From a virus (lineage: Duplodnaviria; Caudoviricetes): 64,000 nucleotides of DNA. The stretch spans positions 39,980 through 103,979 of the IMG/VR virus record IMGVR_UViG_3300044840_000108; one strand, given 5' to 3'. Shown piece by piece: positions 1 to 64,000 of the stretch. How positions within the stretch are numbered: the stretch's first letter is position 1; each line of letters starts with the position of its first letter. Under the pieces are notes generated by a model. The model did not search any database. It worked only from the letters and a program-made list of their open reading frames with translations, and had not been told where the DNA came from. The translations under genes were made by a program, and so were the position numbers.

Positions 1-12
1 GAAGGGTGGGTA

Positions 13-507
13 CTACCGGTTGGCGGCGCGGCGTTGCTGGCGCCGCGCGGTGAGGTCGGTGGCGCTGGCCAAGCCGGTGATGTAGCCCCGGAACTCGTCC
101 GGGTGCGCGGCGGCCAACGCGGCGAGCGCGCGAAGTTCCGCAGTCAACGCCGCCCGTTCGGCGTGCCGGCGGGAGAGTCGCTGTCCGTCGCCGTCGCGCG
201 GCACATGCCCCGTCTCCGCCTCGCCGACCCGCTTGATGTCCCTGGCCAGCACCGAGATCGGGTCCTGTTCCCAGGACTTGACCCATCGGATGCGGTCTGC
301 GCAGGTCATGCACACCGTGAACGCCGCGCGGGCCTGCCCTACCCGTTTGATGCGGGCCCGGATCTCGTCAACTGTCGCGATGGACTGGACCTCAGTAACC
401 GGGCGGCCACATTCGGTCACGGCGTCCTCATGGGCACGCCACGGCGGTAAGTGCCGCACCAGGTGGTCCAGGTTCGCGGGTTTCCTGGTCAGGTCGTCGT
501 CAGCCAC
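13..507 (-). CDS. Hypothetical phage protein (Cys motifs TECG, CMTC)
   Basis: ORF in a tightly packed leftward operon. Confidence 0.7.
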   Translation of the reverse strand: MADDDLTRKPANLDHLVRHLPPWRAHEDAVTECGRPVTEVQSIATVDEIRARIKRVGQARAAFTVCMTCADRIRWVKSWEQDPISVLARDIKRVGEAETGHVPRDGDGQRLSRRHAERAALTAELRALAALAAAHPDEFRGYITGLASATDLTARRQQRRAANR

Positions 508-542
508 AAAGGCTCGCCCTCTCTGCTGCTCAGTTTCTCACG

Positions 543-1049
543 TCAGAATACCCCGTGTAGCACACTGTTCGCAATGCTATCCAGCAGTGCGCACAGTGTA
601 TCGAATGGTGTATTGGGTGCCTGAGACATCGCCAGCGCGAGGAGGGTTTTCGCGTTGCCGGGATCGCCCGAGGTGCGGTATCGGACAACCCCGGCAACGT
701 GGGCGGTGGGACCTAGCGGGGGTACTACACAGCCTGGGGTAGCTGCGCAAACGGCCCCGATCACCGACGCCAGTATGACCCGCCGACCCGTGGCGGTCCG
801 GTCCCGACATGCCGACAAACCACCGATCACCGACGGGGCCGCGCGCCAACCCCGCAACGACGGCAACGGGGGAAGGTCCGTGGTGTGTCCGCAGCCCAGC
901 CACACCACGGCCAGGTGGTGCACCGAGACCGGAGAGCGCTGACCGCACGTCCCGCACTTCGGGCACGGTGTGGTCACCACATTGAGGACCGGGCCGTGTT
1001 CGGCCACATAATTCGATGCTCGGCGCGCGGCGTCTTCTAACGTCGTCAC
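543..1049 (-). CDS. Hypothetical protein with CPKC zinc-ribbon-like motif
   Basis: GTG start overlaps upstream stop; CPKCG...GCGH. Confidence 0.55.
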   Translation of the reverse strand: MTTLEDAARRASNYVAEHGPVLNVVTTPCPKCGTCGQRSPVSVHHLAVVWLGCGHTTDLPPLPSLRGWRAAPSVIGGLSACRDRTATGRRVILASVIGAVCAATPGCVVPPLGPTAHVAGVVRYRTSGDPGNAKTLLALAMSQAPNTPFDTLCALLDSIANSVLHGVF

Positions 1050-1522
1050 CCCAACTCGCCTACCTCACCGTCCAGGCCGTCCGGGTCGGACAGGAGGTCC
1101 CCGGTGAGGGGCAGCGGGTGGTGGGTGTCGTCGAACAGGCGCAGGTCATCGCTGGTGATCGGTACCCGCCGGATCGGGTTCGCAGGGTCTGGTAGGCCCA
1201 CGAACTCCGACAGGCCCCGGACCTCGGTGGACAACTGGATGGGGCAGGCCCCTCCACCAACGGTGCCGGTGACGATGACCCCGCCGTCCAGGGGGTGGGC
1301 GTGGGCGGTTTCGACCTCGACTGCCGGGTTTTCGAGGGTGTCGACCCAGTCGGCGAGGGCACTGGCCTGCCGGATGATGTAGTCGCGGAGGTACCGGTGG
1401 CCGCCGATCTCGTCGATCGCGGGCAGGTGTGGGTGGGCTTGCATGTGCTGGGCGAGCAGGAACCACTGTTCGGCCTGCAACTGGGCGGCGGTGCGGGCGG
1501 GTGCGGTGAGGATGTCGGTCAC
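1046..1522 (-). CDS. Hypothetical phage protein
   Basis: GGAGG RBS before GTG at 1522; coupled to next gene. Confidence 0.7.
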   Translation of the reverse strand: MTDILTAPARTAAQLQAEQWFLLAQHMQAHPHLPAIDEIGGHRYLRDYIIRQASALADWVDTLENPAVEVETAHAHPLDGGVIVTGTVGGGACPIQLSTEVRGLSEFVGLPDPANPIRRVPITSDDLRLFDDTHHPLPLTGDLLSDPDGLDGEVGELG

Positions 1523-1574
1523 GGGTGGTCTCCTCCCGGAACGGCGGGTGCCGTCCTGTGTCATGGCGGTGGGG

Positions 1575-1985
1575 TCACGCATAGCCATCGATTGTGGCGG
1601 TGCGGGCCATTCGGGGGAACGGTTTACGGCCCACCACTCCACGTGCCATCACTGGGCGCGCTTGACTGGTCGCTTTCCGCCATCGACAACGGTCAAAAGC
1701 GGGCGCCGCCCCATCGATCCACGCCAGCAGACCGCGGTGCGGCCGGTCATCCGGGGTCATCGCCACCGCCGCGAACGCCAACGCGATCAGCCGCACCGGA
1801 TCTTCCGAGCCCCACCGCGCCAGCGTGCGCCACACCTCCGCCGGATCCAGGCACCGCAGGTCCGTCGACAACCGGCCGGCGTCCGCTACCGCCCGGTTCG
1901 CCATCCGCATCCTGTCCCCCGGCGGTATGCCCGCACCGGCCGCGTGGTCCCGGCGCCGCTGGCCAGCCGGGTTCCCGGCCGTCAC
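1575..1985 (-). CDS. Hypothetical protein
   Basis: GTGA overlap with upstream gene. Confidence 0.55.
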   Translation of the reverse strand: MTAGNPAGQRRRDHAAGAGIPPGDRMRMANRAVADAGRLSTDLRCLDPAEVWRTLARWGSEDPVRLIALAFAAVAMTPDDRPHRGLLAWIDGAAPAFDRCRWRKATSQARPVMARGVVGRKPFPRMARTATIDGYA

Positions 1986-2212
1986 CGCGCCGTACGTCGT
2001 GTCCGCAACCACCGGGGTAGCTGCCGCACCGCGATCCACACCGCGACCGCCGCGCACACCACGCAACCCACCACGCCTTCCACAGTGGGGCCCAGGCGCA
2101 CAGCCCCGTCAGCGAACATGCACGCTGCCCCCAACGCCACCCCGAACCCCAACAGCGGCGAGCGGCCCACCGTCGGGTGCGGCCGTTCAGGTGTCACGTC
2201 GTAGTGGGGCAC
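1982..2212 (-). CDS. Small two-TM membrane protein
   Basis: LLGFGVALGAACMF and VVGCVVCAAVAVWIAV hydrophobic segments. Confidence 0.6.
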   Translation of the reverse strand: MPHYDVTPERPHPTVGRSPLLGFGVALGAACMFADGAVRLGPTVEGVVGCVVCAAVAVWIAVRQLPRWLRTRRTAR

Positions 2213-2682
2213 GGCCCTTCCTCTCTGGTCTCTGTCGGAGCGTCCCGCGGCGAGTCGCTGGTGTTGTCCAGCCGCACCCACCGTTGCTGGCGGTACCACA
2301 CCCGCTTCGATGCCGGGTCGCGCCAGCCCGGCACGATCCAACCCAGGTGCTCGTATTCGGCCCGGTTGCCGTTCGTGTTGGTCACGGCGCCATGACATCG
2401 CCAGCACAAGTGCAGTCCATTGCAAGGCAGCCAGAGACCCTGCTGGGATCGGTTGCGACGGTGATGCCACTCAGTTGCCTGACCGACACAGATGCCTGGT
2501 ATCTGGATCTCGCAGATGCCCTTGGATCGCCTCCACAATGCCCGCCGGCCAGCTCTTTCCGCCGCCGACTCGCCCGGCTTTGGTGTGGCGCGCTGGCGCA
2601 TCGGTGCGTGGCGATGCGGCATCGGGGTGCGTTGCCTCAGCCCCGCGCCTCGGTGTAGTGGGGTCCGCTTCATCAGCGCCAA
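2194..2682 (-). CDS. HNH-family endonuclease
   Basis: CE..IPGIC...EWHHRRNRSQQG...NGLHLCWRCH motif. Confidence 0.8.
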   Translation of the reverse strand: MALMKRTPLHRGAGLRQRTPMPHRHAPMRQRATPKPGESAAERAGRRALWRRSKGICEIQIPGICVGQATEWHHRRNRSQQGLWLPCNGLHLCWRCHGAVTNTNGNRAEYEHLGWIVPGWRDPASKRVWYRQQRWVRLDNTSDSPRDAPTETREEGPCPTTT

Positions 2683-2745
2683 CCCTACGCTTGCGCCACA
2701 CTGGATACAATGCTGTTCGCTATCCGATCCAGCGTGCTAGACCGC

Positions 2746-2775
2746 TTGCTGTCCGGCATCGCGAGCGCCTATCAT
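2746..2775 (+). promoter_or_regulatory. Putative sigma70-type promoter, leaderless transcript for XRE gene
   Basis: TTGCTG-18-TATCAT, ATG 6 nt downstream. Confidence 0.55.
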
Positions 2776-2781
2776 GCGGGC

Positions 2782-3057
2782 ATGACGTGGACACCCGCGA
2801 TGAACGATGAGCTGCTGGCCTGGATCGCGTCCGGGCAGGCCAGGGACTGGCGTAAAGCAGCCCGGCTGACCCTGGTCCAGGCAGCAGCAGAGGTGGAGGT
2901 CTCGTGGAACACGGTAGCCGCATGGGAGAAGCCTTCGGTGCCCCCCGAACAACGACAGAAGCCAACCGGGCACAACGCGCAGCGCTACTACGCTCGCCTG
3001 AAGGCTTGGCGTCGGCAGGCCGAACAGGCGTCCTCGGCACTTCGGGACCAGTCGTGA
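2782..3057 (+). CDS. XRE/Cro-like HTH regulator
   Basis: RKAARLTLVQAAAEVEVSWNTVAAWEK. Confidence 0.8.
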   Translation: MTWTPAMNDELLAWIASGQARDWRKAARLTLVQAAAEVEVSWNTVAAWEKPSVPPEQRQKPTGHNAQRYYARLKAWRRQAEQASSALRDQS

Positions 3058-3488
3058 CCAGGCTGCCCGGTGATGCCGAGCCGGCGCGGTGGGAGATCCC
3101 CGTCCCCCTCGTCATGCGCCGGAAGACCGGCTACTACCCGCTGACCATGAACGCCCGGCTGCACTGGCGACCCAAGGCCGAACTGGTGGCCAAGATCCGG
3201 GAGGCTGTCGGCTGGCACGCGAAGAACCTGCGCATCCCGCCGCAGGAGCACGTCACGGTGTGGTTGTGCTACGCCTCCGGCAGTCAACGCAAGATCGACG
3301 GCCCCAATCTGGCCGCCACGGTCAAGCCGGCTGTGGACGCGCTCCAGGACGCAGGGATAGTGCCCGGCGACGACGCGCGGTACGTCACCGAACTGCCGAC
3401 CGAGTTGATCTCTGACGGTGGCCCACGGAGGGCGTGGCTCGTCGTTGCGGCTACCCCACGCGCCGAGACCGAGGAGGCCCCGAAGTGA
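3054..3488 (+). CDS. rusA: RusA-like Holliday junction resolvase
   Basis: N..LHW...RKIDGPNLAATVKPAVDALQDAGIVPGDD. Confidence 0.82.
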   Translation: MTRLPGDAEPARWEIPVPLVMRRKTGYYPLTMNARLHWRPKAELVAKIREAVGWHAKNLRIPPQEHVTVWLCYASGSQRKIDGPNLAATVKPAVDALQDAGIVPGDDARYVTELPTELISDGGPRRAWLVVAATPRAETEEAPK

Positions 3489-3772
3489 GCGACTTGAGAT
3501 GGACCCTTCTGCGACACCGAGTCCTGCGTGACGTGGCGGCTGACAATGCCAGCGCTAACTTCCGGTACTGGCCGTCAACGCCGGGAAGTCCGCGCGCGTT
3601 CGAGCACAAGCGCCACGATCTAGCCCCACAGGAGAAGACCACGCTGGCGACGCTCCTAAGCGAGAGTTTGATCCTGCCGAGACAGATCGGTGACCGCACT
3701 CTTGCGCATGGACTTGAGATACCGGCCGAAGGTGCTGTCCTGCTGTCCCGCTGGGATCGGGAGCAGCGATGA
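3485..3772 (+). CDS. Hypothetical protein
   Basis: Coupled ORF with GGAGG RBS. Confidence 0.6.
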   Translation: MSDLRWTLLRHRVLRDVAADNASANFRYWPSTPGSPRAFEHKRHDLAPQEKTTLATLLSESLILPRQIGDRTLAHGLEIPAEGAVLLSRWDREQR

Positions 3773-4077
3773 CGAACGACGTGCGCGAAGGCACGATCGT
3801 CGCGCCATGGAGTACCGAGACGGTGGAGGCGCTCAACGCCTACCAAGTTGCTGGCGTGATGCACCCATTCACCTGCGCCCTGGACAGCGGTCATGGCGCC
3901 GGTTACCTCCTGGCTACCAAGCAGGGCTGGGTGTGCACCGAGGACGGCTGCGGCTACACCCAGGACTGGGCACACGACTTCATGACCACGAAGGCCGCGC
4001 GCACGCCGTTCTGGCAGCGCGCCGAAGTGCCCGCCAAGGCGGATGCCATGCAATTGTCAGCGGTCCGTGGATCATAG
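3769..4077 (+). CDS. Phage hypothetical protein (HPFTC...GWVC...CGYTQDWAH)
   Basis: Cys/His-rich motif; coupled ORF. Confidence 0.7.
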   Translation: MTNDVREGTIVAPWSTETVEALNAYQVAGVMHPFTCALDSGHGAGYLLATKQGWVCTEDGCGYTQDWAHDFMTTKAARTPFWQRAEVPAKADAMQLSAVRGS

Positions 4078-4175
4078 GTAGGGACGGCGGTCGGTAGGTG
4101 TTTGACGATGGCCGGGTGCGCGTTTCCGCGAGCCCGGTTTTCGGCTGTTTTGCCTGCTCAGAGGTGGTTTCGCGG

Positions 4176-4236
4176 TTGACTTTGACACCGTTTGGGTGTG
4201 TACTGGTGGGGTCCACCACGACACCCCGCAAGGAGC
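4176..4236 (+). promoter_or_regulatory. Repeated promoter/leader, copy 1 (TTGACT-17-TGTACT plus leader with AAGGAG)
   Basis: 4190-4236 identical to reverse complement of 32181-32227; related copy at 33250-33284. Confidence 0.7.
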
Positions 4237-4240
4237 TTCC

Positions 4241-5713
4241 GTGTCTTCTGCTGTCTCCACGTCGAACCGCACATTCAACAACAAGCCGAAGCGGCCGCCG
4301 CAGCCCCCATTGCCGGACGGCCCGTCAGCCGCCATTCAAGCCCGGCACCGGCCGCCGACCGGAAAGCCCTCCTGGACCCGGCTGCTGATCTCCGGCGGGA
4401 CCGGGGCACGCAAGTCGTGGGTAGCCGCGGAGTTCGCCACCGACGACCGCATTGATGGCATGTACTGGCTAGAAGTCGGCGCGGGCGAGGACACCGCCGA
4501 CGAATACGGCATGATCCCCGGTGCCAACTATCAGATCATCGTGCATGACGGCACCTACCGGGACATCTACGAGCAGATCTGCGCGCACTGGGATCTCGCC
4601 AAGAAGGCCGAGGCGGCTGGCCAGACCATCGCGTTGACGGTGGACGCCATGTCGGGGATCAACAACATGCTGTCGAACATGAGTGACACCCGGGCCCGCC
4701 GGAAGCTGGCCCACCAGTTGCGGGACGCCAAGCAAAATCCCGACCTGGCGTGGTCTTCCGAGCGGGACGTCACGATCACCCCGGACCTGCACACCCTGGT
4801 CCGGAAGCGCCACGAACAGCTCATGGCGAAGATCCTCACGTGGCCCGGCCCGGTCATCCTGATCACCCGGGAGCGGATCGCCACGGTGTTCGAGGGCGGC
4901 GAGCCCACGAAGGTCAAGGAGTGGTCCGTTGAGTGTCGCAAGGATCTTCCGTCGCAGTGCACCTCGTGGATCCGACTGCACCAGGACAAGCCGCCCACGC
5001 TGCTGAAGCTGCGGTCCGGCCGGCAGGGCGTGCTGGGGGAAGCCCAGCGGCAGGAGGAGCGCAAGGACTTCACGGTCGCGAAACTGATCTTCGAGTGGGT
5101 GGGGTGCCAGGCGGGTGTCAGCCGGGCCCCTGAATCGCGGACCTGGGACGCGGACCAGCCCATGGCCGGCGAGAACCCGGTAGCTGAACGACTGCGAGCC
5201 GAAGTGATCGCCGCGGCCAGTTTCGCCGAGATCCAGGAGCTGTGGCAACGGGCCAGTGTCGCCGACATGGCAGACGTGCCGGTACTCAACGCCGACGGCC
5301 GGTCCACGGTCACCCTGGGGGACCTGATCTATCTGCTGGGCAGCAAAGCCAAAGCAGCCGAGACCGAAGCAGCGTCGCCAGCGGAACCCGCCAGTGCCGT
5401 AACTCCGCCCGTGACGGCCCCGGTCGCACCTGCGACGGCACCGGTCGCCGCTACTCCTTCTCCAGTGACGCCAGCGGACGAGGTCATGGCCAGCCGAGCC
5501 AACCCGGAGCAGGTCACCGCGATCCAGGCCAGGTTGACGAAACTCGGGCATGGCCGCGTGGTGGACCAGATCCGGGCTGTCGCCGCACTGGTGGGTCGCC
5601 AAGTGGGCATCCTGGGTCGGTTGACCGCCGCCGAAGCGGTCTCCGTGCTGGCGGTGCTGGACAAGCCTGACGCCGATGCCATCATCGGTGCCGCGTTGAC
5701 GACCGGTATCTAA
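4241..5713 (+). CDS. AAA-family P-loop ATPase, Sak4/recombination-like, with C-terminal low-complexity linker
   Basis: LLISGGTGARKS Walker A variant; LTVDAMS Walker B; PVILITRE. Confidence 0.75.
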   Translation: MSSAVSTSNRTFNNKPKRPPQPPLPDGPSAAIQARHRPPTGKPSWTRLLISGGTGARKSWVAAEFATDDRIDGMYWLEVGAGEDTADEYGMIPGANYQIIVHDGTYRDIYEQICAHWDLAKKAEAAGQTIALTVDAMSGINNMLSNMSDTRARRKLAHQLRDAKQNPDLAWSSERDVTITPDLHTLVRKRHEQLMAKILTWPGPVILITRERIATVFEGGEPTKVKEWSVECRKDLPSQCTSWIRLHQDKPPTLLKLRSGRQGVLGEAQRQEERKDFTVAKLIFEWVGCQAGVSRAPESRTWDADQPMAGENPVAERLRAEVIAAASFAEIQELWQRASVADMADVPVLNADGRSTVTLGDLIYLLGSKAKAAETEAASPAEPASAVTPPVTAPVAPATAPVAATPSPVTPADEVMASRANPEQVTAIQARLTKLGHGRVVDQIRAVAALVGRQVGILGRLTAAEAVSVLAVLDKPDADAIIGAALTTGI

Positions 5714-6040
5714 ATGGCCCGCCTCGACCCGCGGGAGCGGTACGACTGGGTCACCGGCAGGTGGTATGTCCTGCCAGCCCGGGTACCGCTCCCGCGGGTC
5801 CAGCTCATCACCCACCGGCACGTCTGCCCGGACGGCACCGCGGTGACGGTGAAGGCGCAGTGGATCTCCCCCGTGCAGGCCACCCTGTACCGGTGGTCGA
5901 TCGCGGGCGAGCGGGCCGGGTGCACGTCGTCGCTGTCCCTACCGGAGACGCCACCGGACTGGTCTGGTGTGGACGACCTGCACCCTCAGCCAATTCTGGA
6001 CGTTTCCGGATCAACAGGTGCGTGTCGCGTCGCGCGGTAG
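5714..6040 (+). CDS. Hypothetical protein
   Basis: ATG immediately follows upstream stop. Confidence 0.5.
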   Translation: MARLDPRERYDWVTGRWYVLPARVPLPRVQLITHRHVCPDGTAVTVKAQWISPVQATLYRWSIAGERAGCTSSLSLPETPPDWSGVDDLHPQPILDVSGSTGACRVAR

Positions 6041-6178
6041 CGGTACCGCGCGTAGAAACCAGGCTTAGGCGGGTGCGCCAGCATCCTTCGCTGTCAGCCA
6101 ATGCTGACGCACCCGCGTGACTGGACGGTAGCGCACACCTGCCGGGCATGATCCGGCCGGGAAGGGGAACAGCGACCG

Positions 6179-6961
6179 ATGAACGATGTGGACACGGTGC
6201 AGGTGCCGCGACTGGCGAAGGGGTCGCATCACCGGGGCGCCGGAAAAATGTGTGCGATGAACCTGGTGTCGTGGGAACACGGCGACCACCTGATCACCGA
6301 CTATCCGGCGAGCGTGGCGCCCGCGTTGGCGCGGCTGGCACAGCACCTCAACGACAGGGTGTGTGTGCACGGCGCGGTCGAGGCGGACCTGTTGTGCCCG
6401 CCCTGCTCGATGGGAGTGGTCGACGTGGCGCACGCCATGGTCGGCACGGGCGGTGGGACGGCGGAGTTGTCGTGGCGGTGGGCAGCCGCGGTGGCGGAAC
6501 TCGCGGTGGAGGTATTCCGGTTCGAGTTCCCAGGGTTGGCGACGGAGCGGCAGCGGACAGCCGCGTCGTGCCGGGACATCGCCCGGCAGGTCGCGGAGAC
6601 CCCGCGGGCTGGGATCAGCACGCACACGGAGGCGCGGGCGGCCGGACAGTCCGCGTCGTCAACGTTGGGCATGGTGATGGCGCGGTCGGAGCCGGCGCGG
6701 ACGATCGAGTTCGCGGCGCGGGCGGTGGCGTTGTGGCACGAGTTGGCGGCCAGCACCCCTGTGGTGGTGGAGCCTGCGGTGCAGGCCCGGGCGTGGACTG
6801 CGGCGATGGAGGCGGCGGTCCAGTACCGCGCAAACGTGACGTTCACGGCCCCGGCGGGGATGTTTTCCGCGCCCGCCTCCGCACCTGTGGCGGTGTCGCC
6901 GGTGTGGTTGCCGTCCGTGTTGGCGTCGGGGTACGGGTCGTCACTGATGTTGACCATCTGA
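6179..6961 (+). CDS. Actinophage-type hypothetical protein (LAKGSH...CAMNLVSW..GD..ITDYP)
   Basis: N-terminal motif familiar from actinophage hypotheticals; RBS present. Confidence 0.7.
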   Translation: MNDVDTVQVPRLAKGSHHRGAGKMCAMNLVSWEHGDHLITDYPASVAPALARLAQHLNDRVCVHGAVEADLLCPPCSMGVVDVAHAMVGTGGGTAELSWRWAAAVAELAVEVFRFEFPGLATERQRTAASCRDIARQVAETPRAGISTHTEARAAGQSASSTLGMVMARSEPARTIEFAARAVALWHELAASTPVVVEPAVQARAWTAAMEAAVQYRANVTFTAPAGMFSAPASAPVAVSPVWLPSVLASGYGSSLMLTI

Positions 6962-7245
6962 ATCCGCCGCCAGGGGCTGGGGCTGGGCGCGTTGGTCTGG
7001 TTTGTCGCCGCGTTCGGGTGAACAAACCGGGTCTATGCACCCATATGGACACTGAGCGTTCGCGCTTGTGACCGCTTTGTGTCTTCCGTTTGGCGTACTA
7101 CTTGCGGGTAGGAAGTACGATCCGGCGGTCTGCCAGTGCAGGTGCACATGCCGTGGTGGTTACCCCGAGCGCGGCTCGCGTTTCGCTGGCAGACACCGAC
7201 ACGACTCCGCCCTGCCCCCGCGGAGGTCCCCCATAGCGAAGTAAT

Positions 7246-7276
7246 GCCCGGCCGGTGCTTGCAACACCGGCCGGGC
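7246..7276. promoter_or_regulatory. Perfect 12-bp hairpin GCCCGGCCGGTG-cttgcaa-CACCGGCCGGGC
   Basis: Inverted repeat in a long, structured intergenic region. Confidence 0.6.
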
Positions 7277-7608
7277 GACTAACCCAGGTCCCACCGCCAA
7301 GAGGGAGTCATGGGCTTGCCGCGCATTGTTGCACCAAACGCACCGCCCGACGGGCATCGGCGATACGTAATATCTGGTGATTCGTCGCCCTCCCCCGTTT
7401 CGTTCCACCTTCCCCCACGGGGACACCCCTCGGTGGGGGAAGGGGGTCCTACGGAACACCCGCCGGGGCCCCGGGGCCGTGGCCAAGTTTGCGCTGGTGA
7501 CGAGCCCGGCCGCCGGGGGTGCCGTGGCGGGGAGGGAGTGATACGGCACCCCCGACAAATACGTGTAATCAGTAGACCCCCGGGGGGTATCGGCGCACAC
7601 TGGATCAC

Positions 7609-7842
7609 GTGCGGGCCTGGCGTGACCTCCCGTGCCCAGGGCACGGCACCGACCTGGCGTGGACCCCAATCGGCCCACGCGTCGTCGGCACATCCCCACT
7701 CCGCGTCCCCTGCCAGTTCTGCCGAGCCCCCATCGGCCACGCCTGCACCCGCCTCGTGCCCCGCCGCGGCCACACCCGCCGGCCACCGCACAACATCCGG
7801 ATCAGCGACGCAGAAGCCGCCGCGGAGGCACCCGACTGGTGA
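7609..7842 (+). CDS. Small zinc-finger protein
   Basis: VPCQFCRAPIGHAC...PH..R. Confidence 0.6.
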   Translation: MRAWRDLPCPGHGTDLAWTPIGPRVVGTSPLRVPCQFCRAPIGHACTRLVPRRGHTRRPPHNIRISDAEAAAEAPDW

Positions 7843-7848
7843 TGCCCC

Positions 7849-8031
7849 GTGATCGCGGCACTACCCCCCCACCCGACCTGGCCGGTCGGCCGACACCGCC
7901 ATCACACCCGCCGCCACCGGCACACCCATCACACCGCGCACCTCGGGATGTGGCTCACCCGATGCCGCGGTGACCTCGCCGTCACCGTCGTCCTGATCGC
8001 CGCGATCTGGCTGTGGGTGGCACTCGCATGA
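7849..8031 (+). CDS. Small membrane protein
   Basis: C-terminal TM segment. Confidence 0.45.
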   Translation: MIAALPPHPTWPVGRHRHHTRRHRHTHHTAHLGMWLTRCRGDLAVTVVLIAAIWLWVALA

Positions 8032-8399
8032 CCCACCGCGCCCCCCACGGACGCCGGCCCACGACACGCGACCCGCTGTTCGGACTGACACCCGTCACGG
8101 ACAGCTCCGAATGGGCGTGGTGGATCAGCCGAAAAGCCTGCCTCACCGCCCTCGACCCCGCCACCCTCACTCGCCACCGGACGGCGCTGCACGCCGCAGC
8201 GGCCCACCTGATCTGCCCGCACCTGGTGTACGAGTGGGCGTTGCACGGCTACACCGTGACCCTCGTCCCGGCCGCCGTGTTCGCCCCCGACCGGGCCGAC
8301 GACGCCACCTACCAGCGGGTAGCGAACGCCGCGTCTGCCGCAATCGAGCCCGGCCAACTCCTCGCGGCTGCCGGCGTCACCCCCGGGATCCGCCGTTGA
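8028..8399 (+). CDS. Hypothetical protein
   Basis: ATGA-coupled ORF. Confidence 0.6.
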   Translation: MTHRAPHGRRPTTRDPLFGLTPVTDSSEWAWWISRKACLTALDPATLTRHRTALHAAAAHLICPHLVYEWALHGYTVTLVPAAVFAPDRADDATYQRVANAASAAIEPGQLLAAAGVTPGIRR

Positions 8400-8695
8400 C
8401 CGGACGGGTAGGCAGCGAACTGGGCGACCGCGGCCACACCGTCGGAGCCTCCACCCAACCCGGCCAAGACATCCAGCGGCGCCGAGCCTTGTACGTGGCG
8501 TGGTGGGTGCTGCACCACATCGACCCCAACCTGCCAGCGTCCCCCGAAGCGCAGAAGACTGGTCTAGAAACAGCGCAAGCCGAAGTGTTGGCGATGCTCC
8601 TGGACGAGCTGGGGCTGAATGGACGACCAATCCGGTCAACCCGCACTGTCACCGCCGCCCGCCGGAGACGGCACTCCGCTGGAGACGGCAAGTAG
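8396..8695 (+). CDS. Hypothetical protein
   Basis: TTGA-coupled ORF; start uncertain. Confidence 0.5.
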   Translation: MTGRVGSELGDRGHTVGASTQPGQDIQRRRALYVAWWVLHHIDPNLPASPEAQKTGLETAQAEVLAMLLDELGLNGRPIRSTRTVTAARRRRHSAGDGK

Positions 8696-8729
8696 TTCGC
8701 AGTCGCTATCACACGAAGGAGCACACACC

Positions 8730-10136
8730 ATGGCGACACGCCACTCCGAACAACGCAAACTGGTCGACGAACTCCAGCCACTCACCGACTACGGGTGGAC
8801 CATCGTCGAAAGAGGCACACGATGCATCGTCACCAACCCTGAACACCAGCAGTGCATCATCAACGTCGGCAGCAACGGCGGGCGCTCCACCAACCACCTC
8901 ACCGTTCTCACGAAACTCAACCGCATGGGCCTGCAAGAAGCACTCCAGCAGGTCGCGACCGATAAGGAGATCGAACGGCACGAACGGATCCGGGCCGACC
9001 GGGCCCGGGTGAAACCTGTCGTGTCGCAGATCCCGTTTGCCGAACCAGCCGCGCCCGAACCTGCCGGCACTGTCGTCACCTCCCCGGATCCGGCTCCCCC
9101 CGTGGCGGCGGCAACGTCACGGCGCACCGCCGAGACTCCCCCGGCGCCAACGAACTCAACACCGGCGGCCACCCAACCCGGCGGGCCCCAATGGAACCTG
9201 GACGAGCTGCCGAACATCGTTACCCGCACCGAAATCATCACCCCCGAACGGGCCCAACAACTGCTGGACCAAGGCTTCACCACCCGCCTGCGCAACGGCA
9301 AAGTACTGGTGCCGCGGCCCGTCAAGAAACGCAACAAAGACAAGTACGTGCGGATCATCGAAGACAACGCGTGGATCCTCATGCCCGGCGGGATCTCCCT
9401 CGCCGAAGACACCGGAGACCCGCTCAACGGACGACACCGGTTGACTGCGGTCGTGGAAACCGGGTGGGCCATGCCGTTCCGGGTGCACTACAACGTGCCC
9501 GCCGAGACATTCGCCGCAGAGGACACCAACATGATCCGGTCGTCCTCGGACGTGCTGCACATGAAGGGTCGCACCAGCACTCACGGGCTGGCGTCGTCGT
9601 TGACGCTGCTCATGGCGTACGACACGTGGCGGGCCGACCCGGAGGAGGTCCCGTCGTGGCCGTCCTGGACACGGCTGCTGTTCACGAACGATGAACGGTC
9701 CGAAGCCGACGACCGCTACCCCGAACTGCCGGACCACTTGAAGGTCGCGAACGCGGCGGCTACGTCGGCGCACCTGACGGCCTCCTCGATAGCGGTGTTC
9801 CGGTATGTCGCGGCCAGGGCGTGGCCTGAAGCGTTGAGCACCTACGACGAGAAGGGTGCCCGCATCGATACGGGCGAGTTGGATCGGTTCTGTGACCGGC
9901 TGGCGTCCGGGGAGGGTCAGCGGACCGAGCCGGCGTTCACGTTGCGGCAGTGGGCGATCCGGCGCATCAAGGACCCGGTGCGGCCTGCCCGGGAAATCCA
10001 CTTCCTGCTACTGGTGAAGGCGTGGAACCTGCACATGGCCGGGAAGCCGCTCGGTAACATCATGTACCGGACGGGGGAACCGATCCCCGCTTTGTGGACC
10101 CCGCCGGCAGCCACTCGCCGGGCCAAGCGTGGGTGA
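8730..10136 (+). CDS. ParB/Srx-like (DGQHR-related) domain protein with small HicA-like N-terminal domain
   Basis: ITPERAQQLL...RPV...W...GISL...LNGRHRLTAVV; GAAGGAG RBS. Confidence 0.72.
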   Translation: MATRHSEQRKLVDELQPLTDYGWTIVERGTRCIVTNPEHQQCIINVGSNGGRSTNHLTVLTKLNRMGLQEALQQVATDKEIERHERIRADRARVKPVVSQIPFAEPAAPEPAGTVVTSPDPAPPVAAATSRRTAETPPAPTNSTPAATQPGGPQWNLDELPNIVTRTEIITPERAQQLLDQGFTTRLRNGKVLVPRPVKKRNKDKYVRIIEDNAWILMPGGISLAEDTGDPLNGRHRLTAVVETGWAMPFRVHYNVPAETFAAEDTNMIRSSSDVLHMKGRTSTHGLASSLTLLMAYDTWRADPEEVPSWPSWTRLLFTNDERSEADDRYPELPDHLKVANAAATSAHLTASSIAVFRYVAARAWPEALSTYDEKGARIDTGELDRFCDRLASGEGQRTEPAFTLRQWAIRRIKDPVRPAREIHFLLLVKAWNLHMAGKPLGNIMYRTGEPIPALWTPPAATRRAKRG

Positions 10137-10190
10137 CGACCCCGTCTCCTGGTGGTGTGTCGAGGAGCGGCCGACACACCACCAGGTCTG

Positions 10191-10571
10191 TTAACGGCGG
10201 CGCTTTCCCAACCACTCCCGCACGCTTGACCGGCCCACGCCTATCTCTCGGGCGAACCCGGACTCCGACTCGATGCCCTGCCCATCGTCCACGACCAGGG
10301 TGATCGCGCACTGCCTGGCTTCGGCCAGCGCACGAAGTACGGCGACGCGCGCCCGGGTCAACTCGGCGGCCACGTCTTTCACCACCACCCGGGGGTCCTC
10401 CGTCATCAGGCGGTGAGCAGCGATCAGGGCCGCGTCACGCTCGTCCTGGTCATCCTCGTCCGGGTAGCGGGCCTCGATCTCGGTGGCGGCGGTGGTGAAC
10501 TGGTCGACCTGCTCGTTGGTGAGACCGTGGTCGTCCCCGAGCCACGCCTCCATCTCGTATCGCTGTGCCAT
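10191..10571 (-). CDS. Protein with C-terminal HTH
   Basis: SESGFAREIGVGRSSVREWLGK. Confidence 0.75.
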   Translation of the reverse strand: MAQRYEMEAWLGDDHGLTNEQVDQFTTAATEIEARYPDEDDQDERDAALIAAHRLMTEDPRVVVKDVAAELTRARVAVLRALAEARQCAITLVVDDGQGIESESGFAREIGVGRSSVREWLGKRRR

Positions 10572-10585
10572 TTCACGGACTCCCT

Positions 10586-10807
10586 TCAGCGCGTCGCTGC
10601 CCACCAGGTGAACCAGCCGACCGGTGCGGCGACAAGCAGCCCGATCACGCCGGCGACGCTGAGAATGAACCTGGCGCGGTCTCGAATGCGTCCTGCGTCT
10701 CCGGTCGCTTCCAGCCATAGCGTGTGGGCGATCCGGGCCCTGTGCTCCATGCGCCGCTGGTAGCGGTCGAACCAGCGCTGAAGCCAGTTGTCGGGAACCT
10801 CGCTCAC
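10586..10807 (-). CDS. Small membrane protein
   Basis: C-terminal TM; coupled ORF. Confidence 0.6.
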   Translation of the reverse strand: MSEVPDNWLQRWFDRYQRRMEHRARIAHTLWLEATGDAGRIRDRARFILSVAGVIGLLVAAPVGWFTWWAATR

Positions 10808-11100
10808 GACGTGGCTTTCTCAAAGATCGGGATGAGGTCAAGGTCTTCGATCTGCTGGAGGATGTCGTCCACCCAGTCCCCGGACAGGTCGGCGTCGACG
10901 TTCACGATCAGTTCACTGAAGGACCGGCGCCAGGTGCCACCGGTGACCGACTCAATGATCTCTTTGTAGGCGTCGAGCGCGTCCTCCACGAACTGGTCGG
11001 CCGGTGCACCAGTGGTGTCGCCGGCCCAGGCGTACAGGCCGTCGATGAGCGTGTTGGTGATCAGGTTGCCGGTGAGTTTGATGGTGGTGAAGGTGGGCAC
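10804..11100 (-). CDS. Acidic hypothetical protein
   Basis: AAGGAG RBS, GTG start. Confidence 0.7.
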   Translation of the reverse strand: MPTFTTIKLTGNLITNTLIDGLYAWAGDTTGAPADQFVEDALDAYKEIIESVTGGTWRRSFSELIVNVDADLSGDWVDDILQQIEDLDLIPIFEKATS

Positions 11101-11126
11101 GGTCGGCTCCTTGCGGGTCTGGTGGG

Positions 11127-11390
11127 TCAGGCGAACAGAGTGCCGTGATTGAACGCCCAGCGCGCGGTGCGCTCGGCGCTCTCCAGCGTCTTGTGACAAA
11201 CGGGGGTGTCGCTGATGCCCAGGTTCGGGAGCAGGTAGCCATCCTCGGTCGGCAGGACGGGAATCGTCCACACCTGCACCGCCCCGGACCACGGGCCGCT
11301 TGTGATGACGGGATCGGCGGTACGCAGGGCGTTCGGCCAGCGTTCGCGGACGGCGGCGAGCAGGTCGTCGGTGGTCTGAGTGGTGGGCAC
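11127..11390 (-). CDS. Hypothetical protein
   Basis: AGGAG RBS, GTG start. Confidence 0.65.
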   Translation of the reverse strand: MPTTQTTDDLLAAVRERWPNALRTADPVITSGPWSGAVQVWTIPVLPTEDGYLLPNLGISDTPVCHKTLESAERTARWAFNHGTLFA

Positions 11391-11431
11391 AGGTACTCCT
11401 GTGGTGGAAGGGACTGGGTTTGGCGGGTAGA

Positions 11432-11815
11432 TCAGTCGTTGTCCCAGATCTGGGTGCTGTAGCGGCCCGAGCCGTCGGAGTCGTACTGGGTGGCACCGGG
11501 CTGGTTGCGGTAGACCCGGCCTTCGCCGAATGCGCTGTTGCGGACGGTGCGGTAGGCGCTGGTTCCGACGGTGGCCAGGGCGGCGGTGGTGGCGGCTTCG
11601 CGCTGGGCGGCCTTGTCGAGGCGGTCGGACAGCGCGCTCAGCAGCACGGGGATCGCGGTCTCGGCGGCGTCCTGGGTGGGGTAGACGGTGAAGCCGAGGT
11701 TTTTGCCGGTGGGGGCGTCGCAGACGATCCAGCCGGCCTCGCGGACGACGCGGCCGTTGCGGCGCTTCGCGGTCTGCTCGTAGACCTTGGCCTGGATGTC
11801 GCTGATGTCTGCCAT
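11432..11815 (-). CDS. Hypothetical protein
   Basis: GGAGG RBS; high GC3. Confidence 0.7.
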   Translation of the reverse strand: MADISDIQAKVYEQTAKRRNGRVVREAGWIVCDAPTGKNLGFTVYPTQDAAETAIPVLLSALSDRLDKAAQREAATTAALATVGTSAYRTVRNSAFGEGRVYRNQPGATQYDSDGSGRYSTQIWDND

Positions 11816-11827
11816 GATGTCCTCCGT

Positions 11828-11899
11828 GGTGGCTATACCTGTATAGCCACCCAACAGTCATGGTTGTGTCTATAGCCTGTCAGTGAAATCCTGACAGGC
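11828..11899. promoter_or_regulatory. Divergent promoter region with two operator-like palindromes
   Basis: GGTGGCTATA-cctg-TATAGCCACC (11828-11851) and GCCTGTCAG-7-CTGACAGGC (11875-11899). Confidence 0.65.
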
Positions 11900-12691
11900 A
11901 TGACGACCCCTCCCCGGATCACCACAGCCGAACTGGTCGAAACGATTCAGCACATCCGCCGCAGGCACGCCGCAGCCGACGACCCCTCCTGGGGCTTGAT
12001 TACCACCGACCCCCGCGACGTCCTGGACTACCTCGCCGACTACGCCCACAACCCCGACAACCCCGAAGGAGTCCGATCTGCCGACGCGGTCGACCGGATC
12101 ACCCTCACCGTGTGGCTGTGGTGGGATGATCGACGCCGCCACCGCGACGTCCTGCGGGACGCCATGCGCTTGCTTCCCGCATCCCAGGTGGGTGCCGCGC
12201 TGGGCCTGACCACCCGCCAGGGTGCACGGGACCGGCTGGACCGGCTGGATGCGCTGCTGAGCGGGGATCGGCCCGACGAGAAGCTGACCCGCGGCGCCCG
12301 GCGGGAAGCCGCCACGCTGGGCCAGCACGGCGACGCGCGGGCCGCATGGATCGCCACACACCACGCGGTGCTCGATGACGCCGCCACGCGCCTCCTGGAC
12401 GCCGCCGACCACTATCAGATCATCGAGCGGGAGTGGCTGGACGAACTCGCCGCGGACCAGGCCGCAGGGGCATGGACACCCGGCTCGATCGGGGTGCTCG
12501 GACTGGCCATCGCGGAGATCCGCGCCGACCCAGCCGTCCTCGCCCTGCCCGGGCATCACGCCGTGTTCCGGGCGTTGGCCGCGGCCGACCGGATTCGCGC
12601 CGACTTCGCCCGGATCGGCTGTTTCACCTACCACCACAACACCCCCGAAAGGGGCTGGGGGCTATGCGTTACATCGTCGTGCTCGGGTTAG
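11900..12691 (+). CDS. Hypothetical protein with probable internal HTH
   Basis: ASQVGAALGLTTRQGARDRL. Confidence 0.7.
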   Translation: MTTPPRITTAELVETIQHIRRRHAAADDPSWGLITTDPRDVLDYLADYAHNPDNPEGVRSADAVDRITLTVWLWWDDRRRHRDVLRDAMRLLPASQVGAALGLTTRQGARDRLDRLDALLSGDRPDEKLTRGARREAATLGQHGDARAAWIATHHAVLDDAATRLLDAADHYQIIEREWLDELAADQAAGAWTPGSIGVLGLAIAEIRADPAVLALPGHHAVFRALAAADRIRADFARIGCFTYHHNTPERGWGLCVTSSCSG

Positions 12692-12930
12692 GTGCCCTCG
12701 TGTGGCACCGACCGGAATCACCCAGTGTGTGGCTACTTGTGGTCATCACATTCGTCTTGTGGGCCATCCACTCCGCGATCTGGCCACAACGGAACTGCCG
12801 GCACTGCACCGGCGGCGACAAAATCTACGACCCCGTCACCGGCGGGTCCTACCACCCGTGTGGCCGGTCGGATTGTCACGGTGGCCGGGTGTGGCGGGTC
12901 CTGCCGAAACTCACTGGCCTGGGCCGGTAG
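12664..12930 (+). CDS. Small TM plus zinc-finger protein
   Basis: TM then WPQRNCRHC...PCGRSDCHGG. Confidence 0.65.
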   Translation: MRYIVVLGLGALVWHRPESPSVWLLVVITFVLWAIHSAIWPQRNCRHCTGGDKIYDPVTGGSYHPCGRSDCHGGRVWRVLPKLTGLGR

Positions 12931-12941
12931 CGTCTGCCTGG

Positions 12942-13346
12942 CTACCGGAAGCCGTAGAACGCGACCTCGTCGCCCCCGGCCTCGACCAGGAGCCGGTCCA
13001 CGCTGGCTGCGGCCGCTTTGTTACGCCGCCCGGTGGCCCGTTTCGACTCCACGAACTCCCTGAACTTCTCCCCGTCCTGCCGTTCGCCGTATTCGTTCTC
13101 TATACGCCAGCCCTCCTGGCGCCGGTCGGCCAGGAATGCGAACCACTCCGTCGGACAGGTCAGGTCCGGCAACTCAACACCAGACGGCTGTGTCTCCCGC
13201 GGGAACACCGGCTCCGCGTGGTAGCCGTGCCACAGGAACACCCACCCCACGCTCGACTTCCCGACGTGGATCCCGGTGGGGTTCTCCCCGCACGACGCGC
13301 ACACCGGCGTGTCAGTGTCCCGGACCAGGTAAAAGTTGGTGCCCAT
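12942..13346 (-). CDS. Phage hypothetical protein (MGTNFY...IHVGKSSVGWVF)
   Basis: Recurrent phage motif; RBS. Confidence 0.72.
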   Translation of the reverse strand: MGTNFYLVRDTDTPVCASCGENPTGIHVGKSSVGWVFLWHGYHAEPVFPRETQPSGVELPDLTCPTEWFAFLADRRQEGWRIENEYGERQDGEKFREFVESKRATGRRNKAAAASVDRLLVEAGGDEVAFYGFR

Positions 13347-13363
13347 CGCGTGCCCTTCCTGGT

Positions 13364-13615
13364 TCAGTTCCACGGCCGGTCGTCGGGGTCCTCCCCGAGC
13401 GTGGTGGCCGCCATCCAGCACAAGGCGTGCCCGCGGCGGGGATTCCCGGCGTGGCCGCCGCCCCACGCACTGCACGCCGCGACCGCAATCGCCCGCCACG
13501 TGAACCCCTGGGCGACCCGCCACGCCCGGATCCGATGGGCCCGTTCCCCCGTCATCGGGGCATCCCCGACCAGCCACACCGCGACACTGTCCGGAACCTC
13601 CGGAGTGGCTGTCAC
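13364..13615 (-). CDS. Hypothetical protein
   Basis: Coupled ORF. Confidence 0.6.
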   Translation of the reverse strand: MTATPEVPDSVAVWLVGDAPMTGERAHRIRAWRVAQGFTWRAIAVAACSAWGGGHAGNPRRGHALCWMAATTLGEDPDDRPWN

Positions 13616-14343
13616 AGGGCACCAGGCAGGTTGTAGCGGTACGCACCCCACCGTTCTGCTGGTTGCACAGACTCGCCGTACTCCAGTGCGGTGCCGTCCG
13701 ACGCCACCCACGTGCAGCGGATCCGCAGCACCGCCGACCCCGGTTCGATCGCCAGTTCGTGGGCCTCAACGTCAGTGGCGGTGCTGGCCGCGACGTGGTC
13801 CACACCGCTCACCGGGCCGTGCCGTCCCGTGTTGATGGCGACATATGCGGCGGTGCCACCCTTGATGCGGTCCGTCACCAACAGGGCCGGGCACTTCTCC
13901 AGGCACAGTGCCGCATGAAAATACGATGCCGATGTTGATACCGGCTGGTGGTGGCTGTTGAAAGTGGTGCGCACCCGCGCCACCACGTCACTGCCCCGCA
14001 CGATGTTCAGGGCGTCCGCGACGCGGTCCGCCGCCGGCCCTACACCGGTGAGGCGGATCGTGGCGTAGTGACCTGGCGGGTAGATCCGACCGGTGTGCAC
14101 CACCGCCAGCGCCCGGTCCGCTGGCGTGAACGCGCGGGGCGTGAAGTCCGATTCCATCGGGGACGCCATCCCTCCCAGTTTGGTGAACCACGCAACGGTG
14201 GTCTCATGCAGTGCGACGGCGGCGGCGAGGGCACGAGTGGCGGCCGTCTCTGACCGGGTCGCAGCTCGTGCCTGCGCCCAACTCACGGCGAACACCACCA
14301 GGGAGGCCAGCGCGGCCAGCGTGCCCCATGGCCAGGCGGTCAC
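13612..14343 (-). CDS. Orphan UTRA (HutC/Kor effector) domain protein with N-terminal TM, no HTH
   Basis: PAADRVADALNI..GS.VVARVR...PVSTSASYF...ATDVEAHELAIEPGSAVL...LEYGESV. Confidence 0.75.
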   Translation of the reverse strand: MTAWPWGTLAALASLVVFAVSWAQARAATRSETAATRALAAAVALHETTVAWFTKLGGMASPMESDFTPRAFTPADRALAVVHTGRIYPPGHYATIRLTGVGPAADRVADALNIVRGSDVVARVRTTFNSHHQPVSTSASYFHAALCLEKCPALLVTDRIKGGTAAYVAINTGRHGPVSGVDHVAASTATDVEAHELAIEPGSAVLRIRCTWVASDGTALEYGESVQPAERWGAYRYNLPGAL

Positions 14344-14488
14344 CGGGGGTTCGTCCCGTCGCGCTTGCGGACCTGGCGCGGCTCGTATCCGCGCCCTGCT
14401 TCGCCGGCCAGGTGTTCGATCACCGCGTCGGTCAACTCGACACCCCCCGAGGTTCCCCATCGAATCGGTAGCGCCTTGCTGTCATCGC

Positions 14489-14920
14489 TCACCTGTCGGC
14501 CTCCCGTTCAGCGTCGGCGGCTTCCTGCGCCAACCCCGCCGCGATGTTCTCCCCCGCTGGTGCCGGCAACGCCAGGTGGTAGTCGTAGGTGTTGGTTGCC
14601 GTCGACTGCGCCAGCAACCCCGCCATCAACAGCCGTTGCAGGTTCTCCAGCAGCGCTGTCGCGACGAACGCGTCGTAGGTGAGCGCCCGGAACCCGGGGT
14701 GCTCGGCGGCGGGGGTGCACACCACCTTCGCGACGTGGGTGGTGTAGAACGCGGGCAGGTCAAGGCCGCGGAGCAGGCCGGTGTCGTCGGCGGCGTCCGC
14801 GAGGGCTTCGATCAGCACGCTGAACACCATGCTCCCCGCCGCCAGGTTCGTCACCCTGATGTATTTTCGGTATTCTCCCTTGTCTACCAGGTTCGCCCAC
14901 GACGCCTTGTTCCACTCCAT
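14489..14920 (-). CDS. Hypothetical protein
   Basis: AAAGGAG RBS. Confidence 0.7.
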   Translation of the reverse strand: MEWNKASWANLVDKGEYRKYIRVTNLAAGSMVFSVLIEALADAADDTGLLRGLDLPAFYTTHVAKVVCTPAAEHPGFRALTYDAFVATALLENLQRLLMAGLLAQSTATNTYDYHLALPAPAGENIAAGLAQEAADAEREADR

Positions 14921-14950
14921 CGGTCTCCTTTCAGCGGTTTTAGATGATTC

Positions 14951-16303
14951 TTATGCCCGGGCGAGGTCAACGAACCGGCTGTAGTGCAGTTGGTGGGCCA
15001 CGGTAATGGTGCTGGTTGGGCCGGCGCGGTGTTTCGCGATGATCAGGTCAGCTTCGCCCGCGCGAGGGTCGTCCCGTTCCCACGCGTCCGGGCGGTTGAG
15101 CAGGATCACCAGATCCGCGTCCTGTTCCAGCGAACCGCTTTCACGCAGGTCAGACAGCATGGGTCGTTTGTCGGTGCGCTGCTCCGGGCCGCGGTTCAAC
15201 TGCGACACCGCGATGACCGGGACATCCAGCTCTTTAGCGAGCAACTTCAGGTTTCGGGAGAACTCCGACACCTCCTGCTGCCGGGACTCGACCCGCTTCC
15301 CGGAGGTCATCAGTTGCAGGTAGTCCACGACGATGAGGCGCAGGTCGTTGCGCTGCTTGAGCCTGCGTGCCTTGGCCCGGATCTCCATCATCGTCAGGTT
15401 CGGCGAGTCGTCGATGAACAGGGGGGCTTCGTTGATTTCCCCCATACGGCGGGCGAGCCGGGTCCAGTCGTCGTCGGACATGCGGCCACTACGCATGTCC
15501 TGCAACCGGATCTTGCATTCGGCGGACAGGATGCGCATCATGATCTCGCTGCGGGACATCTCCAGGGAGAAGATGGCACTCGTCAGGTGTTGGTCGATTG
15601 AGCAGCTTCGGGCGATATCGGTTGCTAGCGTGCTTTTGCCGACTCCCGGCCTGGCGGCAATGATGATCATCTGGCCGCCTTGCAAGCCGTGGATCAAATC
15701 GTCCAAGTCGGTGATCCCCGTCTTCACCCCCAGCGAATGGCCGCCGCGGGATGCGATCGCATCCAACTCGTCCACCGTGGGCTGCAACAACGCCTCGAAC
15801 ACCTGGTAGTCCTCGGCCATGCGCCGCTCGGTGACCTGGTACACCTCGGCCTGCGCCCGATCCACCACGCCATCGACGGTGGCCCCGTCCGCGCCGGCAT
15901 AGCCCATCTGCACAATCCGGGTGCCGGCCTCGACCAGTCGGCGCAGCACCGCCTTCTCGGCCACGATCTCCGCGTAGTAACCCGCGTTGGCCGCGGTCGG
16001 CACGGTGGCGATCAGCGTGTGCAGGTAGGGCGCGCCACCGACCCGTACCAGTTCCTTGCGGCGCCCCAACTCCGCAGCCACTGTCACCGCGTCTGCCGGC
16101 TCACCCCGGCCATACAAGTCCAGGATGCAGTCGTACACGGCCTGGTGTTTCGGCAGATAGAAGTCGTTTGGCCCCAGTCCCTCGACCACGTCGGCAATGG
16201 CGTCCTTGGACAGCATCATCCCGCCGAGCACGGACTGTTCGGCCTGCAAGTCCTGCGGCGGCATCCGCTCGCCAGTGCTCGGATACAGCTCGACAACGGT
16301 CAC
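14951..16303 (-). CDS. dnaB: Replicative DNA helicase DnaB
   Basis: PPQDLQAEQSVLGGMML; AARPGVGKS; FSLEMS; VVDYLQLM; SDLRESGSLEQDAD. Confidence 0.97.
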   Translation of the reverse strand: MTVVELYPSTGERMPPQDLQAEQSVLGGMMLSKDAIADVVEGLGPNDFYLPKHQAVYDCILDLYGRGEPADAVTVAAELGRRKELVRVGGAPYLHTLIATVPTAANAGYYAEIVAEKAVLRRLVEAGTRIVQMGYAGADGATVDGVVDRAQAEVYQVTERRMAEDYQVFEALLQPTVDELDAIASRGGHSLGVKTGITDLDDLIHGLQGGQMIIIAARPGVGKSTLATDIARSCSIDQHLTSAIFSLEMSRSEIMMRILSAECKIRLQDMRSGRMSDDDWTRLARRMGEINEAPLFIDDSPNLTMMEIRAKARRLKQRNDLRLIVVDYLQLMTSGKRVESRQQEVSEFSRNLKLLAKELDVPVIAVSQLNRGPEQRTDKRPMLSDLRESGSLEQDADLVILLNRPDAWERDDPRAGEADLIIAKHRAGPTSTITVAHQLHYSRFVDLARA

Positions 16304-16812
16304 AGTTCTGGCCCGTCCTCGTCGGGGCGCAGATCGAAGATCGTTACCTCGATGTCGCCCCCGTGGCCGCCGATCCCGTCCCATTCGAGGCTTTGGGCTT
16401 CCTTGGGTCGGACTCCTGATAGGCCACCCCGGTCGGGTTCCAATGACCGCAGCACGAACATGTGCCAGTCGGTCACCCATAGCCACGGCTTCCTTGTCAC
16501 GTGCACCGTCCAGTGCAGGTACGCCGCCCACGTTCGGATGCGTTCTACCGCAATGCCGTACTCGTGAGAAGGCACTGGGCAACAGGTCGTGTGTGTTGTG
16601 CGCCATGGCATGTAGTTCTCGCTGGCTCCCGACGACGGTTCGAAGACTTCCGAGAGGTCACAGATGTGCGTTGCGTGGTCCGGCAGCGCGGTGTTCATGG
16701 TCAGCTCGATGGCTTCGCTGCGCTCGACCCAGACGTGACCCTCGCCATCAGCAATCGGCTGAACACAGATGTCACAAATCGCCTGTAGATCCGGGGGTGG
16801 CTCATTGGTCAC
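16300..16812 (-). CDS. Hypothetical protein (CDIC motif)
   Basis: Coupled between initiator and DnaB. Confidence 0.65.
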   Translation of the reverse strand: MTNEPPPDLQAICDICVQPIADGEGHVWVERSEAIELTMNTALPDHATHICDLSEVFEPSSGASENYMPWRTTHTTCCPVPSHEYGIAVERIRTWAAYLHWTVHVTRKPWLWVTDWHMFVLRSLEPDRGGLSGVRPKEAQSLEWDGIGGHGGDIEVTIFDLRPDEDGPEL

Positions 16813-17834
16813 GATGGGGTTCCCTTCGGGGTGGTGGAGGTAGAACAGGCGACGACATCGGGGTGGCAGTCGCAGCGAACGGTGCCGCCGGTCACCGGGT
16901 CGCGGCGGAGCCGCAGTCTGGGATTCCGTTGCGCGGCAGGCGAGTGCGCCAAACATTCATCACACGCTGGCGGCAGGACGGTCACCGATGCCTGGTGATC
17001 GATCGGCCGCTGATCGTCGGTGGCCGTGATGTCAACGAGTCGGTCCGGCGCGAACGCGCCGAGGACGTACGCGACGGTGCGTGCTTCGGCCAGTTTCGTT
17101 CGCAGGTACGCCGAGACGTCGGGTAGCGAGTATCCGGCGGCCAGGGCGACTGCGGCCAGGTCGCGGATCTGGCCGCGTTGCCGGGGCCGGGCGTCAACGG
17201 TCCTGAAGTCGAGCTGGTTGATCAGGGTTGCGGCGGCGTCCTGTTCTTGTTTCGTTGGGCTGCGAACTCCGTCCGTCGATCCGTCCGTCGGAACGGAAAG
17301 GATCTCTTCGGAACAAGAAGACGGATCATGCTGTCCGAATCTCGGACCCCCCCCGTCCGAATCTCGGACCCCCGTACCGTCCGGCTCCCGGACGGGCCCC
17401 GTCCGAATCTCGGACCCCCCCCCGTCCGAATCTCGGACAGGCTGTGGATAACCGCCCGTCGCCGTTGACGAAGGCGTGGGACCTGCGGAAACGAACGGAT
17501 TTGCGGTACTGCCTCCCTCGTCGTCAAGGTCATCGTCCGCGATCTGGATCGCACGCAACAGCGGCACGTTGATCCAGAACCGGGACGACAGCCGAGAGCC
17601 CTTCTCCCCCGTGCGTTCGTCCCGCTGGATCAAGCGGTCATCGCTCTCCAGCTTGCGCAGCAACTCGAACATGGTGGACCGGCTGATGCCGGTTTTGCGA
17701 CACAGGGTGGGGATCCGCAAACGGAGCACCTTGCCTTGGTCGTCCGCGGTGTCGGCCAGCGCGAGCATCACGAACCGTTTCGCCGACTCGGCCAGTGTGG
17801 AACTCCACACCAGGTTCATGACCCTGATGCTCAC
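16809..17834 (-). CDS. Phage replication initiator (N-terminal wHTH, lambda-O-like)
   Basis: MSIRVMNLVW...RFVMLALADTADDQG...TLCRKTGISRSTM; internal iterons; upstream of dnaB. Confidence 0.85.
   Translation of the reverse strand: MSIRVMNLVWSSTLAESAKRFVMLALADTADDQGKVLRLRIPTLCRKTGISRSTMFELLRKLESDDRLIQRDERTGEKGSRLSSRFWINVPLLRAIQIADDDLDDEGGSTANPFVSAGPTPSSTATGGYPQPVRDSDGGGSEIRTGPVREPDGTGVRDSDGGGPRFGQHDPSSCSEEILSVPTDGSTDGVRSPTKQEQDAAATLINQLDFRTVDARPRQRGQIRDLAAVALAAGYSLPDVSAYLRTKLAEARTVAYVLGAFAPDRLVDITATDDQRPIDHQASVTVLPPACDECLAHSPAAQRNPRLRLRRDPVTGGTVRCDCHPDVVACSTSTTPKGTPS
17333..17451. repeat. Replication origin: four GTCCGAATCTCGGAC iterons, one degenerate copy and a DnaA box
   Basis: Copies at 17333, 17355, 17401, 17424; variant GTCCGGCTCCCGGAC at 17379; TGTGGATAA at 17443-17451. 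Confidence 0.85.
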
Positions 17835-18145
17835 CCGGCACCAGCCATCAGGGTCACGTACCCGTGGCCGTCCAGTTCCCGCAGGCAGGCCGCGATCACG
17901 TCGGAGGTGTCGGTGCACCGCTCCCCGATCATGGCCACGGTGATGTGTCGGTGTGCGTCGGCGATGTAGGACGCCACCACGCAGGCTGTGCCGGCCGCAG
18001 CGTTGCTCAGGGAGGCGTCGCGGGCGACTGCCATCGCGAGGGCCTCCGCGGCGCTGTAGGTGTGGCCCACGTACAGGTACGGGGCGTGTGGCAGCCATCC
18101 GGACGGGTCGGCGACCTCCACCGCGATCAACGTGTCGTCGGTCAT
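17831..18145 (-). CDS. Hypothetical protein
   Basis: Coupled ORF. Confidence 0.65.
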   Translation of the reverse strand: MTDDTLIAVEVADPSGWLPHAPYLYVGHTYSAAEALAMAVARDASLSNAAAGTACVVASYIADAHRHITVAMIGERCTDTSDVIAACLRELDGHGYVTLMAGAG

Positions 18146-18453
18146 GCGGGCTCACCGCCGACCAGGTCGATGTAGCCGTAGTCGGCCAGCTCGCGCAATG
18201 CTGTCGTGATCGGCCCGTACAAGCCGGGGTTGTCCTCGATGAGGGTGTCCGCGGGGACCTCGGTCTTGCCGTCGGCGGCGTAGGACGCCAGGACCGCCGC
18301 GATGCCCTTGGCGAACTCGGTCAGGCCGCCCTGGCTGTCGATGATCTCGGTGATGAGGCCGTCAGGCGGCCAAGTGGTGTAGCCGAGCGGGGCGTTGACG
18401 CACTCCCCCCATCGGTCACCTAGACATACCGTGGGGTGGTTGAACTCACGCAT
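18142..18453 (-). CDS. Hypothetical protein, possible C-terminal wHTH
   Basis: ITTALRELADYGYI; GGAGAGG RBS. Confidence 0.65.
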   Translation of the reverse strand: MREFNHPTVCLGDRWGECVNAPLGYTTWPPDGLITEIIDSQGGLTEFAKGIAAVLASYAADGKTEVPADTLIEDNPGLYGPITTALRELADYGYIDLVGGEPA

Positions 18454-18552
18454 ACGTGCCTCTCCGACACGTCGCGCAGACTAGTGCTACCTGGTTCGGA
18501 CCATGTAGCATAAGCGGCACAACGTGTTCGCTGTCAGCGTGCGGGCGTTACC

Positions 18553-18578
18553 GGGTCAGGAGTTAGCGCTCCTGACCC
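18553..18578. promoter_or_regulatory. Hairpin GGGTCAGGAG-ttagcg-CTCCTGACCC upstream of the replication operon
   Basis: Perfect 10-bp inverted repeat. Confidence 0.5.
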
Positions 18579-18747
18579 GAACACGTTTCTGGGGGTTCCT
18601 GGTGGATCAATCCTTGCTGGTTACACCCTCCTTGTTCAACCGTGCGGCCTAGTGAGTCTTTAGGCCATCTGGGTGACGACTCGTCGGTAACACTGCTGGT
18701 GAACAGGTGTAACGGCTGGCCAGGTAGCTAGCCACGGCCCGGCGATT

Positions 18748-19539
18748 TCACCGCCGTCCGTCCAGTGGCCGGTAGTACATACCCTGTGCCTGGCGGATCT
18801 CCAGGGCGTGCCGCTCAAGCACCCGAGCCGCCTGCTGTAGCGCCGTTGACCAGTCCTGGCTGGGCATCGGTTGGTGTCGCATCTCGTCAACGACAGCCGC
18901 CGCTGCTTCCCACACTGCCGCCTCCCCAGTCGGGTCGTACCGATCGAAGCTGGGCAGCCGCGAGGGTGCGGGGAACGGCAAGGTGTCATCGATCAGCCGG
19001 TTCCGGGTGTCCCCGCCTGCGGTGCGTAGTTCGGCGACACGTTCGAACAGTGCCCCCGACTGCCGGCCCGGCGCGCTCCGCACGTCAACGGCCCGGAACC
19101 CCCGATCCTGGTAGTACCGGTGCAGGCCAGTGTTGGTGCGCCAGCAGTCCAAGCGCAGGTACAACGCGCCGGCCATCTCGGCACGAGCGCAACACCAGTC
19201 GAGCAGCAGGTCCCCCAACCCTCTGCTGCGACGATCCGAGCGGATCATGAACTTGTAGAGGTACAGCGCCGGCTGCGCCGCCTCAAGGGGAGTCCAGAAG
19301 TCCATATCGGCAGCGTCCAGGGTGAGGCTGGCAGCGATGTCGCCCGCGCCGGTGGTGATGACATAGGTGGTGCCCGCGTTGATCGAGTCGCGAATGTTGC
19401 GCTCTCCCGTGCTGGACACGGTCCACTGCTCGATTCCCTTGCAGCGCAACCATTTCTCTGCGTGAGCGCGCAAGCTGATAACAGCGTCAGTGTCGGCAGG
19501 CGTGGCGTAGCGGATGTGGTAGTCCACGGTAGGCGTCAC
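18748..19539 (-). CDS. GNAT-family acetyltransferase
   Basis: ALYLYKFMIRSDRRSRGLGDLLLDW...LRLDCWRTNTGLHRYYQDRGF. Confidence 0.9.
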   Translation of the reverse strand: MTPTVDYHIRYATPADTDAVISLRAHAEKWLRCKGIEQWTVSSTGERNIRDSINAGTTYVITTGAGDIAASLTLDAADMDFWTPLEAAQPALYLYKFMIRSDRRSRGLGDLLLDWCCARAEMAGALYLRLDCWRTNTGLHRYYQDRGFRAVDVRSAPGRQSGALFERVAELRTAGGDTRNRLIDDTLPFPAPSRLPSFDRYDPTGEAAVWEAAAAVVDEMRHQPMPSQDWSTALQQAARVLERHALEIRQAQGMYYRPLDGRR

Positions 19540-20360
19540 TCGGGCTCCTGTGTGGGTGTGGTGGAAGTGTCGGGTTGCGGCACGTCAAGCACATACTTCA
19601 GGTACTGCGAGGCGGCGTCGATCACGTTGACGATGACTCGTATGCGTCGCCCAGTCTCGTCCATGCCGACTCGGGCAAACTCAAGAACTGGTGTGCCAGG
19701 CTGAAGCGCCAAAAGCTTGATCTCGTCATCGGACGGCATCCGGGCCCGGATCTCGTCCACAAACTGGGTCTGCCGAATGCCAATTGACCGCATGATCCCG
19801 CCGTGCTTCGTAATGTTTTCGGCAATCAGCAACGGCGGCTCGCCGTCAGCGTCGGTCCGGACTGCGATGTCGTGCGGAAACCAAGAGTCGGCTATCACAA
19901 CCGGTACCCATGGCATGTCGGAGTCTTGTCGCACCATGCGAATACGACGCCGACGGAGCAGCCGCGTCCGGATCTCCGTGTCCAACCATCGGGCGATTGG
20001 CCGGGTGGCCTTTTCCCAGCCCACCGTCACCTCCTGGCGGGCTTGCCAATTCTGAGCGGCTACATCCTGCCCCCACTGGTCCCGGCCCTGGTCGGGGTCG
20101 TCAGCGTAGACGCGCTCAAATTTCGACGCATCGAAATACAGCTCCAGATGTTGTCGAACCACGCGGCCCGCGCCACGCCGGGTGGCGACTAGGCCCGCTT
20201 GTTCCAGTTGCGAAAACGCCCGCCGGGCAGTGTCTCGCGAGCAGCCGTATCGCTCCATTAGGTCGTTCTCGGTCGGCAGCCGATCGCCGGGCATGTAGTC
20301 GCCCTGGTCGATCTGGGTGCGCAGGTCGTCGTACATGACCTGCCATCGCGGCCGCCTCAA
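19536..20360 (-). CDS. GntR/HutC-family repressor (Kor/TraR-like; wHTH plus UTRA)
   Basis: LPTENDLMERYGCSRDTARRAFSQLEQAGLV..RRGAG; UTRA C-terminus; divergent from transfer operon. Confidence 0.92.
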   Translation of the reverse strand: MRRPRWQVMYDDLRTQIDQGDYMPGDRLPTENDLMERYGCSRDTARRAFSQLEQAGLVATRRGAGRVVRQHLELYFDASKFERVYADDPDQGRDQWGQDVAAQNWQARQEVTVGWEKATRPIARWLDTEIRTRLLRRRRIRMVRQDSDMPWVPVVIADSWFPHDIAVRTDADGEPPLLIAENITKHGGIMRSIGIRQTQFVDEIRARMPSDDEIKLLALQPGTPVLEFARVGMDETGRRIRVIVNVIDAASQYLKYVLDVPQPDTSTTPTQEPE

Positions 20361-20384
20361 CGCGCTCCCTCCGTTCGTTGCATG

Positions 20385-20460
20385 TTGATGACCGTACAGC
20401 ACTTGCGCCCGTCCGACAAAGCTCGTACTGTACGGATGTAAGCAAGTTTGACCGTACAAA
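20385..20460. promoter_or_regulatory. Divergent promoter/operator region with CCGTACA repeats
   Basis: TGACCGTACA twice (direct) and CTGTACGG inverted; lower GC. Confidence 0.6.
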
Positions 20461-20504
20461 GACCTTCCACCACGAAGCTCCGCACCCTGAAGGGAGTCCG
20501 CGAG

Positions 20505-20696
20505 ATGGCCAGCAAGCGCCGGACCCGCCGCGGCACCACCCCCAACCTGTCCACCGCTGTCCTGGACGCCATCATCGTGGCGGCCGGGAAGCCGAACCGC
20601 CGTAACCGCCAGCGCCTCGCCCTGGCCCTCGCCGCCGACTCGGCCCGCGTCACCGCTGCCCTGTTCGGCACCGAGACCCTGGCGGAGGTGGCGTGA
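20505..20696 (+). CDS. Small hypothetical protein
   Basis: GAAGGGAG RBS; first gene of rightward operon. Confidence 0.65.
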   Translation: MASKRRTRRGTTPNLSTAVLDAIIVAAGKPNRRNRQRLALALAADSARVTAALFGTETLAEVA

Positions 20697-20992
20697 CCGT
20701 GTCCACCACTTCCGCCGGCACCAGCCCCCGCACCCTTGAGCAGATCCGGGCGACCCGCGTGTCCGTGAGCGACGACGTCATCCTGTACGCCCTGCCGGCC
20801 TACGCCGAGAACGAGTTCCGCACCCTGATCGCCGAGGGCGCACCGCTCGACTACGCCGTCGAGGGCGCTGCCCGGATCGCGGTCGCCGAGGAACTGCGCC
20901 GGCTCATCGAAGAGGCACCGGAAGCGCTCGCCATCACCGTGGCGAAGTTGCGGGCCCGCGCCGACTATCTGGACCCGGACGGTGCCCAGTGA
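20693..20992 (+). CDS. Hypothetical protein
   Basis: Coupled ORF. Confidence 0.7.
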   Translation: MTVSTTSAGTSPRTLEQIRATRVSVSDDVILYALPAYAENEFRTLIAEGAPLDYAVEGAARIAVAEELRRLIEEAPEALAITVAKLRARADYLDPDGAQ

Positions 20993-21720
20993 GCACCAGC
21001 GGCATCAAGGTCGGCCAGTGGCCCGACGGCACCCCCATGTGGCCCGGCGGTAGTCGATCCGGCAAGTCCCGACTGGTCGATTTGTTGGCCGTGCAGACGG
21101 ACCGTGCCTACGCCTTCGGCGAGAAGAACCTCGATGAGGACACCCGCATTGACCGCCCCGCGCCCCGGCGTGCTGTCCGCCGGTCCTGCCAGCCTCGCCG
21201 CATGACCGACACCACGTCCCCGCTCTCCCCGGGCCCGGTCTTCCTGCCCAGCATGGCCGGTGCGATCGTCACCCAACTCAGGAACAACGGGTTCGACCCG
21301 CTCGGCGTGCTGTGCGTCGCGGAAGAGGCAGGCGAAGTCGTCGGCGCGTACCGCCGCTACGCCGGCCTGGCCCGCCGCCCGGGAACCCTCGCCGAACTCG
21401 GCGCGGAACTCGCCGATGTCGTGATCACCTCGTACGTGTCGGCCCACGCGATGCTGTTCGACCTGGACGCCGCGATCGGCGACACCGTCCTGGTCGGGGG
21501 GAACCGAGAACCGAAACTCCTGGTCCAGGCCCTGTTCGTCCAGGCGTCCCGGTTCGTTGAGGTCTACCCGCACCCGGCTAGCCGGTTCGCACTCGCGGGT
21601 CTGGCCGTGGCGGCCCGCTCGGTCGCCACCGCCCTGGACATCGACCTGGACGCAGCGATCCGGGACAAGGCGACCGTGATCTTCAGTCGTGGCTGGCGCG
21701 AAGGCGGTGACCAGTCGTGA
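20989..21720 (+). CDS. MazG-like nucleotide pyrophosphohydrolase (domain from ~21202) with N-terminal TraB-like Walker A fragment
   Basis: VAEEAGEVVGAY...ELGAELADVVI...IDLDAAIRDK. Confidence 0.8.
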   Translation: MSTSGIKVGQWPDGTPMWPGGSRSGKSRLVDLLAVQTDRAYAFGEKNLDEDTRIDRPAPRRAVRRSCQPRRMTDTTSPLSPGPVFLPSMAGAIVTQLRNNGFDPLGVLCVAEEAGEVVGAYRRYAGLARRPGTLAELGAELADVVITSYVSAHAMLFDLDAAIGDTVLVGGNREPKLLVQALFVQASRFVEVYPHPASRFALAGLAVAARSVATALDIDLDAAIRDKATVIFSRGWREGGDQS

Positions 21721-21938
21721 CGACCCTGCCCATGTCGGTCGGCACCCAGCCCGCTGGCCCCGGTGACGGATTCGACCACATCGTGGGCGATGTCCAGTAC
21801 TGGCTGGACCGGCTCGGCGTGAAGATCCCCCGCGCGTTGTGCGGCGAGTCCCTGGCTGGCGAGGAACCGGCCACGCGCGAGGGCAACGGGCGACCGGTGT
21901 GCCCGACGTGTGCCGCGAAAGCGGGGTGGCGGGCGTGA
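21717..21938 (+). CDS. Small zinc-binding protein
   Basis: H...ALCGE...PVCPTC. Confidence 0.65.
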   Translation: MTTLPMSVGTQPAGPGDGFDHIVGDVQYWLDRLGVKIPRALCGESLAGEEPATREGNGRPVCPTCAAKAGWRA

Positions 21939-22174
21939 CCACCAGCATCAAGTCGCGCCCCGCCGACACCCTCCGGGACTACGACGACGTCATCGAGGGC
22001 GACTGCCCCACCTGCAAGCACGGGCCGTGGCCCCTGACCGACGAGGGCCGGGTACCGCAGCACGACCGACGCCGCCCCGGCAAGGGCCACGTGAACTGTG
22101 TCGGCGCCTACCGTCCCGCAGTCAACACCCGGGTCCGGCCGTACGTGTTCGTGGAGGGCGTGGTGTTCCTGTGA
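21935..22174 (+). CDS. Small zinc-finger protein
   Basis: CPTC...H...CVG. Confidence 0.6.
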   Translation: MTTSIKSRPADTLRDYDDVIEGDCPTCKHGPWPLTDEGRVPQHDRRRPGKGHVNCVGAYRPAVNTRVRPYVFVEGVVFL

Positions 22175-22283
22175 GCGACATGAAGAAGCTGTTGCAGGAC
22201 CTGACCCGGCTGGTCGACGTGGACGACGCCCCACCCCAGGACGTGTCGGACCTCGTCGCGAACGCTACCGACAGCGGTGCACG

Positions 22284-22592
22284 GTGACCGCCCCCGCTGA
22301 CCTGGCCGTGTTGGCACTGCTGGACCAGGTGGTCGTCGGCGGTGCCGTACCGGCATGGCAGGACGCCGCACTGTGCGCCCAAATCGATCCGGACCTGTTC
22401 TACCCGGAGAAGGGCGGTACGACCGCGGGCGCCAAGCGGATCTGTCAAAGCTGCGACGTGCGGGCCGAATGCCTTCAGGACGCCCTGGACAACCGAGACG
22501 AGTTCGGCATTTGGGGCGGAAAGTCAGCGCGGGCGCGCCGGAAGTTGCTCACCCCACGTTTCCCGAAGCCCAGTCAGGAGGTAGCAGCGTGA
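22284..22592 (+). CDS. whiB: WhiB-family Fe-S transcription regulator
   Basis: WQDAALCAQIDPDLFYPEKG...ICQSCDVRAECL...FGIWGG. Confidence 0.93.
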   Translation: MTAPADLAVLALLDQVVVGGAVPAWQDAALCAQIDPDLFYPEKGGTTAGAKRICQSCDVRAECLQDALDNRDEFGIWGGKSARARRKLLTPRFPKPSQEVAA

Positions 22593-22936
22593 TCACCATT
22601 CGACCGGGCCACGTCGCGGCGGGCGTGCTCCTCGCGGTGACCCTCGCCCGGGGACCGGCTGGCTGCCAAGCGCCACCGACCGGCCCTGCCGCACCCGTCG
22701 ACCAGCCCCCGGTAGCCGCAGTCATACATGACGCCGGTAAGTGCCTGCCGGGTTGGGTGTGCACCCCCGGCACCAACCGGTGCAGCCCGGACTACGTGTG
22801 CGGCACCTGCCCAGACACGAAGGACTACAAGGGCAACTCGTGGAGCTACCTCAACGACGGCTCCGAACTGGCCCGTGAGTTGCAGACCGACCCCCGGTTG
22901 ATCCCGATCGTCGATCCGCGAAGGCCGTGTGGGTGA
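22589..22936 (+). CDS. Secreted Cys-rich small protein
   Basis: Signal-like N-terminus; CLPGWVCTPGTNRCSPDYVCGTC. Confidence 0.6.
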   Translation: MITIRPGHVAAGVLLAVTLARGPAGCQAPPTGPAAPVDQPPVAAVIHDAGKCLPGWVCTPGTNRCSPDYVCGTCPDTKDYKGNSWSYLNDGSELARELQTDPRLIPIVDPRRPCG

Positions 22937-23228
22937 TGCGCCAGTCACGGGAGTTGACGGACCAGGAGTACCTGGACCTGTGCGACTGCGCTTGCGACCT
23001 GGTGCAGGGCACCCATCCGGCCGGGCAGTGCGGATCGAGCCGGCCGCAGCAGTGACCGCCCGACCTGTTTGGTAATCGACGAATAAGGCAGACGCGACGT
23101 AAGGGAGCGGTAGTGGACGAGATGGCGGGACAGGCTGTGTCGGTCGGTGACCCCACGCGGGGCCAAGGCCAAGATGCCGCCATGCCCACCACCCGCACGC
23201 ACAAACTTCGCCAGGAGGCGAACTGACC

Positions 23229-24731
23229 ATGTGGCCATTCACCGCCCGCCGCTCCCCCCTGCACGCCGCCGAACCAGGCAAGCCCACCCTGTCCCGCGCT
23301 GCCCGCCGGCGCCGGGAACGCATCGACCTGAACAAGCGGGAGACGCTCGCGCGGCTGGAGACCCAACGCCGAGAGCTGGAAGTCACCCGCGAGTTGGATG
23401 TCTACGCGGAGGAGAAGGCGGAACGGGCGGAATCCCGCAAGGCGGGCGCCACCCGCCAGGCCCGTGAAGCGCTGAGCCGGCGACTGCGGGCGTTCCGGAC
23501 ACGACTGGACAACGACCGCCCCCTGCTGGCCGCGCTGATCGTGTCCGGGCTGTCCCTGATCGCCACGATCGCAGGCCAGTTGATGGTCTACACGTCCCTG
23601 AACTGGCACGGCTACGCCGCGCTGGCCTACATCCTGCCGTTCATCGTGGAGGGTGCGACCTGGTCGTTCGCGATCTACTCGCAGTGGCTCGCCACCAGGC
23701 CCTGGCCGTTGCCCTATGCCAAGTACACCCGCCTGATGTGGCTGTTTGCCGCCTACGCCGCGACCGCGAACACCTATCACGTCAGCCACACCCTGCGGGA
23801 TGTCGTCACTGGCGCGCTGCTTGGCGGTGCCAGTCTGGTCGGTCCGTTCGTGTGGCACTCCTACATCACCCTGACCCGGACGGCCCGGTCCGGTCGGTCC
23901 GCCGCACAGATCCGGGCGGCCCTGTTGCAGCGACTGTTCAACCCGTTGCTGTCGCTGCGCACAGCGAAACTGTGGGCTGCGGCGGGTGGCGCGATGACCC
24001 GGGACCAAGCCTGGCTGTTGGTGTACCGGAACGTGCACGGCCACTTCCCCGGCCAGCACTCCACCACACGCCAGGTCACGGCCCGTAACCAGTGGCTGTG
24101 GGTAATGGTGCGGCCGTTCGTTGGTCGCGTCATCAATCCGACCGCTGGCGCAGCACCGCTGAGTGCTGACTCAGCACCGTCGGCACCGCTGAGCAGCACC
24201 GCTGAGCGAACCGGCGTCAGCGCTCCCCGCACCGCTGACCGGGTGCTCGTGCCAGCGCTGCCCAGCGGCGCTGAGGACATCAATCCCAGCGCGCTGGGAG
24301 ACGACGTGGAGGACTGGCTACGGGGACTCGAAAACCTGCCGGGCGGGACCGCTGAGGAGCGCTCCCCTGCACCGCTGAGCGGCGACCGTTCTGGGAGGTC
24401 AAACCCGGTTTCGGAGGCCGCTGAGGTACCTGGTCAGCGCACCGCTGACCAGGCCGCCGAGGCCGCCCCGGCCAGCGGTGAACAGCGCGCCCAAGCCAGC
24501 GGTCGTAAGAGCGCTGGGAAGCGGGCCCGCCAGCGGGCTGCCGAGCAAGCCCGCCGGGACTTCCGGCCAGCGATCGAGACGTACTTCCGGGACCGCATCA
24601 GCGCTGGCGCTGACCCGGCCGCGATTACCGGAACTGAGGTGGCTCGTAAGACGGGGGCCGCTGACTCGACCGCCCGCAACATCCTGGCCGACCTCAAGCG
24701 CAGCTACCGACAGTCACAGGACGGTGCGTGA
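23229..24731 (+). CDS. SpdB/DUF2637-like spread protein (coiled coil, 4 TM, C-terminal HTH)
   Basis: N-terminal coiled coil; TMs with LPFIVEG; ITGTEVARKTGAADSTARNIL. Confidence 0.8.
   Translation: MWPFTARRSPLHAAEPGKPTLSRAARRRRERIDLNKRETLARLETQRRELEVTRELDVYAEEKAERAESRKAGATRQAREALSRRLRAFRTRLDNDRPLLAALIVSGLSLIATIAGQLMVYTSLNWHGYAALAYILPFIVEGATWSFAIYSQWLATRPWPLPYAKYTRLMWLFAAYAATANTYHVSHTLRDVVTGALLGGASLVGPFVWHSYITLTRTARSGRSAAQIRAALLQRLFNPLLSLRTAKLWAAAGGAMTRDQAWLLVYRNVHGHFPGQHSTTRQVTARNQWLWVMVRPFVGRVINPTAGAAPLSADSAPSAPLSSTAERTGVSAPRTADRVLVPALPSGAEDINPSALGDDVEDWLRGLENLPGGTAEERSPAPLSGDRSGRSNPVSEAAEVPGQRTADQAAEAAPASGEQRAQASGRKSAGKRARQRAAEQARRDFRPAIETYFRDRISAGADPAAITGTEVARKTGAADSTARNILADLKRSYRQSQDGA
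24155..24449 (+). repeat. Cluster of ACCGCTGA 8-mer direct repeats (candidate clt or Spd binding sites)
   Basis: Exact copies at 24155, 24185, 24198, 24231, 24348, 24371, 24441, in two reading frames. Confidence 0.75.
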
Positions 24732-24991
24732 TGGCCGGTACACGCAGGGGCGCGCACGGGACCGGGCGCCGGACCCGCCGGGAGGTTCGGCCGATCGAGC
24801 GGCAGGAGCGGCTCGCCGAACGCCTGTCGCAACTCACGGCGACGCCGCGGGAGCGGGTGTCGTGGGCGTCGGCGCACCTGCGGGCTGTGATGGCCGACCC
24901 GGGACAGGACCCAGGTCGGGTCGCCCAGACAGCGGCGATGGCAGTCACGTATCTGATCAAACTGGCGAGCGAATTGGAGGGTCCGCAGTGA
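24728..24991 (+). CDS. Hypothetical protein (transfer region)
   Basis: Coupled ORF. Confidence 0.65.
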   Translation: MMAGTRRGAHGTGRRTRREVRPIERQERLAERLSQLTATPRERVSWASAHLRAVMADPGQDPGRVAQTAAMAVTYLIKLASELEGPQ

Positions 24992-25443
24992 ACGGCAGCC
25001 ATCGACGGGAGGCACCCGAGGACTACCCGGGCGATGGGGGAGTCCTCACGGACAGTCAACCCACACCCGCACCCCACACTGTGGGTGCGGATTGGGAGGG
25101 GGACCCGGGGGAGGGGTCAACGCGCACACGTGCACACGTGCGCGCGAGGATACCGCGCCCCCCGGCCGTACCGGAACTGTTACGCACCCTCTTCGTCGGT
25201 GACACACCGTGGCCGTTCGGCGAGACGCTGCCCAGGATGGGGCAGCGCCTCGACTACACGTTGCACGGCGAGTGGTGCGACCCGAAGGCCACGAAACTGC
25301 GGTGGGCAGTACTGCTGCTGTTCACGGTGCCCATCGCGTGCCCAATCGCCGCCGGGATCGATCTCCTGGACTGGGTCGCGTTCCCACCCGGCCGCCTACT
25401 CATCGCTGTGCTGTTGACGTGGCTGCTCGCGGCCAACCTCTAA
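24988..25443 (+). CDS. Membrane protein (Spd-like)
   Basis: Two C-terminal TMs. Confidence 0.65.
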   Translation: MNGSHRREAPEDYPGDGGVLTDSQPTPAPHTVGADWEGDPGEGSTRTRAHVRARIPRPPAVPELLRTLFVGDTPWPFGETLPRMGQRLDYTLHGEWCDPKATKLRWAVLLLFTVPIACPIAAGIDLLDWVAFPPGRLLIAVLLTWLLAANL

Positions 25444-25465
25444 CAAACGGAAGGAAACGGACGAC

Positions 25466-26014
25466 ATGACCCAGTTGTTCACAACGGTTGCGGGCGGTAT
25501 CGCGCTGATCGGGCTGGCGCTGCTGCTGAAGTGGAAGAAGCCGCACTGGAACGGGTTGCGGGCGGTGGTGATGCTGGCTGGCGGGATCGCGACCATCAAG
25601 ATCCTGGCGAAGATCCAGGGCGTTACCGTGGCCAACGGCGCCCACAACGACGGCTGGCTACAGGAGCTGATCGCGTTGCTTGGCCGCAAGAGCGCGGGGA
25701 TCCCGAAGGTCGGCGACGCGATGTCCAGCGTGCTGGCTGCGATCGCAACCGCGTTGCCGTGGGTGGTGGCGGCGGTACTCACCGGCTGGCTACTGATTGA
25801 CATTTTCCCGCGAGTCATGGCCCTGCGCCGCGGCGGCGGGTCCGGCGGAGGCTACGGCCGCCTGGCAGGGGTACCGGGAGGTAACGGCGGAGGCGGCGGC
25901 CGCCTGGCAGGGGTGCATGAGGCCACCTCCCACACCATGTGGGTCGCCCTGTGGGTGCCCGCCTCGATCGCGCTCGTCCCGCCGCTGGCCCACGCCCTGA
26001 AGATGGGCGGCTGA
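25466..26014 (+). CDS. Multi-pass membrane protein (Spd-like)
   Basis: Four hydrophobic segments; Gly-rich duplicated linker. Confidence 0.75.
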   Translation: MTQLFTTVAGGIALIGLALLLKWKKPHWNGLRAVVMLAGGIATIKILAKIQGVTVANGAHNDGWLQELIALLGRKSAGIPKVGDAMSSVLAAIATALPWVVAAVLTGWLLIDIFPRVMALRRGGGSGGGYGRLAGVPGGNGGGGGRLAGVHEATSHTMWVALWVPASIALVPPLAHALKMGG

Positions 26015-26015
26015 C

Positions 26016-27431
26016 ATGGAATTACTGCTACTGGCCTTCGCCCTGGCCTACCTGGCGGTGTACCGCGGCGGGGTCGGCACCTACTGCGCCATCACGAAAA
26101 CCGAGCCGCCATGGGTGCGCAACCGCCGCGAACGGCTCGTGAACCACGAAACCGTGAAGGGCCGTAGGGCTGTCGCGGTCGAATCGAACCGCACGATGCG
26201 GGGGTTCCTGGGTCGGCTATGGGGAAACTTGTGGGAGGACGCCAACCGGCTCGCTGCTGAACGGCGCGCTGAACATCAGGCGTGGACCTTGAACGGCGGG
26301 CCCCGGCCACCGGTGTGGCGACGGATCGCGAACTGGTGGTCCGCCGCCCTGCTCGCCGGCAACCAGCAGTCGGCCCCGGCCAGCAACGACACCGATACGG
26401 ACACTGAGTCGTGGGATGTGTGCCTGCATCCGGTGGAGCGGCCGGACGGAGAACTGGGGTCATGCGGGCGGCGCTACTCGTACACGGTCGACCCGGACAC
26501 GAATAGGCGATCAACCTTCGACTGTGGCCAGCACCTGCCACTGGAGCCAGTCCAGCCGCCGCCCGCCGTGCCGGTTCCGGCGCCAACCCCGGCGCTGCCC
26601 GAACTACCCGCCACGCCGGTTGCTCCGTTTCTACAACCGGACGACTGCCCGGTCTCGCCAACGGAACGTCATGACTGGCAGGAGCGGGAAACGACGCAGG
26701 GCGCGAGGCGTGGGTGCGTGTACTGCCTCGCCGGATTCGATGCTGAATTGCTGTCGACGAGGCCCGAGCCAGGGTGCCCCTGGATTCGGCCAGGGACTCG
26801 CCAGGCGTGTGGGCAGCCGCTCTACCTGGACACCTCGTGGTGCGCCAACCACTACGCCATCGGCAGCTTGAGTGAATGCCAGTGGGGCAGCGGTAACCCG
26901 GCAGTGCCGAACTGTCCGAACGCGCGGCTGCCGTTCCAGCCGTTCTGCGAAGAACATGACGCCGAGTTCGTGTCCCGCACCACCAATCCAAATGATGCTC
27001 CACCCGCCTCGGCGGGAACCACCGAAACGTCCGCCAGTACTGCCGCATCCGACTCGCTGGCGACGGTCACACCCATCAATCGCACCACCAATCGAGAGGA
27101 CTCACCTGTGAGTACCCCCACGAACGCCGCCACCGAGGTGGCCACCGTCCAGACGCTGCTCGTGTTCGCCGACTCGCTCGTCGCGAACGGCAATGTCGAG
27201 TGGGCCCAGAGGATGGAGCAGGTCCGCACCGCCGCGACCGACTCCGGCCTGGCCAACGACCCCCGCATCCTCGCGGTGTTCAGCAGGGTCGAGGAACTCG
27301 CCCAGGGCATCGCCGCCCAGGGCACCGAACTCACCGCCGCACTGAACGCGGGCCACGTCCAGGCGGCGGAGAACGTGTCCGGGCTCGGCAGCCGGGCCGC
27401 CGACAAGACCACCACCTACCAGAACCAGTAA
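26016..27431 (+). CDS. TraA-like pre-TraB protein: TM, Cys-rich centre, helical C-terminal domain
   Basis: Directly upstream of TraB; in-frame internal GTG with RBS at 27108. Confidence 0.65.
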   Translation: MELLLLAFALAYLAVYRGGVGTYCAITKTEPPWVRNRRERLVNHETVKGRRAVAVESNRTMRGFLGRLWGNLWEDANRLAAERRAEHQAWTLNGGPRPPVWRRIANWWSAALLAGNQQSAPASNDTDTDTESWDVCLHPVERPDGELGSCGRRYSYTVDPDTNRRSTFDCGQHLPLEPVQPPPAVPVPAPTPALPELPATPVAPFLQPDDCPVSPTERHDWQERETTQGARRGCVYCLAGFDAELLSTRPEPGCPWIRPGTRQACGQPLYLDTSWCANHYAIGSLSECQWGSGNPAVPNCPNARLPFQPFCEEHDAEFVSRTTNPNDAPPASAGTTETSASTAASDSLATVTPINRTTNREDSPVSTPTNAATEVATVQTLLVFADSLVANGNVEWAQRMEQVRTAATDSGLANDPRILAVFSRVEELAQGIAAQGTELTAALNAGHVQAAENVSGLGSRAADKTTTYQNQ

Positions 27432-27529
27432 CCGGTACGACCGTTCCCGCCGAGCCAGGGCCACGTCCTGGCCCGTGCGGAAACAGCCGGCACCTCCGAC
27501 CACCACTCAAACCAGCCGGGAGGCACCTC

Positions 27530-29692
27530 ATGGACTTGGACCAACACGTCCTCGACCAGTCCGACGCCGACCATGAGGCCCAGTGGCGGCGCACCGAACG
27601 ATTCCGCCAGCACGACGCCAGACTCGACCCGGAAGAGGAGTCAGCGCAGCGGCCGTGGCGAATCAACGCGCGCCGCCAGTTCGTGCCGCTGCCGGTCGCG
27701 GCACTGCTGTGGAGTGCCGCAGAAGCCGCACACCTGGCCCCTGGCACATGGCCTTACGGGGCGCCAGCGGCGGCCGGTGTGTACTTCGTGGCGGCGGTGA
27801 CCTGGTGGCACAACTGGTCTCGCGAGCATCCCGAGAATCGGACAGAACGGCGGCGCTGGGCCTACACCGTCATCGCCGGGGGGGCGGCGTGGTTGATGTG
27901 GGCTGCGACGACTGGTGTCGGGGGTGCGGCGACCCTGCTGCTCGCTGGCGGGGGTACGGCACTGATGCTGCCCTACTGGACCCGGAACAGCCCGTGGTGT
28001 CCCGAGACCACATACGAGCCGGAGGAGTTGCCCGAACCCCCGCCGCCACCGCTGTTGGAGCCGGTCACGGTGGACAGTCGGACCGCGAACCAGATGTTTT
28101 GGGACACCGTCGTCGCCCCCACCGTGGCGGGGATGGGGGGTACGCGACTGATCGACCCGGACATTACCGACGACTACGAGCAGTACACGGTGCAACTGGT
28201 CCCCGGCCGGCAAACCACCGGTTCCGCCATTGCCGCCGCCACGGCCATCGCGTCGGCGTACGGCCGCGGCCTGGACACCGCCCAAGTCATCCCGCACCCG
28301 TCGGGCGAGCAGGACAAAGCCATCGTCCGGCTGGCGAAGGCGAACCCGCTCGCGGTGACCCGCTACTACCCGGGCCCCGCGCAGGCGATCGACCTGACCG
28401 GCGGCAACATCAAAGTTCTGATCGCCTACCGGGCTGACGGGTCACCGGTGTGGTGGACGTTCTACCTCCACGAGTGGGGAGCCCTGGGCGGCGCGGTGTT
28501 CGGGGACACCGGCAGCGGCAAGTCGATGCTGCTGCGGGTCCTGCTCACGTCCGCCGCCTACACCGGGCTGATCGCCACGATCGTGGCCTGCCCGCAGGGC
28601 GGCCAGTCCTACCCGATGTGGATCAAACACGGGCATTGGCCAGCGGCGGACGCCGACGAGATCATGCGTCAGGCCCGCGCGCTGGCCGAGGCGCACCGGG
28701 TCCGGGGCAAAATCAACCGGCTGCGGGCCCCCATTCTGGGTCGGGACGTGCACGTCCCGACCCGTGAGGAACCGATGATCTTGTGGGTCGTGGACGAGAT
28801 CCACAAGATGATGGAGCACCCAGACGCCGCCGAGTTCTACGAGATCGCGGACAAGATCGAACGCGAGGGACGCAAGACCGGTATCCGCATGCTGGTCGCC
28901 GACCAGGACCCGTCCGTGCCGGCCACGTTCGGCAACCGGACGCCGCTGCGCCGCAGCTTGCTCGCCGCCCAGTGCTACTGCCTGCGGCTGGGTGGCGACG
29001 TGTCCGGGATGCTGCCCGGCACGAAACTCAACCCCACGAGCCTGCCTCAGAAGTGGCCGGACGGCACCCGCGCGGCAGGTCTGGGTGTGGTGCACGGCGA
29101 AGCCGAAATGTCCCGAGTGGTGGTCCTCAAGGACCAGTGGGCGCTGGCCGAACAGGCCCCGAAGATCGCGATCGAGCGGGCCGTGGCGAAACGGATGGGC
29201 CGCGACTACCTGGAACGGTTCACTCGCGCCCTCGCCGAGGACGCCGTGACCGCAGCGGAGCTACAGGTCGACGACCCAGAACTGGTGGCGGAACTGCTGC
29301 GAGACAACCCCGAGTTGGCGGCGGCACTGCCGGCGGCCCAGGCCGAACTGACCCGGCGGGCGGCTGCGTCGGCACCGGTGGCGTCCAGTGGCCAGCCGGT
29401 CGCGGCGAACGTGCGGCAACTGTTCGCCCCCGGCGTCCCGGTGTACGCGCTGCCCGTCGCCACCCCATCGGCACCGGAGAAGTGGACCTGCCTGGACGCG
29501 GTCCGCAGGGCGCTGCAAGCCGGCGCCGAGCGGTACGGCGACATCGAGGCGAAGGCAGTCAAGCCAGACGGCAAGCGGTACAGCGAAACCGCCGTCCGGA
29601 ACGCCTTGGCCGAACTGACCAACTTGGGCGAGATCGCGGACGACCCGGACAACAAGAACTGGGGCCGCTACATCTACACCGCTGTCGCTTGA
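27530..29692 (+). CDS. traB: TraB-like FtsK/SpoIIIE conjugative DNA translocase
   Basis: N-terminal TMs; GDTGSGKS Walker A; WVVDEIH Walker B; REGRKTGI..LVADQ; C-terminal wHTH. Confidence 0.88.
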   Translation: MDLDQHVLDQSDADHEAQWRRTERFRQHDARLDPEEESAQRPWRINARRQFVPLPVAALLWSAAEAAHLAPGTWPYGAPAAAGVYFVAAVTWWHNWSREHPENRTERRRWAYTVIAGGAAWLMWAATTGVGGAATLLLAGGGTALMLPYWTRNSPWCPETTYEPEELPEPPPPPLLEPVTVDSRTANQMFWDTVVAPTVAGMGGTRLIDPDITDDYEQYTVQLVPGRQTTGSAIAAATAIASAYGRGLDTAQVIPHPSGEQDKAIVRLAKANPLAVTRYYPGPAQAIDLTGGNIKVLIAYRADGSPVWWTFYLHEWGALGGAVFGDTGSGKSMLLRVLLTSAAYTGLIATIVACPQGGQSYPMWIKHGHWPAADADEIMRQARALAEAHRVRGKINRLRAPILGRDVHVPTREEPMILWVVDEIHKMMEHPDAAEFYEIADKIEREGRKTGIRMLVADQDPSVPATFGNRTPLRRSLLAAQCYCLRLGGDVSGMLPGTKLNPTSLPQKWPDGTRAAGLGVVHGEAEMSRVVVLKDQWALAEQAPKIAIERAVAKRMGRDYLERFTRALAEDAVTAAELQVDDPELVAELLRDNPELAAALPAAQAELTRRAAASAPVASSGQPVAANVRQLFAPGVPVYALPVATPSAPEKWTCLDAVRRALQAGAERYGDIEAKAVKPDGKRYSETAVRNALAELTNLGEIADDPDNKNWGRYIYTAVA

Positions 29693-29718
29693 CTGACTAC
29701 CGAAGGGAGTAGCACGCC

Positions 29719-30294
29719 ATGACCAGGACTAGGGCAGGGTTTACGATCCCGCCGCCCGTCGCATTGGGAGGCTGGAACAGGAACCGCCGCAGGGGGCCGT
29801 CCGGGTGGTCACGGCGGCCGGGCGTACCGGCGGTAGCGGTGATCGGCATGGCCATGCTCGCCGCCGGACTCCTTGGCCTGCACGGCATGGCCAGCGGCGC
29901 CACCGATACGGGGGCTCCGCCAGGCACGAAGCCACCCGGCACCGTCAGCCAGTGGATTACCGCAGCCGATGCGGTCCTGGCCGCAAACGGCACCCCCGCC
30001 GGCGCATTGAACGACGCCGACGTCTGGATCATCATCCGGAACGAGTCCGGCGGCAACCCCCACTCGATCAACCGGACCGACAGCAACGCCGCCCAGGGCA
30101 ACCCGTCCGAGGGGCTGATGCAAACCACCGGCAGCACGTTCCGGGCGCACGCCGTACCAGGGCACGGCGACATCTGGAACCCGGTGGACAACATCGTCGC
30201 CGGGGTGCGTTACGCCATCGGCCGGTACGGCTCGCTCGACAACACGCCCGGCGTGGCATCAGTCCACCGCGGCGGCCCGTACCTGCCCTACTGA
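29719..30294 (+). CDS. Lytic transglycosylase (SLT domain), membrane-anchored or secreted
   Basis: IIRNESGGNPHSINRTDSNA...SEGLMQT...NPVDNIVAGVRY..RYG. Confidence 0.92.
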   Translation: MTRTRAGFTIPPPVALGGWNRNRRRGPSGWSRRPGVPAVAVIGMAMLAAGLLGLHGMASGATDTGAPPGTKPPGTVSQWITAADAVLAANGTPAGALNDADVWIIIRNESGGNPHSINRTDSNAAQGNPSEGLMQTTGSTFRAHAVPGHGDIWNPVDNIVAGVRYAIGRYGSLDNTPGVASVHRGGPYLPY

Positions 30295-30344
30295 TGTGTT
30301 CCCGGGCGAGTATTCGCCAAAAATATCCAACAGAAGGAGGAAGC

Positions 30345-30485
30345 ATGGCTAACTCTTATTACTGTGCCTGCGGTGCAAACATATCTACCCCCACCGGGTC
30401 GTGCGCGGACTGCAAGCGGGCTGCTCAGCGTCAAACTAGGGACCAGCAGCAAGCGAATCGCGATCGGTTGTACGGAAAGAAGTAA
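30345..30485 (+). CDS. 46-aa zinc-binding microprotein
   Basis: AAGGAGG RBS; CACG...CADC. Confidence 0.6.
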   Translation: MANSYYCACGANISTPTGSCADCKRAAQRQTRDQQQANRDRLYGKK

Positions 30486-30517
30486 GGGGACGTCACCATG
30501 ACAAGTCAGGCGAGGAG

Positions 30518-30712
30518 ATGACCGTGGAGTTCGCCCACGACCAACGGGTCCAGCACCAAACCTGGACCGACGACAACAAGGCGCCACTCGTCGGCACGGT
30601 CCGGCTGTTCCGCGACGCCAAACCGGGCACACCGGCCGGCGAGGTCCAGTGGGCCGGCTACCTCGCCGCCGACCAACTCGAACTGGTCGCGGACCAACTC
30701 GAACCGGCGTAA
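30518..30712 (+). CDS. Small protein, possible SH3/KOW-like fold
   Basis: GAGGAG RBS; RV...GTV...EVQW. Confidence 0.6.
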   Translation: MTVEFAHDQRVQHQTWTDDNKAPLVGTVRLFRDAKPGTPAGEVQWAGYLAADQLELVADQLEPA

Positions 30713-30746
30713 CCCATCCCGAGAGAATCGAGAAAGGAGATGCAGG

Positions 30747-30893
30747 ATGTCCAAGCTTGACCCCCGCCAGTGGCTGTACGGCAAGTGGTGGACAGCGCCT
30801 GACAGCGGCGACCCGATACCGCTGGATCCGCAGCCGCCAGCCCCACCACAGGACGAGTATGGCAACGCCATCGGCCTGCCTGACGGCTACTGA
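30747..30893 (+). CDS. 48-aa microprotein
   Basis: GAAAGGAG RBS; MSKLDPRQWLYGKWW... Confidence 0.5.
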   Translation: MSKLDPRQWLYGKWWTAPDSGDPIPLDPQPPAPPQDEYGNAIGLPDGY

Positions 30894-30927
30894 CCCCCAC
30901 CTCCACCACGAACACGAAAGGAATCGC

Positions 30928-31050
30928 ATGGACCTGCAAACCGCTGTGCGACTCGTCGGCGCCGACACCCGCGGCGCCGTGGACCCCTACATGACCGATG
31001 CGGAAGCGGTGGACGCCTTCGAAGCTGACATGGCCCGGGTGATGGCATGA
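30928..31050 (+). CDS. 40-aa acidic microprotein
   Basis: GAAAGGA RBS. Confidence 0.55.
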   Translation: MDLQTAVRLVGADTRGAVDPYMTDAEAVDAFEADMARVMA

Positions 31051-31295
31051 CTCGGGCCGTGGCCGCCAACGACGTCATCCAACTAGCCGATGCGGAAGGG
31101 CTCACCCACCAGCAGGCAGACCACATCCTGGATCTGGTGTACATGCAGGTGGTGTGCGAGCAGGAAGACGTGGATGGCCTGGGCGCGGTGCTCAAGCAGC
31201 ACTCGTCGGGAACCGGGATGATGATGGCCACCGACCAGGAGTGGCATCGGCTGGCGCAGGTGGCGGCTGCCGTGCTGGGCGCGGCCGGGATGTAG
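31047..31295 (+). CDS. Hypothetical protein
   Basis: Coupled ORF. Confidence 0.6.
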   Translation: MTRAVAANDVIQLADAEGLTHQQADHILDLVYMQVVCEQEDVDGLGAVLKQHSSGTGMMMATDQEWHRLAQVAAAVLGAAGM

Positions 31296-31320
31296 CCCTC
31301 CACCACGAGATACAACTGTG

Positions 31321-31352
31321 GCCCCCTCGCCGGGACTTCCCTGCGAGGGGGC
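31321..31352 (+). terminator. GC-rich hairpin after transfer operon
   Basis: GCCCCCTCGC...GCGAGGGGGC between convergent genes. Confidence 0.55.
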
Positions 31353-31488
31353 CACAGTGCATTAGGTGGAGGCAGCGGGTGATTCATGATGGGCGATCAA
31401 CCGGACCCTGTCCAAGGATTTGCCCTGGCACCACACCCCGCCGCCTCCCGATCGGTCACTGTAGCGGCGAGCTGCGAGGCCAGCCAGA

Positions 31489-32172
31489 TCAGGCGGCGAG
31501 TTGCGAGGCCATCTCGGTCACCACGGAGTGACGTAGCCGCAAACGCAGTGATACCTGGTTACGGGGCATGCCACGCTGAAGTAGGACACGGGCGGCGGCG
31601 AGCCGGTCGGACTTGCGACTGACACTGACCTCCCAGCCGGCCAACAGCCGGCGTACGACCTCCTGGTCGGGTTCGTCGGTATCAGGAATGTTCCCTGTGG
31701 GCTGATCAAGAGGATCATCGATGTCAGCGCACGCGTCGTACCAAACATGCAGGGCGACCCAGCCGTGTCGCGCTGCCGCGACGCGGGCCCGGTCAGCGCG
31801 CCCACCAGTGGGAGTAGGCAGGTTGGCCAGGGTTGCGGTCAGGGTCGCGATGGCGTCGGCGGTGTTGATGTGCACGACAAGGTCGGGCCGGGTGGCGAGT
31901 TTGTGGATCCATTGCCGGGTGCGGTGGAGTTGATCCGCAAGGAACTGTGTGGTGTAGCCCCCGGCGAGTAGCCCCCGGACACGCCGTGTGGTGCCGGTGG
32001 AGTCGACGTAACGGGGCGTAAGGGCGTCCAGTTCGCGAAGGGTGTTGTACCGCAGGTTGGCTTGCCGGGGCCCTGGACAGCGACAGCCAGCTACCGTGTA
32101 GGCGGATCGGTTGTTGTGTCGAGTCGCTGGGCATCCAGGGCGTTGATCCGATGGTGGTGGTCGGCGAGCCAC
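31489..32172 (-). CDS. DNA-binding protein (Zn motif plus two HTH-like regions)
   Basis: H...AY..GCRC; GYTTQFLADQLH; GMPRNQVSLRLRL. Confidence 0.75.
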   Translation of the reverse strand: MARRPPPSDQRPGCPATRHNNRSAYTVAGCRCPGPRQANLRYNTLRELDALTPRYVDSTGTTRRVRGLLAGGYTTQFLADQLHRTRQWIHKLATRPDLVVHINTADAIATLTATLANLPTPTGGRADRARVAAARHGWVALHVWYDACADIDDPLDQPTGNIPDTDEPDQEVVRRLLAGWEVSVSRKSDRLAAARVLLQRGMPRNQVSLRLRLRHSVVTEMASQLAA

Positions 32173-32180
32173 TGTCTCGT

Positions 32181-32241
32181 GCTCCTTGCGGGGTGTCGTG
32201 GTGGACCCCACCAGTACACACCCAAACCGGGTACTGGGCAA
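32181..32241 (-). promoter_or_regulatory. Repeated promoter/leader, copy 2 (TTGCCC-17-TGTACT)
   Basis: 47 bp identical to 4190-4236, inverted. Confidence 0.7.
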
Positions 32242-32406
32242 CCCGCTGCGGCAAGCCTGTTGGTGTTGGCCAACCTTGACCAGCTATCCTGAAACCCTGT
32301 TGGCTCGCCGAGTTCTGCGGAACTCGTGCGGGGCTTCGTGGTGGAAGGTAACAACAGGGCAGGCCCCCCGGATCGCTAGACTGGGGGGCCGTTCTGTACC
32401 CAAAGG

Positions 32407-33249
32407 TTACTCGCCGGTAGCTGCCATAGCCTGCTGGTACCGCAACCGGGCCCCCCGAGAAGACAACCCCGTCAGCGACGCCACCGTCTGCCACGACCTG
32501 CCCTGCTCCCGCCACGTCACCACCGGATCGACACCACCACCAGCAGAGGCCGCCGCCAAGCCGGCGCGCATCCGCGCTTGGTGTTGACGAGTCCAGGCCG
32601 CCACGACCGGCACCCGAGTTTCCAACCATCCCGGCTGGTCTCGGCGGGCGTATTCGCAGCCCCCAGTGACAGTGTCCGGCTGGGGGAACGGATCGTCCGG
32701 GTCGTCGCGGTGCGCCTCGTACCAGTCCCGCACGATCCGCGGCTGGACCTTCAGCGCGCGCGCGAGGTGCGCCAAACCAACCGTCACCACACCCAGCGGC
32801 GCCGCGTCGGCCACCGTGGCGGGGCTACGCCAGCGACGAAGTTCGCTGCGGCGTGCTGGTAGCCAACCCACAACCCGGGCGGTACGGGCACCCGCCTCGC
32901 GCTGGATCTCCACATCGGGCCGGGGGATCGGATCGGGTCTGGTCGTGTTCCGGGCCCGCCACACGGCCATCTGTACTGCCCGCACGGTGCGCCCGGTCAA
33001 CGCGGCGACATCCCCCGTGGTCAGATACACCACCAGTGGTGGCACCGTGTCCGGTAGCGGCGAGCCGGCGAACCAGGCCACCACGTCGTCAGCCTGGCCA
33101 GGCTGCCAGCCGTGTTCGTCGCCGACGGTGGCGACCGGGGCCGGGAACACGGCGCCCGCAGTGTTGCGGGTGCCGGCGAGGTCCCGGATGGAGGTGGTGG
33201 TGGAGCCGGCAGCGACAGCGATTTTGGTGGTGTCCCACAGTTCGAGCAC
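32407..33249 (-). CDS. Multi-HTH DNA-binding protein (three AlpA/Xis-like modules plus C-terminal HTH), probably leaderless
   Basis: Three HTH...P.P....GW repeats; GRSWQTVASLTGLSSRGARLRY. Confidence 0.7.
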   Translation of the reverse strand: MLELWDTTKIAVAAGSTTTSIRDLAGTRNTAGAVFPAPVATVGDEHGWQPGQADDVVAWFAGSPLPDTVPPLVVYLTTGDVAALTGRTVRAVQMAVWRARNTTRPDPIPRPDVEIQREAGARTARVVGWLPARRSELRRWRSPATVADAAPLGVVTVGLAHLARALKVQPRIVRDWYEAHRDDPDDPFPQPDTVTGGCEYARRDQPGWLETRVPVVAAWTRQHQARMRAGLAAASAGGGVDPVVTWREQGRSWQTVASLTGLSSRGARLRYQQAMAATGE

Positions 33250-33284
33250 CCCACCAGTACACAGGTAAGTCGGGTACTGGTCAA
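33250..33284 (-). promoter_or_regulatory. Repeated promoter, copy 3 (TTGACC-17-TGTACT)
   Basis: Same TGTGTACTGGTGGGGT core; in-frame GTG 6 nt after TGTACT. Confidence 0.65.
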
Positions 33285-33302
33285 CCGACGGGCACGAGGA
33301 AT

Positions 33303-33356
33303 GGGCCCCCTCGACACTCGAACCCGGCGGGGACCGGGGAGTGTCGAGGGGGCCCT
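33303..33356 (-). terminator. 17-bp perfect inverted repeat ending the late operon
   Basis: GGGCCCCCTCGACACTC...GAGTGTCGAGGGGGCCC. Confidence 0.7.
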
Positions 33357-33433
33357 GTGGCCGCCGCATGGGGGGGGAACAGCGACCAGCATCACCAGGC
33401 GCCACCGTCTAGCGGCGGCAGCCAATGCTGCAG

Positions 33434-34372
33434 CTAGTTGGTGGCGCCCAAGTTGATTGCACGCCAGTAGAACGGGTAGTTGGTGGAACTGAACAAGGTC
33501 CCGGACCCGGTGGCTTTGGTGGCCACCACGAACCGCACGGAGCCGGCGTCAAGGTCTCCGGAGGCCACCACGAACCCCCTGGACGCCGATTGCGCGTTGA
33601 ACGATGTGGAGCTGGTGTACCAGCCGGGGTCGCCCTCGAATCCTGGTGTGCCGGTGCCGGTGGCCAGGAACCGGACCAGCGAGGACCCCACGATCACGGC
33701 GACGTCCAGGAACGCGCTCGCGGTGTCCGACCGCATGGCGTGCACACCGATCTCCACCCATTGCCCCACCGCTGCCGGAATGTCCAACTCGAACCCGGCG
33801 ACCGCCGCCCACGACCCGGCCGTGTTGGGGAGGGTGGTGTCACCGGTGGCGATCCACGCGGACCGCACCGTCGGCACGGTCGCGGCAGCGGGGGTGACCC
33901 ACTTGACGCCGGTGGTTTGGGTCGAGTCGGCGGACAGGACCTGCCCGTTGCTGCCCACCGCTTGCCGAGACACAGCAGCGCTACCGGTCGCCGCCAGCAG
34001 GTCCCCTTTGGCGGTGACCGTGGACACCGGGATCGGGGTGCTGGTGACGGTGGCGAACGTGGTGCCCGACGACGCGAGCGGCACCCCCGCCTGATAGGTC
34101 GCGACCAGCGCATCGGTGGCGACCTGCACCGTGTACAGCCAGCCCGACGGCACCAGGATCGGGTCGTCGGTGGACGGCAAGGTCAGGGTGTAGGTGCCGG
34201 ACGCGGTGAGGGTCGCCGTGAACGGTGCCGTGTTGCCCAGCAGGTAGCCGCTGGTGGTGCGCACCGACCGCGGGATGGTGAACGAGATCGTGCCCACCGC
34301 AGGGTTGCCAGTGATCGGGTTGAGGATGGTGCCGCGGATGGTGGTTTGGACAACAGAACTGGGGATGGGCAC
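33434..34372 (-). CDS. Tail fibre / minor tail protein (paralog of 37374-38894)
   Basis: Shared N-terminal ...LPSTDDP...W.YTV.VATDA; TAKGDLLAATG...VGSNGQVL fibre motif. Confidence 0.8.
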   Translation of the reverse strand: MPIPSSVVQTTIRGTILNPITGNPAVGTISFTIPRSVRTTSGYLLGNTAPFTATLTASGTYTLTLPSTDDPILVPSGWLYTVQVATDALVATYQAGVPLASSGTTFATVTSTPIPVSTVTAKGDLLAATGSAAVSRQAVGSNGQVLSADSTQTTGVKWVTPAAATVPTVRSAWIATGDTTLPNTAGSWAAVAGFELDIPAAVGQWVEIGVHAMRSDTASAFLDVAVIVGSSLVRFLATGTGTPGFEGDPGWYTSSTSFNAQSASRGFVVASGDLDAGSVRFVVATKATGSGTLFSSTNYPFYWRAINLGATN

Positions 34373-34473
34373 GGCTCACTCCCGACGCGAGATTGGGGTG
34401 CGTGTGACGGCCACGCGGCAACGTCAACGAGGGGGCGGGGTGTCAGCACTGCGCCGCAACGAGTTGCCCGCGT

Positions 34474-35523
34474 CTACGAAATGCCCGCGAACCAGGTGAT
34501 GCCAAATGCGGTCTGTGTACCGACAGTTGCGGGGAAGGTGGTAGTGCGCCCCGTGTTACTGGAGTCTGTAAAGCTCCGGTAGGTACCGTTGACTAGACCT
34601 ATATTGGGAAGAAGTGAGGCTACGTTCCCGAATCGCGCCAATGCTGGCAAAGTAGTGCCGTTGGCAAAGAACGACACAGTATAATCGCCAGCCGCAAGAC
34701 TGTAGGGCCCTCCCGTAAGAGGGAAGGTAAACGAGTTATTGGTGGCGAAACTAACTGCGCCGCTGGACAAGTCCGCAGTCTTGGCGACTAGCGCGCCGCC
34801 GGCACCGGCATGATAAAGCGCCGCGAAACACTGTCCGGCAGTTAGCCCACTGCCCGCCGTGACCACATACAACACAACATTGGTCGCGGTAAGCGCGATG
34901 GGGCAGTGCAACCGACTGTGGTAGACGGTGCCGGCCGTTGGGATTATTGAATTAGCGGACACGTAGAGCGGGTCTCCAGTCCACGCAAGAAGACCCTGTT
35001 CGCTGGGCATCCACGATGCCAGTCCGAGGTTCGTGCGTCCGGCAAGCGCGGAGCCCAGATCCGACAGATTGTTCGCCGCTTGGAGCGCGCCGGTGATGCG
35101 ACTGTCATTGCCTTGCGTCGCCGTACCGCTACCTGTCCCGTAGGCGACGGCCAGCGAAACGTCAGCCGACAGCGCGCCCCCACCAGTGAGCCCCGTACTG
35201 GCAGTGACGTTGCGCGTGGTCGGCACCTTCGCGGCCAAATCCGATACGAGGCTCGTGACCTGTGACTCGGCAATGGACCCGACCTTGACGGTAGGTGCGG
35301 TTGCTGTACCGGCAACGGTGACCGTGGAATCCGCAGCGGTGACCGACTGGACTGCTGTTGAGGCAAGCCCCAGTCGGGAATCGTCACCAGCGGCAACCGT
35401 GCCGGTGGTCGTGCCGACGTTCCGTGTCGCCGCACCGGCCAGTCCCAGATTCGTCCGGGCCGTTGTCGCCGACGGTAGGTCAGCGTGAGTTGCTGCCCCT
35501 GGCCGGCTGGGATCACCGTGCAC
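34474..35523 (-). CDS. Tail fibre-like protein; 5' end apparently rearranged or frameshifted
   Basis: ARTNLGL, GTVAAGDDSR, NNLSDL fibre repeats; best RBS serves an out-of-frame GTG at 35516. Confidence 0.7.
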   Translation of the reverse strand: MHGDPSRPGAATHADLPSATTARTNLGLAGAATRNVGTTTGTVAAGDDSRLGLASTAVQSVTAADSTVTVAGTATAPTVKVGSIAESQVTSLVSDLAAKVPTTRNVTASTGLTGGGALSADVSLAVAYGTGSGTATQGNDSRITGALQAANNLSDLGSALAGRTNLGLASWMPSEQGLLAWTGDPLYVSANSIIPTAGTVYHSRLHCPIALTATNVVLYVVTAGSGLTAGQCFAALYHAGAGGALVAKTADLSSGAVSFATNNSFTFPLTGGPYSLAAGDYTVSFFANGTTLPALARFGNVASLLPNIGLVNGTYRSFTDSSNTGRTTTFPATVGTQTAFGITWFAGIS

Positions 35524-35538
35524 CTCCGGTCTCGCTGA

Positions 35539-36189
35539 TTACGGCATCAAGATTGCGTACGGAGAGCCGCCTGTCGTGGAAATCGATGCGTCGGCGACGC
35601 TGGCGGGTAGATCTGCCTGGCCGGTCAGCTTTCCGCAGAGTCGCGGACTGGTCGCGTTGAGCGCAAAGTCTGAAGACCCGACGGCCTGCAACAGCGTCGG
35701 TGGCGTGGTGCCTACGAAGATCACGCCGAGTGCGTACCGAGTACCGACCTGAAGTGTGTAAGGCGATCCAGTGGAGAGCGGTTTCGTGACACCACCAAAG
35801 GTCGCCGTCCATCCAGTGGTGTCACTCGTCGTGGACGCGACGAGTGCGAGCGCGGACGTGCCCGAGTTAACGGTGTATAGCCCGATGCGGGCCAGCGTCA
35901 GACCACTCGCGGCCGTGCCGGTGATGCGCAACTGGACCTGTGTCACGACGCCGCCGGACAGGCTGCCGCGATAGCTTGTCAAGTAGGAGAGCCACAGGTC
36001 GCCGGATGTCAACGTCACGGAGCCATTGGTATTCCTGCGTCCGCAGGTGGCGACTCCCGACGACAAGTGATTACCGTCGCCCCAGAGCAGGCTCACCTTG
36101 CCAACATTGTTGGCCTGCACGGAGGGGTCCACCGTACCTGAAGTGTCCTGTTGTTCCAGTTCCAGATTCGGCGTCCAGGTATTCCCCAT
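35539..36189 (-). CDS. Minor tail / receptor-binding domain protein
   Basis: GGAGG RBS; beta-rich, T/S/G-rich. Confidence 0.7.
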   Translation of the reverse strand: MGNTWTPNLELEQQDTSGTVDPSVQANNVGKVSLLWGDGNHLSSGVATCGRRNTNGSVTLTSGDLWLSYLTSYRGSLSGGVVTQVQLRITGTAASGLTLARIGLYTVNSGTSALALVASTTSDTTGWTATFGGVTKPLSTGSPYTLQVGTRYALGVIFVGTTPPTLLQAVGSSDFALNATSPRLCGKLTGQADLPASVADASISTTGGSPYAILMP

Positions 36190-36204
36190 GGCTTATCCTC
36201 CCTC

Positions 36205-37377
36205 CTATAGTTCAGACCAGGTGGCGCCAACGAAGGACGAGTAGGTGCGCCCTGGTGTCATGTAGCGTGACCACAGGTGCGGCACGTTGGCGAGTTCAGT
36301 CGAGTACGAGTCCGGGTAATTCGCGGCAGTCGACCGGTTGAGATAGAGGTAGTGGTGCGCCTCGTATCGGATGTTGTTCGATGGGTCCGTGATCCAGGCG
36401 CGTGGATGGTTCTTGGGGAAGAATGGCGCGTGAGACCATTCGTACCCCGATACATGGATCTCCGTGGTGGTGTCAACGGCGCGGATCGCGGTAACGGCGG
36501 CCTGCGATGCGCTCTCCCACATCCGAGATCCTGGTTCGCCAAGTTGTGATATGGGCAGGTCATGGGGCTCGTTCATCAGGGAGTACGCCAGGACTGTGGT
36601 ATTTCCAACAAAAGCGGTGGCAAGCCGAGTCCACAGGTCGGCGAATGCGCCTTGTGGCACGGCTGTTGTGCCAATCGCGAATCGACCAGATGCGAACATA
36701 TACTGGCCATACGAATGACAATCGAGGACCGCCTTCAGTCCGGAGTTGCCTGCGTTGGTCACCGCCTGCTGAAGGCGTCCCAGTTCCGCGACGTTAAGCG
36801 CGACATTGAGACTCGTCTGGATGCGCTCCCACTTGAACGGTATCCGTACGACTGTCGCACCGCGCGACGCGAGGTAGGCGTACGAGCCAACCGGCTCGTA
36901 CCAGTAGTCGGTGCCGTACGTACCGAGCTTGGTGTTGTTGTACACGGAGGCGTTGCCGTTCCCGCCTCCGTCATTGGCATCGGGGCCGAACATGTGCACT
37001 CCCCGCCATGTCGTGCCTCGTGTCATGTTCGCCTCAGCGACCGGAGCCTGTGAGTTGGCCACCGAAATCGATGTCGTAGTGGGGTCGCCCGATGCGCGTG
37101 TGTACATGGTCACTTGACCGGTCGCGCGGCCCGGCGATCCCTGGGCCACGAACCACAGCACGGGAAGCGCCGCCCGATTGCAGGCCACCACCCAAGCCGC
37201 GACGACTCGGTTCCACTGTTGCGGGTCGGCATTCTGGGGCCAGCCGATTTCGGAGATGACTCCTCGCGCACCCTGGGCGCTCAGCCACGAGGTGTAACTG
37301 TTCAGCTCGTTGAGCACACGCTGTACAACGAGGTCCGGGGCGGCTGGTGCGCGAACCGCACGCGCGGTTGCTGTCAT
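36205..37377 (-). CDS. Glycoside hydrolase family 5, circularly permuted
   Basis: RIPFKWERIQ, VLDCHSY, LMNEPH, YEAHHY; nucleophile-type ISEIGWP segment at the N-terminus. Confidence 0.85.
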   Translation of the reverse strand: MTATARAVRAPAAPDLVVQRVLNELNSYTSWLSAQGARGVISEIGWPQNADPQQWNRVVAAWVVACNRAALPVLWFVAQGSPGRATGQVTMYTRASGDPTTTSISVANSQAPVAEANMTRGTTWRGVHMFGPDANDGGGNGNASVYNNTKLGTYGTDYWYEPVGSYAYLASRGATVVRIPFKWERIQTSLNVALNVAELGRLQQAVTNAGNSGLKAVLDCHSYGQYMFASGRFAIGTTAVPQGAFADLWTRLATAFVGNTTVLAYSLMNEPHDLPISQLGEPGSRMWESASQAAVTAIRAVDTTTEIHVSGYEWSHAPFFPKNHPRAWITDPSNNIRYEAHHYLYLNRSTAANYPDSYSTELANVPHLWSRYMTPGRTYSSFVGATWSEL

Positions 37378-38894
37378 CGCATATCCTGCCCGGCAGCGAA
37401 TCCAAACCAGGTCCCTGCCGTGGCGGACAGGAACGAAAGAACGTCTACGGCATTGGGCATCGGACTCGGTACGAATGCCGCGCCACTGCTCCACTTCACG
37501 CCAGTCGGCCACGTCACCGTGCGGCCTCCGGTTGCGTCCTGTCGTAGCACAAGGCTGAACGACTTGCCGATCGTGGTCGCCGGGAAGGTCAATGTGCACG
37601 TGGCGGCTGTCAATGTCAGGTCGTGCAGCGTGGCGACGGTGACATCAGGGATCGTCTGAATACTGCCAGCCGTCGCGACAGTATTTATTGCCTCGGCCAG
37701 TTGCGAGTACCGCGCATCGAGTTGCGCCAGCGGAAGATCGTCGGCACTGATGTACCAGATACCGCTGCTCGCCACGTACTGCACCGTGACGGCCTGCCCC
37801 GGCAACAACAAGGTGAGACTCGTGGGACCTGCGGCGCGGTTGAACACATCCACACCGGCGCACGCCACGGTAACCGCGTTCAGGCCCGTGTCAACCTTCT
37901 TGACGACCAGCCGCGTCTTGTCGGCTGGCGCGCTGGGCAGCGTCACCGCGAATCCGGCTGCCGTTGCGTCGCAGGGCACGAGCTGGTTCGCGACGGCGGC
38001 GTAGGCAGATGTCTGGACCGCTGTCGTGGTCAAGGGCGATGCCTTCGCCGCGATCGCCGTGGTGCTGGCCGCTTCCGCTGCCAGCGCCCGTGTGGCTTCG
38101 GTCGCCGCCGCACCCAGCGCGTCATACCGACCGTCCGCTGTCGCCTGGGTTAGCGCGCCCACGTCCGCCGCGCCCAGTACGACCGCACCAGTGTGGGTGT
38201 TAACCGATGTGACCGGCGCCGTTTGCAGGGCGGTGCCGGCCAGGCCCAAGGATGTCTGCACTGTCGACGTCATGTCGGTCGACGGGATACCGGTGCCTGG
38301 CTTGACATACTTCGCGGCCAGGTCGGTGGCGAGCCCGGCGACCGCTGACTCGGGGATACCGCCGCCGACCGCGACAGTGGGGTTGGTGGTGGTACCGGCG
38401 ACGGTGACAGTGCCGTTGGCGGCAGTGACGGACAGGACCCCAGCCGCAGAGGGGGGCAGTTCGCTGGCTGGGACCTTCCCCGTCACGTCGAGCGATGCGA
38501 CCCCGCTGGCCACGCCCACAGCGGTGAGCGGCACATACACCGCGACCGGGGTTGCACCGGACACGGGGGTCATCGCCGCGAACGTCGTCGGACTAGGGGT
38601 GGACGCGAGAGCGGATTGGAACACCCCGACGTAGGCGTCGGTGGCGACAGCGACCGTGTACACCCAGCCCTGCGGGATGACGTTCGGGTCGTCGGTGGAG
38701 GGCAGGGACACGGTGAACGCGCCGTTGGTGACGGTGGCGATGATCGGCGGGAGGTTCCCGATCACATAGCCGTCGTTGGTGCGGCACGCCTGCGGAATAG
38801 TGAATGTGACCGAACCGGTCGCGCCTACACCCGTGATCGGGTGCAAGATCGTACCGTTGACGGCGACCATGGTGACGGAGCCCGGGAGCGGCAC
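37374..38894 (-). CDS. Tail fibre protein
   Basis: GVASLD..GKVP, KYVKPGTGIP, VTSVNTHTGAVVL, LRQDATGGRTVTWP motifs. Confidence 0.85.
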   Translation of the reverse strand: MPLPGSVTMVAVNGTILHPITGVGATGSVTFTIPQACRTNDGYVIGNLPPIIATVTNGAFTVSLPSTDDPNVIPQGWVYTVAVATDAYVGVFQSALASTPSPTTFAAMTPVSGATPVAVYVPLTAVGVASGVASLDVTGKVPASELPPSAAGVLSVTAANGTVTVAGTTTNPTVAVGGGIPESAVAGLATDLAAKYVKPGTGIPSTDMTSTVQTSLGLAGTALQTAPVTSVNTHTGAVVLGAADVGALTQATADGRYDALGAAATEATRALAAEAASTTAIAAKASPLTTTAVQTSAYAAVANQLVPCDATAAGFAVTLPSAPADKTRLVVKKVDTGLNAVTVACAGVDVFNRAAGPTSLTLLLPGQAVTVQYVASSGIWYISADDLPLAQLDARYSQLAEAINTVATAGSIQTIPDVTVATLHDLTLTAATCTLTFPATTIGKSFSLVLRQDATGGRTVTWPTGVKWSSGAAFVPSPMPNAVDVLSFLSATAGTWFGFAAGQDMR

Positions 38895-38942
38895 GGCTCA
38901 CCCCCGGAACAGTCAGAGTACCCACCAGTAACACTCGATCGT

Positions 38943-39764
38943 TCACTTCGCGAGTTGGGCAGCCAACGCGCTGAAGAACTGGGCCGGCGCGGTGCCTGCC
39001 GGCAGTAGAGGCTTGAGGGCAGTAGCGAGCGGGCCAGCCAGCGTGGCGGCGAGCGCCACGACATCGACCTGGCCACCGGCCGGAACCATCTTGATGGCGG
39101 CGAGGATGGCGGCTTCCTCGGCGGACAGGGCGCCTGCGAGCGCGGCGAGGCTCGCCTGGATCGCGAACCCGGTAGTAACCATCTGTCGCCACATGTCGAC
39201 CGGGTTCCGGCCGTCGAACCGCCAGTTACCGGCCAGTACCGCTTCGAGGTCCGACTGGATGGCGGGATGGTCATCAGGTTGTAGCAGCGCCACGGCTCCT
39301 CCATCAACTCCGGGCCAGTGATCAGCCACCACGGACAGGTCCCACTGGCCGCCCGCGGTCGCTGGGTCGGCGTACTGGTGGGCCACCGCCCCGGCCGGCA
39401 GGATCGGGCCGCCACCGGGATAGCCGGCAACCCAGTAGTGCGGTTCAGCCACCTGGGCTGTCCGGAACGCCGCCCGGACGGCGGGCCACACCGACATCGA
39501 GCAGTACACCGACGGGTCGACCCCGGCCGCGCGACGCTTCTGCACCCACCCGGGGGCCTGCACCGGCGTGGCGTCACCGCGTTCGACGTCCAGGACGTGC
39601 CCGTCGTTGGTGCTGGCGAAGCACGCGATCCGCACGTGCACCGCGCGCGGGAACCGGGCCCAATCGGCTGGTTTCCACGCGTACATGCCGTCCACGTAGC
39701 CGGCGACCATGGCCGCGGCGCGCGGGATCGCAGTGGGGTTGACGCTGTCGTAGAGGGTTCTCAT
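38943..39764 (-). CDS. Endolysin, GH25-like muramidase
   Basis: VLDVERGD...SVYCS...YWVAGY...HQY...DLS. Confidence 0.75.
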
Positions 39765-40312
39765 CGCGCGCGGTGCAGCATCGATGCGTGGATCACGTCG
39801 ACCCGCGCGCGGGCTTCCGCGGCGACCAGCGGGTCCCGGGTGACGGTGAGTTCGTTGTCCTGCAACGTTTCGCCCGAGGTGGACCAGTTCGTGGATCCGG
39901 ACACCACGTCCAAACCATCCACGATGACCAGCTTCAAATGCATGATCGCGCCACGTTCGGACCGGCCCGCGACCACCGAGTTCGCCGCCAGTGCCGTCTT
40001 GGCGAGCAGGGCCTTTTCGTGGACCCCACCGGCTTGGGATGAGTCCAGGGTGAGCTGCACGTAGCAGTGCTCGTCGTCCAGTTTGGTGTGCAGCACCGCG
40101 GCCAGGTCGTCGTCGTCGAATCCGTACATGGCGACCACGAGACTGGTGGTGGCGGCGCCGATCACCGCGAGCAGGGCAGTGTGCACGTCATCTACCGGCG
40201 AGTAGAAAGTTCGGCGGTTCGGCGGGTAGCCGGGCGGAAACGGGGTTCGTTTGTGCTGGTCAAGTGCCGCCAGGTCAGGTATCGCCACGGCCGTCACCGT
40301 CCCGTGTGTCAT
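39761..40312 (-). CDS. Phospholipase D-family protein (single HKD)
   Basis: [10 protein letters not shown]....GSTNWS....DNE. Confidence 0.88.
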
Positions 40313-40434
40313 CGAGTGGGGGGTAGGTGGTCCAGGACGCGGTGCAGTCGAATGTCAGCGACCGAGTTGGCCTGCAATATGAGCTGCACCGTACTGAAGG
40401 TGATCAACGCGAGGGCGTGCCATTGGCTTCTCGG

Positions 40435-40941
40435 TCATGTCGGCACCGGGCCGTGCAGCGCGCGAAGCAGGGACAGCGGTGTGACTTCGCCTTCCCAGCG
40501 GTTGTCCTGGAACAGGTGGATGTTGGCGCGCTGCGAGATCAGGTCGGCCAGGGCCGAGCACATCTCGTGCCTGGTGGACCTGATGTAGCGGCGCAGGCCG
40601 GGAATCGGGATGTGCAGTCGTTTCGCGGCGATCGCGAAATAGTCCAGCGCGCTGTACGGCGTGCCTTCGCGTGCGCGTCCTTCTCGGTCGGCGTCGGTCC
40701 GCTGCTGGTCGGTGAGTGGCCAATCGGACCAGATGATGTTCGTGTTGGCGTACTCATCTTGGGACCGAATGCGCGCGCCGCCGGGTTCAGCTTCGATGAG
40801 TTGACCGTTGGACAGGGCCATCACGGCGTGCTCGTAGTCCGCGAAGCCGTCCCCGTTGAGCCACTGGCCTATCTTGATCCAGAACCCGGCCGCGCCGTTG
40901 ATCCGGACTAGGCCGAAGTTCCCCGCCGGCTGGGGTGCCAT
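40435..40941 (-). CDS. Permuted papain-like (NlpC/P60, YiiX-like) amidase
   Basis: YEHAVM...LIEAEPGGA...GTPYS...MCSAL (His before Cys); ORF may extend to 41076. Confidence 0.75.
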   Translation of the reverse strand: MAPQPAGNFGLVRINGAAGFWIKIGQWLNGDGFADYEHAVMALSNGQLIEAEPGGARIRSQDEYANTNIIWSDWPLTDQQRTDADREGRAREGTPYSALDYFAIAAKRLHIPIPGLRRYIRSTRHEMCSALADLISQRANIHLFQDNRWEGEVTPLSLLRALHGPVPT

Positions 40942-41072
40942 CACCCACCGCCCAGGCAGCGCGTCGGATGCTCTTCGTTGGACCACGGGCCGGCGCTCGC
41001 CACCAGGGCGAGGTCCGCCGCGTCCGGCCCGGTTCGGGCTCGGCGGCGGTTCGGGCACGCGTAGTTCCTCGA

Positions 41073-41588
41073 TCACCTCAGGTGCGGCAGCAGTACGCTG
41101 AGAATCAGAGCGAGCACCGCCACCACGGCCACGATGTTGCCCAGATCCAGGCGCCGCTCAGACCTGCTCGCGCTGACCCCGCTCGTCGTGCCCTCGCTGC
41201 GATTGATCCGGTCAGCCAGTTCGCCGACCCTGTCGGTGAGCGCCTTCACGGCCTGCTCGGACTTCTCTTCCAGCGAGCCCAGTCGCTGCTCGGCCTCTGC
41301 ACGCGGCATCAACGTGGCGGCCTGGTCGGCGAGCTGACCACGGAATTCGTTGTTGGCGTCGAATCGCTTCTCGGCCGCTGTCTCCGCTTTGATCACCGCG
41401 CGTTCCGTGGCGGCCAGCGCCGCGGCGACAGCCTTTTCTTGCGCCACCAGCGCGGCCTGCACGGCCTTGTCCTGATCGCCGAACCGCTGCCGGGCCAGTT
41501 CCGCCGATGCCGCCAGCATCGCTTCGAGGTGTGTCCGCAGTGTGCTGACTGTCCATCCGCCTGGATCGGGGTCAAGCTGTTTGGCCAT
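41073..41588 (-). CDS. Coiled-coil protein with C-terminal TM (lysis region, holin-associated)
   Basis: Long helix plus terminal TM; AGGAG RBS. Confidence 0.7.
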   Translation of the reverse strand: MAKQLDPDPGGWTVSTLRTHLEAMLAASAELARQRFGDQDKAVQAALVAQEKAVAAALAATERAVIKAETAAEKRFDANNEFRGQLADQAATLMPRAEAEQRLGSLEEKSEQAVKALTDRVGELADRINRSEGTTSGVSASRSERRLDLGNIVAVVAVLALILSVLLPHLR

Positions 41589-41626
41589 CGCGTCTCCTGT
41601 GGAGCATCGCCGGCGTGGCCGTGTCC

Positions 41627-42730
41627 CTACGTGCATTGCCATGGCGCGAACGGCTGCCACGGCGTGCCGGGCGTCGATGAGCTGCCGCGGAAGGTCAGCG
41701 GCTCGTAGTGCAACCCCGCACCGGTCTCGTTGAGCGATCCGGTCCAGAGATCAACACCTTCGTAGGGCTGGCCGTTGATGACCGACACGGTGCGGGGTTG
41801 GCCACCGCAACTGGTCGCAGACAGGTCCCGCCGCCCTGTGACTGGGGGTCCTATCCCGGTGGCGGCGGGCGCGGTCCACGGCCCAGTGACGGTCGGCGCG
41901 GTGGCATAGCCGGTGCCGTCACCGGTGCAGTACCCGCAGTTGGGATCCGAATACGTCAAGATCCACGTCCCACTGGCATCTTGGTAGGCGCCGGGGGATT
42001 CGACGTTGCCGAGCCCCGCCAGGTGGGTGGCGCCGGTCCCGACCCCATCGGTGCCCCAGACGGACAACTGCTCCTCGGACAAGGTTTGGTTGGCATTGGT
42101 GCACAACAGCACCGGCGGCTGGCCGGCCTGCGGCACCAGGGCGAGGTCCCCGTTGCCGCCACACAGGTACAGGGCCGGCTTGTGGGTCGACCCGAACGGC
42201 GGGCCGGCATTCTGCCCACACGGCCCGGCTGGCCCGTTGCAGCCCATTGCGTAGTAGGCGTTCGCGCCCGAGCGCGAATAGTCGACGGGCGCGTTGAACC
42301 ACAAGATCCACACACCGTCGTTCGGGCCCCACCCGGACCGTTGGATCATCCGGGGGTTAAAGCACCCCGCCCCGGTGCCGCCGCACTCCACTTGCCACGT
42401 GGTGCCGGTCCACGGATCGATATCCGACGGTTTTACCAGCAAGGCGGGCGTGGCCCAGTGCACCATGTCGGTGGAGGTTGACACCCCAAACCCGCACCAC
42501 GGCGTGTTGGCGCGCTGCCAGGTGAAGCCGCAGGCGTATTCGGTGCCGTACAGGTAGGTGACCCCACCGACCTGGGTGACCATCCCGTCGTGCAAGTCGA
42601 CCCCGGTCACGTCCACCAGGCCACCGACCGCGACCTGAACCGTCACCGACGCGCCCGCCTGTGACCCCAGCCCGGCGAGCACCATCAACACTGCGGTCAC
42701 CACCGCCAGGCGCCACACCCGGCCGGTCAC
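41627..42730 (-). CDS. Secreted five-bladed beta-propeller glycosidase (GH43-like)
   Basis: Signal peptide; DLHDG...YLYGT...STSTDMVHW...ESPG...ATAPTVTGPW. Confidence 0.75.
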   Translation of the reverse strand: MTGRVWRLAVVTAVLMVLAGLGSQAGASVTVQVAVGGLVDVTGVDLHDGMVTQVGGVTYLYGTEYACGFTWQRANTPWCGFGVSTSTDMVHWATPALLVKPSDIDPWTGTTWQVECGGTGAGCFNPRMIQRSGWGPNDGVWILWFNAPVDYSRSGANAYYAMGCNGPAGPCGQNAGPPFGSTHKPALYLCGGNGDLALVPQAGQPPVLLCTNANQTLSEEQLSVWGTDGVGTGATHLAGLGNVESPGAYQDASGTWILTYSDPNCGYCTGDGTGYATAPTVTGPWTAPAATGIGPPVTGRRDLSATSCGGQPRTVSVINGQPYEGVDLWTGSLNETGAGLHYEPLTFRGSSSTPGTPWQPFAPWQCT

Positions 42731-43239
42731 GGCGCGGCCCGGATCGTGTCCGCCACTACCGGGGCCAGCCGGGCGACCTGCACGTCGGGCCCGTCACTGG
42801 ATCCGGATTCGGTGCGGTTGGGGTGATCCACCGTCACCACCGTGAACAGGTCCCTGTTCACCGCGACCTGCATCCCCGGGGCCAGGAACCGGTCGTAATG
42901 GCCCTCTTCCAAGATTTCGTCGGTGTGGTGGTGCACGGCTTGCACGGCCGCCTTGGCCGGCAGGTGGGTGTAGGTCGACAGGTGCCGCGCCAGGTCGTGA
43001 TGTACCGGCCGGTCCGTCTCCACCACCAACGTGATCGTTTTGCGGTCCGGGGACACCGTCGCCGACACCAAACGGTGCTGGTAGGCGTCGTCCAAACCGG
43101 GCACGTGCACCGCGTGCCCCAGCAGGTAGTCCCATGCGGTAGCCGTGAACCCGACGTGGTCACACACCGGGTCGCCAACTCGTTGGCAGTCGGTGCACGA
43201 CGGGGCGCCCTCGTAGGCGAGGGACACCGCAGTGGTCAT
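42727..43239 (-). CDS. Hypothetical protein
   Basis: Coupled ORF. Confidence 0.65.
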   Translation of the reverse strand: MTTAVSLAYEGAPSCTDCQRVGDPVCDHVGFTATAWDYLLGHAVHVPGLDDAYQHRLVSATVSPDRKTITLVVETDRPVHHDLARHLSTYTHLPAKAAVQAVHHHTDEILEEGHYDRFLAPGMQVAVNRDLFTVVTVDHPNRTESGSSDGPDVQVARLAPVVADTIRAAP

Positions 43240-43259
43240 CGACACGAAACCCTCCCCTT

Positions 43260-43838
43260 TTATGCTGGCGCGGCGATAAAGAACGCCGACAGGAACGACC
43301 CGCCATACAGCAAGCTGGTGTTGATGGCGCCACCCGTGTTGTGCAGCGTGTCCAGATAGACAGTGGCCCCGACCGCCAGATTCGCGACGAACCATGCCGC
43401 CGAAGTGGGCCCGTTGCCCGCGGTCATAAACGGCACATCCGTGTTGGACACCGAATTCGTGCCGGGCGTGGTGCCATTGATCATAATGTTCCCGCGGGAC
43501 ACGATGCCAAGCGTCGCGCCTGCGGTCACCGGATACCTGACCTGCCCAAACAGGTAGTAGATCCCCGCCACCTGGATGGTGATCTGCGCCGGCTGGCTCC
43601 CCACCCACATGTTTCCGACATTCACCGGGGCCGCGTTGAAAGTCACCAACGTGGCGACGCTGTTCGCGACGGACTGCACCACGGTTTGCACAGCCATACA
43701 CGCCGGGCGCTGCGTATTAAACGCACCCTGGTTATAGGTGTACAGGTTGGTGAGATTCGCGGCCAGCGCATTCAGGTCGGCCTGGTGGACCACGGTACCG
43801 TCGGTGAACGACGGAATCACGGGCGAAGGAACACCCAC
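43260..43838 (-). CDS. Minor tail protein
   Basis: PSFTDGTVVHQADLN; ITIQVAGIYYL. Confidence 0.78.
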   Translation of the reverse strand: MGVPSPVIPSFTDGTVVHQADLNALAANLTNLYTYNQGAFNTQRPACMAVQTVVQSVANSVATLVTFNAAPVNVGNMWVGSQPAQITIQVAGIYYLFGQVRYPVTAGATLGIVSRGNIMINGTTPGTNSVSNTDVPFMTAGNGPTSAAWFVANLAVGATVYLDTLHNTGGAINTSLLYGGSFLSAFFIAAPA

Positions 43839-43859
43839 AGGCCATTCACCCCCAACGGT

Positions 43860-46718
43860 CTAAAACACGGGGACGGTGGTGGTACCCAAAACCCCGTAGG
43901 TGGCATCACCCAAAATCCACCCGGTCGAATTGAAGACCGGGGAGCATTGCAGGCTGACGGTCCAGGTCCCGGCGGCCCCGTCGATGTGGTGCCCGATCTG
44001 CTCGATGTAGTAGTCAGCGGTAGTCGTGAGGCCGGCGGAAGTGCGGCGTTTTACCGTGACCCGCTGACTGATCTCCAACGAGAGCACCACGGGCCACAAC
44101 GCCGGGTTCGACGACGGGTCCAAGGTCAGCGTGTCAACCCGAACCACCGGCGCGCCGTACCGCGACAGGTAGAAGATACTGGCCTGGGTCAAGTCGAAGT
44201 CGGTGTTGACTTGCACCTGCTGCGACAGGACCCGCTGGCCGTAGGCGGGGTTCGTGGGCAGCGGGTGGGGGAGCGGACCAAACGCGGAGTTCGCCGGCCG
44301 GGTCAAGTTGGTCTGCGAAAACGTATAGGTCGGGTCGTATGCCTCTTCCAGCGCCAGGTACGGGTATTCGGCGGGGCTGGCGCCGGCCGGGTTCTCCCCG
44401 AACACCCACAGGGCGGTTTGGGTCTTGTACCGGCTGACGGAGTCCTCGAACACGACGACACCAGCGGCGGACGCGTACACCAGACCCCGCTCGGTTTCCT
44501 GGATTTCTTGCAGCACGTCCAAAACGAACCGCGAGTTGTAGGAGTAGTCCGGCGCCATCTGCCGCTTCCCCGCGGCCACCGCGGTCGCACCAGACCAGTA
44601 CTGGGCCAACAGCCGGGCGACCCGGGCACCGGACACCTCGTTGATGTAGCCGGCACCCCGGTTGTAGTGCGAGAGCAGTTGCGCATTGGTCAGTGGCGTG
44701 GGATAGCACGCCCAATTAGCGACCGACACCGTGCACACCGGATCGCCCGTGTAGGTTTGGCAGTCAACGAAAAAGTTGTTCAACGTGACGGCGGTCGTCG
44801 GGGTGATGGTGGCGGTGCCACCAATAACGTTGTCGGTGACCGCGTTCAGCCCGTTGGCGCCGGGTAGCCGGATCGCCAGGTAGTGCCACTGCCCGTCGGG
44901 GTATCCGATATAGGTTCCGGACGCGGGAATACCACCGATAGAGAACGCGTTGGTGGGGTCGTTGTAATACCAGTTGAGGCGCCCGGCACTCGTGTACCAA
45001 CCCACGAAAAAGCTGGGCCCGAACGGCTCAACGTTCACAGCCTCGGTGTACGGAACGGCCCCGGCCCCGAGGTACATCGCGCCTGCCGCCGCCTTGACCC
45101 ACACCTCGATCGTGAACGATTGTGGCAGCATGGTGATAGCGCCGTTGTTGGTGCCCAGATATGTGATGTAGGCCGTGTTCGAGGCGACAGGTGGAGTGGC
45201 GTTCTGCTGGGTCACCGTGACCGCTGACGCCCCGTCCAGGAACGTGTCGCCGCCGAAGGACACCGCCCCTTGCGTACCCAGGTTCTGGTACCCCAGGAAT
45301 GGGGTTCCACCCTGGGGGAGCTGTACGGTCTGCGGCAGCGCCTGGTCGCTGTACGGGATCGCGACGTACGGCGCGTCCGCGGCGATGGTCGCGGCATAGG
45401 ACTGGTTGATTTCGGTACGCGACAGGATCGATAGCGCGTCGACGCAGGTGAGGGGCCGGATCCCGCGGGTGCCTTGCATGTCCCATTGGAGTGGGTACCG
45501 CTCGATGTACCCGGTGTACAGCGGGTACCAGGTGGGACCGCTGGTGGTGTACGCGCTGGCTGACCCGGTGGCCTCCAACTGGATGTCGTCGACGTAGAAC
45601 ACCGCCGGATAGCCGGATCCGGTGACGGACCAGGTGGCGGTGGTGATCGCGTCGGTGGCGGTGAAGGTGATCGCCAGCCGCTGGTAGGACCCGACCCCGA
45701 CGGTGGACACGTTGGCGGCGCCGACCGCGAGTTTCGCGACCGTCCCCGCCCCGATAGCCTGCACATACGCCGACACGGTGTAGGTCACGCCAGGCACCGT
45801 TGGCAGCGGCGCGGCCACCGTGTTCGAGCTGGCGGGGGCGGACACCTTCAGGTGGTACTGGCCGGTACGGGGCGCCACCGTCGCATACGTGGTGGTCGGT
45901 GCTCCGGTGCTGGACCAGCCCGGTTGCGCACCCGCCAGTTGCCAGTTCGACACGTAGAACGTGACCGGGAACGATCCGGACGGGGCGAGCGCGTACAGCA
46001 CGGCGGGCGCGGTGATGTCCGCCGCGGTCGGCGTGAATGTCACCGAGGCCGACTGGAACGCGTTGTTCCCGGTGATCGCGGTCGTGACCGGGGTCGAACC
46101 GTTCCACCCGATGGTGACGGCCTGGCTGGTCGCGGCCCACACATCCACGGTCGCCGTGTAGGTGGCACCGGACACCAACCGGGGAATCCACCCCGCGTTG
46201 TTGGTAGCCGCGGCGACGATCACCTTCCACACCGTGTGGGTGCCATCCAGATGATCGGTTGACGTCCCGTAGGTCGTGCCGGCCGTGTTGCGTTGCTGGA
46301 CGAACCAGCTCTCCCACGACGGGTCCCACCCGTACGCCGCGAACAGCAGCGGTTGGCCGGGGATCGGGTTCGCCGTGTTGAGAAGGTTCCCGGCCACGTT
46401 TTGGCTCGCCGGGTTCCACCACGCCCCAACCTGCACACACCGGTAGCTGGTGATCGTGTTGCCGCCCGTGTTGAACGGGCTGGACCCGTTGGAGGGGTGC
46501 AACTGCTCCAGCGGGTCGACCACGGTCAGCGAGCACGTCCCGGCCTGTACCTGGTCCAGCTCGTACTGGCGGCCGCGTTGCATGTCGGCGGCCCGCACCG
46601 CGGTACGCCGCGATGGCGCGTTGAGGGATACCGCGTTGGCGCCCGGTACGTTCGGCGGCCCCTGGGTGAAGTCGGCGTTGTACGCCATCAACGGCCAGTT
46701 CGGGTTGAGGGCGACCAC
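43860..46718 (-). CDS. Large tail/baseplate protein with CBM- and LamG-like domains
   Basis: RGRQYELDQVQAGT; position after tape measure; WILGDATYGVLG. Confidence 0.85.
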   Translation of the reverse strand: MVALNPNWPLMAYNADFTQGPPNVPGANAVSLNAPSRRTAVRAADMQRGRQYELDQVQAGTCSLTVVDPLEQLHPSNGSSPFNTGGNTITSYRCVQVGAWWNPASQNVAGNLLNTANPIPGQPLLFAAYGWDPSWESWFVQQRNTAGTTYGTSTDHLDGTHTVWKVIVAAATNNAGWIPRLVSGATYTATVDVWAATSQAVTIGWNGSTPVTTAITGNNAFQSASVTFTPTAADITAPAVLYALAPSGSFPVTFYVSNWQLAGAQPGWSSTGAPTTTYATVAPRTGQYHLKVSAPASSNTVAAPLPTVPGVTYTVSAYVQAIGAGTVAKLAVGAANVSTVGVGSYQRLAITFTATDAITTATWSVTGSGYPAVFYVDDIQLEATGSASAYTTSGPTWYPLYTGYIERYPLQWDMQGTRGIRPLTCVDALSILSRTEINQSYAATIAADAPYVAIPYSDQALPQTVQLPQGGTPFLGYQNLGTQGAVSFGGDTFLDGASAVTVTQQNATPPVASNTAYITYLGTNNGAITMLPQSFTIEVWVKAAAGAMYLGAGAVPYTEAVNVEPFGPSFFVGWYTSAGRLNWYYNDPTNAFSIGGIPASGTYIGYPDGQWHYLAIRLPGANGLNAVTDNVIGGTATITPTTAVTLNNFFVDCQTYTGDPVCTVSVANWACYPTPLTNAQLLSHYNRGAGYINEVSGARVARLLAQYWSGATAVAAGKRQMAPDYSYNSRFVLDVLQEIQETERGLVYASAAGVVVFEDSVSRYKTQTALWVFGENPAGASPAEYPYLALEEAYDPTYTFSQTNLTRPANSAFGPLPHPLPTNPAYGQRVLSQQVQVNTDFDLTQASIFYLSRYGAPVVRVDTLTLDPSSNPALWPVVLSLEISQRVTVKRRTSAGLTTTADYYIEQIGHHIDGAAGTWTVSLQCSPVFNSTGWILGDATYGVLGTTTVPVF

Positions 46719-46733
46719 CAGGCCACCCCCCGA

Positions 46734-49700
46734 TCACTGGAAGGCGTTGGACAGGCCGAACCCCGAGTTGCGGCCCGACAACTGCAAAATCCCCTGTTGC
46801 ACGCTGCGGACCAGGGCGTTTTCGGTGGTGACCGACCCGGCGACATATACGTTGATGGTGATCCCGCCGCCAGTCCCGCCGGCAGGGACCGCCAGGCCAA
46901 CGGGGGCCATAGCAGCACTGCGGCTACCCGCTGCGGTGACAGACAGCCCGATCGGGCTACCGGCAGTGTCCATCGCAGCCTGTCGGACGCCTGCAACCGC
47001 GGCAGTCACGAGATGCAAGTTGTCGGCAACACCCTGTGCGATACCGGCCGGTATCCACTTGCCGACCTGTTCGGCCATTACTTTGGAGGGGGACGAGATA
47101 CCCATCGCCGACTTGAACCCGGACACTATGCCAGACGCGAAACTGGTGACCGCGTGCCACGCCGCGCTGGCGGCGTTCTCGATGCCGTGGATCAGGCCCA
47201 TGACCAGGTTGTATCCGGCGTCTTTCAGCCATGTTCCGACATCCTTGAAGAACCCGCCGATGTTGCTGGGCAGGTTCTTGAACCAGGTAACGACATTCTC
47301 GAATGCGTCGGCTATGCCTTTACCGAGACCCTTGATCACTGTCAAGCCCGGCGAGCGTAGCCATTCGCCGGCATCGGTGAAGTGTTTCAGCAGCTCACTG
47401 GGCAAATCCTTGAAAAATTTCACGGTCGCGTCGAATCCGGTGGTGATTCCGTGCCACAAACCATGGATCACTTTGGCGCCGGCTTCGTGCAGCCATTCTT
47501 CAGCTTTGTCGTTGAGCTTTTTAATGTTGCCCGGCAGGTCCTTAAACCATTGAACGGTGTCTTGCCAGGCGACCGTCAGTCCGTGAGTAAAGCCTTTCCA
47601 CCCTTCCACCGCGAGCTTGACGAGTAGCCCGGCCAGGAACCCCAGCGCGAACCCGATCTCGTGTGGCAGGTTGCGCAGGAACGCCAAGGTCGCCTGCCAG
47701 GCAACGCTCAGCCCGTGCGTGAAGCCCTTCCATCCGTCGGTGGCCAGACGGGTCAGTAGGCTCCCCAGTGAGGACAGGGCGGCGCCGATTTTGTCGGGAA
47801 TGTCGGTAACAAACTTGACGACATCGCCAACGAATCCGCCAATGTCCCTGGCCGCGTCGGAGAAGAACCCAGTGACCGCCTTCCATACGTCGGAGAAGAA
47901 CCCGATGATGTGCGACCAGTTGCTGATGATCAGATAGGCGGCGGCGGCGATCGCTACCACGATTGCCGTGATGATGAGAACGACCGGGTTGGCCAGCAGT
48001 GCGGCGGTGAAGTTCCACACAGCGATCGTGGCCGCGACGAGTGCCGCAACCAGGACGACGCCGATGACGCCCGCCAGCACCTTCGCTACAGTCTGGTGCT
48101 GCGCGAACCATTTCACTACGTCAGAGAAAACCCCCACAATCTTTGATGCCACCGGCAACAGTTTCTGGCCGATTTCGATCGCTAGCGCATCCAGGCTGCC
48201 CTTAGCTTCGGACATTTTCTGATTGAACGTGCCCTGGATGTCGGACCAGCCCTTAACGTTACCTTTGGCGTCGGCGGTAGATTGCGAGATCTGCTTGACC
48301 GCATGGTTGGTGTAGTCCGCGTTTTGCCCGGTCAACATCAACGCCACATTCATGCCGGTCTGGTCACCCATCGCAGCCTTCAGCGCCTGCGAATAGGTTT
48401 GCATCACGGTCGCACCAGACTGCTGTTCCATGCCGATGCCGTGGGTTGACTTGGCGAGCGTCGCGAACGCGGACGCCTGGCCAGCAGCCTCAACGGGCAG
48501 TGCCCTGGCGGCTTTCGAGTACTCGCCCCACGACATGGACCCGTCCAACGCTTTTCGTCCCAGGTCCTGTACGGCGGGCGACAGTCGGGACAACGCGGTT
48601 TGCAGTTGCAACACCACGGTGGTGGCCTGTCCACCCATCTGGTGCTGGATCGCGTTCGCGACCTCCTGCACCGTGCCGGTCAGACCCTTGCTGCCCAGGT
48701 CTCGCGACACCGACTGGGACGTCATGCCCAGCAGTGCGAGTTCCTTGGCCTGCGGCGCGGTGACGGTTTGCAGGTGGCCGATGGTGTGCGCCAAGTTCTG
48801 GGTGGCCTGGTCGGCGGACACGCCGTGCACCGTCATCGCCGCGAGCGACCCCAACACGTCACTGAGGCTGATGTTCGCGACTGACGCGGCCGGTAGCACC
48901 GAATGCAACGCGGACGCCAAATCCTGGAACGTCATCTTCCCGGCGGATGTGGCACCGATGAACTTCGACATGACATCGGTGGCGTCCTTGGTGACTTCCC
49001 CCGCGCCCTTGGCATTGGGGTAGTAGTCGCGCATCGCGGAGGACAGGGCGTCCGCGACGGTGGTCGCGTCCGCACCTTCCGCCTTGGCGCCCTGCTCGGC
49101 TGCCTTCAGTACACCGAGCCCTTCGGCACCGTGATATCCAGCGGACTCCACCGTGTACATGTGCTTAGCGAGCTGCTCAGCGCCGACGCCGACCTGCCCG
49201 GCCATGTCCAACATGCCTTGGCGGACCATGCCGATGTTGGCTTGGATCTCCCCGCCGGACGTGAGCAGCCGGTTGGTGGAGGTCTCGTAGTCGGCAGCCA
49301 TTTTGACAACCGCCACCGCCACCACGCCAGCCGCAAGCGCGGGCAGCTTCATCGCCCCGGAGAAGGCTGTCAGCTTCGCCCCGGCACCAGTGGACGCAGC
49401 GGCGGCGACATCGACCTTGCCGGCGGTGATAGCCATCTGGTCGCCGTAAGCCTTGGTCGAGGCGATCATTGCCTCGTTCTCGGCGGAGATCTTGGTGGCC
49501 ATGGCGGACCATTCGGTGGCGTTCGCCTGTGCGGTCATCGCCGTCTCGGCCCGCACCTGGGCCATCTCGGCCAGGACCCGGTCCCACGCCGCGACTTCCT
49601 CGCTCGTGGCGGTGGACACGGCCGCGGCTTCCGCCTCGGCGGCGGCGCCCGCACCAGCCCCGGCGGTGGCGGCACCCGCCGCGGAGCCCTCGGCGGCGCC

Positions 49701-49943
49701 AGCGACGGCCGCGCCTCCACCGGCCATGCCGGCGGACTCGCCCACGCCTGCCAATTCGGTCCGCAGGGCTGCCGCGGATTCGGCGGTGCGGGCCAGCATC
49801 GCGTCGATCTCGCCGAACATCACATTGAGGGCGGCCACCATGGATTCGCCTGCGGTCGCCGACTCCTCAAACGAGCGCAGCAGAGGCGCATTCACGGCGC
49901 GCAAGGTCAAAAACAGGTCCGCGAGCTCGGCTTCGGAGGCCAC
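46734..49943 (-). CDS. Tail tape measure protein
   Basis: ~1070 aa, Ala-rich; TP901-type core; W/F-periodic repeats. Confidence 0.95.
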   Translation of the reverse strand: MASEAELADLFLTLRAVNAPLLRSFEESATAGESMVAALNVMFGEIDAMLARTAESAAALRTELAGVGESAGMAGGGAAVAGAAEGSAAGAATAGAGAGAAAEAEAAAVSTATSEEVAAWDRVLAEMAQVRAETAMTAQANATEWSAMATKISAENEAMIASTKAYGDQMAITAGKVDVAAAASTGAGAKLTAFSGAMKLPALAAGVVAVAVVKMAADYETSTNRLLTSGGEIQANIGMVRQGMLDMAGQVGVGAEQLAKHMYTVESAGYHGAEGLGVLKAAEQGAKAEGADATTVADALSSAMRDYYPNAKGAGEVTKDATDVMSKFIGATSAGKMTFQDLASALHSVLPAASVANISLSDVLGSLAAMTVHGVSADQATQNLAHTIGHLQTVTAPQAKELALLGMTSQSVSRDLGSKGLTGTVQEVANAIQHQMGGQATTVVLQLQTALSRLSPAVQDLGRKALDGSMSWGEYSKAARALPVEAAGQASAFATLAKSTHGIGMEQQSGATVMQTYSQALKAAMGDQTGMNVALMLTGQNADYTNHAVKQISQSTADAKGNVKGWSDIQGTFNQKMSEAKGSLDALAIEIGQKLLPVASKIVGVFSDVVKWFAQHQTVAKVLAGVIGVVLVAALVAATIAVWNFTAALLANPVVLIITAIVVAIAAAAYLIISNWSHIIGFFSDVWKAVTGFFSDAARDIGGFVGDVVKFVTDIPDKIGAALSSLGSLLTRLATDGWKGFTHGLSVAWQATLAFLRNLPHEIGFALGFLAGLLVKLAVEGWKGFTHGLTVAWQDTVQWFKDLPGNIKKLNDKAEEWLHEAGAKVIHGLWHGITTGFDATVKFFKDLPSELLKHFTDAGEWLRSPGLTVIKGLGKGIADAFENVVTWFKNLPSNIGGFFKDVGTWLKDAGYNLVMGLIHGIENAASAAWHAVTSFASGIVSGFKSAMGISSPSKVMAEQVGKWIPAGIAQGVADNLHLVTAAVAGVRQAAMDTAGSPIGLSVTAAGSRSAAMAPVGLAVPAGGTGGGITINVYVAGSVTTENALVRSVQQGILQLSGRNSGFGLSNAFQ

Positions 49944-49985
49944 GGACCTCACCCCCGGCGGTGTGGTCCGGTGACGTGGAGACGG

Positions 49986-50447
49986 TTACACCCACGGCAA
50001 GGCGAACGCGCGGTGGAACGCCACCATCCCGGCGTGCGACGCGATGTGGCCGGCGGGCCGTAGCCACGGGTAAGTGGCACCGTTCCTGAGCCCGTGCTCC
50101 AGGTAGCCGCCGTACTTCGAGCTTGGCGTGGTGCTGCGACGACCGCCGTACGCCGGGTACATGCCAACCCGCGGCCCGACCCGGCACGCCCAACCCAGAC
50201 CGCGCGGCACGGGCAGGGAGAACGCGATCGAGTTGACCAGTGTTCTCGAAATGGTCGCCGGCCCAGTCCCGGGATAAGCGGGGGTGGGGGTGCCGTACGA
50301 GTGGCTACCGGTGGACGCGTTGACCTGCGCCTGGTGCGCCACGGCCGCGGCGGTAGCCGTCAGTCCGGCGGCGGAGCGGGCCTGCGCCAGCACGGCGGCA
50401 CGCGCGAACACTGCCGCGATGGCACCGGACACAAGTTCAGCGGGCAT
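49986..50447 (-). CDS. HK97 gp10-like tail completion protein
   Basis: PGTGPATISRTL..SI; YGGYLEHG...YPWLRPA. Confidence 0.75.
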   Translation of the reverse strand: MPAELVSGAIAAVFARAAVLAQARSAAGLTATAAAVAHQAQVNASTGSHSYGTPTPAYPGTGPATISRTLVNSIAFSLPVPRGLGWACRVGPRVGMYPAYGGRRSTTPSSKYGGYLEHGLRNGATYPWLRPAGHIASHAGMVAFHRAFALPWV

Positions 50448-50703
50448 TGCGCGCCCTCCACTCCGCCCGGTCGGCGTGATCGGCTTCGGCCTGCCGGCGG
50501 GCTTGCAGGAGGTCCCAGAACACGCGGCGCACGTACAGGGGGCAGTCGCGGTACGCGGCCCAGGACCAGTGCATTTCGTGGCACAACTCGAACGCGATCA
50601 GTTCGGGTGGTGCCGGCCCGGATCCCCACGTGCCGGCGTAGATCGAGTCGGCGACGATCAGGACGTTTTCGAAATATTCTGATCCGGGCTTGACTGAGGG
50701 TTT
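50437..50703 (-). other. -1 frameshift extension of tail assembly chaperone (gpGT), slippery A AAC CCT at 50703-50697
   Basis: X XXY YYZ heptamer; open -1 frame PSVKPGSEYFENVLIVADSIY...ARNAR*. Confidence 0.7.
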
Positions 50704-51074
50704 ACGGCCTCCGTGATGGTCGCGTTGATCTCGCGGATCACCGCCATGGGCAGCCGGTCCACCAACTCGGGTGTTGCCGGCAGCGGCAGCGGCTGCTGGT
50801 CGGTGGCCAGGCCCGTTTCCGGGTCGTACCCGAAGTCGGTGGCGTCATACATCCGCCACCCGATGATGAGGCGGGCAATGATTTCGCGGGACCGTTGCGC
50901 CGCCAGTGCTTGATCCACGGGGGCGCCGTCCGGGCCGACCGCGATGTCGTCGGGCACCAGATCAGTGGGCGGCACGGTCTGCGGGTTGCGCAGCACTACG
51001 TGCAGCACCGGTTCGCCCTCGTCGGTCAGGTCGGGGAATTGTAGGGTGACGATCCGGTTGCGGAAACCCGTCAT
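50658..51074 (-). CDS. Tail assembly chaperone (gpG-like)
   Basis: Between tail tube and tape measure; AGGAG RBS. Confidence 0.75.
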   Translation of the reverse strand: MTGFRNRIVTLQFPDLTDEGEPVLHVVLRNPQTVPPTDLVPDDIAVGPDGAPVDQALAAQRSREIIARLIIGWRMYDATDFGYDPETGLATDQQPLPLPATPELVDRLPMAVIREINATITEAVNPQSSPDQNISKTS

Positions 51075-51313
51075 GGGCAGCTCCTGGCACAGGCATTGAG
51101 GGACGCGCAGGGATTGGCGCGCATAGAAGAGGGGCAGTCCACAGTGCGGGCACAGGACATGCCGGAGGTCAGGGAGCGGTGCCAACCCGAGCGCGCCAGC
51201 CAGGAACGGACGGGCCGCCGGCCAGCGACGCCACACCCACCGCGCGGCGAGCACGACAGCGGCAACTACAACCTGATCGATCAGTAGACGCACCCACCAC
51301 GTCACGACGCGGC

Positions 51314-52477
51314 CTAGTATGCGGCGCTTGTGAAGTTCGTGAGGGTCGCGGCGATCGCCCCACCGTCAGTGGCGTTGTAGATCCCCTGCAAGTTGAAATC
51401 GGCCTGCACGTACGCGGGGGACAGGTCCCGCTTACCGGTGGTCCACCCCGACTGGGACATCGTCAAGGTGAGGGTCGAACCGCACCCACCGGTGGACACC
51501 GGTTGCACCAAGGTCGCCACGGCGGGCTGCTGGGTGTTGTTGGTGTATAGGTTCAGTTCGGACGACGCCTCGAAGATGGTTTTCAAGACGCCGTCAGATT
51601 CGAGTGCACCTTGGAACACCTCGCGCGGCGCCTGCACCCCGTCGGAGGACTGGATCGCCTCCACCGCCCGCTTAATGGTGTAGTCCAAGGTCAGACCACG
51701 GGTGGAGGAGGCCCCGGCGTCGGTCATCGCCCACTGCCAGCCCAGGGCTGGCGCGAGGGTGGTCCACGTCGGTACCGCTGAACTCGCCGAAACCCCGGGG
51801 AAGCTGGTCAATTTCGCGGACAGGGTGACCGCGGCCTTCGGGTCGATCTTGATTTGCAGGTCGGAGAACGCCGCGTAGGAGTAGGACAGCCAGGACACGG
51901 TGTCCCACACCAGCAGCGAGTATGTGGGGCGCGCGGCGGCCGGGTTCTGCTTGAACGAGTGCGATGACGCGGACACGATCGTGGAGGTAGTGATCGTGTG
52001 CGCATATTTCAGGCCGCCGGTGGGGGTGGTGATGGGGATCGCGTAAGGCCCCGCGCCGGTCGGGGTGCCAGTGGTGGCATACTCCACGTTCAGGCCGCCA
52101 GCGTCCGCAAGTTGGATGGTCGAGGCGAGCGGGATGGACGCGGTCGACGAAATCGACGTGGCCCCCACGATGCTCGACGCCGCGAACGTCGTGGAGATCC
52201 CGGGGGTGACGGTGTCCGGGCCGATGATGCCGCGCAACACGTGCCCCGTGATGTCGGGATAGGCCATCAGGTCGATGCTCCAGGTCGCGTCCACCGGGCC
52301 CTGGTAGATGCCCTGCAACACGGTGTCATTGGCCCGCACCGACTCGTCCCGCAACGGTGCGTACACGTCGATGAATTCCGCCTTGGTGAACGGGACCCAC
52401 ATGTTGGGCACCAGGTAGGTGCCGGCCACGGCCTCCCGTGCGATACCCAGCTTCGCGAGGCGGGAGAGCTGTGTCAC
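51314..52477 (-). CDS. Major tail tube protein
   Basis: LGIAREAVAGT; size and position. Confidence 0.85.
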   Translation of the reverse strand: MTQLSRLAKLGIAREAVAGTYLVPNMWVPFTKAEFIDVYAPLRDESVRANDTVLQGIYQGPVDATWSIDLMAYPDITGHVLRGIIGPDTVTPGISTTFAASSIVGATSISSTASIPLASTIQLADAGGLNVEYATTGTPTGAGPYAIPITTPTGGLKYAHTITTSTIVSASSHSFKQNPAAARPTYSLLVWDTVSWLSYSYAAFSDLQIKIDPKAAVTLSAKLTSFPGVSASSAVPTWTTLAPALGWQWAMTDAGASSTRGLTLDYTIKRAVEAIQSSDGVQAPREVFQGALESDGVLKTIFEASSELNLYTNNTQQPAVATLVQPVSTGGCGSTLTLTMSQSGWTTGKRDLSPAYVQADFNLQGIYNATDGGAIAATLTNFTSAAY

Positions 52478-52683
52478 GACGTCGCCTCCTCGTCAGACGC
52501 GGCGGCGGACCGGCCAGTTTTCCGGGGTGTCACTGGCGGAGCCGAGACCGGCGTCGGGTCGGTGTCGACTGGTTCGAACCCGGCCAGCAGGTCCGGGTGG
52601 TTGACTTCCTGGCCGGGGGCCGCGAGGTACGGCGGGTCGTCACCCACGATCAGCGGATAGGGTTGGGCGTTGCGCTGGCGCAC
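52474..52683 (-). CDS. Small virion-associated protein
   Basis: AGGAG RBS; coupled ORF. Confidence 0.6.
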   Translation of the reverse strand: MRQRNAQPYPLIVGDDPPYLAAPGQEVNHPDLLAGFEPVDTDPTPVSAPPVTPRKTGRSAAASDEEATS

Positions 52684-52738
52684 GGGTCTCTCCTGGGGCA
52701 GGCGGCACCGCCCGGCAACCCGGGGCGGACGGAAAGGG

Positions 52739-53257
52739 TCAGATGACGACCTCGAAGTCGTCGGCGAAATAGGTCATGTCCGCCCGCAACAGCCGCTGCG
52801 ACAGGGTCTGTTCGGGGTCGGTGAACTGCACGTCAATGTGCGAGGGCACGGGGGCTTCCGCGACCGACAGGAAATACCCCCCATGGGTATGGTCGTCCAG
52901 CTTGCCGCGGACCCGCTCAAGCACCAACTCAATCGCCGCGTCGAACGCGCGCTGCTCGGTCTCGGCGATCCCCACCGCTGTGCTGGTCGAGCCGGTCCGC
53001 CACTCCAACCGCACATGGAAGCCGTACCGGGGCTTCTTGCGCTGGTTGGCCCACCGCTCGTCGGCGATCGAGGTGCGACGCAGATACAGGGCGGTGGCGT
53101 TCTGGTTGGGGGTCCGAGGCCAATACCCCTGCACAATCTCGAATGGCCCGCCAGCCGATGCCAGCAGCGCGGGCAGCCCATCCCCGGACGCGGCCAGGAA
53201 CGCGGCCTCCCGGTCCACGGCGTTCGCGGTCGTCGGTGGCGACAATGGAGGCGTCAC
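52739..53257 (-). CDS. Tail terminator / head-tail joining protein
   Basis: Position and size. Confidence 0.7.
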   Translation of the reverse strand: MTPPLSPPTTANAVDREAAFLAASGDGLPALLASAGGPFEIVQGYWPRTPNQNATALYLRRTSIADERWANQRKKPRYGFHVRLEWRTGSTSTAVGIAETEQRAFDAAIELVLERVRGKLDDHTHGGYFLSVAEAPVPSHIDVQFTDPEQTLSQRLLRADMTYFADDFEVVI

Positions 53258-53260
53258 CAG

Positions 53261-53869
53261 TCACCTCCGGCGACGTCGCCACACCCGGTGGGCCCGCACC
53301 CGGTGCCGGATCACGATGCGGGACCGGTGCTTACGGCGCCGGGTGTGAATCAGGCCGACCCGGTTACGTCGGCGGTGCGCCGAGATCAAGGTGCGGCTGG
53401 CGTACCGGCCAACCCTGGGTGGACGGGTCGTGCGGTGGTAGCGGTGCACACCAGGTGCCGACACGCCAGTCGAGGGGCGCCGGGGGTGGTGCTTCCCGCG
53501 CATCGCCGCCGACAGCTTGGCTTTGGTGGCCGCCGACAAGTGGGTGCCTTTCCGGGCGGCGGACAGCTTGGCGCGGGTAGCGGCACTGAGGTGGGTCCCT
53601 TTTCGTGCCGCAGACAACTTGGCCTTGGCCGATGCGGAAAGGTGCCGGCCCTTCATGGCGGCAGCCAGTTTGGACTTGGTGGCCGCCGACAGGTGTGTCC
53701 CTTTGCGGGCGGCCGATAGTTTCGCGCGAGTCGCCGCAGACGGATGGCGCCCTCGGAGCTTGGCGCTGATCTTGCTCTTGGTGGCTGATGACAGCCGCCG
53801 GCCCCTCAGCTTCGCACTGATCTTCGACTTGGTTGCCGCAGTCAGGGGATGGCCCTTGTGGTGCGCCAC
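53261..53869 (-). CDS. Highly basic NUMOD3-repeat protein (seven 17-aa repeats, no Asp/Glu)
   Basis: G(T/R)HLSAAT(K/R)AKLSAA(R/M)K repeats; GGAGG RBS; Arg/His-rich tail. Confidence 0.8.
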   Translation of the reverse strand: MAHHKGHPLTAATKSKISAKLRGRRLSSATKSKISAKLRGRHPSAATRAKLSAARKGTHLSAATKSKLAAAMKGRHLSASAKAKLSAARKGTHLSAATRAKLSAARKGTHLSAATKAKLSAAMRGKHHPRRPSTGVSAPGVHRYHRTTRPPRVGRYASRTLISAHRRRNRVGLIHTRRRKHRSRIVIRHRVRAHRVWRRRRR

Positions 53870-53910
53870 TGGCCTCCACCGGCCTCACCCCAGGTCGGTA
53901 CCAGCAACGG

Positions 53911-54594
53911 TCACGTGATCTTCCGTTCATAGGGGTTCAGCCAGGCCACAGCGCGGGCTTCCAACGCCCCTGGGTCGTGCCCATGGGTTTGGGTCATCGG
54001 GTCCAGTTCGGTCGCGGCGATGGATGCGGCCATCCAAATACAGGCCCGGACCAGGTCGGCTGGCACGGCGACGGTGTACCCGCCGCCGTAGGTGACCTTG
54101 GCCAGGCTGCCGATGGGGATGTACTGGCCTAGGTTGAACCACACGTGACCGGAGTCCGGATCCGGCCCGATGTACTGGGTGGTCGACATGGTCTGTGACC
54201 CACCGTAGGACCGCACGATGGTGATCGACACGTTGCTGTAGGTCCAGTACTCGGTGAACTGCGGCGCGTACTGGTTGAGCCACATGTGCCTGACCAACGC
54301 GCTGGCCCCGACCGCGGACGCGTAGGACCGGCCCAGCGTGCCGGCCAGATCCATCGGCAGGTTCGACGAGTCGGCGTACTCGTCGGGGTCCATGCCTTCG
54401 CAGCGGTGCGTCTCCGTGACCGCAGTAAACGGTGCTAACCGCCGGTCGGCTTCGGTTTCGCACCCGCGGGTGGCCTGCAGCATCAGCGAGGCGAGTGCAT
54501 CCGGCGTATAGGAACGCACCAGGTCCACGAACGGACCGGCTTGCATCTGGGCGGCGGTGGCCAGTGGTACGGGGTTGTCGACCACCGCCACCAC
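53911..54594 (-). CDS. Head-tail adaptor protein
   Basis: VTYGGGY...PADLVRAC. Confidence 0.78.
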   Translation of the reverse strand: MVAVVDNPVPLATAAQMQAGPFVDLVRSYTPDALASLMLQATRGCETEADRRLAPFTAVTETHRCEGMDPDEYADSSNLPMDLAGTLGRSYASAVGASALVRHMWLNQYAPQFTEYWTYSNVSITIVRSYGGSQTMSTTQYIGPDPDSGHVWFNLGQYIPIGSLAKVTYGGGYTVAVPADLVRACIWMAASIAATELDPMTQTHGHDPGALEARAVAWLNPYERKIT

Positions 54595-54629
54595 CGCCCG
54601 AATTCACGCATCGGCGGACCGGTTCACGA

Positions 54630-54890
54630 TCAGGTGTCGTCGCTGGCTTTCGCCCGGGTCTTGCGTGTGCTAGGCGGCGGGGACTCGTCCACATCGGTAC
54701 GTTCCGGCTCGCCGGCCGGAGACGTGACTACTGGCTCGTCCACGGCGGGTTCGACTACCGCGAACCCGCCGTCGGGGATCGCGACCAGCGCCCGCGCCTC
54801 GTCCTCATCCACTTCGACGACCGCGCCGTCAGTGGCCCACACGTGGCCGTAGCTGTCCGACCCGGCCTGGGTTTTGCTGACTCGCACCAT
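54630..54890 (-). CDS. Small post-capsid protein
   Basis: GAGGAGG RBS. Confidence 0.7.
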   Translation of the reverse strand: MVRVSKTQAGSDSYGHVWATDGAVVEVDEDEARALVAIPDGGFAVVEPAVDEPVVTSPAGEPERTDVDESPPPSTRKTRAKASDDT

Positions 54891-54972
54891 GCGCGCCTCC
54901 TCGACGCTGGGGGGTCTGGTGGTGTCCCGGGCCGCGTGGGACCGGGACACCACCAGGAGACAACGGGATCAA

Positions 54973-56337
54973 TCAGACACCGACGGCGACACGGGCAATT
55001 CGGCCCGTATATTTAGGCGCCCGCAGTGCTAGGCAAGTGTCGGTGACCAGCGCATACGGCAGCGTGTCCGGGCTGCTGGTCGTTGGGTACACGTCCAGCG
55101 GCTGCACCTCGCGGACATACGGCCGGATCAAGAAGTTCCGGTCCCGCGACATCAGGTAAATGTTCTCCAGCCCGACTGCGGGCGGGTACAGCCCGGTGTT
55201 GGTGCCGACGTAGCTGGCCGGGCCGGCTGCTGGCACGGTCGAGCCGTTCTGCGGCACCAACGCGGTACCGGTGTCGATGATCGACGTGGTGAGGATCGGG
55301 GTAACCCCGTCCGCCCCCAGGCCGACGATCGCATCGACGTAGCCCAGAAGGGTTTCGGTGCCGGTCGCGGTGCTGCGGTACACCCCGTACAGCACTGGCT
55401 GCGCCCCGTCCAGGCCGGCGGGGGTGGCGAACGCCAGGGTGGCGATGGAGGTCGTGCCGGTCGTGGCCTGCGATACCTCCGCCGACGCGGCCATTTCACC
55501 CTGTCGGGCGATGACCGGCGCAACCCGGTAGTAGTAGGTGGCAGCGGCGAGGGTGCCGCCGCTGGTGGCGGTGGTGGTGGTGACCGTGCCCATTGACAGT
55601 GCCCGCGTCGACAAGAAGCTGGACTTGATCAGCGGGATGTCGCGGTACGTCGGCACCAGCAAGCCGGCCGCGATCTCCACGCGGTCGTTGAAACGCTGCT
55701 GGTTGGTGAGCAGTTGCGCGATCTTGCTGATCGCGGTGTTCGACATGACGATCTGCCACGAGTCGTCAAACACGGACATGGCGGCGTTCTGCTCCACCAT
55801 GTCAATGAGTTCGTCCAGCATCGCCAGGGTGAGGGTGCCGCCAGCCTTGTCCTGCGCATTCTGGTTCGCACCCGTGAATGTGGCGACCAGCGACGACAAA
55901 CCGTCATACTGCGGCCGTGCACCGAACTGGGTGGTACCCGCGTTGCCCCACAGGATACCCGTTTCGATATCCCAGTAGATGCCGCGGATCGAACCCTCGA
56001 TCTCCGTGTGCCGCAGGTCGCCGATCACCTGGCGGGTCACGTTTTGTGCGTAGCCCGTGACCGCCCCGACGACCTGAATGTGCGCCATCTTGAAGTTTTG
56101 CTGCACGTAGGTCGAGTTGTTGACCGGCTGCGCGCCGCCGTCAGACACCCAGCCACCCATAGCTACCTGGGTGCGCTGGTTGAAGTAATAGGTATCGCTG
56201 TCCCATTTCACGGTGGGGATGGAACGGCACAGCGGGGAGTAGCGGCGTTGGTATTCCAACAGGATCGGGTCGATAATCTTCGGGATGAGGGCGGTCGCAT
56301 TGGCTGCGAGTAGCGCCTCACGAAGTTCGGAAGGCAT
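54973..56337 (-). CDS. Major capsid protein (HK97 fold) with inserted beta-sandwich domain
   Basis: Follows scaffold; QYDGL, LTLAMLDELID motifs; FN3-like insert TYYYRV...YGVYRST. Confidence 0.88.
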   Translation of the reverse strand: MPSELREALLAANATALIPKIIDPILLEYQRRYSPLCRSIPTVKWDSDTYYFNQRTQVAMGGWVSDGGAQPVNNSTYVQQNFKMAHIQVVGAVTGYAQNVTRQVIGDLRHTEIEGSIRGIYWDIETGILWGNAGTTQFGARPQYDGLSSLVATFTGANQNAQDKAGGTLTLAMLDELIDMVEQNAAMSVFDDSWQIVMSNTAISKIAQLLTNQQRFNDRVEIAAGLLVPTYRDIPLIKSSFLSTRALSMGTVTTTTATSGGTLAAATYYYRVAPVIARQGEMAASAEVSQATTGTTSIATLAFATPAGLDGAQPVLYGVYRSTATGTETLLGYVDAIVGLGADGVTPILTTSIIDTGTALVPQNGSTVPAAGPASYVGTNTGLYPPAVGLENIYLMSRDRNFLIRPYVREVQPLDVYPTTSSPDTLPYALVTDTCLALRAPKYTGRIARVAVGV

Positions 56338-56343
56338 AGGTGA

Positions 56344-56449
56344 CCTTTCGGCGTGAGTGAAACGGGTCGGTTGAGCGACCATCTCTGCCGAAAGGCACCA
56401 CCACGGAAACGTCTCCGTCGTGGCGGTCAAAAGCGGATGGAACGTCTCC
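56344..56449 (-). promoter_or_regulatory. Structured capsid leader sequestering the RBS
   Basis: CCTTTCGGC...GCCGAAAGG stem includes GAAAGG SD; second hairpin; GGAGACGTT twice. Confidence 0.6.
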
Positions 56450-56453
56450 GGGT

Positions 56454-58283
56454 TTAGCGGAGGTTTTCGCGGCTGCCCAGGACGTGCTGTTGCAGCGTGG
56501 GCGACACGAACTGCCTGCGTTCCGCATCGGTGTACTTGTGCAACGGCTTCTGCGGCCAGTCCGCCGGGACACCCTGGTCGGTCAGGTCCGTCTCAGGGTC
56601 GACTGCGGACGTTTCGGCGACCGGCCGCACCAGGCCCTTGCGGGCCGGGCCACCGGTGGTCTGTACCGCCTCGATCACCGCGGCTGGCAGGGCGGCCTTC
56701 ACACCTTCGCCGACCAGGCGGGCGATCATCTGTTCCTGGGTTTCGGCGACCGGCTCGGGCGGCGTGGGTGCGGTTTCCGCCGGGACGCCAGCGGCGACGG
56801 GCTGGCGCAGGTTGTCGAGCAGCGCCTGGAACTGGGCATCGCTCAGGTGCACGCCGCTGGGTGCGGCCGGCTCCGCTGGGGTTGCCGGCGGGGTGGTGGG
56901 TGCGGCTGGTGCCGGCGTGGCCGGTTCGGCGGGTTGGGTGGGTGCGGCCGGGGTTTGCGGCTCGACCGCCGGGGTGGTGGGCTCGGACACGTCCGACTCC
57001 TCCTCTGGGGTATGGTCGGCGGCCAGTCCGGGCGCCGGTAGATCGGAAATGGTGGGGTCAGCAGACGACCCCGGAGGCGATTCACGCACGAGGCGCTGGA
57101 CTCCGCGCGCGACTACCTCAGCGAGGTCGTTGCCGTGGACCGATCCGCCAACACTGACCGACACGACGGATTCCATGCTGTCGTCGGCGGACTCGGCGTC
57201 GCCCGGCGCGTCGACGTCGCCATCCAGGTCCGGGTCAAGGCCAGTGATCGCAGCCACCGCGCCAGCCATCGCCGCATGGCCCACGATCTCTAGGTCGGCG
57301 GGGTCGACACCGTAGGACGACACGGAGACGGTGGTAGGGCCGTTGGTCATGGAGATTCGGAACGACCCGCCCGACGATGATCTGCCGTCGTCGTAGTCCT
57401 CGTGGACCGGCGCGGTTTCAGTGACAGCCGTGACCGGGTCAATCAGCCAGCCTTCGGCGGCGACCTTCACCCCGAACTTCGTGAGAGCGGCCTTGATGCG
57501 GCCCTTGATGCGCTTGAGTTGCGCGGCCGTGTAGTTCTTGGCGTTCTTGGCCTGGTTTATGTACGACCAGGCCGCCCGGGCTTGGCTCCGGGTATCGAGG
57601 GCGTAACGGGGGGCCTTGTCGTCCTGGTAGCCAGGGTCGGCATAGGACTTGGCCTTGGTCGGGGCGGCAGCCGGCTTGCCAGACTTCAGCGAGGGCGCGC
57701 CCTTCTCTTCGACCTCGGCAGGTTCGGGCATGTCGACAAGCGCCTCCTGCACAGACTCGAAGATCAGGACCCGGCTGGTGTCGGTTTCTCGGGAACCGAC
57801 GCCGCCGAGCCGCTCCACCCGGTCGACTGTCGCGCCGGGCACGCCGGGGCGCTGGGTGTAGTCCAATCCGTCAAGATCTAAATCGTCTCCGGTCTCCGCC
57901 ATCCTGCCTTCGTGCATGACCTGCCGGACCTTCCCCAACCAGGCACCACGGATCGACACGCCCCGCAGGAACGGGGGCTGGTTGTCGCTGGTGTCGATCA
58001 GATTGAGGATGTTGTGTCCGGCCGGGGTGTCCGCGAGTTCGGCGGTGTAGCGAGCCGATCCGTCTTCAGCAACTGTCATCGACGTGAGCCGGCCGACGAT
58101 GGCGGTGGAGTCGTCTTCGGCGGCGTGGTGGGTGCGCTGCACCAACGGCAAGTCCCCGGCCGTGATCCGCGGCTGCGCCCGGCCGACAGCCGACCGGATG
58201 TGTTCGGCGGTGTACAGGCGCCCGTTGCGGGACACGCCGGGGGTGATGGCGGTGCCGTGCACGACAGCAATAGATCGGGCCAA
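56454..58283 (-). CDS. Prohead protease-scaffold fusion with internal DUF6582-like domain
   Basis: GVSRNGRLY...HH...VG...GVSIRG...DYTQRPGV; RYALDT..QARAAWSYIN...IKGRIKAA. Confidence 0.85.
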   Translation of the reverse strand: MARSIAVVHGTAITPGVSRNGRLYTAEHIRSAVGRAQPRITAGDLPLVQRTHHAAEDDSTAIVGRLTSMTVAEDGSARYTAELADTPAGHNILNLIDTSDNQPPFLRGVSIRGAWLGKVRQVMHEGRMAETGDDLDLDGLDYTQRPGVPGATVDRVERLGGVGSRETDTSRVLIFESVQEALVDMPEPAEVEEKGAPSLKSGKPAAAPTKAKSYADPGYQDDKAPRYALDTRSQARAAWSYINQAKNAKNYTAAQLKRIKGRIKAALTKFGVKVAAEGWLIDPVTAVTETAPVHEDYDDGRSSSGGSFRISMTNGPTTVSVSSYGVDPADLEIVGHAAMAGAVAAITGLDPDLDGDVDAPGDAESADDSMESVVSVSVGGSVHGNDLAEVVARGVQRLVRESPPGSSADPTISDLPAPGLAADHTPEEESDVSEPTTPAVEPQTPAAPTQPAEPATPAPAAPTTPPATPAEPAAPSGVHLSDAQFQALLDNLRQPVAAGVPAETAPTPPEPVAETQEQMIARLVGEGVKAALPAAVIEAVQTTGGPARKGLVRPVAETSAVDPETDLTDQGVPADWPQKPLHKYTDAERRQFVSPTLQQHVLGSRENLR

Positions 58284-58334
58284 GACGCACCCCCGCTTCC
58301 GTTTTGCTTGCCACAGAACGGGACGGGCAGGGGA

Positions 58335-58865
58335 TCAGATGTAGGAGATGGTCATGCCGGGCGAGTTCGCGCCGCCGTTGACGGTAATCCCCAGTGCCGC
58401 CGGCATATTCACGTCGATCATCGTGCCGACCGTGGTGTTGTTCGGTACGACCACCAGGATCGTGCCGGTGTGCCCCGACGCGTTGTCGTAGATCGGGGTG
58501 GTGCCGGTTGTGGTGCCGGCGGCGGCAGTGACGGAGATCCGTGCGAGCCGTCCCGCCGACGCCTTGATCACGGTGTCAGAGTTGGTGCCTGACGCGACCG
58601 CCGCAGTTGTCTTGCCGCCAGCACTGGTGAAAGCCACCCCGCCAGCACCCTGGGGCAGGTCGAATGTGGCGCCGTTGTAGATCTGTGCGGCCACCGGGAT
58701 GACGTTGCCGGCGGCGAGCGCGTTCGCCGGGTCAGCCTGGCCCGCCACGACCAGGGCGGTGAACTGGGGGGAGGCAGACACGCCGGTGCTGGTGCGGCCG
58801 GTGGCGGTCGTCGCGACCGCGACACCGTTGTCGTCGTACAGGGTGCCGATCACGTTCTTGGCCAC
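58335..58865 (-). CDS. Putative head decoration protein (paralog of 59136-59492)
   Basis: VIKASAGRL...MPAALGITV.G.A..P.MTISY. Confidence 0.65.
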   Translation of the reverse strand: MAKNVIGTLYDDNGVAVATTATGRTSTGVSASPQFTALVVAGQADPANALAAGNVIPVAAQIYNGATFDLPQGAGGVAFTSAGGKTTAAVASGTNSDTVIKASAGRLARISVTAAAGTTTGTTPIYDNASGHTGTILVVVPNNTTVGTMIDVNMPAALGITVNGGANSPGMTISYI

Positions 58866-58907
58866 GATGAGACGCCTTTCAGAAGCGGTGAAGGGGTGGG
58901 CGCGGGG

Positions 58908-59123
58908 TTATTGGCCGCGGCGGTGTGGTTGCGCCCGCGCGGGCGCGGACACCGAAGGTTTCCGACTGGCCCACACGTCGCGGCGAAACTGCTCGGCGGC
59001 GACCGCATCCGCGAGGGCGGCACGCACCTCGGAGATCTGTAGGGCGTCGATCAACATGGCGCAAAATTCGGCGAGGATGTCTTCGTCCCCGTCGGGGGCG
59101 GCCAGCCGGCGCGGCTTCATCAC
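58908..59123 (-). CDS. Small hypothetical protein
   Basis: ORF in late operon. Confidence 0.5.
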   Translation of the reverse strand: MMKPRRLAAPDGDEDILAEFCAMLIDALQISEVRAALADAVAAEQFRRDVWASRKPSVSAPARAQPHRRGQ

Positions 59124-59135
59124 AACGACCCCCGG

Positions 59136-59492
59136 CTAGTAGTAGGAGATGGTCATGGCCGGGTTGGTGGCGGCCCCACCGACGGTGATGCCGTTCGCGG
59201 CGGGCATCCCAAAGTCCACGGCAGTTCCCGCGGCGGCGGAGGCGGCGATGTAGCCGAGCACCGTCCCGGAGCTGGTGGTGGCGCTGTCGAAAATGGCCAC
59301 CGCGGCGGCACCGTTCGCGGTGGTCAGCAGCACCCGGCCCAACCGGCCCGCACTGGCCTTGACCACTGTGTTCGCGGCGGTGCCGGCCGCGACCGTGGCG
59401 GTGGTGGTACCGGCTCCGGATGGCAGCGGGTTGCCGCCGCTGATGGGGACACCGTTGTTGTCGACCAGTGTCACGACGGGGTTGTAGGACAT
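59136..59492 (-). CDS. Putative head decoration protein (paralog of 58335-58865)
   Basis: VVKASAGRL...MPAANGITVGG...PAMTISYY. Confidence 0.65.
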   Translation of the reverse strand: MSYNPVVTLVDNNGVPISGGNPLPSGAGTTTATVAAGTAANTVVKASAGRLGRVLLTTANGAAAVAIFDSATTSSGTVLGYIAASAAAGTAVDFGMPAANGITVGGAATNPAMTISYY

Positions 59493-59493
59493 G

Positions 59494-60510
59494 TCAGCCC
59501 CCGATCAGGTAGCGGCCGAAGGCGCGCAACGAGGCAACCGGTCCGGCCGGGACGAGTTGACAGCGGCACGAGGGGTGACGGGGTGGTTGTGGCGCACCGA
59601 ACACGACGTACGGGCCACCGGATTCCAGCGACAAACAGGCAGAGCACACTTTCGCCCCGCCGACCGTGACCCAGTCGACGGTGGCGACGGCCAGGGCCCC
59701 GTACACGGCGAGCGCACCCAGCGTGAACGCGTGCCCCAGTGCCCAGTCGGTTAGCAGTGCGACGGCGGCGATGTGCCGACCGGTGCCGGATGAGCGGGTT
59801 TCGTCAGCCATCTGCGCACTGGTGGCGCCGTCGCCGGCCAGGCGGTGCAGGCGTCGCCCCAGGTCGCGGGACACCGCGCCCACCATCTGCCCCAGCCACC
59901 CCAGTGCATGACCTTGGTACTGCTGGTCGCTGGCCGCCGAGGTGGCCGCGTCCCGGAACGCGGCGTCGAAGTCGATGGCGCTGACACCGGCCTGTTGGGC
60001 GGCGATTGCGATCCCCCCGGCGGTGCCTTCGGCGACACCGTCCCGCACTGCGCGTTCGATCGCGTCCAGCAGTGCCTGATACTTCGGTCCGCGGGCCCGG
60101 CCGAACAGCGTGGTGAGCGCGGCCAGCACAATCGCGATGACGGAGGCTTCCCGGTCGCGGTGCTGCTGGGTGTCGTCGCTGGTGGCCTCAGCGACCCCTA
60201 CGGCTCGCCGAACCGCGGCGACCAGGGCCGGCACGTCCAGTTCAGCGGCCAGGTAGTCGTGCCACGCCGCGCGGACTGCCTTGTCGTGCCGGGTGTACAG
60301 CACGTCCCGGCGCGCGTAGATCGCGGCCCACATGCCCTCAAGTGCGCCGAGCCGCATCGTGGCCTCAAGCAACCCCGGCTCGTCCGCGTTGGCCAGCGCG
60401 AGGTGTTGCGCGGCCGTGGCAGCAGCCTTGACGCGCTCGGTTAACGGGCCCCCGCTGGCAGCCCAGCCGGTAGCGAACGCGGTTCGCGCGGTTTCAGCGA
60501 GGGACGGCAT
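59494..60510 (-). CDS. Minor head protein (Mu gpF / SPP1 gp7-like)
   Basis: W......VCSAC...GPY.......PRHPSCRC. Confidence 0.85.
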   Translation of the reverse strand: MPSLAETARTAFATGWAASGGPLTERVKAAATAAQHLALANADEPGLLEATMRLGALEGMWAAIYARRDVLYTRHDKAVRAAWHDYLAAELDVPALVAAVRRAVGVAEATSDDTQQHRDREASVIAIVLAALTTLFGRARGPKYQALLDAIERAVRDGVAEGTAGGIAIAAQQAGVSAIDFDAAFRDAATSAASDQQYQGHALGWLGQMVGAVSRDLGRRLHRLAGDGATSAQMADETRSSGTGRHIAAVALLTDWALGHAFTLGALAVYGALAVATVDWVTVGGAKVCSACLSLESGGPYVVFGAPQPPRHPSCRCQLVPAGPVASLRAFGRYLIGG

Positions 60511-60841
60511 GGCCCGCCCCCCAGTCTGCTAGGGTGGCCGTGTATCCATGGTTCCTTTCAGGGTGCTGATCCCACCACAACAGGTCAGCAACCCAATCGG
60601 TGGCCTCCCGGCCTTCCTGCGGGAGGCCACTGGTTTGTCCGCTAGTGGCTAGTCAGCCAATCTCCTTTGAGATCAGCGGCTGCACGTCTTTCGCCCGCAA
60701 CGGCCGGTTCGGCAGCGTGTCAGGTTCCAGCGCGGGCGTGGTGTCGGGCGGTAGGTCTGGTGACGGCATGGAACACCTCCCGCAGCGTTACTCGACACGC
60801 CCTGGTCGACGGCGCTTGATTCGCCGCCACTGGTGGTACAC

Positions 60842-61417
60842 ATGCACATGCCTACCTTGACACCACGTGATGATCGTTCCCCTCGGCGAGCCCAAACCCT
60901 GACGTGGATCGCACACCATGCGCCTATCGTATTCTTGGCTGTGGGTGCACAATTCGCGGTAATCGCGACATTCACCCGTTACAGTGCGGTCGTGATCGGC
61001 GTCTTCTTGCTGGGCGCGCCAGTCATCGGCGCGCACTTTTATGCGCAATGGTGGCACAGGAACAAGATGTGTGAGCGGTGCATGGAAAAGGTACCGCTTG
61101 ATCCGGCAACCCGCGCGAAGCAGAGAGCGCGTACCCTCCGGCACGCCCACAGGGTCAGCACGAAGCGCTGGCAGTGGTCCTACAGCGCGCCCCTCTGGCT
61201 GGGTGTAGTTGGCAGCATGGCGTTCAACTGGAGATCACCTATCGAGTTGTATGTCGCTGTCGCGTGGGTCCTTCTCGGGTCCACGGTCCAGTCCTATGTC
61301 GTGCAGATTCACAAGCCGCTGCAACTGTGGTGTCCGCAATGCAGGGGAGACCACGGCGACGACCACGAGGTGAACCCTGAGCCAGTCACACCGAGCGGGG
61401 TCGAAACGTCCGCGTAG
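60842..61417 (+). CDS. Moron: four-TM membrane protein with Cys motifs, antisense to the late operon
   Basis: Lower GC3; H..MCERC and H..LQLWCPQC motifs. Confidence 0.75.
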   Translation: MHMPTLTPRDDRSPRRAQTLTWIAHHAPIVFLAVGAQFAVIATFTRYSAVVIGVFLLGAPVIGAHFYAQWWHRNKMCERCMEKVPLDPATRAKQRARTLRHAHRVSTKRWQWSYSAPLWLGVVGSMAFNWRSPIELYVAVAWVLLGSTVQSYVVQIHKPLQLWCPQCRGDHGDDHEVNPEPVTPSGVETSA

Positions 61418-61428
61418 TGCAGTTAGTT

Positions 61429-61476
61429 CGAAACTGAAGCGGGGCTCCTGCCTACGGGAGTCCCGCTTCAGTTTCG
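61429..61476. terminator. Bidirectional hairpin between moron and portal
   Basis: CGAAACTGAAGCGGG...CCCGCTTCAGTTTCG. Confidence 0.75.
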
Positions 61477-61497
61477 CGTGGGGGTGATGGCGGTAGG

Positions 61498-63108
61498 TCA
61501 GGCAGCGTCGGTTCCGACATACGGCAGCTCCCGGAGCGCCTCGGCGAGCCGGTCCCGGTAGGCGCGCTGCCACGTCTCGGTGAGACTGCCCGGCGCCTCC
61601 GGCCAGGACTCCTTGCTTGCCGCCGGGTCCTCGGCCTGCGGATCGTGTCCCGGCTCGGGTGGCGGGGACGTTCCCGCGAACGGCGCCAGGGCAGTCGGTA
61701 CGGGGGCTAGCTCGGGCTTCTCCAGCGTGACGGGCGCCCCTGCGGCCGGCTCGCCCGGCTCCAGCGCGGTGCCCTTCAGTTTGAAGGCGACCCCGGCGGT
61801 GCTGAACGCTTCCATGTCGCGCCACAGCACCAGGTTCTGCCGGTCGACCAGCACGGCGGCGTCTCCACCGTCGGTGGGGGGTTCGCCGATCTCGGTGCGG
61901 TACCGGTTGAGTGTCCAGGACCCGTTGCGTAGCCGGGTGTCGCGGATGGCTTCGATGACTTGACTGTCCCGCATGTCGACTTCGCCGAACTTGAGGCGCC
62001 AGCCAGCGATACCGAACCCTATTTTGACGATGAAGAAGTTAATCTTCTCCAGCACGAGTTCGGCGATCGGCTGGCACGTGTTGATCTTGAACATCTTATG
62101 CTGGGCTTCGCCGGTGCCGCCACCAAGGTTGCCGGACTCGATCACCGTGGCCTCAGCCGGCGGCACACCGTAAGCAGCCAGGATCATGTCCCGGGACTGG
62201 TCCAGGGTCGACAGGTACTCCGCGATCCGGCCCGGCTGCAACTCGGTGACCTTCGCGCCACCCTTGGTCAGGATCGGCACGCCGATGTTGCGGGGCCCAA
62301 GGTTCCGGACGGAATGCTGCGCCAACCAACGATTCTGTTCACCGGTCGACATCCCGGCCGGCATGTCCGCCCACAAGTTCGGCGGATTGCCCTTCCGGAA
62401 CGTTTCCTTCACCGTGGCGGCGCAAAACAGCCACGTTGTGATCGGCAACAGCGCGGCCTGGGTGGGGGACACACCCAGCACCCCAGACCGCGGCGCATCC
62501 AAGGACAGGTGGATCACTTCGCGGGGCTCGAACTCGGCGCGCTGCCCCATGTCGGTGACCTGCACGTACCCGGTGACGGTGCCGTGTTCGTCCGCGATCG
62601 GCGTGGTGGACGGGCAGTCCAGCGTGTACAGCGCCACCGGCACGGAGCCGACCCACACGACCTCGATGAACGCGTCGCCGAAAACCAGCAGGTCGCTGAT
62701 GGTGGAGCGGAGCAGTTGCCGAATGTCCTCGCGCGGGTTGATGTACGTCAGCAGCCGTTCCAGCGCGAGCACTTCGGGTGGCTTGTCGGGCTGGGCCTGG
62801 TCGCCTTCCCCGTCGTCGCTGTCCCAGTCTGTGACCAGGCCACCGGCGGTGACGGTGCGGGCGATGGCGTTGACGCACGCCCACGCCCACGGGCAACTCA
62901 AATACGACTCGTACAGCTCCTGCATTGCCGACCGGCGGTCAGTCTGGGTACTCGCCCCGACACCCGTGTTGTACTCGTTGAGCCCTTCGCGCGGGATGCC
63001 GTACTCGAACCCGGCCCGTTCCGGGGTCTTCGGGATCGCGGACGCGGTCTCCCAGATCGGATCGGCGGGCCGGGCGAACAGCCAGTCGGTGAAGGCGCCC
63101 ACAAGCAC
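61498..63108 (-). CDS. Portal protein (HK97-type)
   Basis: AWACVNAIA; DLLVFGDAFIE; EVIHL...GVSPTQAA; ILAAYGVPP; TLNRYR..IGEPP..GGD. Confidence 0.95.
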   Translation of the reverse strand: MLVGAFTDWLFARPADPIWETASAIPKTPERAGFEYGIPREGLNEYNTGVGASTQTDRRSAMQELYESYLSCPWAWACVNAIARTVTAGGLVTDWDSDDGEGDQAQPDKPPEVLALERLLTYINPREDIRQLLRSTISDLLVFGDAFIEVVWVGSVPVALYTLDCPSTTPIADEHGTVTGYVQVTDMGQRAEFEPREVIHLSLDAPRSGVLGVSPTQAALLPITTWLFCAATVKETFRKGNPPNLWADMPAGMSTGEQNRWLAQHSVRNLGPRNIGVPILTKGGAKVTELQPGRIAEYLSTLDQSRDMILAAYGVPPAEATVIESGNLGGGTGEAQHKMFKINTCQPIAELVLEKINFFIVKIGFGIAGWRLKFGEVDMRDSQVIEAIRDTRLRNGSWTLNRYRTEIGEPPTDGGDAAVLVDRQNLVLWRDMEAFSTAGVAFKLKGTALEPGEPAAGAPVTLEKPELAPVPTALAPFAGTSPPPEPGHDPQAEDPAASKESWPEAPGSLTETWQRAYRDRLAEALRELPYVGTDAA

Positions 63109-63157
63109 CCCCGCCAGCGGTTCTCACATCTAGATAAGCTGCCCTACATGATCGATC

Positions 63158-63216
63158 CGCTGTTCGGCCTCGGGTTGTTCTACAGCGACTGGCTCGGGTA
63201 CGGCGGCGGGGGTTGA
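63158..63216 (+). pseudogene. mraY: 3'-terminal fragment of mraY
   Basis: LFGLGLFYSDWLGYGGG* matches the actinobacterial MraY C-terminus and directly precedes murD. Confidence 0.75.
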
Positions 63217-63217
63217 C

Positions 63218-64000
63218 GTGACCTTCCGTCAGCGGCTGGCCGGCGCGCACGTCCTGGTCACCGGGGCCGGGGTGACCGGGCCGCCGGTGGCCAAGGCGCT
63301 GCTGGCGCTGGGTGCCGTGGTCACCGTGACCGACGCCGACGCCGGCCGGCTGCGTTCGGTCGCCCAGTCGTTGCCGGGCCTGCATGCCGTGCACGACCTG
63401 CGGACGCCGCCGCCGGACACCGCGCTGGTGGTGACCGCACCGGGCTGGCGGCCGGACGCGCCGGTGCTGGCCGCCGCGGCACGTGCCGGCGTCGAGGTGA
63501 TCGGCGACGTCGAGCTGGCCTGGCGGCTGTGTGCCGAGCAGGCCGAGCCGCCGGTCTGGCTGGCCGTCACCGGCACCAACGGCAAGACCACCACGGTCGC
63601 CATGCTGACCGCGATCCTGCGCGCGGCCGGCGTCAACGCCGTGGCCTGCGGGAACATCGGCCTGCCGGTGGTGGAGGCGGTGGCCGCCGGCTACCCGGTG
63701 CTGGCCGTCGAGCTGTCCAGCTTCCAGCTCCACTGGGCGCCGTCGGTGCGGCCCGCGGCCGGCGTGCTGCTCAACCTCGCCGAGGACCACCTGGACTGGC
63801 ACGGCGACATGGACGCCTACGCGGCCGCCAAGGCCAGGGTGCTCACCGGTGACGTGGCCATCGCCGGCGTGGACGACGAGGTCGTCGCGGCCCTGCTGGC
63901 CGAATCCCCGGCGAAACGGCGGATCGGCATCCGGTCGGGCGCGCCCGGTCCCGGTGAGTTCGGTGTCGTCGACGACACGCTGGTCGACCGGGTGTTCGCC
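63218..64000 (+). CDS. murD: UDP-N-acetylmuramoyl-L-alanine:D-glutamate ligase (partial, host)
   Basis: VLVTGAGVTG; LAVTGTNGKTTT; GNIG; VELSSFQL; LNLAEDHLDWHG. Confidence 0.96.
   Translation, partial: MTFRQRLAGAHVLVTGAGVTGPPVAKALLALGAVVTVTDADAGRLRSVAQSLPGLHAVHDLRTPPPDTALVVTAPGWRPDAPVLAAAARAGVEVIGDVELAWRLCAEQAEPPVWLAVTGTNGKTTTVAMLTAILRAAGVNAVACGNIGLPVVEAVAAGYPVLAVELSSFQLHWAPSVRPAAGVLLNLAEDHLDWHGDMDAYAAAKARVLTGDVAIAGVDDEVVAALLAESPAKRRIGIRSGAPGPGEFGVVDDTLVDRVFA

Follow-up and report, generated by a model that had tools for sequence, protein, structure and literature searches.

The question raised by this locus is what a small protein without a single acidic residue, built largely of the DNA-binding repeats of homing endonucleases, is doing among the head-tail connector genes of a tailed phage. 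The window analysed here is a stretch of 64,000 nucleotides that forms the right-hand part of an IMG/VR provirus record of 104 kb, and the protein, hereafter the polycation, is encoded at 53261-53869. The first-pass annotation of the window had described the gene as a domesticated NUMOD3 array and had called for a Pfam NUMOD3 search and for a study of synteny in related phages, naming as the outcomes that would speak against it a lack of homologues at this position or signs that the gene is a decayed fragment of an HNH or GIY-YIG nuclease gene.

Gene, reading frame and composition

The polycation gene and its parts are arranged as follows.

53873..53877, minus strand: Shine-Dalgarno-like GGAGG of the polycation gene, 3 nt upstream of its GTG
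53261..53869, minus strand: polycation gene, 202 aa, GTG start, TGA stop, no Asp or Glu, net charge +59
53489..53845, minus strand: seven tandem 17-residue NUMOD3 units (residues 9-127; Pfam PF07460, E = 3.3e-15)
53390..53488, minus strand: Arg/His/Pro-rich spacer (residues 128-160; delimited by alignments and AlphaFold)
53264..53389, minus strand: conserved basic C-terminal module (residues 161-202; delimited by alignments and a profile search)
53264..53268, minus strand: GGAGG within the last two Arg codons; the GTG start of the tail-terminator gene follows after 6 nt, at 53257

The 202-residue frame of the first-pass annotation, for which no strand had been stated, is present on the minus strand; the plus-strand translation of 53261-53869 is riddled with stops. 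Competing frames over the locus, whether alternative or on the opposite strand, were considered and rejected, since they show an off-frame GC pattern and are free of domains. In the polycation frame, repeats and tail alike have a GC3 of 0.80, resembling the neighbouring genes, and an exact-copy search finds the sequence once in the provirus record. The gene is real and its coding frame is correct. The ribosome-binding site, which had been called good, is so in part: the GGAGG is there and orthologue N-termini line up with the GTG start in the alignment, but the spacing of 3 nt sets it closer to the start than usual.

The composition of the product (38 Arg, 35 Ala, 22 Ser, 21 Lys and 17 His in 202 residues) corresponds to 19% Arg, 10% Lys, 8% His and 0% Asp/Glu, with a pI of about 12 and a net charge of +59. 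Asp and Glu make up 7-20% of the neighbouring gene products, so that their complete absence from 202 residues is far beyond chance. The Arg/His-rich tail ends in a tryptophan followed by five arginines, as previously noted from the translation.

Scans for promoters and terminators detected no such site on the minus strand flanking the gene, an Rfam search of the surrounding region gave no element and the gap to the adaptor gene is 41 nt. The second GGAGG, placed as it is ahead of the next start codon, suggests translational coupling of the polycation gene to the tail-terminator gene. The polycation gene is read as co-transcribed, and probably co-translated, with the neck genes.

The NUMOD3 array

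A Pfam search with the polycation matched a single family, NUMOD3 (PF07460), with an E value of 3.3e-15 and a score of 56.2 bits against a cutoff of 20.4; the syntenic orthologues score 41-72 bits against the same family. The seven units, which span residues 9-127, are all exactly 17 residues long. At the DNA level, TRF reports just a 51-nt period with four copies and a 65% match. The mean pairwise identity between units is higher for protein (64%) than for DNA (59%) and different codons are used at 143 of the 230 positions (62%) at which residues are identical, indicating that the repeats are old and have been maintained as protein. The divergence of the repeats at the codon level with retention of the protein pattern, a point of the first-pass annotation, is thus borne out.

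Each unit consists of one predicted helix of 12-14 residues followed by a basic Gly-containing linker, the last residue of which is His in all units but one. The NUMOD3 core, Ser-x-x-Thr-(Lys/Arg)-x-Lys-(Ile/Leu)-Ser following a His or a hydrophobic residue and repeated in tandem, is present; position 8 of the unit is Lys in all seven and position 2 is Ser in six, with Thr in the first unit. The H-S-E-E-T-K form of the motif is absent, Ala-Ala replacing the acidic residue or residues after Ser in most units, as the annotation had remarked. This is a property of the class: in unit logos, Ala occupies position 3 in 83% of the 190 units of acid-free proteins, whereas 86% of the 228 ordinary units have Glu there. 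No nuclease domain was detected by Pfam in the polycation, in its 74-residue tail alone or in the other frames over the locus.

In the homing endonucleases I-TevI and I-HmuI, NUMOD3 is an α-helix lying in the minor groove, with a base-contacting His before the helix (PMC2853131; PMC3664794). By homology each unit of the polycation would be a NUMOD3-type helix, and minor-groove binding is predicted from the same two enzymes. The polycation has in common with I-TevI, I-HmuI and I-BmoI the NUMOD3 family itself, by a significant HMM match, and one predicted helix per unit; its His likewise precedes the helix, as does H182 of I-TevI (PMC2853131). Metagenomic HNH- and GIY-YIG-NUMOD3 proteins share the 16-17-residue unit. 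The polycation differs from the homing endonucleases in that it has no nuclease domain, carries Ala for the acidic residue or residues at the helix start and contains no acidic residue at all; furthermore, it has a private arginine-ended C-terminal module and is a vertically inherited gene of the neck slot rather than a mobile one.

The C-terminal module and the predicted structure

The 74-residue C-terminal part matches no Pfam family. Its first portion, the spacer, varies in length and sequence between homologues. A profile of the C-terminal module, scored against 1.84 billion representative proteins, found the module in only 17 representatives of 52-277 residues, always at the C-terminus and after NUMOD3 units; the module-bearing sequences examined contain NUMOD3-type units and basic segments and nothing else. 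Those of the longer relatives that were examined are NUMOD3 proteins of the ordinary, acid-containing kind, several of which have precomputed domains of the GIY-YIG or another nuclease type, and neither among them nor in the profile search was the module seen on a nuclease.

An AlphaFold model of the polycation, built with 13 homologues, shows one helix per unit (from residues 11-23 to residues 113-126) with pLDDT values of about 70-85, a disordered stretch with pLDDT below 50 for residues 133-178 and a C-terminal helix at residues 180-201. The model is a string of helices without globular packing (pTM 0.22). A Foldseek search with it gave no PDB match, a PDB sequence profile search gave nothing significant (the single match being a ribosomal protein with an E value of 0.81) and a search of the ESM Atlas gave sub-threshold matches only. 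No N-terminal capsid-targeting peptide of the T4 type is evident; the orthologue N-termini lead directly into the first repeat.

Genomic context

The genes around the polycation, in order of transcription, are as follows.

Minus strand: portal, 536 aa
Minus strand: protein with weak matches to minor-head and head-morphogenesis families, 338 aa
Minus strand: protease-scaffold, 609 aa
54973..56430, minus strand: major capsid protein, 485 aa (phrog_752, E = 4e-36; Pfam SU10_MCP)
Minus strand, between the major capsid and adaptor genes: gene of 107 aa
53911..54594, minus strand: head-tail adaptor, 227 aa (phrog_442, E = 2.1e-7; conserved in all syntenic loci)
53261..53869, minus strand: polycation
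52739..53257, minus strand: tail terminator, 172 aa (AlphaFold and Foldseek)
Minus strand, from tail terminator to tape measure: genes of 69, 387, 215 and 153 aa, in that order
46734..49952, minus strand: tape measure protein, 1072 aa

The tail terminator was recognized from its predicted fold. The AlphaFold model of the 172-residue protein, made with an alignment of 16 orthologues, has a pLDDT of 81 and a pTM of 0.80, and its Foldseek matches in the PDB are the terminator of siphophage R4C (E = 8e-5), T5 p142, the Mu terminator and lambda gpU. Sequence profile searches of the PDB with the adaptor and the terminator gave nothing significant, and NCBIfam holds no family for any neck gene. The order in the slot is adaptor, polycation, tail terminator, which is the junction of the head-completion and tail genes, and the placement of the gene among head-tail connector genes in the first-pass annotation was correct. 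The usual occupant of the slot between adaptor and terminator is a head-closure or stopper protein of the SPP1 gp16 or HK97 gp7 type.

Relatives and inheritance

A word-indexed protein search with the polycation returned 227 proteins of two kinds. Ordinary NUMOD3 proteins have a 16-17-residue unit with Glu after Ser, and many of them carry GIY-YIG or HNH domains; proteins of the polycation's own architecture have acid-poor repeats, then a basic spacer, then its C-terminal module. The best sequence match, with 53% identity across 60% of the query (the repeats), is to an HNH-NUMOD3 protein. The split was sharp in the 96 loci fetched with the polycation: the proteins have either zero or one acidic residue and a Lys, Arg and His fraction of 0.31-0.48, or an Asp and Glu content of 6-12%. 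In about 38 of the 96 an acid-free gene separates the adaptor homologue from the terminator homologue; in four it comes just after the terminator. These syntenic loci, the capsid proteins of which are 49-96% identical to that of the window, include dozens of IMG/VR contigs and prophages of Kitasatospora aureofaciens, Streptomyces sp. and Catenulispora pinistramenti. Homologues at this position are therefore abundant. Nearly all of the syntenic acid-free proteins end in four to seven Arg or Lys residues, and the segment before this end is of several unrelated subtypes. Tails of the FGLRHH type are present in two loci (L051 and L091).

A further search, made with an adaptor alignment and so avoiding the bias of one seeded with the polycation, allowed the slot to be read in 62 dereplicated loci.

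About 42 of 62 loci: acid-poor polycation with NUMOD3 units
3 of 62 loci: acid-free polycation without recognizable NUMOD3 units
4-5 of 62 loci: basic variants not wholly free of acidic residues, among them two whose C-terminal domain is acidic
7-9 of 62 loci: nothing, the adaptor abutting the terminator
About 7 of 62 loci: other genes, often on the opposite strand

The loci without a polycation in the slot have none within 5 kb on either side, and the gap between adaptor and terminator is an insertion hot spot in these relatives. The slot protein of two loci (L121 and L123) is acid-free, is built on a longer repeat of another kind and has six or more arginines at its end; that of L123 gives a weak match to STPR (Pfam PF21107, E = 0.0048), which is below the cutoff. 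These STPR-like repeat polycations, an assignment that is sub-threshold, share with the polycation the slot and the kind of gene and differ from it in repeat family. Since polycations without clear NUMOD3 units also occupy the slot, charge seems to be what the slot keeps. The gene is absent or replaced in roughly a quarter to a third of the relatives, which argues that it is dispensable and not an essential structural part; an essential structural protein was considered and rejected on the grounds that the adaptor is joined directly to the terminator in some relatives, with no polycation within 5 kb.

Presence and absence were mapped on a quick maximum-likelihood tree of the adaptor (IQ-TREE). 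The label 'NUMOD3 polycation' requires five changes on this tree, compared with 22.9 for shuffled labels, which points to mostly vertical inheritance. The window falls in a supported clade of 13 members, all 13 with a NUMOD3 polycation, and six empty loci form one supported clade; the NUMOD3 polycation has persisted through divergence of the adaptor down to 46% identity. Presence thus follows the adaptor tree, and the sporadic, mobile distribution of a homing endonuclease is not seen. As read from this tree, the polycation gene is old in this large group of actinobacterial phages, about two thirds of which carry it, has been inherited mostly vertically and has been lost or replaced a few times.

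Acid-free NUMOD3 genes also turn up in phages in which the genes on either side have no sequence resemblance to those of the window. In L023, which has a Mu-like capsid protein (phrog_1005) matched among cultured phages by distant Mu-like phages only, such a gene directly precedes a Neck1/tail-completion gene (phrog_26); in L016 and L018 a relative of the 387-residue protein is encoded just downstream of it; and in an Actinocrispum prophage (L085) a protein with reversed domain order is encoded between the large terminase and the portal. The association with the morphogenesis module therefore recurs. The Actinocrispum wychmicini protein P0073, named in NCBI a 'NUMOD3 domain-containing DNA-binding protein', is like the polycation a nuclease-free, acid-poor NUMOD3 array of an actinobacterial prophage; it differs in its order (basic segment first, repeats last), in its position between terminase and portal and in having no counterpart of the polycation's C-terminal module.

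Searches of cultured phage genomes with the locus DNA, the adaptor and the capsid protein gave no match. The polycation matched only a homing endonuclease of a Xanthomonas phage, in a search weakened by the BLAST low-complexity filter, and the 387-residue protein matched only a Thermoanaerobacterium phage. Neither a cultured relative nor a virion proteome was found in the collections searched.

Selection

The tail module of the polycation shows dN/dS values of 0.2-0.7 with synonymous sites near saturation. In the closest relative (L001) the neighbouring genes are 88-96% identical, with dS of 0.37-0.76, whereas the polycation is 69% identical over aligned columns, with a whole-gene dN/dS of 0.18 and a dS of 1.0-1.5 even in its well-aligned ends; the excess divergence in the middle of the protein may partly reflect the alignment of non-orthologous repeats. 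The polycation is the most diverged gene of the module in this comparison, and the substitution pattern would fit either a faster turnover or an exchange between related phages. Judged by these ratios, the gene is under purifying selection. Together with the significant NUMOD3 match and the existence of HNH and GIY-YIG relatives that have Glu where the polycation has Ala, this supports the description of the polycation as a nuclease-free, domesticated NUMOD3 array.

Functional implications

We tentatively propose, as a reading that may well be right but on which we would not insist, that the polycation is a domesticated, sequence-nonspecific DNA-binding protein associated with the virion; its binding to DNA, its lack of sequence specificity, its location in the particle and its benefit to the phage are all inferred. 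The DNA-binding arm of a homing endonuclease would have been remade by phages into a late-expressed, sequence-nonspecific polycation, in which the seven units keep the Ser/Thr/Lys/Lys core and, in six of seven, the linker His, with the acidic residue or residues after Ser changed to Ala. The array would form a flexible string of cationic helices able to lie along any double-stranded DNA, and the disordered Arg/His spacer and the arginine-ended C-terminal module would contribute further charge and might serve as an anchor. Translated together with the neck proteins, its gene lying between those of adaptor and tail terminator, the polycation might become a virion protein of low to moderate copy number, bind the DNA of its own phage inside the head or the neck channel and exit with it on infection, neutralizing or capping the DNA or shielding it on entry. 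The position of the gene in the late operon is only circumstantial evidence for a role in the virion. DNA-bound proteins pass the packaging motor with difficulty, which counts against this reading, for it would require some route of loading into the head. The dispensability of the gene and the lack of an evident T4-like targeting peptide likewise weigh against it.

Bulk condensation of the genome was also considered and is unlikely. By an estimate from the charge of +59 per molecule, full neutralization would take thousands of copies, which would not fit a tightly packed head; since neutralization by a 22-kDa protein is on this estimate sterically implausible, a low-copy role is more likely. 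The heads of tailed phages pack DNA by a motor and far more densely than do the viruses that use adenovirus pVII or baculovirus P6.9, which also makes bulk coating unlikely. The latter two proteins, the closest comparison by composition, coat the packaged genome (PMC10548178; PMC5899202). Like the polycation they are Arg-rich, acid-poor and encoded among late or structural genes, with no homology to it, and they differ in that the charge of the polycation is carried by a recognizable DNA-groove-binding repeat.

The best functional comparison is with the fast-evolving internal proteins of T4, dispensable basic proteins that are packaged and ejected and that show little conservation among relatives (PMC9026906). 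IPI, IPII and IPIII share with the polycation a small size, basic character, a gene encoded with those of the head, dispensability and variability among related phages, and the polycation would be a dispensable accessory of this kind. There is no sequence relation between them; the polycation, whose packaging and ejection are putative, has no recognizable N-terminal capsid-targeting peptide, its phage is a siphovirus of Actinobacteria, unlike T4, and IPI is a folded inhibitor while the polycation is a repeat protein.

Somewhat unlikely, though deserving serious consideration, is an intracellular DNA binder acting outside the particle, which would compact or organize replicated DNA for packaging, coat DNA late in infection as a defence against host nucleases or bring about a shutdown of the host nucleoid. 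The composition and the NUMOD3 units argue for this exactly as they do for a virion protein; the dispensability of the gene, the lack of an evident capsid-targeting signal and the packaging context of the acid-free NUMOD3 gene in L085, between terminase and portal, are likewise in keeping with it. However, coating of the DNA to be packaged with a protein of charge +59 ought to impede the terminase motor, genes for host shut-off are normally early whereas this one is embedded among the neck genes, apparently coupled to them and without a promoter of its own, and the recurrence of the neck-slot position amid unrelated flanking genes would be left unexplained.

The neighbourhood of the gene raises a further, improbable, alternative, in which the polycation acts through protein contacts, as an electrostatic chaperone or plug for an acidic lumen (portal, adaptor, terminator or tail tube) or for the acidic scaffold, timing the joining of head and tail or closing the channel. 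Every other structural protein of the module is acidic, with a computed net charge of -5 to -30, the gene sits where a stopper gene is usually found and the arginine-ended terminus is conserved across different tail subtypes. The polycation model, on the other hand, has helices only and low pTM, is without a structural match and does not have the small β-barrel fold of a stopper; adaptor abuts terminator in relatives that lack the gene, so that there is no structural gap to fill, and retention of the NUMOD3 DNA-contact pattern would be unnecessary.

Binding to RNA instead of DNA, as an arginine-rich-motif protein on the late transcript or on ribosomal RNA, is very unlikely. Arg-rich, acid-free peptides commonly bind RNA, the tail resembles small ribosomal proteins in composition (an impression only) and the one PDB sequence match, not significant, is to a ribosomal protein; but the region holds no Rfam element and no terminator on which such a protein might act, there is no significant similarity to any RNA-binding family and the repeats are of the DNA minor-groove type (PMC2853131).

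Decay of a free-standing homing endonuclease (HNH or GIY-YIG) that once entered the gap between neck genes, leaving a functionless remnant, had been raised by the first-pass annotation itself; it is equally improbable and is largely refuted: NUMOD3 is otherwise associated with nucleases, the best match is an HNH-NUMOD3 protein and the slot attracts insertions, but the frame is intact with a nuclease remnant in no frame, synonymous divergence is saturated while protein change is limited, the repeats are conserved as protein and not as DNA, acidic residues have been systematically purged, the gene has been retained through the divergence of the adaptor and its conserved C-terminal module is never seen on nucleases.

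Returning to a DNA-binding protein of the virion, its boldest form is unlikely: that a large, so far uncultured clade of actinobacterial siphophages carries in its particles a home-made 'protamine', the acid-stripped arm of a nuclease. Loaded at the neck or head, this protein would accompany the genome into the cell, bound to it as a cap or as a shield that protects the entering DNA from host nucleases or defence systems. Among the papers listed for NUMOD3, none deals with an acid-free form in a neck slot, and literature searches on protamine-like or highly basic phage proteins yielded no counterpart in a tailed phage. In the polycation, a DNA-binding module that is already known appears in a domesticated architecture and a context that are new.

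The general view is that the DNA packaged by tailed phages is essentially naked and has its charge neutralized by small cations. Were the 'protamine' reading true, no repeat-built DNA-coating protein would have been described in a tailed phage before the polycation, and a module from a selfish element would have been turned into a virion component. A conserved and strongly selected polycation encoded at the head-tail junction in many actinobacterial phages points to an unrecognized component of DNA retention, ejection or protection, and the varied repeat types and repeat-free polycations found in one slot suggest a general 'neck polycation' function. The polycation would also illustrate a route of domestication in which the minor-groove module of a homing endonuclease, having lost its nuclease and its acidic residues, becomes a general DNA binder, and an acid-free tandem minor-groove binder of this kind may serve as a tool for DNA compaction or delivery.

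Occupants of the slot in other phages

The place between the head-tail adaptor gene and the tail terminator gene (the slot), which in the window holds the acid-free 202-residue NUMOD3-repeat protein (the polycation), is occupied by proteins of differing architecture in other phages:
L079:3230-4240, variant slot protein
L090:7740-8756, variant slot protein
L142:4846-5862, variant slot protein
L121:1178-1915, acid-poor slot protein of a related phage
L123:1260-1820, acid-poor slot protein of a related phage
L115:5069-5431, acid-free basic protein without NUMOD3 units, first gene in the slot
L116:5666-6031, the same
L152:5666-5992, the same

The three variant proteins begin with an N-terminal poly-Arg segment, followed by three to four NUMOD3 units and then a domain of ∼190 residues, which does contain acidic residues, is built of Trp-, Lys- and Gln-rich repeats of ∼45 residues and matched no family in Pfam. 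The proteins from L121 and L123 start with one or two NUMOD3-like units, continue with a longer Ala/Lys/Arg-rich repeat of another type and end in six or more arginines; that of L123 gave a weak, sub-cutoff match (E = 0.0048) to the STPR repeat family (PF21107). The NUMOD3-free proteins are 108–121 residues in length and are separated from the terminator gene by a moron-like block of opposite-strand genes (1.5–2.3 kb).

Acid-poor NUMOD3 genes elsewhere

Two further genes lie outside the slot group:
L085:7728-8351, acid-poor NUMOD3 protein, Actinocrispum wychmicini prophage
L023:5556-5963, acid-free NUMOD3 gene, phage whose capsid protein is Mu-like

The L085 protein has the reversed order, with the basic segment first and five units last, and its gene is flanked by the large terminase on one side and a portal-MuF fusion gene on the other. 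The L023 gene encodes five 22-residue units that are nearly identical, suggesting recent unit amplification, whereas the units of the window polycation are old and diverged.

Other features of the window

52474-52683, minus strand, small, very acidic ORF between the terminator gene and the 387-residue gene
49657-49734, minus strand, tRNA-Ala(GGC) called by ARAGORN within the tape-measure gene
14951-16606, DnaB-type helicase
19536-20459, GntR/UTRA regulator
27200-29692, 830-residue P-loop protein

The acidic ORF and its equivalents in relatives (∼70–100 residues, with a conserved C-terminus of Gly-Gly-Glu-Pro type) are found with or without the polycation. The tRNA call is most likely spurious, or else reflects a stretch resembling a tRNA embedded in the gene. 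The last three genes all lie in the left half of the window; the 830-residue protein, with a P-loop of FtsK/SpoIIIE type, resembles TraB from the conjugative elements of actinomycetes; such a gene is unusual cargo in a siphovirus.

Divergence of the polycation gene

Comparison with L001, the closest relative, gave a dS of 1.0–1.5 for the polycation gene (53261-53869 versus L001:8001-8663) and 0.37–0.5 for the flanking genes. Its synonymous divergence, two- to threefold higher than that of its neighbours, suggests that related phages have exchanged this cassette or that the locus changes faster than its surroundings.
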